Below, piece after piece: positions 1 through 8,268 of a stretch of DNA of 8,268 nucleotides. Under the pieces are notes generated by a model. That model searched no databases. It saw only the letters and a list, made by a program, of their open reading frames with translations, and had not been told where the DNA came from. Positions within the stretch are counted from its first letter, which is position 1. Each line of letters begins with the position of its first letter. The position numbers were made by a program, and so were the translations under genes. The stretch comes from a virus: positions 1 to 8,268 of the IMG/VR virus record IMGVR_UViG_3300036767_000929. One strand, given 5' to 3'.

Positions 1-127
1 ACATCGGTTCGCCGGTCGTCAAGAAAGCAGACTTACGAGTCTTCGAATGTTACCGATCCACAGCAACCGGTGAAGCTAAATCGTCTAACGAAAATAAGAA
101 TATTTTTAATGATCCAAAGCTTAGAGT
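1..127. repeat. Left copy of the exact 127-bp terminal direct repeat (identical to 8142-8268)
   Basis: Base-by-base comparison: acatcggttcgccggtcgtcaag...gatccaaagcttagagt is present at both ends. Confidence 0.97.
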
Positions 128-599
128 ATTTCTTTCAGTTGCGCTTTTTGCTTTGTTCGTTTTTATCTACGCTCTGTGGGGTGCTGTTGAAAGGTATTCG
201 GACCGTATCAACCAGAATACTGAAGCCAGCGTTACTTCTTCTCCTGCGACTCCTGCTGTCGTTGCTACTTCTGATCCTTCTGGCCAGGTTGATCCGTTAC
301 CTACTGAGGTTCCTGATCGCCTGACTGTTCCTCTTAATTCCTTGCTCTCTGGTCGTGAGTTGTTTTTTGCTGGTTCATTTTTTGGCCGTCATTACTTCAC
401 CGCAATAGGCGACAAAAGCCAGCTTACTTTTACTGATTTTGATTTCGAATCTGCCGGCTTCAGCGTTGATGTCCTCTCTGATTGTCTGGCAATTCTTCGA
501 TCTTCTGAGTCCGTTACTTACGCCACTTGCTTACCAGACACAGATGATCAAAAGGATCGCTCTGTGGCTGTGTCAGATGCGCCAGAACGGATTTTTTGA
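1..599 (+). CDS. zot: 3' part of the Zot/pI-family assembly ATPase gene, continuing 7559..8268 across the circular junction. Codon phase starts at base 3 and the stop TGA is at 597-599.
   Basis: The open frame from base 3 is the same phase as 7559..8268 after subtracting 8141. It encodes a transmembrane segment FLSVALFALFVFIYALWGAV (about 129-188) followed by a roughly 135-aa C-terminal domain. This is the N-terminal ATPase / TM / periplasmic layout of pI/Zot. The joined gene is 1182 nt (393 aa). Confidence 0.9.
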   Translation, partial: IGSPVVKKADLRVFECYRSTATGEAKSSNENKNIFNDPKLRVFLSVALFALFVFIYALWGAVERYSDRINQNTEASVTSSPATPAVVATSDPSGQVDPLPTEVPDRLTVPLNSLLSGRELFFAGSFFGRHYFTAIGDKSQLTFTDFDFESAGFSVDVLSDCLAILRSSESVTYATCLPDTDDQKDRSVAVSDAPERIF

Positions 600-856
600 A
601 TACATTGTTAGTAGTGGTTCAGATTTATCTGAACAAGAGGTAGCGCAGCGTAGGACGTGAGTCCTGACCCTGTGTTCAAGAACTGAGGCACGAAGTTTTT
701 GTGCACATGGCCAGCTCTGCTGGCAGCCCACGGCGCGGGGCGCTTAACGATCAAGCGAACAGCGCAGGAGGCAAGCGCCCCGCGCTACGTCTCTGTAACA
801 CGTAGTTTAAAAGGGGGATTACCCTCGATGTTCTCGACTAAAAAAGGAATTTCGGT
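600..856. promoter_or_regulatory. Main intergenic region between zot and rep with clustered stem-loops; candidate replication origin(s), packaging signal and rep promoter
   Basis: Non-coding 257 bp. Hairpins read directly: 617-623/628-634 (7 bp, loop ttta), 651-656/661-666, 710-715/719-724 (6 bp, loop tct), 733-745/773-785 (13 bp perfect) and 785-790/800-805 (6 bp). It sits immediately upstream of rep, as the IG region does in other inoviruses. Confidence 0.6.
733..785. repeat. Perfect 13-bp GC-rich inverted repeat gcgcggggcgctt / aagcgccccgcgc with a 27-nt loop
   Basis: Arms 733-745 and 773-785 are exact reverse complements. This is the strongest predicted structure in the window. Confidence 0.9.
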
Positions 857-2206
857 ATGGCACGGTACGAAAATAAGAAACCTAACCGCTCTGGTTCAGT
901 GTTTACTAATGATCGGGGCTCTATCATTTCTGACTTATCATCAGTCCGTTTTCTTTTCCGTGGTGTCGATACTATTCGACAGTTGTATAACTGCTCTGTA
1001 CGACCTGAGATCTTTGACGCAGTGACTAACCACTGGGAAACCGCAAAAGATGACGTGATTATCCTGCAAGGCATGGAGTTCAAGCTTTCATCGTCGGGTA
1101 AGGCGGCCGGGTATAAGTACATCCTCAAAAATCTGGAAGCGGGCGTTATCGTTCTGTTCAAGTCCATGTACTGTGAGGCTGACAAGCAAGGGCCACACAT
1201 CAAGATAGAGGCAACGCCTCAACTGATTCAGGAACTCGGGTTACAGAAGCTGACCAATTACCTGAGACAAGTCGCGTCGATCTTTGCTGACACTCTTGAG
1301 GCCTCTGGCGTCGCTGTTCATCTGGCCTGTGACTTTAAAGGCTGGGAACCTCCCCAGGACTTTGAATCCAGTCTTGTTACCCGCTCTAAGCGAAATCTTC
1401 GGGTGAATGCGTTAACCGCTGCCCACAATCAATCAGTCTCTGAAGTTGCCTTGGTCTATGGTCAGGGCCAGACATACATGTTCGGTGAGTCGGGATCTCT
1501 CCAGTTCTGCCTGTATGAAAAGAGTGCTGAAGCCATCAAGTCCCGTAAGCTCGAGTTCTGCGAATCGCTATGGTCGCAAGTGCCCTCGGTCGATGATCCC
1601 AGCAAGCCAGAATACAACGACGGTTCAGACGGTACGGAAGCAGATACGGTCAGAAGGGTAGAGTTCAGGATTCACCAGAGTGTTATCAAAGAATTCGAAC
1701 ATGGCCATTTTAACGTAACTCAGCAACTCGACGAAAAGGGCAACATAGTTTCGCCGGGGGAGTTGTGTTGTATTCGAGAAGCGCGTGATCTGATTCCTCA
1801 CCTTCAAGGCCTTTGGGAATACTGCCTCAATAACTTTCGGTATCAGTACAGCACCACCTATGTTCATCCTCTATGGTCCATGCTGTCAGACGATGTTGAG
1901 TGGTTCGGGTTTGCTGAAGGGTGGACGTACAAGCGCAGTCAAAAAAAGTCCGTTGATGGGGTATCCAATCGCAACGTGGCCATGTGGTTGGGCAACTGGC
2001 TCCGGATTGCTGCAGCCAAAGGCTTGAAAACCTCGTTCGTGGTGAACCAGATCATGTCCGCGGGTGCTGATTCCATGGTGGCTGACTATTTCGGAGTAAG
2101 GCTATACGGTAATACCAATGAGGTGGTGTCTCTGCTGACTGAGTTCGTAGAGAAACGCATGAGGGATCATAGGCTGAACGGGGTAGGAGGGCTGAAAGTT
2201 GCGTAA
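857..2206 (+). CDS. Rolling-circle replication initiator (Rep_trans / RstA-like, gpII functional analogue), 449 aa
   Basis: ATG at 857 lies 8 nt after aagga (844-848). It is the first long ORF after the IG region. Motifs recalled from pT181 RepC/RepD-type initiators: VHLACDF (1316-1336, compare R-x-D-x-A-x-D), GESGSLQFCLYEK (putative catalytic Tyr220, codon 1514-1516, compare RIYNK/RIYDK) and RRVEFRIHQS (1652-1681, compare WRVEIELKRD). Confidence 0.78.
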   Translation: MARYENKKPNRSGSVFTNDRGSIISDLSSVRFLFRGVDTIRQLYNCSVRPEIFDAVTNHWETAKDDVIILQGMEFKLSSSGKAAGYKYILKNLEAGVIVLFKSMYCEADKQGPHIKIEATPQLIQELGLQKLTNYLRQVASIFADTLEASGVAVHLACDFKGWEPPQDFESSLVTRSKRNLRVNALTAAHNQSVSEVALVYGQGQTYMFGESGSLQFCLYEKSAEAIKSRKLEFCESLWSQVPSVDDPSKPEYNDGSDGTEADTVRRVEFRIHQSVIKEFEHGHFNVTQQLDEKGNIVSPGELCCIREARDLIPHLQGLWEYCLNNFRYQYSTTYVHPLWSMLSDDVEWFGFAEGWTYKRSQKKSVDGVSNRNVAMWLGNWLRIAAAKGLKTSFVVNQIMSAGADSMVADYFGVRLYGNTNEVVSLLTEFVEKRMRDHRLNGVGGLKVA

Positions 2207-3029
2207 TCTCAGTGATGCTATCCGTCTCTGGTACAAAGTACATGGCCATACCCTGAAGGATGCCAAGTACCGCTTCATGCGTACCTTAGCGATTGCTGAA
2301 CGTATGGATGATCCACTACTCACTGAATTCAGTGCTCGTACGTTTGCCGATTACCGCGCAGATCGGGCGGGTAAGGTAAGCAATGCCACACTGAACCATG
2401 AACTCAGATACCTTAGAGCGGTGTTCTCTGAACTCGTCAGGCTCCAATACCTGACAGAAAACCCACTGGCTCAGGTACGTCAGTTCGCGGTCACGGAAAC
2501 CGAACTCGCCTACCTTGATAAATTCCAGATAGAAACCCTGTTCGCATCGTTGCGGGAAGCAAAGAACCAACACGCCTACTGGGTCGCAAGGATCTGCCTG
2601 AGTACCGGTGCCCGTTGGATTGAAGCGGAAAGCCTGAAGGCCCATCAACTGGTTCAGAAGCCAAAGCCAGGTATCCGGTACGTGAATACAAAGAACGGGA
2701 AGAACCGCTTCGTTCCTGTAGATCCAGTCTTTCTGGCTGAATTGAGAATGGCCACACGGCCAGACAAAGATAAGAAGCTGTTCAAGTCCTGCCGATCGGC
2801 GTTCCGGTATGCGGTAAAGAGGGCGGGGTTAGAGTTTCCAGAACAGCAGATGACCCATATTCTGAGACACACCTACGCCAGTCACTTCCTTATGAACGGC
2901 GGGGATCTCTTCGTACTACAGCGGGTTCTTGGGCATTCGGACATCAAGACAACGATGAGATATAGCCACTTCTCCCCAGATTATCTGGATCAGGCTTCTA
3001 CCTTCGCACCCACTGTTAAAGGAGTTTAA
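2199..3029 (+). CDS. int: Tyrosine recombinase / phage integrase, 276 aa, TTG start
   Basis: Canonical catalytic signature: CLSTGARWIEAESLK (box I Arg), HILRHTYASH (H-x-x-R), LGHSDIKTTMRYSHF (His plus nucleophile Tyr255, codon 2961-2963). AGGAGG at 2185-2190 sits 8 nt before TTG 2199. The first in-frame ATG is at 2277. The catalytic region resembles the P2 Int C-terminal region as I recall it. Confidence 0.93.
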   Translation: MRNLSDAIRLWYKVHGHTLKDAKYRFMRTLAIAERMDDPLLTEFSARTFADYRADRAGKVSNATLNHELRYLRAVFSELVRLQYLTENPLAQVRQFAVTETELAYLDKFQIETLFASLREAKNQHAYWVARICLSTGARWIEAESLKAHQLVQKPKPGIRYVNTKNGKNRFVPVDPVFLAELRMATRPDKDKKLFKSCRSAFRYAVKRAGLEFPEQQMTHILRHTYASHFLMNGGDLFVLQRVLGHSDIKTTMRYSHFSPDYLDQASTFAPTVKGV

Positions 3030-3031
3030 CT

Positions 3032-3253
3032 ATGAATTTATCTATCTCGCTTTCAGAACTAATGGCTCTAGCTCTTCTAGATCCAATTTGTTCAGTTGGT
3101 CTTTATCACGACGATAAGCGCTATTCCGTACCCTGTGGCCTTCTGTATCACGCCGTGAAGGATCTCTCAAGTTACCCTGAAGTATTTTGGCCTCTCCCTG
3201 ATCCCGACTTGCACTTCGAAGTTGTCGAGAGTCTTTCTCAACTCCCTTTCTGA
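3032..3253 (+). CDS. Hypothetical 73-aa protein directly downstream of int
   Basis: ATG 3032 is preceded by aaaggag (3019-3025) and starts 2 nt after the int stop. No recognisable motif. An antisense ORF (3042..3281) overlaps it but starts inside the terminator hairpin. Confidence 0.5.
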   Translation: MNLSISLSELMALALLDPICSVGLYHDDKRYSVPCGLLYHAVKDLSSYPEVFWPLPDPDLHFEVVESLSQLPF

Positions 3254-3257
3254 GTCC

Positions 3258-3284
3258 AAAAAAAAGGATGCCTTTAGGCATCCT
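3258..3284 (-). terminator. Rho-independent terminator for minus-strand transcription
   Basis: 8-bp stem aggatgcc (3265-3272) / ggcatcct (3277-3284), loop ttta. It is preceded on the plus strand by A8 (3258-3265), which gives hairpin plus U-tract on the minus strand. It lies downstream of the minus-strand operon 3983..3405. Confidence 0.75.
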
Positions 3285-3308
3285 CTATCAATAACTGTCG
3301 GCTTGTAC

Positions 3309-3343
3309 AGTAACCGAAGTAACCACTAACACGTAAGTTACTG
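3309..3343. repeat. Short repeats in the attP arm: agtaacc direct repeat (3309-3315, 3319-3325) and cagtaac/gttactg inverted repeat (3308-3314, 3337-3343)
   Basis: Read directly. The direct repeats are 10 bp apart (one helical turn) and next to the tRNA-like core. A role as recombinase or accessory-factor sites is inference only. Confidence 0.35.
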
Positions 3344-3352
3344 AAAAATAAG

Positions 3353-3397
3353 TGGTAGCTATGACTGGACTTGAACCAGTGACCCCAGCATTATGAA
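3353..3397 (-). other. attP core: 3' half of a tRNA (anticodon loop with CAT, variable loop, T-arm, acceptor 3' strand, discriminator A, CCA). Not a complete tRNA gene.
   Basis: The minus strand reads ttcataa-tgctg-gggtc-actgg-ttcaagt-ccagt-catagct-a-cca. The T-stem actgg/ccagt pairs, the T-loop is ttcaagt, and there is a CCA end. It closely parallels the 3' half of elongator tRNA-Met as I recall it. Upstream sequence (gtgtt...) cannot pair with tgctg, and no agctatg acceptor partner exists. Confidence 0.8.
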
Positions 3398-3404
3398 AAC
3401 ACGG

Positions 3405-3644
3405 TTAGATTTCTCCTCTATCCATTGCTTTAAATGCCTGATTCGCGGTTAGTATCTTCTTCTCACTCTTCTTTCTGTCTTCTACTTGGCGTGCTCGTAC
3501 CAATGCTTGATACGCAATTCCGTTGTTGAATGCTATTCCTCCGGATGGCTTCCATCCTTCCATCATGTGAATCTGCACGTCTTTTTCTATCTGCCTGCAT
3601 TCTGCTGTGTCTTTGATCAGCTTGTATTCGTATACTGTCTTCAT
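3405..3644 (-). CDS. DUF1737-like small protein (79 aa), second gene of the immunity operon
   Basis: ATG at 3644-3642 has aagga 8 nt upstream on the minus strand. YEYKLI...IEKDVQIHMMEGWKPSGGIAFNNGIAYQALV matches the DUF1737 pattern I remember (short alpha/beta domain with GW-x-P-x-GG ... YQA). A basic C-terminal tail follows. Confidence 0.6.
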   Translation of the reverse strand: MKTVYEYKLIKDTAECRQIEKDVQIHMMEGWKPSGGIAFNNGIAYQALVRARQVEDRKKSEKKILTANQAFKAMDRGEI

Positions 3645-3713
3645 ATCCTTATTCCTTGAGCTTGAGTCGTTATAGCTTCCAACTGTCCGCGACTCGTTTT
3701 GCCAATCTTCTAC

Positions 3714-3983
3714 CTACGGCGTTTTCTTTAGCTGCCGTTGGGCCTTCTTAGTCATTGGGCTAATTTGCCCAGCTTCTGGTATTTCTTTTCCTGTCGAAAG
3801 CCAATAACCGTATTCCGGCCAGATCTCGGATAGTGCTTCCACTTCAGAAGCTCGCATTTCAACTGTGCCAGCCTTGACCGATCCCCAGCGCCTCCGGCCA
3901 ATACCTGTCTCTTCTTCAAGCCACGGCAGCTTCACTCCCTCTGACTCAAGCAATATCAAAAACCTATCAAGGCAACCTGACAT
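3714..3983 (-). CDS. Phage repressor-like HTH (Cro/CI/XRE-type) protein, 89 aa
   Basis: It is transcribed divergently from the morphogenesis operon, the position of Pf4r/RstR. The segment LEEETGIGRRRWGSVKAGTVEMRASEVEALSEIWPEYGYWLSTGKE has the helix-turn-helix ... W-L-x-T-G ending typical of CI/Cro-family domains. There is no SD before the ATG. Confidence 0.68.
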   Translation of the reverse strand: MSGCLDRFLILLESEGVKLPWLEEETGIGRRRWGSVKAGTVEMRASEVEALSEIWPEYGYWLSTGKEIPEAGQISPMTKKAQRQLKKTP

Positions 3984-3995
3984 ATAGATAAATAC

Positions 3996-4037
3996 AATGA
4001 CAAATTATTTGTTATCAATTGCAAATAGTTTGTCATT
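3996..4037. promoter_or_regulatory. 42-bp near-perfect palindrome; candidate operator of the repressor
   Basis: The left arm aatgacaaattatttg (3996-4011) matches the reverse complement of caaatagtttgtcatt (4022-4037) at 15 of 16 positions, with a 10-bp spacer. It is centred in the divergent intergenic region. An extra half-site-like copy gtttgtc occurs at 4050-4056, 22 bp after 4028-4034. Confidence 0.6.
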
Positions 4038-4047
4038 CTCCTATTGT
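4019..4047 (+). promoter_or_regulatory. Candidate sigma70 promoter for the rightward (late/morphogenesis) operon
   Basis: TTGCAA (4019-4024), 17-bp spacer, TATTGT (4042-4047). The spacer and -35 overlap the right arm of the palindrome. A candidate leftward promoter is TTGATA (complement of 4013-4018), 18 bp, TATTTA (complement of 3989-3994). Confidence 0.45.
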
Positions 4048-4053
4048 GTGTTT

Positions 4054-4075
4054 GTCCGGTACTGCAATACCGGAT
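4054..4075 (+). other. Stem-loop in the 5' leader of the rightward operon
   Basis: ccggta (4056-4061) pairs with taccgg (4068-4073), loop ctgcaa. The stem is extendable by t4055-a4074 and g4054-t4075. Confidence 0.4.
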
Positions 4076-4147
4076 TGCTGTTAAACGTAACCAACAATCC
4101 TACCCTTAAACGCGATAAGTGTCGCGCGGGTGGCATAGGGGCACATC

Positions 4148-4453
4148 ATGGACGTAAGGCAATTAGTGGACGACATCGCCGGGTCTTCTCCTTTTCCTGA
4201 GCTGTTTACCATCGCCATTCCCTCTGAAGATGCAAAGCGTGAGTTAGTCGCCTGCATCAAAGACCAGTCCGTTATGTATCCCGAAGTCGCTCTTCGCGCC
4301 GCTATCGCGCTCGCCTCTGATCCTGAGTCCTCACTAGATGACGTTATTGAATTCTTATCGGGTGTTCGTCAGGAGCTGAACGCGTTGGGTCTGGAACGTC
4401 TTGGTATTGCTCATTGCGCGGCGGTACCACAAGTAAACACTGGTTCAAGGTGA
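4148..4453 (+). CDS. Hypothetical acidic 101-aa protein, first gene of the rightward operon
   Basis: ATG 4148 lies 6 nt after agggg (4137-4141) in a clean ORF. No motif recognised. Confidence 0.6.
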   Translation: MDVRQLVDDIAGSSPFPELFTIAIPSEDAKRELVACIKDQSVMYPEVALRAAIALASDPESSLDDVIEFLSGVRQELNALGLERLGIAHCAAVPQVNTGSR

Positions 4454-4458
4454 TCTCC

Positions 4459-4692
4459 ATGTCTGTCGCATTGAAGAGTGTTTGCTCTGAAAAATTTATT
4501 TTGTCTTCTATCCGTGACGCCTTTCGGGCTCAGGATCGTACGTGTGTTCGTAAGTACAACACTGTTCTTACTCTAACTGTTCGTATCTCTGGTGATCTGC
4601 CGGAGCTGTTCGTAAAAAACAACGTACTTGATTGCAGAATGACGCTTGCTCAACTGATTCGTTTTTTGGATGGAATCGATCCGAATAAATGA
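4459..4692 (+). CDS. Hypothetical 77-aa protein. The ORF track gives 4414, but ATG 4459 is preferred.
   Basis: ATG 4459 follows aggtg (4446-4450) and avoids overlap with the upstream gene, whose stop is at 4451-4453. No motif recognised. Confidence 0.55.
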   Translation: MSVALKSVCSEKFILSSIRDAFRAQDRTCVRKYNTVLTLTVRISGDLPELFVKNNVLDCRMTLAQLIRFLDGIDPNK

Positions 4693-4764
4693 AAACACAA
4701 TGCGGCATAGAAAAGCGGCTGTGCTGCTGGGATTAACTCCGCTAACAAGAAAAGGTAACTACCA

Positions 4765-5055
4765 ATGAAAGCAACAATGACACTGCAAGTCCTCGGCTGT
4801 GCTTCCTACAACATGGAAAGCGGCAACATTTCTCAGGTGTTCGCGATGGTGAACGACCCTGAAAACAAGAACATAAAAGGCTTCGCCGTCGCGAAAATGT
4901 CGGCTGAATCCTCGGTAGTGGCCTCACTACCTGCTGACCCTAATCAGTACCCTTTCACTGCTGACTTTGAGGTTCACAACAAAGTAGCGGGTGGCAAGCT
5001 GACCCAGCACATCCAGCGTTACATTCCATCAGCTAAATCGCCTAAGGCCGGCTAA
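4765..5055 (+). CDS. Putative ssDNA-binding protein (gpV analogue), 96 aa
   Basis: The call rests on position (immediately upstream of the small membrane/coat genes), size near 90-100 aa and a sequence that looks beta-rich. SD aaagg is at 4751-4755. No diagnostic motif was verified. Confidence 0.4.
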   Translation: MKATMTLQVLGCASYNMESGNISQVFAMVNDPENKNIKGFAVAKMSAESSVVASLPADPNQYPFTADFEVHNKVAGGKLTQHIQRYIPSAKSPKAG

Positions 5056-5297
5056 TGGAGCTCGTTTATGTGTGTGATTCATCCCAGGACGTCACTACTG
5101 GAACCTATGCTCAATGTGATAATTGGATCAAGGTGGATTACACACAGCTAGTTCGGACGGCGGACGTAACGCGGCTAGAAGATCTGCTCGTTACCTTCTC
5201 CCCTGAAACGTTCGCGGCAATAGTCGCGGCAACCTTGGTGACGTTTATTACCGGCCATGTTGCTGGAGTAATCGTCAAGTTAATGAATAGAACCTGA
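5055..5297 (+). CDS. Small membrane protein (80 aa) with a C-terminal TM helix; possible minor coat or assembly protein
   Basis: The start overlaps the upstream stop (TAATG at 5053-5057). The C-terminal hydrophobic segment is FAAIVAATLVTFITGHVAGVIV, followed by basic KLMNRT. A roughly 83-aa ORF precedes coaB at the same position in Pf1-type phages. Confidence 0.5.
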   Translation: MELVYVCDSSQDVTTGTYAQCDNWIKVDYTQLVRTADVTRLEDLLVTFSPETFAAIVAATLVTFITGHVAGVIVKLMNRT

Positions 5298-5311
5298 AAA
5301 GGACTATAACC

Positions 5312-5554
5312 ATGAAAAACAAACTCGCTTCTCTGAAAAACCGTCATATCAACCGTCTGAAAGCTGCTGGCTTCACCGCTGTAGGTACTGCCGTTGGCGC
5401 GCCTGCATTCGCTGACGAAGCAACCCAGACAGCCATCACTGCTGCCTATACTGACGGCGGCGCTGATCTTACCGTTGCTGTAGCTGGTCTGATCGGACTC
5501 GTTGCTATTGTGGTCGGTGTTGGCATGATCGTAAGCATGCTCCGTAAGGGCTAA
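5312..5554 (+). CDS. coaB: Major coat protein precursor (pVIII / Pf1 CoaB type), 80 aa
   Basis: Signal peptide ending APAFA|DE. The predicted 46-aa mature protein has an acidic N-terminus, a hydrophobic core LIGLVAIVVGVGMIV and a basic end SMLRKG. From memory, the Pf1 coat ends IYSMLRKA and is also 46 aa mature. SD aaagga is at 5298-5303. Confidence 0.88.
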   Translation: MKNKLASLKNRHINRLKAAGFTAVGTAVGAPAFADEATQTAITAAYTDGGADLTVAVAGLIGLVAIVVGVGMIVSMLRKG

Positions 5555-5556
5555 GT

Positions 5557-5634
5557 ATGCTCATCACGGTCATTCTCGCGGTGTTGTTCGGTTTTTCTTT
5601 TCTGATCGGGTTTTACACCGGGCGGATGTCCTGA
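5557..5634 (+). CDS. 25-codon hydrophobic mini-ORF (MLITVILAVLFGFSFLIGFYTGRMS); candidate pVII/pIX-like or PfsE-like small membrane protein
   Basis: It is not in the supplied ORF track because it is too short. ATG 5557 is 2 nt after the coaB stop and 6 nt after aaggg (5546-5550). It has a single TM-length hydrophobic stretch, and its stop TGA (5632-5634) runs into the terminator stem. Confidence 0.4.
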   Translation: MLITVILAVLFGFSFLIGFYTGRMS

Positions 5635-5654
5635 GGCCCTTCGGGGCCTTTTTT
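5634..5654 (+). terminator. Rho-independent terminator after the coat-gene block
   Basis: Stem aggccc (5634-5639) / gggcct (5644-5649), loop ttcg, followed by a T-run (5649-5654) and a second T7 (5660-5666). Ff phages have the same arrangement, with a terminator after gene VIII. Confidence 0.85.
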
Positions 5655-5685
5655 ATTGCTTTTTTTATGTATTCGTGGGGTTGTT

Positions 5686-7170
5686 ATGAAATTCTTTTTC
5701 GTCTTCTTTTTCATCACTCTTCCTCTTGTTTCTCATTCCCAAACAGTTTCTGAAGCTTGCCCGGGTGGTTACGCTGGTTCGTTTCAGGCCGGTCTAGGCT
5801 CATTTTGGGAAGCTACTTGTGGTGTGAATACTGGCAAGACAGATTATGCCGGTAATGGTGAATTTTTCTGTAGTCCAACCGGTTATGTTCACCCCACATA
5901 TGGTGATAGACAATACCAGTGGTTTTATACCAGTGTTTGCAATCCGAATCCCGGCAATCCTGATCCTAGTGATCCATCAGATCCCGGCGGCCCTTCAGAT
6001 CCCGGCGACCCATCAGACCCTAGCGACCCTTCGGACCCTAGTGATCCATCAGATCCCGGTACTGGCGGTGGTGATCCCGGTACTGGCGGTGGCGATCCCG
6101 GTACTGGCGGTGGCGATCCCGGTACTGGTGGTGGCAATCCCGGTACTGGCGGTGGTGATCCCGGTACTGGTGGTGGTGATCCCGGTACTGGTGGTGGTGA
6201 TCCCGGTACTGGTGGTGGTGATCCCGGTACTGGTGGTGGTGATGGTGATGGTACTGGCGGTGGTGATCCCGGTACTGGTGATGGTGTTGGTGACGGTACT
6301 AGTGGTGATACAGGTACAGATGGTCCCGGTAATAATCTCAACTGTCCTGACGGATACGTTCTAGAGGGTTCTGATTGTGTTGCTACTTTAGATAACGAAT
6401 CAGAATGTCCTGCTCTCTATCAATGGGACCCAGATTTCAACGAATGTTACGGTCCTCCCGTTGATGACACCGTCGACGATAATCCTGATAGTCCAAATGA
6501 TCCGATTGATCCAAATGATACAGATACAGAAATCGCTTCCGTTGATATTACGAACCCCGGTGATATCAGTACGCCGATTGTAGAATCCGTAAGCTCTGGT
6601 ACTTTTTCTGTAGTAGAGGCGGTTAATAACGCCTCTTCAAACAACACGTCAGCGATAAATAATCAGACAAACGCTATCACTAATGCTATTTCAGCGGCTG
6701 GTCAGGACGGTGATGGATCTGAGACTGATCTTACCGCTACTAACAATCTTCTGTCCGAAGCTAACGAACTGTCTCGACAAGGCAACGGAACTCTTAACAG
6801 CATCGATGACACACTCTCAGAGAGTAAAGACACTTTGGATGGCATAGCGTGCGTTTTTGGTTCTGGTGAAGATTGTGAGAAAACCGGCGCATTCACTAAA
6901 GATGGTTTTCCGTCTCTGGATGCTCGTGTTCAAGCTGCTCAATCAGAATATCTCGCAGACTTAGATACTTACATGAGCCAGATGTCCGGTTTGTTCAGTA
7001 TTCAAGTCAATCAATCCTCGCCTTTCGTCGATGATGTCAGAGAAGTTCGCGGCGTCGGTATTAATTTCGGAAGCTCTGCAATCGCTGAAGGTGTTCAGTT
7101 TTTACCAGAACTCATACTTCTCTTTTTTTCTGTGAGTGCGGCAATTGTCATGGTTAGGGGTATCGTATGA
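5686..7170 (+). CDS. pIII-like adsorption / minor coat protein, 494 aa from ATG 5686 (the track's TTG 5656 lies in the terminator T-run)
   Basis: Signal peptide MKFFFVFFFITLPLVSHS|Q. A 4-Cys N-terminal domain is followed by a long Asp/Pro/Gly/Ser/Thr-rich repeat linker, a second 4-Cys domain (NCPDGYVLEGSDC...ECPALYQWDPDFNEC) and a C-terminal membrane anchor LPELILLFFSVSAAIVMV. The position between the coat and pVI-like genes fits. Confidence 0.8.
   Translation: MKFFFVFFFITLPLVSHSQTVSEACPGGYAGSFQAGLGSFWEATCGVNTGKTDYAGNGEFFCSPTGYVHPTYGDRQYQWFYTSVCNPNPGNPDPSDPSDPGGPSDPGDPSDPSDPSDPSDPSDPGTGGGDPGTGGGDPGTGGGDPGTGGGNPGTGGGDPGTGGGDPGTGGGDPGTGGGDPGTGGGDGDGTGGGDPGTGDGVGDGTSGDTGTDGPGNNLNCPDGYVLEGSDCVATLDNESECPALYQWDPDFNECYGPPVDDTVDDNPDSPNDPIDPNDTDTEIASVDITNPGDISTPIVESVSSGTFSVVEAVNNASSNNTSAINNQTNAITNAISAAGQDGDGSETDLTATNNLLSEANELSRQGNGTLNSIDDTLSESKDTLDGIACVFGSGEDCEKTGAFTKDGFPSLDARVQAAQSEYLADLDTYMSQMSGLFSIQVNQSSPFVDDVREVRGVGINFGSSAIAEGVQFLPELILLFFSVSAAIVMVRGIV
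5941..6330 (+). repeat. In-frame low-complexity tandem repeats inside the pIII-like gene: DPS/DPG 9-nt type (5941-6051), nine 21-nt units encoding (D/N)PGTGGG (6052-6240), then a degenerate tail
   Basis: The units gatcccggtactgg(c/t)ggtgg(t/c) were counted directly. Units 6157-6240 are four identical copies. The others differ only at Gly wobble positions or by one Asp-to-Asn change. Confidence 0.95.
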
Positions 7171-7562
7171 AGAAGTTTTTAATGTTCGTCGTGCTCTTTC
7201 TGCCACTCTTCGCGTTTGCTGAAGGCTCGGCTCCGGGCAGTGACCCCGAAGTAAGCATGCTCTCTGTATTCGATGCTTTGTTTACCACTGACGCTAACGG
7301 ATTTTTCGAAACCTTGTTCGAGCGTGCGGCTGCTTGGATGATTCTCTCCTGGATAGAATTTAAAGTCTGGCTGCTGTCTTTTTCTTTCGACGTTGCTTTA
7401 CTCGTTGTTGAGTCTCTGGATATTACTGGTCAGATAGAGAGCCAGCTTTCCGGTCTGTCGGCCACTATGTATGCGTGGGTGTCTTATCTTCGGATACTTG
7501 AAGGGGTGAACATGCTCCTCTCTGCGTACGGCTCGGTGATGATTATGAGGCTCGTCTCGTGA
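7167..7562 (+). CDS. pVI-like minor coat / membrane protein, 131 aa
   Basis: Its position between the pIII-like gene and zot matches Ace in CTXphi and pVI in Ff. It is hydrophobic with several TM-like segments. The ATGA overlap with the pIII stop (7167-7170) and the GTGA overlap with the zot start (7559-7562) indicate translational coupling. Confidence 0.6.
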   Translation: MKKFLMFVVLFLPLFAFAEGSAPGSDPEVSMLSVFDALFTTDANGFFETLFERAAAWMILSWIEFKVWLLSFSFDVALLVVESLDITGQIESQLSGLSATMYAWVSYLRILEGVNMLLSAYGSVMIMRLVS

Positions 7563-8268
7563 CGGCGGTGATCCATCACGGCCCCCCAGGTTCGTACAAG
7601 TCCTTCGCTATTGTTCAGGACGTCGTAATTCCTGCACTAATGAAAGGCCGTACCGTGGTGACTAATATCCGCGGTTTGGATGACATAGACCGGATTGCAC
7701 AGGCAATGGACTTGGATATACCAGATCGTACTGAGCTAATACACGTCGGCCAGCGTTCAAAAGACGATTACGAAAAAATGGCCAAGTTTCATCACTGGGT
7801 TCCAGTGGGCGCACTGATCTGCATCGATGAAGCTCAAGCTGTCTATCCAACGCGACTAAGATCTCTCTCTGTCTTTGATGTGCCTGAAGGGCAAGAGCGC
7901 GACAACTACAACGGCGAAGCTATGCCCGTCGATGTTGAACGCGCCTTTGATATGCACCGACATTTCAATTGGGATATCTATATTTCCACTCCGAACATAG
8001 CAAAGATCCATAAAGAAATTCGCGGCGTGTGCGAGTACGCTTACAGGCATCGGGATATGTCCGGGCTGCTGCCGTGGATAAAGAACCAATGGCGGGAATT
8101 CAAACATGACAGCGAACAGTCAGGTAAATCAGTCAGTCACTACATCGGTTCGCCGGTCGTCAAGAAAGCAGACTTACGAGTCTTCGAATGTTACCGATCC
8201 ACAGCAACCGGTGAAGCTAAATCGTCTAACGAAAATAAGAATATTTTTAATGATCCAAAGCTTAGAGT
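7559..8268 (+). CDS. zot: 5' part of the Zot/pI-family assembly ATPase gene (GTG start; runs off the window end and continues at base 128 of the circle)
   Basis: The N-terminus (M)TAVIHHGPPGSYKSF parallels CTXphi Zot MSIFIHHGAPGSYKTS as I recall it. Walker A is GPPGSYKS (7580-7603) and Walker B is LICIDEAQ (about 7814-7837). gagg at 7547-7550 lies 8 nt before the GTG. No stop occurs before the window end. Confidence 0.92.
   Translation, partial: MTAVIHHGPPGSYKSFAIVQDVVIPALMKGRTVVTNIRGLDDIDRIAQAMDLDIPDRTELIHVGQRSKDDYEKMAKFHHWVPVGALICIDEAQAVYPTRLRSLSVFDVPEGQERDNYNGEAMPVDVERAFDMHRHFNWDIYISTPNIAKIHKEIRGVCEYAYRHRDMSGLLPWIKNQWREFKHDSEQSGKSVSHYIGSPVVKKADLRVFECYRSTATGEAKSSNENKNIFNDPKLR
8142..8268. 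repeat. Right copy of the exact 127-bp terminal direct repeat (identical to 1-127)
   Basis: Base-by-base identity with 1-127. Confidence 0.97.

Follow-up and report, generated by a model that had tools for sequence, protein, structure and literature searches.

The DNA stretch analysed here (hereafter the window, 8,268 nt) is a complete circular Pf-like inovirus genome of 8141 bp followed by a 127-bp assembly repeat, and the features discussed below are collected in Table 1. Megablast searches of GenBank phages with the whole window returned zero matches, and relatives were seen at the protein level only. The replication protein Rep matched the family phrog_1159 (E = 3e-104) and shared 30% identity with the replication protein of Pf 62-2 (E = 3e-65). 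The gene order Zot-rep-int is that of Pf phages, and the locus shows the hallmarks of a Pf-like inovirus rep-int module: a Pf-type Rep directly upstream of int with overlapping stop and start codons, Zot before rep, and a tRNA-derived attP. The 89-aa regulator, a match to phrog_147 (transcriptional regulator, E = 3e-17), sits where pf4r is located in Pf phages. We concluded that the window represents a temperate Pf-like inovirus in its excised, circular genome form, with marine hosts of the Oceanospirillales type.

Table 1 Features of the window (positions refer to the 8,268-nt stretch; int was read directly from the sequence).
Feature	Position	Strand	Remarks
Zot/pI gene	about 7562 to 599		crosses the 127-bp terminal repeat
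rep	857..2206	+	Pf-type replication initiator, 449 aa; TAA at 2204-2206
AGGAGG Shine-Dalgarno sequence of int	2185..2190	+	within rep codons for GVGG; 8 nt before TTG
int	2199..3029	+	276 aa; start TTG 2199
orf73	3032..3253	+	small ORF, acidic; own AAGGAG; 2 nt downstream of the int stop
G+C hairpin followed by T8	3263..3286	-	from terminator scan
Imperfect palindrome CACTAACACGTAAGTT	3324..3339	.	P arm
attP core	3353..3397	-	45 bp shared identically with tRNA-Met (3' part, CCA end to anticodon loop)
Predicted crossover region	3391..3397	-	anticodon loop TTCATAA (tRNA strand), edge of the attP/attB identity block
orf79	3405-3644		small ORF flanking attP
Repressor-like HTH regulator	3714..3983	-	89 aa; divergent from the structural/early operon
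101-aa ORF	4148..4453	+	first of the conserved rightward-operon genes; occupies the Xis position of Pf phages
Terminal direct repeat	8142..8268	.	127 bp, equal to 1-127; sign of circular assembly

The integrase gene begins inside rep, with an overlap of 8 nt between the rep stop and the int start. Its Shine-Dalgarno motif occurs twice in the window, a count not above chance, so that only its position is meaningful; the motif is kept in the relatives L004 and L094 and is missing from L010 and L014. Because an in-frame TGA (2193-2195) lies one codon 5' of the start, int has no in-frame extension. The preliminary description had proposed that int is nested onto rep and starts at a TTG inside it, preceded by a Shine-Dalgarno sequence, with ATG 2277 as the competing start. 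Both the nesting and the TTG were borne out, and translation of int starts at TTG 2199, not at ATG 2277: the equivalent start codon of relatives is ATG or TTG across four different rep/int junction contexts, 20 of the first 26 residues are identical to those of L010 while synonymous sites are saturated, and residues 1-10 form helix 1 of the core-binding bundle in the AlphaFold2 model (pLDDT 95 for this segment). Relatives show an 8-nt overlap, a 1-nt gap, a 3-nt gap or an 85-nt spacer with in-frame stops at the junction, and 4-nt rep-int overlaps are found in Pf 62-2, PfAC01b, L153, L155, L156 and L157; PA0727-PA0728 of Pf4 has been described as one operon (PMC7379572). As overlap of rep and int is thus the family norm, the nesting is the standard Pf-like inovirus layout and nothing peculiar to the window phage. 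The geometry of the junction suggests translational coupling of int to rep; tight coupling is not obligatory, since in the close relative L095 a spacer of about 85 nt separates the two genes. A sequence scan from rep to the end of int revealed neither a promoter-like site nor a plus-strand terminator.

Domain analysis of Int revealed a match to Pfam Int_N (PF24624), the core-binding domain of P2-type integrases, over residues 2-96 (profile positions 3-99 of 100, E = 3e-27), and to Phage_integrase (PF00589) over residues 105-258 (E = 4e-18). The catalytic residues R139, K165, H220, R223, H246 and Y255 form a hexad (R-K-H-R-H-Y) that is invariant in an alignment of 40 homologous sequences, and by sequence Int falls into the tyrosine recombinase superfamily. 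Within it, Int belongs to the IntP2 subgroup (P2/186/HP1/Pf): identities to the integrases of 186, P2 and Pseudomonas Pf phages amount to 46-49% (46% for 186; 47-49% over the core-binding and catalytic domains for the Pf enzymes, i.e. IntF4/PA0728 of Pf4 and the Pf6-type tRNA-Met integrases), and the best two sequence matches in the PDB are HP1 Int (1AIH, E = 6e-41) and P2 Int (5C6K, E = 6e-36). Foldseek searches with the AlphaFold2 model (pLDDT 92) matched the catalytic domain to the same two structures, and the whole model to residues 75-356 of lambda Int (TM 0.73-0.75) and 82-397 of Tn1549 Int (TM 0.77), two constructs that both lack the arm-binding (AB) domain of the N-terminus. Models of XerC, XerD and XerA scored Int at 74-87 bits, with cut-offs of 220-335, and by sequence Int does not fall into the IntBrujita or Xer phylogenetic groups. 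The complete catalytic and core-binding domains and the P2-like catalytic half noted in the preliminary description are thereby corroborated.

Most IntP2 members carry an AB domain of about 55 aa, composed of three strands and a helix. In 186 Int (336 aa) and the Pf integrases (331-335 aa) the same Int_N match begins at residue 53/56, and in the alignment the window Int begins exactly where their AB domain of about 55 aa ends. A search of the six-frame translation of the window with an HMM built from eight AB domains yielded nothing (best E = 1.7). The absence of an AB domain reported earlier therefore holds: a clean deletion has removed it and put a new start codon at the domain boundary, leaving a two-domain phage integrase (core-binding plus catalytic) encoded by an integrating phage. 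Considering the 121 sequences among the best 150 family representatives whose match reaches the query N-terminus, about 113 carry an N-terminal extension of 50-75 residues and at most seven lack one. AB-less integrases form two clades, A and B, both in inoviruses and both encoded directly after rep, with identities down to 50%; in a distance-based bootstrap, clade A was recovered in 198 and clade B in 192 of 200 replicates, and A and B together in none (0/200). The short homologue P0049 (Pseudoteredinibacter) was left out of these clades, as it is located in a non-phage island, not in an inovirus, and looks truncated from an AB-containing relative.

Alignment of the window attP with attR of L004, L010 and L094 and attL of L010 defined the attP core, which lies 324 nt downstream of int. 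The tRNA-Met gene was called in L004, L010, L014, L147 and L148, and these five prophages sit at tRNA-Met, at a site adjoining cysN/cysD. Both near-identical and diverged relatives are thus integrated in tRNA-Met with matching attL and attR, and the T-stem variants of attP agree with the tRNA copy found at attL and attR. The attP/attB identity ends at 3397/3398, and by analogy with the annotated crossover of 186 attP, strand exchange is predicted at the anticodon loop. The hairpin between int and attP terminates leftward transcription and, in a lysogen, would also terminate that of the reconstituted tRNA-Met; analogous hairpins occupy the same place in L004, L010 and L147.

Adjoining the attP core is a block of about 50 bp (3303-3352) that contains the palindrome and is conserved in clade A phages, at 80-91% identity in comparisons in which int DNA reaches only about 67%. 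Part of this block resembles host sequence 3' of tRNA-Met, and it may therefore be inherited rather than functional. The palindrome is likewise conserved in clade A, is a perfect 16-bp palindrome in L095, and is absent from clade B (L147), where the P arm spans only about 98 nt and is essentially the terminator hairpin. We discarded the palindrome as a repeated operator-like site, as it is present in a single copy in the window, and an outer 12-nt inverted repeat (3303-3314/3337-3348) as a conserved hairpin, as it is not kept in L004 or L010. A scan for arm-type repeat families around attP (3000-3720), by sequence alone, gave none above noise and only short pairs at chance level; arm-type binding sites may nonetheless be present. 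The P'-side core-type site of attP, read by eye, is symmetric to the C site at about 4 of 10 positions; in arm-dependent systems, arm binding compensates for such a poorly symmetric core-type site.

In line with the earlier observation that no recognisable Xis is present, the ORFs of the window gave no match to HTH_17, Phage_Cox or an excisionase in searches with Pfam (E up to 5), PHROGs and a custom Pf-Xis HMM. The same HMM matched six of six AB-containing inoviruses (E = 3e-9 to 1e-52) and none of about seven AB-less ones (best E = 0.18). Loss of the AB domain thus appears to go together with loss of the Pf-type excisionase, a comparison of six with about seven phages that probably represents only two evolutionary events. 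The 101-aa ORF, a positional candidate for Xis, was rejected as not Xis-like: it had zero Pfam, PHROG or Pf-Xis HMM matches and only seven close homologues (38% identity to the L010 counterpart), and its AlphaFold2 model is all-helical with a pLDDT of 65. This ORF or orf79 could nevertheless be an unrecognised directionality factor. orf73 has no Pfam or PHROG family match, and the prophage L004, 91% identical, has unrelated sequence in place of the region 3017-3302; we read orf73 as variable cargo outside the recombination module.

Among characterized systems, the IntP2 enzymes are classed as one subgroup of the tyrosine recombinases that bind arm sites (Smyshlyaev et al. 2021, PMC8138268). 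Like the window Int, the P2, 186 and HP1 integrases combine Int_N and Phage_integrase, and the att site of 186 is annotated as being of the tRNA anticodon-loop type, a type that the window attP shares. However, these enzymes are heterobivalent and work with an AB domain, arm-type sites around attP, IHF and a Cox/Apl directionality factor (186 annotation), whereas the window Int has no AB domain, and arm-type repeats and a Cox/Apl/Xis homologue were looked for and not found. Pf phages share with the window the Zot-rep-int order, the shared bases of rep stop and int start, and a homologous Rep; the attP of Pf6 is a 46-bp tRNA-Met fragment (PMC7549136), that of the window phage 45 bp. In contrast to the window phage, their integrases (328-335 aa) carry an N-terminal AB domain, and they encode an HTH_17 excisionase (XisF4, XisF5, Xis-Met), which was not found in the window phage.

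The integrase of Brujita, summarised in PMC8138268 with reference to Lunt & Hatfull 2016 as a 'simple, arm-less, directionless' system, consists of core-binding and catalytic domains only, acts with no excisionase, and may serve as a functional model for the window Int. The two are not close (Foldseek to 5VFZ: E = 5e-7, 16% identity, TM 0.45). Brujita Int is a member of the Xer-like simple group, regarded as possibly ancestral (PMC8138268), whereas in the window Int, which is encoded by an ssDNA inovirus and linked to rep, the arm domain was lost secondarily within an arm-containing subgroup. The one recognised lineage of the IntP2 subgroup without AB domain is the Rci shufflon recombinase of plasmid R64 (PMC8138268); Rci, set beside the window Int by description only, inverts DNA at plasmid shufflon repeats and is not a phage integrase. 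The filamentous phages CTX-phi, VGJ-phi and Cf1c also integrate via an arm-less tyrosine recombinase, but they use host XerC/XerD at dif, whereas the window phage has its own enzyme and a tRNA-Met target.

We favour, with a probability of roughly 60%, the reading that Int is a Brujita-like simple integrase secondarily derived within the IntP2 family, the direction of recombination putatively being set by rep-int expression. Four protomers would bind core-type sites only, around the anticodon-loop crossover, as in Brujita Int, Cre or Xer. Strand exchange without arm sites or an excisionase would make the reaction intrinsically reversible, and its direction would be set by the timing of Int synthesis and by substrate supply. 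In such a scheme rep and int would be co-expressed from a repressor-controlled replication operon; upon infection or induction, many replicative-form copies together with Int would allow integration or excision, until the repressor shuts the operon and freezes the current state. The weak TTG start, used by ribosomes finishing rep, may keep Int low relative to Rep. The genomic footprints, namely the circular window and the attL and attR of integrated relatives, speak for integration and excision. The poor symmetry of the P'-side site counts against the favoured reading, as do the clade A block beside the core, which could be bound by an accessory protein, the small ORFs that could encode a directionality factor, and the rep-int spacer of L095.

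An arm-less Int need not be an autonomous one. A phage-encoded DNA-binding or DNA-bending protein (e.g. orf79, the 101-aa ORF or the repressor) and/or host IHF or Fis acting on the P-arm block could provide architecture and directionality in trans, replacing AB domain and Xis. The conservation of this block and its palindrome well beyond that of int, the weak C' core site, and the small uncharacterised ORFs that flank attP and head the early operon all speak for such a factor. Yet block and palindrome are absent from the arm-less phages of clade B, exemplified by the short P arm of L147, the palindrome is single-copy, the resemblance to host sequence offers inheritance as an explanation, and the candidate ORFs bear no DNA-binding signature, so that we regard dependence on an accessory factor as rather unlikely. 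Recombination of a folded single-stranded attP, as for CTX-phi/XerCD or integron IntI/attC, might be expected of an ssDNA phage with hairpins in its intergenic region, given that IntI and Xer are also arm-less. However, attP contains only the 3' half of the anticodon stem and its crossover site therefore cannot be duplex in ssDNA, and neither the window nor L095 has an inverted copy of the crossover region, the best score (14/22 matches) being equal to the shuffled expectation; this route is very improbable.

A supply of the AB domain from elsewhere (a wrongly assigned start, programmed frameshifting out of rep, or an AB polypeptide encoded separately) is geometrically conceivable insofar as int overlaps rep, which would permit a frameshift fusion. 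We consider it extremely improbable, as the TGA closes the frame one codon upstream, the six frames hold no AB-like sequence, and the differing rep/int junctions of relatives are incompatible with a conserved fusion; the sole AB-HMM match in a relative, at E = 0.006 in L095, falls on antisense, low-complexity sequence that contains no ORF. Neither an upstream extension nor a frameshift-supplied domain, which the preliminary description had named as grounds for giving up its view, was thus found. Its other such ground, a truncated pseudogene, would make int a decaying, non-functional remnant of phages that persist as episomes or locked-in prophages. Integrases do commonly decay by N-terminal truncation, and P0049 in its non-phage island illustrates this. 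Against decay of the window int, its dN/dS is 0.03-0.05 and the catalytic residues are invariant, the short form is kept over 50-98% identity in two clades and in every case starts properly at the domain boundary, near-identical phages exist both integrated and circular, and the T-stem variants of attP recur in the tRNA copy at attL and attR. Decay is strongly disfavoured: given the low dN/dS, the invariant catalytic residues, the two AB-less clades and the relatives integrated in tRNA-Met, int is a full, selectively maintained tyrosine integrase and not a pseudogene.

Returning to the Brujita-like reading, the window Int is a natural minimal form of a well-known enzyme family and no new kind of system. 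What goes beyond the preliminary description is that the short form defines conserved clades, that attP and the tRNA-Met site are pinpointed, and that AB domain and Xis appear to have been lost together. A broader generalisation, that in marine inoviruses the arm-less integrases of IntP2 type act autonomously, reversibly and without an excisionase on tRNA targets, arose by joint loss of AB domain and Xis at least twice, and have handed directionality entirely to the replication switch through co-expression and translational coupling with Rep, is tentative and in our view somewhat doubtful as a whole.

The AB domain and a partner excisionase are regarded as having turned simple tyrosine recombinases into regulated mobile-element integrases (PMC8138268). 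In the present case both were given up, apparently on more than one occasion, by a lineage within a classic arm-containing family, and footprints of integration and excision remain at a tRNA gene. For annotation this is a warning that 'no arm-binding domain' does not equal 'not a mobile-element integrase'. If Int works alone, the arm/Xis apparatus would be dispensable for a phage that can replicate as an episome and links Int synthesis to its replication gene; the window phage would offer a natural experiment on the contribution of the arm domain in P2-type integrases, and a small integrase, possibly free of accessory factors, whose 45-bp site is defined. Should the reading of an autonomous enzyme with jointly lost AB domain and excisionase be true, these inoviruses would represent a natural reversal of the scenario in which 'acquisition of the arm-binding domain made integrases mobile', and would provide a compact accessory-free integrase for tRNA-Met sites.

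The 127 bases at the start of the window (1-127) are the same as those at its end (8142-8268), and as a Zot/pI-type ORF reads through this terminal direct repeat, we concluded that the contig represents a genome of 8141 bp assembled as a circle; since the Zot/pI gene spans the junction, it is absent from the ORF list. With the gene order Zot, rep, int, orf73, hairpin terminator, two leftward genes and a rightward block, the window shares the layout of the Pseudomonas filamentous (Pf) phages, and its Rep and that of the Pf phages are homologues (30% identity, E = 3e-65); a nucleotide-level search of GenBank phages returned no relative. In prophage L004, which is 91% identical, unrelated sequence takes the place of the segment 3017-3302, and orf73, which lies in this segment, is therefore variable cargo. 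The pIII-like ORF (5656-7170) carries long PSD and GDPGTGG repeat runs at about 5950-6330; a Gly-rich linker is typical of inovirus receptor-binding proteins, and the one found here is unusually extended.

Coordinates of genes and sequence elements in the window
Feature	Position	Strand	Remarks
Zot/pI-type ORF	about 7562 through end repeat to 599		Walker A motif GPPGSYKS
rep	857-2206		after Zot
int	2199-3029		after rep
orf73	3032-3253		acidic 73-aa ORF, own AAGGAG, 2 nt past int
Hairpin + T-run	3286-3263	minus	just beyond attP; analogues at L004 2362-2392 and L147 about 10920-10980
Imperfect palindrome CACTWACAYGTAAGTK	3324-3339		in ~50-bp block 3303-3352, between terminator and attP core
Repressor-like regulator			one of two leftward genes; phrog_147
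Rightward block			small ORFs, 80-aa coat-like protein, 504-aa Gly/Pro-rich pIII-like protein, DUF2523/Ace-like pVI

A preliminary description had assigned to the integrase a complete catalytic domain and a core-binding-like N-region without an arm-binding domain, and Pfam searches revealed this architecture, with Int_N (the P2-type core-binding domain) matched over nearly the entire profile at residues 2-96 and Phage_integrase at residues 105-258. The same two domains begin at residue 53-56 in the 336-aa Int of phage 186 and in two Pf integrases of 331 and 335 aa, one Pf protein showing a weak Arm-DNA-bind_4 match within the extra N-terminal segment, and in the alignment the window Int begins exactly where this ~55-residue segment ends. 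The proposed likeness to P2 Int was confirmed by PDB sequence searches, with matches to the catalytic domain of HP1 integrase (E = 6e-41) and to P2 integrase (E = 6e-36, query 2-272). An AlphaFold2 model computed from an alignment of 40 sequences (mean pLDDT 92) predicted a four-helix core-binding bundle that begins at residue 4 and precedes the catalytic domain; the whole model superposed best onto residues 75-356 of lambda Int (TM 0.73-0.75) and residues 82-397 of Tn1549 Int (TM 0.77), both of which are constructs with the arm-binding domain removed.

A short integrase of this kind could nevertheless owe its length to a missed upstream extension or frameshift supplying the arm-binding domain, or represent a truncated pseudogene with an inactive site. 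The sequence bears out every such detail of the preliminary description, with a TTG start at 2199, an 8-nt overlap with rep (TAA stop at 2204-2206) and an AGGAGG at 2185-2190, 8 nt before the TTG; this motif occurs twice in the window, which is not above chance, and is meaningful solely through its spacing from the int start. A TGA at 2193-2195 lies in the int frame, so that an upstream extension is impossible, and a profile built from eight N-terminal domains of arm-containing integrases found no match in any of the six frames of the window (best E = 1.7). Among homologous loci, the junction of the window recurs in L004 and L094 (8-nt overlap, TTG, AGGAGG), and other junctions consist of TGA-T-ATG (L010, L012, L096), an overlapping ATG (L014), a 3-nt gap (L147), a 1-nt overlap (L150) or, in L095, a ~85-nt spacer where a stop in frame lies three codons upstream; despite these differences, Int starts at the equivalent codon in all of them. 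Short Ints start 1-7 residues ahead of a conserved L-S/N-D-x-x-x-L-W motif, and for a few short homologues the gene caller chose an upstream start adding up to 20 residues.

In comparisons of the window with relatives 91% identical to it, the 26 codons ahead of the alternative ATG 2277 are conserved at the protein level and int shows a dN/dS of 0.03-0.05. Across 40 sequences, R139, K165, H220, R223, H246 and Y255 do not vary. The nearest ~30 database homologues (98% down to 50% identity) measure 276-298 aa, and below 50% identity lengths jump to 318-354 aa. Because the domain, N-terminus, selection and catalytic-residue evidence contradicts both alternatives, we concluded that int is a real, maintained gene with its N-terminus at TTG 2199.

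In the published classification, P2/HP1-type integrases are arm-containing recombinases with Rci as the exception, and phages with simple recombinases number 27 versus 410 with arm-containing ones (PMC8138268). Our survey took the top 150 representatives of 50% identity clusters (E up to 7e-32), of which 121 were kept as their match reached the query N-terminus; about 113 of these carry an N-terminal extension of 50-75 residues, which is absent in at most 7. Two far longer representatives, P0130 (501 aa) and P0249 (438 aa), match in two stretches and may be fusions or mis-joined gene calls. A neighbour-joining tree on the shared domains (200 bootstrap replicates) recovered two arm-less groups, clade A with the window (198/200) and clade B (192/200), which were joined in 0/200 replicates; clade B joins an arm-containing clade in 123/200. 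As both clades are well supported and never joined, the tree indicates at least two events, either two losses of the arm-binding domain or one loss followed by re-acquisition via recombination. Both clades occur in inoviruses with int directly after rep.

Searches of the window ORFs with excisionase, HTH_17 and Cox families gave no match, in line with the earlier remark that no recognisable excisionase (Xis) is present. A profile built from Pf excisionases and one marine homologue detected a homologue in 6/6 arm-containing inoviruses examined (E = 3e-9 to 1e-52), whereas none was found in the arm-less phages (window, L010/L012/L096, L095, L147/L148, L150, L158, L159; best E = 0.18). Because of this distribution, loss of the arm-binding domain appears to have gone hand in hand with loss of its partner excisionase, in a small sample with few independent events. 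At 4148-4453, the position of Xis, the window has a gene with close homologues only and a low-confidence model predicted to be all-helical.

Alignment of the window with prophage junctions located the attP core, a stretch of 45 bp at 3353-3397 that is identical to the 3' portion of tRNA-Met between its CCA end and the anticodon loop; at this loop the identity breaks off, and the predicted crossover region likely lies there. In a prophage with 98% identical Int (L004 and five shorter contigs), rep-int is followed by the tRNA-Met gene and host cysN/cysD, and the same locus is occupied by L010 (76% identical, on a contig of 188 kb), a complete prophage with direct repeats on both sides. A tRNA-Met also adjoins arm-less integrases of 74% (L014, a Thalassolituus MAG) and 51% identity (L147, L148), and a tRNA-Met fragment of 46 bp likewise serves the Pf6-type phages of Pseudomonas (PMC7549136). 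The T-stem variant in each phage copy agrees with the host-side tRNA copy wherever both are visible. The minus-strand hairpin, with its analogue in each relative, sits where the reconstituted tRNA-Met gene would terminate. The neighbouring palindrome is conserved in clade A (in L095 as a perfect 16-bp version), single-copy in the window and missing from clade B phages; part of its block resembles host sequence 3' of tRNA-Met, and the block may therefore be inherited rather than functional. No arm-type repeats stood out near attP, and a folded-ssDNA attP was rejected, as there is no inverted copy of the crossover region in the window or in L095. In the Pseudoteredinibacter isoporae run SRR12223001, L149 (5969-11859) holds a ~5.8-kb island between two tRNA-Met-type att copies, with a transposase fragment and a 291-aa integrase resembling an N-terminally truncated copy of the arm-containing P0047; it is probably a decayed element and no inovirus.

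The nesting of int onto rep is the norm of this phage group and no peculiarity of the window phage, as a 4-nt overlap occurs in Pf 62-2, PfAC01b and four marine arm-containing relatives. For Pf4, PA0727 (rep) and PA0728 (intF4, 328 aa) are described as a single operon, with XisF4 activating its promoter (PMC7379572). It is plausible that Int synthesis is coupled to Rep, because a scan of the window found no promoter-like sites inside rep and no plus-strand terminator ahead of the int end. Two arm-containing marine relatives carry further modules: L151 has a ParD-like gene between rep and int (3537-3761), and L155 has an HTH_17/PIN (VapC-like) pair at the edge of the prophage (283-1301).

Taken together, the best reading of Int is that of an integrase simplified secondarily. 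Such an enzyme would recognise core-type sites only, at the tRNA-Met anticodon stem-loop, and catalyse reversible strand exchange in the manner of the Brujita integrase, likewise arm-less but unrelated, for which PMC8138268 cites such exchange as shown. Expression and the supply of substrate would then set the direction: rep and int would be switched on together, the phage can replicate as an episome, and repression of the operon would freeze the integrated state. Counting against full autonomy of Int are the low symmetry of attP at its P' core site, the clade A-specific palindrome block by the core and the uncharacterised small phage ORFs; the host-like part of that block, which may be inherited, belongs among these points. 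The rep-nested, arm-less integrase of the preliminary description is real and was correctly interpreted; it is no new system but an arm-less, Xis-less form of the P2/Pf-type phage integrase in a Pf-like rep-int module, and it is of value as a natural case in which the arm/Xis apparatus has recurrently been lost and integration kept.

Follow-up and report, generated by a model that had tools for sequence, protein, structure and literature searches.

A tRNA-Met 3′ fragment as the probable attachment site of a Pf-like marine filamentous phage

Judging from the sequences compared, the block at positions 3352–3397 of the window (the whole 8268-nt stretch of phage DNA analysed here) is very probably the core of an attP site, and integration there regenerates an unchanged host tRNA-Met gene. 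On the minus strand, this core comprises tRNA-Met positions 32–76, from the anticodon loop to CCA, and one downstream base (C) (Table 1). It is 46/46 identical to the 3′ part of the complete tRNA-Met genes called by ARAGORN in L012, L014–L016, L018–L049, and L054, a match that is, letter for letter, far beyond chance. The core letters are invariant across all the attP, attB, attL, and attR copies recovered; identity between core and attL ends at 3397, and identity between core and attR ends at 3352. A preliminary description of this DNA had read 45 nt of the minus strand as the 3′ part of a tRNA missing its 5′ half and had proposed an attP; the letters themselves and the matches to tRNA-Met genes bear out the former, and the recovery of a full set of attP, attB, attL, and attR bears out the latter.

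The first 127 nt of the window recur identically at its end, indicating a circular assembly with a true genome of 8141 bp, and contig L011 runs contiguously across the window end. As had been supposed beforehand, the genes are those of a filamentous phage and encode Zot, a DUF2523/Ace-like protein, a major coat protein (phrog_1859), and a Pf-like replication protein, the last of these 30% identical to the replication protein of Pf 62-2 (E = 3e-65). A megablast search with the entire window found no match among 50,697 deposited phage genomes; thus, the phage has no close described relative there at the DNA level. The non-coding block that may be the origin or nick site is conserved in the distant relatives L013, L015, and L016 as well as in the mini-element L046. 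The slot between int and attP is variable, as it contains orf73 in the window, an unrelated sequence in L014, and a DNA-methyltransferase-like gene (203 aa) in L054. On the other side of the core lies ORF79, whose assignment to DUF1737 in the preliminary description could not be maintained, Pfam giving only a sub-threshold hit (12.4 bits for a cut-off of 24, E = 0.15). The exact ORF79 protein is found on 23 public contigs; where these pass the core, the core is followed by host genes.

Table 1. Features of the window discussed in the text (positions in the window; parts of the tRNA are listed 5′ to 3′ on the minus strand).
Feature	Position	Strand	Remark
Conserved non-coding block TACGTCTCTGTAACACGTAGTTTAAAAGGGGG, zot-rep intergenic	786–821	plus	candidate origin / nick site
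Replication initiation protein, 449 aa, Pf-like	857–2206	plus	phrog_1159, E = 2.6e-104
int, 276-aa tyrosine recombinase, P2/HP1/Pf type	2199–3029	plus	Pfam Int_N 2.6e-27, Phage_integrase 4.1e-18
orf73, variable cargo gene between int and attP	3032–3253	plus	no family hit
Intrinsic-terminator-like hairpin AGAGGATGCCTAAAGGCATCCTTT and T run	3255–3286	minus	terminator scan
Probable attP core, identity block with attB	3352–3397	minus	46/46 identity with attB, attL, attR
Anticodon loop TTCATAA	3397–3391	minus	anticodon CAT at 3395–3393
Putative 7-bp crossover (overlap) segment TTCATAA	3391–3397	minus	flanked in attB by CAGCA/TGCTG inverted repeat
Anticodon-stem 3′ strand TGCTG	3390–3386	minus	
Variable loop GGGTC	3385–3381	minus	
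T arm ACTGG / TTCAAGT / CCAGT	3380–3364	minus	perfectly paired
Acceptor 3′ strand CATAGCT	3363–3357	minus	
Discriminator A	3356	minus	
tRNA 3′ end CCA	3355–3353	minus	
ORF79, 79 aa, no assigned family	3405–3644	minus	stop 7 nt before core; last phage gene before attR
Putative repressor / transcriptional regulator, 89 aa	3714–3983	minus	phrog_147, E = 3.3e-17
Long Gly/Pro/Asp-rich ORF	5656–7170		position of adsorption protein CoaA in Pf 62-2
127-nt terminal redundancy	8142–8268	plus	identical to 1–127; zot crosses junction

All four kinds of site expected of an integrating phage could be compared. attP is represented by the window itself, as the circular 8141-bp inovirus assembly, and attB by the empty sites of three genomes, namely Oceanospirillaceae MAG RS342 (L018) and two of Thalassolituus maritimus (L048 and L049), each with a single core; in all three, one tRNA-Met stands directly between the host sequence that flanks L014 on the left and the host sequence that flanks L001 and L002 on the right. 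attL, available from L014 and L054, runs from the host leader/promoter through a complete tRNA-Met into the phage flank CTTATTTTTCAG... toward int. The IMG/VR contig L014, whose zot, rep, and int are 91–92% identical to those of the window, reads as a phage flank ...CTGAAAAATAAG, then a complete tRNA-Met (ARAGORN), then the host leader, and its identity with the window stops at 3397. attR (L001–L008, L053, and L054) has the order repressor, ORF79, core, host terminator; the contigs L001–L005, L007, L008, and L053 match the window letter for letter from the repressor/ORF79 side up to ...CATAGCTACCAC, beyond which they diverge into a host terminator; in the seven ORF79 contigs, this reads CGAATTCTTAAGGCCCCG...CGGGGCTTTTTTTT and is typical of a tRNA gene. 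Past attR come host genes for fructosamine kinase, PNPOx, RDD, LptF/G, and PepA.

A scan of metagenomes and viral contigs, queried with the left arm and the start of the core, gave two further junction contigs, including L054, a metagenome contig that holds the whole prophage, with all the phage genes between two direct copies of the core (at 2207 and 10653, thus 8446 bp apart) and a complete tRNA-Met at 2175–2251. The 22–23-nt matches of L055 and L056 in the same scan were dismissed as chance. Compared with the empty site L018, the flanks of L054 show 99.1% and 99.8% identity; such closely matching flanks around two cores in one contig and a single core in the other show a precise insertion of 8446 bp. 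This is the arrangement that the preliminary description had looked forward to, namely a prophage lying between a full tRNA at attL and a duplicated 3′ half at attR, with a target gene regenerated by integration: the complete tRNA-Met of attL, which scores 70.7 bits with the Rfam tRNA model in L054, stands by the orf73/int end and the displaced 3′ fragment by the ORF79/repressor end, as predicted for the two prophage ends.

The phage targets an elongator-type tRNA-Met(CAU) gene that occurs in Thalassolituus and in related Oceanospirillaceae (GGCTATGTAGCTCAGCTGGTTAGAGCACAGCATTCATAATGCTGGGGTCACTGGTTCAAGTCCAGTCATAGCTACCA for the complete gene); the CAU anticodon of a Met-type tRNA, first read from the phage fragment, is also the one present at attB and attL. 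Searched exactly in bacterial genomes (one genome per species), the 45-nt 3′ half was found in 35 genome stretches, from Thalassolituus, Bacterioplanes, Bacterioplanoides, Saccharospirillaceae, Arenicella, Kangiellaceae, and Francisella. The best counterpart in E. coli, an annotated tRNA-Met, is 86–87% identical over all 77 nt and sits beside ubiF in the Met-Leu-Gln-Gln-Met-Gln-Gln tRNA cluster, which holds the elongator genes metT and metU. One detail of the prediction has to be corrected: the host acceptor 5′ strand had been deduced to be agctatg, with an A1-U72 pair, and is in fact GGCTATG, with GCTATG at positions 2–7 in 38 complete copies and hence a G1·U72 wobble; one further complete copy, L034, has GCAATG at positions 2–7.

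The int stop codon (3029) lies 322 nt upstream of the core, in agreement with the distance of about 320 bp given at the outset. Int is the presumed catalyst of the recombination between attP and attB. It matches the catalytic domain of HP1 integrase (PDB 1AIH, E = 5.8e-41) and PDB 5C6K (molecule name "Integrase", E = 6.3e-36), which we take to be P2 integrase. Its presumed catalytic residues are R139, H220, R223, H246, and Y255; in the alignment with 1AIH, the TGARW, HxLRHT, and RYxH motifs are kept, which places R139, H220, R223, and Y255. The closest phage homologues are the integrases of Pseudomonas Pf phages, with 47–49% identity, followed by those of P2-like phages such as 186. The alignment with the Pf 62-2 integrase (49% identity) begins at Pf residue 57: about 55 residues of the Pf protein are missing here, and with them the N-terminal arm-binding domain; in the Pf integrase, this N-terminal region gives a weak Arm-DNA-bind_4 hit. 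A longer int ORF is ruled out by an in-frame stop at 2193, no N-terminal-like Int sequence was found elsewhere in the window, and the N-terminal region is missing too from the 298-aa integrase of the relative L022.

No excisionase homologue was detected in the window, either by Pfam at E ≤ 10 or by BLASTP with the Pf excisionase; the ORF at 4148–4453, in the slot equivalent to that of Xis-Met (HTH_17), has no Pfam hit, and its BLASTP comparison with the Pf 62-2 excisionase yields E = 3.6. Around the core, we found no convincing arm-type repeats, only short two-copy matches, such as TCCTCTATCAAT at 3281–3292 and TCCTCTATCCAT at 3414–3425, which are probably due to chance.

Within the core, strand exchange is likely to take place in the anticodon loop, as the edges of the identity block suggest. 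In the window, identity sets in at 3397, where the anticodon loop begins, and runs to one base past CCA. The diverged relative L013 and the L046 element have their left edge at that same loop base, and the annotated Pf 62-2 repeat has it one base earlier. From this common left edge we infer a crossover in the anticodon loop, with the phage supplying everything 3′ of it. HP1 and 186, the nearest characterised integrase relatives, exchange strands in the anticodon stem-loops of tRNA genes. A finer mapping of the crossover by polymorphism proved fruitless, all the cores from metagenomes and viral contigs being identical. Among the genomic islands catalogued by Islander, 3760 of 3919 carry a 3′ tDNA fragment, and the subsites recognised in tRNA genes are the anticodon loop, the T loop, and the T/acceptor junction, the first of which accounts for 2083 of the 3919 islands (PMC4383910).

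The same attP could also be used with a strand exchange in the T loop or at the T-stem/acceptor junction, an option we consider unlikely. The symmetric T arm ACTGG/CCAGT would then provide the integrase core sites in both attP and attB. This arm is a perfect inverted repeat in both partners, and the anticodon-stem symmetry is missing from attP, where the left half-site beside the loop reads GTGTT and fails to mirror TGCTG as the CAGCA of the tRNA does; T-loop and junction sites, besides, are common as well, at 1836 of the 3919 Islander islands (PMC4383910). With such a crossover, however, the identity block would hold about 17 needless extra bases. In four diverged elements, moreover, the 5′ edge is no more than one base away from where the anticodon loop begins, and the behaviour of the HP1 and 186 integrases mentioned above also argues for the anticodon loop.

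One has to keep in mind that the window is an assembly and that its attP layout might be an artefact, i.e., a chimeric join made over the repeated tRNA core of a prophage. The Logan contigs of SRR25584961, 100% identical to the window, do break at the core (L009 ends at 3352 and L011 at 3381), so that the core behaves as an assembly repeat, and a circular assembly could in principle derive from a tandem prophage junction instead of a free circle. The window closes, however, within zot by its 127-nt overlap, away from the core, and excision at the attL and attR of L054 would produce exactly this attP join; even with a tandem prophage, the role of the site would be established by the attB, attL, and attR data. 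An artefact is, therefore, very improbable.

Equally improbable, in our view, is that the segment acts as RNA, instead of or besides being a DNA site, as part of a phage-encoded tRNA or tRNA-like RNA. In such a molecule, the 3′ half would pair with the upstream 3′ end of ORF79 (AGCAATG...TAGA/TCTA). The Rfam tRNA model RF00005 does align full length at 3429–3356 (23.2 bits, E = 0.31), with 6/7 acceptor pairs and a 4-bp D-stem-like helix, and a comparable alignment is obtained at the attR of L054, whose fragment scores 23.4 bits. These scores, however, stay below the gathering score of 29 bits and far from the score of the real copy in L054 quoted above, and the full-length alignment joins the genuine 3′ half to the 3′ end of the neighbouring ORF79 coding sequence, which forms the left arm and is unconserved in the relative L013 and in the L046 element. 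ARAGORN calls no tRNA gene in the whole window, in keeping with the expectation that no complete tRNA would be found; by both programs, the block does not qualify as a functional tRNA gene. The Rfam alignment also raised the idea that attP might be a decayed complete tRNA. The attP arms were compared with the attB arms by local alignment against 2000 shuffles: the 90 nt left of the core are no more similar to the host tRNA 5′ half and leader than shuffled sequences are (p = 0.6), which counts against a tRNA-like RNA as well, and the right arms do no better (p = 0.3–0.65). The idea of a decayed tRNA was, thus, rejected.

That the phage instead integrates through XerC/XerD at dif like CTXphi-type phages, the tRNA-like block being incidental captured host DNA, is extremely improbable: many inoviruses do use this route (discussed in PMC7549136), but none of the junctions recovered lies at dif, all of them fall at the tRNA-Met core with precise attL/attR and matching empty sites, and the phage has its own intact integrase beside the core. 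An exact match in a host tRNA gene, junctions located at that tRNA throughout, and a tRNA-like segment were, thus, found on the three points on which the attP reading could have fallen.

In the mechanism that we propose for the attP reading, a temperate Pf-like filamentous phage would use Int to recombine the core with the identical 46 bp of the host tRNA-Met(CAU) gene. The phage copy replaces the 3′ 45 nt of the gene, leaving an unchanged complete tRNA-Met at attL, and the displaced host 3′ fragment lies at the other prophage end, attR. The crossover would most likely occur in TTCATAA, the arms of the anticodon stem serving as inverted integrase core sites in attB. Integration may also swap terminators. 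The stem of the terminator-like hairpin (3286–3263) and its T tail lie about 67–100 nt downstream of CCA on the tRNA strand, and L014 and L054 both keep the hairpin in their attL. Before integration, this hairpin would close the repressor-ORF79 transcript. Once integrated, it would stop transcription of the regenerated tRNA-Met gene, and the native tRNA terminator would fall behind the repressor-ORF79 operon.

Bacterial mobile elements integrate most commonly by restoring a tRNA gene from a 3′ fragment that they carry, and what marks an att site of a tRNA-targeting tyrosine integrase in the Islander/Williams scheme was all found here: a 3′ tRNA fragment, a regenerated gene with a direct repeat and an empty site, and an adjacent integrase gene. 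The nearest parallel is the Pf-tRNA-Met group (Pf6, Pf 62-2, and the PfAC series), with which the phage shares the inovirus order zot, replication protein, integrase, and att, as well as the integrase and replication protein at the identities given above, and an attP made of the 3′ part of an elongator-type tRNA-Met from the anticodon loop. The attP of Pf6 is a 46-bp tRNA-Met fragment (Fiedoruk et al. 2020, PMC7549136), and the 51-bp terminal repeats annotated in Pf 62-2 read, in the tRNA orientation, ATTCATAATGCTGATGTCCCAGGTTCAAGTCCCGGTGTAGCCACCATATTT, again the 3′ part of tRNA-Met. Sixty-five Pf-tRNA-Met prophages have been described, and in Pf phages the integration site follows the type of integrase without exception. 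The five types found there share only 40–62% identity with one another (PMC7549136), and our integrase may belong to the tRNA-Met type. The differences are nonetheless clear. The hosts are marine Thalassolituus/Oceanospirillaceae here and Pseudomonas aeruginosa for Pf; the genome is 8.1 kb, whereas the listed Pf records span 11.5–13.6 kb; Int has 276 aa here and about 330 aa in Pf, with an N-terminal arm-type DNA-binding region; Xis-Met (HTH_17) is divergent from the repressor in Pf, and its homologue is undetected here; finally, the core sequence differs, as it follows the tRNA of the host.

Other systems are further away. The integrases of HP1, P2, and 186 share the catalytic domain, as seen from the structure matches and from 46% identity to 186 Int over 272 residues; however, they belong to tailed phages, have an N-terminal arm-binding domain that is missing here, and work on a complex attP with arm, IHF, and Cox/Xis sites, in contrast with the lack of convincing arm-type repeats here. 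In Islander class A islands, as here, a 3′ tDNA fragment restores the split gene, the tyrosine integrase gene adjoins the regenerated tRNA, and the regenerated gene and the displaced fragment mark the element ends (PMC4383910); there is no difference in principle, except that the element is here a very small ssDNA filamentous phage and not a large island or tailed prophage. IMEX phages of the CTXphi/VGJphi type are likewise filamentous and lysogenise by site-specific recombination, but they lack an integrase of their own and rely on host XerCD at dif, in part through a folded ssDNA attP, unlike the integrase and tRNA target found here. The restoration of tRNA-Met from a phage-borne 3′ fragment is conceptually nothing new, and Pf phages are already known to integrate in this ordinary way; the novelty lies in the phage lineage and in its marine hosts.

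The finding gives hosts to an uncultured marine filamentous phage of 8.1 kb, namely Thalassolituus maritimus-like bacteria and a related lineage of Oceanospirillaceae, and our literature search found no paper tying Thalassolituus to filamentous phages. It defines the prophage ends to the base and extends the known range of the tRNA-Met integration module from Pseudomonas Pf phages to oceanic Oceanospirillales. As a small tool for site-specific integration, the attP/attB pair could be tried together with the compact 276-aa Int. We mention, lastly, L046, a 1.44-kb mini-element without integrase, which sits in the same tRNA-Met gene, shares with the phage the core and the conserved origin-like blocks, and has a left arm like that of the phage. 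Quite tentatively, as a picture that we regard as rather unlikely, this marine clade may run a stripped-down P2/HP1/Pf module, with an arm-less Int, no recognisable excisionase, and an attP reduced in essence to the 46-bp tRNA-Met core, a module that L046 would exploit as a satellite or miniphage. If true, L046 and the phage would be a satellite and its helper among filamentous phages that encode an integrase, and Int would be a naturally minimal integrase for tRNA targets.

The first 127 nucleotides of the window (1-127) recur as an exact direct repeat at its end (8142-8268), which is an assembler overlap; the genome is therefore a closed circle of 8141 bp, and zot runs over the junction. The long repeat-rich ORF occupies the same position as the adsorption protein CoaA in the Pseudomonas phage Pf 62-2; the DNA of its repeats cross-matches itself and varies in length among relatives.

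The integrase belongs to a short form of 276 aa, without the N-terminal arm-binding region found in its Pf, P2, and HP1 relatives. The gene is preceded by an in-frame stop at position 2193, and the same region is also missing from the related integrase of L022 (298 aa). No excisionase could be detected within the window. What lies between int and attP varies: this cargo slot is filled differently in the window, in the whole prophage carried by contig L054, and in the attL contig L014; outside this slot, the L054 prophage is about 92% identical to the window.

Coordinates and content of the features in the window, its relatives, and the L046 element
Feature	Location	Content
Integrase gene	window 2199-3029	short form
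Cargo slot, window	window 3032-3253	orf73, no family match
Cargo slot, L054	L054:2354-2965	DNA-methyltransferase-like gene, 203 aa (phrog_757, E=5.4e-47)
Cargo slot, L014	L014:5234-5325	short sequence, unrelated
Repeat-rich ORF	window 5656-7170	same position as CoaA
Repeat array	window 5950-6310	long DPGTGGG / DPSDPS array, within the repeat-rich ORF
zot-rep block 1	window 786-821	motif TTACGT(C/G)(T/C)CTGTAACACGTAATTTAAAAGGGGG, with inverted repeat TTACGT/ACGTAA inside
zot-rep block 2	window 635-667	CGTAGGACGTGAGTCCTGA, hairpin AGGAC/GTCCT; also present in L014, L046, and L013
L046 element ORFs		152 aa (weak ribbon-helix-helix match), 82 aa, and 69 aa

The target is an elongator-type tRNA-Met; in two of the host genomes with an empty site (L018:5370-5446 and L049:6575-6651), as in other host loci, its acceptor stem (GGCTATG...CATAGCT) starts with a G1·U72 wobble. 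Its exact 3' half is common to Thalassolituus, Bacterioplanes, Arenicella, Kangiellaceae, and Francisella genomes. We also observed a more distant inovirus lineage (L012, L015, L016, and L022:5832-8000), with a DNA identity of about 65-67% in rep and about 72% in int, that adjoins the same tRNA-Met; a Saccharospirillaceae MAG is one example. Past the CCA, the phage-side flank of this lineage is CGAATT(C/T)TAAAGG plus a hairpin; as this flank mimics the native host trailer, the stretch identical to attB probably extends further there. Conversely, the flank of the window, CTTATT, corresponds to native trailers in other hosts (L019, L038, and L047). Two soil-type metagenome contigs (L055:2187-2209 and L056:369-391) match the left-arm/core junction of attP exactly over 22-23 nt (TAACCGTGTTTTCATAATGCTG); having no similarity elsewhere and no tRNA, they were judged chance matches.

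The two blocks between zot and rep are candidate replication-origin or packaging signals. The motif of block 1 is kept in the window, in L014, in the distant relatives L013, L015, and L016, and in the L046 element, the window copy of the inverted repeat deviating by its first T, replaced by C, and by one A, replaced by G.

The same tRNA-Met gene also houses a 1.44-kb element in a Thalassolituus sp. MAG (L046:2269-3832; JARGOI010000096.1). It ends in the full tRNA on one side and in a second copy of the 46-nt attP core on the other, and the arm adjoining this second core resembles the attP left arm of the window (3398-3414). It carries two short non-coding blocks that are colinear with the zot-rep blocks, and the integrase gene is absent from the element. 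This element could represent a satellite or miniphage that uses the Int, Rep, and packaging functions of a helper phage.

Follow-up and report, generated by a model that had tools for sequence, protein, structure and literature searches.

A probable lysogeny switch with exchangeable operator cassettes in a marine inovirus

Between a leftward repressor gene and orf101, the first gene of a rightward operon, the virus record IMGVR_UViG_3300036767_000929 of IMG/VR carries an intergenic region (3984-4147) occupied in part by a large palindrome. This raises the question of whether the region acts as an immunity switch and, if so, how repressor, operator and promoters are arranged in it. An earlier reading of the sequence (the original prediction) had proposed such a switch, with back-to-back promoters, a single dimeric operator and a leaderless repressor message. 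The homology of the repressor, the conservation of the rightward promoter (P_R) and the covariation of operator and protein, all described below, agree with the first of these ideas. Taken as a whole, the best explanation is that 3984-4147 is the lysogeny-switch regulatory region of a marine inovirus, an explanation that we consider probable.

A Pf4r/P2 C-family repressor in a marine inovirus

The window analysed here is the whole stretch of 8268 bases, which is the entire virus record with its direct terminal repeats. By direct comparison, bases 1-127 are the same as the last 127 bases of the window, and this terminal identity implies a circular genome of ~8.1 kb. Matches to Pfam and PHROG reveal an inovirus gene set (Zot, DUF2523, coat protein and tyrosine integrase) and, by gene content and terminal repeats, the phage is a complete, integrative marine inovirus. 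A 449-aa protein of phrog_1159 is encoded at 857-2206, the tyrosine integrase at 2199-3029 and a 79-aa protein on the minus strand at 3405-3644, while the row of plus-strand genes that starts with orf101 at 4148 comprises the phrog_1859 coat protein, a 504-aa protein, DUF2523 and Zot. ARAGORN detected no tRNA, and a search of Rfam returned nothing over 3984-4147, its sole match being a sub-threshold, tRNA-like one at 3356-3429. A 67-aa ORF inside the intergenic region (3997-4200) was judged by eye to be non-coding.

The minus-strand gene at 3714-3983 encodes an 89-aa protein which, by sequence and fold, is a repressor of the Pf4r/Pf6r/P2 C family (phrog_147). A phmmer search against the PDB matched it to Pf6r (1.7e-10) and Pf4r (1.1e-8), and a profile built from 19 homologs reached Pf6r at 4.7e-18, Pf4r at 1.3e-12 and P2 C at 2.7e-5. 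The AlphaFold model (pLDDT 89) contains helices at residues 4-15, 19-26, 30-38, 45-54, 56-64 and 76-86, which make up the small (~90-100 aa), all-helical HTH fold typical of the P2 C / Pf4r 'repressor C' family. Its top Foldseek matches are Pf6r, Pf4r and P2 C (TM 0.75-0.83), and the model predicts an HTH composed of helix 2 (residues 19-26) and recognition helix 3 (residues 30-38). Since 18 of 18 homologs have their start codon at the corresponding place in the alignment, and a stop codon is found just upstream of it in most loci, the ATG at 3983 can be taken as the true start. Pf4r and Pf6r (PMC8402870), as well as P2 C (PMC2995052), are homodimers in solution and place two dimers on each operator; by analogy, the 89-aa repressor would be expected to do the same.

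The closest homologs of the repressor come from genomes of Thalassolituus, Oceanobacter, Oceanospirillales and Cellvibrio and from marine viral contigs, and the window sequence occurs in runs that are metagenomes of seawater and of other marine origin. Four related regions are present in Oceanobacter mangrovi SM2-42, a host that is in culture. No phage record matched the whole window by megablast, and a scan of viral contigs with the single repressor protein found no relative, whereas alignment-based scans did find them. In this way 28 related loci were available for comparison, and for the 12 closest we aligned the stretch that links the repressor start with the first rightward gene.

The palindrome and its variation among relatives

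The inverted repeat lies where the original prediction had placed it. Two 16-nt arms (3996-4011 and 4022-4037), complementary at 15 of 16 positions and separated by a 10-nt spacer, form a 42-bp dyad (3996-4037) that covers the whole operator region. No other inverted repeat in the 8268 bases reaches 12 matches when up to one mismatch and spacers of up to 20 nt are allowed. Among 2000 dinucleotide shuffles of the intergenic region, a single one came to 15 matches (the best repeat had 7.1 on average, sd 1.1), and 30 shuffles of the whole window gave no such case; the repeat is more than chance. A search for a second operator copy elsewhere in the genome found none, the best other matches having three mismatches, which is the chance level.

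None of the 12 close relatives lacks the inverted repeat, although its sequence differs between them (GACAAA, GACCAA, CCTAAATAC, AATCATTATGATT, ACATAT, GGATAAT and others), and its distance from the repressor ATG is conserved at 13-17 nt. [quoted passage not shown] Two pairs of loci show cassette swaps: L013 and L029 are 98% identical in the leader, but 28% in the operator and 36% in the N-terminal domain, and the corresponding values for L007 and L006 are 97%, 41% and 34%. In addition, the RNA libraries contain a contig from a heteroimmune relative that agrees with the window as far as 3821 and from 4047 onwards but has 223 different letters between these points. The replaced stretch (3822-4046) shows that the exchangeable unit consists of the N-terminal two thirds of the repressor, the operators and the promoter up to the last base of its -10. 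This cassette pattern is what heteroimmune phages look like. Together, the covariation and the swaps are strong evidence that the dyad is the operator of the 89-aa repressor, as had been proposed, given that the arms vary with the DNA-binding domain of the protein and not with the flanking DNA.

The same cannot be said of the proposal that the palindrome is one dimeric operator, because each arm contains a 13-bp dyad of its own. The proximal unit (4000-4012, centre 4006) is a perfect palindrome, ACAAAT-T-ATTTGT, with equivalents in relatives; the distal unit (4021-4033, centre 4027), GCAAAT-A-GTTTGT, is degenerate in its inner half, which overlaps the -35 hexamer of P_R. The units are inverted relative to each other (15/16 over the arms) and their centres lie 21 bp, or two helical turns, apart. 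Several relatives (L005, L006, L026 and L009) also have near-perfect 13-bp palindromic units, and pairs of units spaced by 19-21 bp recur. A single dimer of the P2 C family reaches across two successive major grooves, and P2 C dimers bind cooperatively, one on each of two sites 22 bp apart (PMC2995052). Pf4r forms two complexes in EMSA, and mutations 18 nt and 49 nt before the pf4r ATG weaken and abolish binding, respectively (PMC8402870). In the Pf4-type region that we examined, these mutation sites fall in two GGGGAAATA repeats, 16-24 and 44-52 nt upstream of the ATG, and the arms described here, at 13-28 and 39-54 nt upstream of the ATG, occupy the same places as those binding determinants. 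The dyad in each arm and the binding pattern of P2 C and Pf4r make two dimers on two units the better reading, and the centres of the arms, 26 bp apart, are beyond the reach of one dimer. By analogy with these homologs it is thus likely that two repressor dimers bind, one per 13-bp unit, rather than one dimer on the palindrome. It is a trait of the family to have two sites, separated by about two helical turns, which extend over a core element of the early promoter, and at the level of sequence the same is seen here.

Promoters, leader and the origin of the repressor message

The rightward promoter had been predicted as TTGCAA (4019-4024), a 17-nt spacer and TATTGT (4042-4047), with the palindrome overlapping its -35 and spacer; both hexamers are present at these positions, and their conservation in relatives argues that the promoter is real. 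In the 12 aligned sequences the -35 keeps its TTG, and the -10 its T, A and final T, with no or almost no exception, and the distance between the hexamers is fixed at 17 nt, although the intervening and flanking operator sequence varies from phage to phage. The alignment contains exactly one invariant rightward TAnnnT, which is this -10. Transcription from P_R is predicted to start near 4054. A scan of 3400-4600 for consensus promoters returned none at threshold, P_R scoring 8/12, so the weight that we give to its hexamers comes from their conservation in relatives and not from their match to the consensus; the weakness of these hexamers by consensus counts against the explanation as a whole. 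A rightward -10-like TACAAT (3993-3998) also recurs in relatives and was rejected, there being no usable -35 upstream of it in the coding region.

P_R would drive orf101 (4148-4453), which is preceded by a Shine-Dalgarno sequence, GGGG (4138-4141), located 6 nt before its ATG and conserved in relatives as AAGGGG or AAGGAG. The original prediction had spoken here of a late operon, a term that does not fit, since an inovirus has a single rightward operon. The orf101 protein is acidic (pI 4.4) and gave no Pfam, PHROG, NCBIfam or HTH match and no lead in a protein atlas, and a homolog search retrieved only seven close homologs, 77-100% identical. Searches of Pfam, PHROG and NCBIfam found no second regulator of the Cox or XisF4 kind beside the switch. 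In this repressor family the first repressed gene typically encodes a Cox or XisF4 partner, a place that is held here by orf101.

From these data we propose that the 89-aa repressor binds the units at 4000-4012 and 4021-4033, which straddle and overlap the -35 of P_R. P_R, a conserved sigma-70 promoter with its predicted start near 4054, would transcribe orf101 and then the coat, assembly, replication and integrase genes of the same strand; two cooperatively bound dimers would occlude its -35 region and keep the rightward operon off, with lysogeny and immunity as the result. Heteroimmune relatives would escape repression through their differing operators. We hold this part of the explanation, namely binding to two units, shut-off of P_R and immunity, to be highly probable.

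A third half-site, GTTTGTC, had been proposed two turns beyond the palindrome. The copy is indeed present (4050-4056), but TTGTC is retained at this place in relatives with quite different operators (CCTAAATAC, AATCATTATGATT, ACATAT and GATAAT), so that we interpret it instead as part of a conserved TTGTC(A/C) element, located where the rightward transcript is predicted to start and where a hairpin has its foot. This hairpin (4055-4074) has a stem of 6-8 bp and the loop CTGCAA, of which TGC is invariant in the family. Each of its six stem pairs has undergone compensatory change on both sides, pairing is seen in 89% of cells, compared with 33-49% when the 3' partners are slid, and the covariation score was reached in none of 500 shuffles. 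RNAalifold places it as the sole helix in the consensus of the leader, and Rfam contains nothing for the element. Downstream of the element come a conserved leader (GTTAAAC, GTAACC, CCTAyC), a second local hairpin, CGCGAT aagt GTCGCG (4112-4127), and the strong ribosome-binding site of orf101; relatives have a local hairpin of different sequence, identified by eye, at a place similar to that of the second one. Judged by this conservation, 4050-4147 is a conserved leader and not operator. The TTGTC-hairpin element may act as a 5' stabiliser, a protein-binding site or a signal in single-stranded DNA.

The last of these roles leads to another reading, in which the dyad, the downstream hairpin or both serve mainly as structures of single-stranded DNA, for example to start the complementary strand or to signal packaging, and not as duplex operator. 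The genome in the virion is single-stranded and a 16-bp stem would form in it, the inverted arrangement persists in 12 of 12 close relatives, and the hairpin covaries around its invariant TGC. Against this, the arms follow the DNA-binding domain of the repressor and not the replication or packaging genes or the leader; their position agrees with the mapped sites of Pf4r (PMC8402870), and the direct repeats at the same place in Pf4 cannot form a hairpin. We regard this reading as very improbable indeed. A variant that combines both functions, which we also consider very improbable, holds that the inverted units have been selected as one duplex operator hairpin in single-stranded DNA and that the covarying TGC-loop hairpin is a sense/antisense or single-strand recognition element. 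Were it true, a resident repressor could attach to the single strand as it enters and prevent its conversion to duplex, and immunity would act before any double-stranded template existed.

A duplex operator over P_R remains our preferred reading, and the next matter is where transcription of the repressor begins. As had been observed, the repressor ATG (3983-3981) lacks a Shine-Dalgarno sequence and follows an A/T-rich stretch (3984-3995, minus strand), which contains the -10 candidate TATTTA. The original prediction paired this hexamer (3994-3989) with TTGATA (4018-4013) over an 18-nt spacer. Both hexamers exist as described, but the -35 is not conserved. If this promoter were used, P_R and it would stand back to back, the repressor mRNA would be leaderless, as is lambda cI mRNA made from PRM, and one dimer would both repress and autoregulate. 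A leaderless message of the PRM type begins with the A of the AUG, and its -10 lies ~6-7 nt upstream.

Several conserved features speak for this arrangement. The Shine-Dalgarno sequence is missing in all ~28 relatives and in Pf phages, including the Pf4-type region, while the rightward gene has a strong one; the operator keeps its distance from the ATG; every close relative has AT immediately before the ATG; and ~9 of 12 close relatives have TATTTW in an unchanged register, its end lying 5 nt from the ATG. Yet the canonical final T of that -10 is present in only ~4 of 12 and absent in this phage. The perfect proximal unit would sit in the spacer of this promoter, so that the repressor would silence its own gene no less readily than P_R, and the distance between the arm centres already argues against a single dimer. 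The equally SD-less pf4r, moreover, has a start mapped by 5'-RACE 150 nt upstream of its ATG, with a 5' UTR that overlaps that of xisF4 (PMC7379572). A missing Shine-Dalgarno sequence is thus no evidence for a leaderless message in the Pf4r/P2 C family.

Contigs from RNA libraries bear on the same point. Two of them, X15 (3884-4075) and X16 (3909-4059), are identical to the window, bridge the repressor ATG and extend 76-92 nt beyond it. Back-to-back starts at 3983 and ~4054 would leave no RNA over 3984-4053, unlike what these contigs show. They derive from two metatranscriptome runs of two studies, unstranded and of low depth, whose libraries may contain DNA; they speak of coverage and not of starts, strand or levels, and are only a hint in favour of a leadered message. 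Exact-match contigs in the two runs lie exclusively between 3385 and 4255, and the lack of cover elsewhere does not mean silence. With all of this considered, a leaderless message from back-to-back promoters is unlikely.

A different candidate emerges from the alignment of the 12 sequences, in which a single leftward TAnnnT is invariant at T1, A2 and T6. In the window it is TAGGAT (4102-4097, minus strand; ATCCTA on the plus strand) and it faces P_R, ~113 nt upstream of the repressor ATG. In the wider set a leftward TAnnnT is present at each of the 16 loci (in L004 by eye), with a TGn extension in 10, and it ends 111-116 nt before the ATG or, in four shorter regions, 91-95 nt before it. A start near 4090, as predicted from this hexamer, would give the repressor message a leader of ~108 nt. 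A possible -35, GCGACA (4125-4120), lies at a spacing of 17 nt and is weak and variable in relatives. A convergent, leadered layout therefore appears more likely than a back-to-back, leaderless one. Against it stand the poor -35, the absence of the TGn extension in half of the relatives, and the position of the leftward TAnnnT inside the conserved leader, where its invariance could serve another function. The precise face-to-face layout, with starts near 4054 and 4090 and an overlap of ~37 nt that contains the hairpin, is in our estimation evenly poised between true and false. The covarying TGC-loop hairpin lies inside the predicted overlap of the two convergent transcripts.

Both candidates could also be in use, the distal, leadered promoter (4102-4097) and the proximal, leaderless one acting at different stages. 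In phage lambda, PRE and PRM offer an analogy for two repressor promoters of this kind. Conservation is seen at both -10 elements, and an A/U-rich start without Shine-Dalgarno sequence suits either kind of message; on the other side, repressor on the proximal operator unit would block access to the proximal promoter in a lysogen, and both starts are predictions. We consider such a double arrangement improbable.

Under the preferred convergent arrangement, the repressor would be expressed from a promoter ~110 nt upstream of its ATG (-10 TAGGAT) that faces P_R. An active P_R would interfere with it, and repression of P_R would relieve this interference and lead to more repressor. This may be likened to the relation of Pe and Pc in P2 and to the reported auto-activation of Pf4r, which raises its own expression while repressing xisF4 (PMC7379572). 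Repressor bound downstream of its own promoter may in turn limit read-through at high occupancy. For this part of the explanation, a repressor promoter at ~110 nt facing P_R with the ~37-nt overlap and relief of interference, we see the chances as even. The homology of the repressor, the dyad, the conservation of the promoter and the covariation of operator with protein and within the hairpin are observations, and it is from them, together with the homologous systems, that we infer the binding stoichiometry, the two transcription starts and the interference mechanism.

The region is, then, a well-supported operator-promoter, and the switch is of an ordinary phage type, found here in a new lineage. 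The core idea of the original prediction, an operator over a rightward promoter, has held, while the single dimer, the third site and the leaderless message have given way to other readings. The type of switch will not surprise a specialist. What the locus adds is an extension of the Pf4r/P2 C switch, known from Pseudomonas phages and coliphages, to marine inoviruses that are uncultured and have hosts of the Oceanospirillales type (Thalassolituus, Oceanobacter), and a clean comparative dissection into an invariant promoter scaffold and exchangeable cassettes of repressor domain and operator. This could be of use in annotating the immunity regions of inoviruses and in predicting heteroimmunity groups, for which it matters that the missing Shine-Dalgarno sequence is a trait of the family and not the sign of a leaderless message.

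The switch beside CTXphi, lambda, Pf4 and P2

In CTXphi, RstR acts at ig-2 / PrstA as the immunity repressor of an inovirus; its gene is divergent from the replication and structural operon, and heteroimmune phages exchange the cassette. RstR was not among the sequence or fold matches of the 89-aa protein. In lambda (OR, PRM-PR), one operator region serves the divergently arranged repressor and lytic genes, and cI, which lacks a Shine-Dalgarno sequence, is read from a leaderless mRNA. The lambda repressor belongs to another family, whereas the 89-aa protein has no cleavable C-terminal domain and two sites are found here instead of three. No sign of a start at the ATG was found, and the evidence here leans to a leadered message, with promoters that are probably face to face and not back to back.

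The pf4r-xisF4 region of Pf4, together with Pf6r, is closer. Its repressor is homologous and is encoded, as here, on the strand opposite to the structural operon of an integrative inovirus; its ATG, also SD-less, follows an A/T-rich stretch of the atag(a/g)a(a/t)a type, and its two binding determinants (~16-24 and 44-52 nt upstream of the ATG) correspond to the two arms (13-28 and 39-54 nt). Differences exist in the shape of the sites, GGGGAAATA direct repeats in Pf4 and inverted units here, each a dyad. Other Pf phages also have palindromic units, for instance TACTNAGTA in PfAC02a, so that the direct repeat is not a family-wide trait. The first rightward gene of Pf4 encodes the excisionase/activator XisF4, that of the marine phage an acidic 101-aa protein, no excisionase having been found; the TTGTC-plus-hairpin leader is absent from the Pf regions examined. 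The mapped starts of Pf4 lie inside the opposing genes, while both conserved promoters lie here within the intergenic region. This last difference from the proposed geometry counts against our best explanation, as does the use of direct repeats as operators by Pf4 and P2.

Coliphage P2 (C, O1/O2, Pe/Pc) is a tailed dsDNA phage whose operators are non-palindromic direct repeats, a trait of the 'repressor C' family from which the perfect 13-bp palindrome of the proximal unit departs, and whose partner repressor is Cox. The likeness lies in the repressor, which has the same fold and a distant kinship in sequence, and in the geometry of its sites. [quoted passage not shown] The promoters of the P2 immunity region converge (PMC2995052), an arrangement to which the conserved leftward -10 also points in the marine inovirus.

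Exchange of the immunity cassette

An 842-nt contig from the metatranscriptome run X17 agrees with the window at 3384-3821 and 4047-4191, and between these two blocks 223 other letters replace window positions 3822-4046. One boundary of the replaced cassette lies within the conserved C-terminal part of the repressor, and the other falls exactly where the -10 hexamer of the rightward promoter ends. The source of this contig is a heteroimmune relative.

Related repressor-operator regions are also found together in one cultured isolate, Oceanobacter mangrovi SM2-42, which carries four of them (L012, L014, L015 and L016); their operators differ, but all four share one leader and one first gene. 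This isolate is a natural polylysogen, suited to heteroimmunity experiments. Between the repressor and excisionase genes of the Pseudomonas phage PfAC02a (L032, 1382-1491), the 9-bp palindrome TACTNAGTA occurs four times, arranged as two pairs; therefore, operators of the Pf4r family do not always take the form of direct repeats.

The region between integrase and repressor

The 73-aa ORF that follows the integrase (3032-3253) is a variable slot, since RNA-library contigs of relatives carry 92 or 145 other letters in place of 3017-3256 or 3017-3305. The adjoining stretch, 3306-3429, is consistent with an attP carrying a copy of a host tRNA gene's 3' part: it contains a sub-threshold match to the Rfam tRNA model (3356-3429, minus strand, 23 bits), contigs from RNA libraries diverge from the window at 3397 and continue into tRNA-like sequence, and depth is very high over 3313-3588.

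orf101 and the hairpin ahead of it

A second local hairpin, GC-rich (CGCGAT aagt GTCGCG, within 4110-4130), stands just ahead of the ribosome-binding site of orf101, a position that would bring it into overlap with the -35 region of the leftward promoter candidate. At this position relatives also have a hairpin, but its sequence differs. orf101 (4148-4453), the predicted first gene under repressor control, encodes a strongly acidic protein (pI 4.4) with only 7 close homologs, and a search for a family match to it found none. First genes in this slot differ among relatives, many of them sharing a PPIPxQxEL motif. In Pf phages the slot that orf101 fills here is occupied by the excisionase/activator XisF4.
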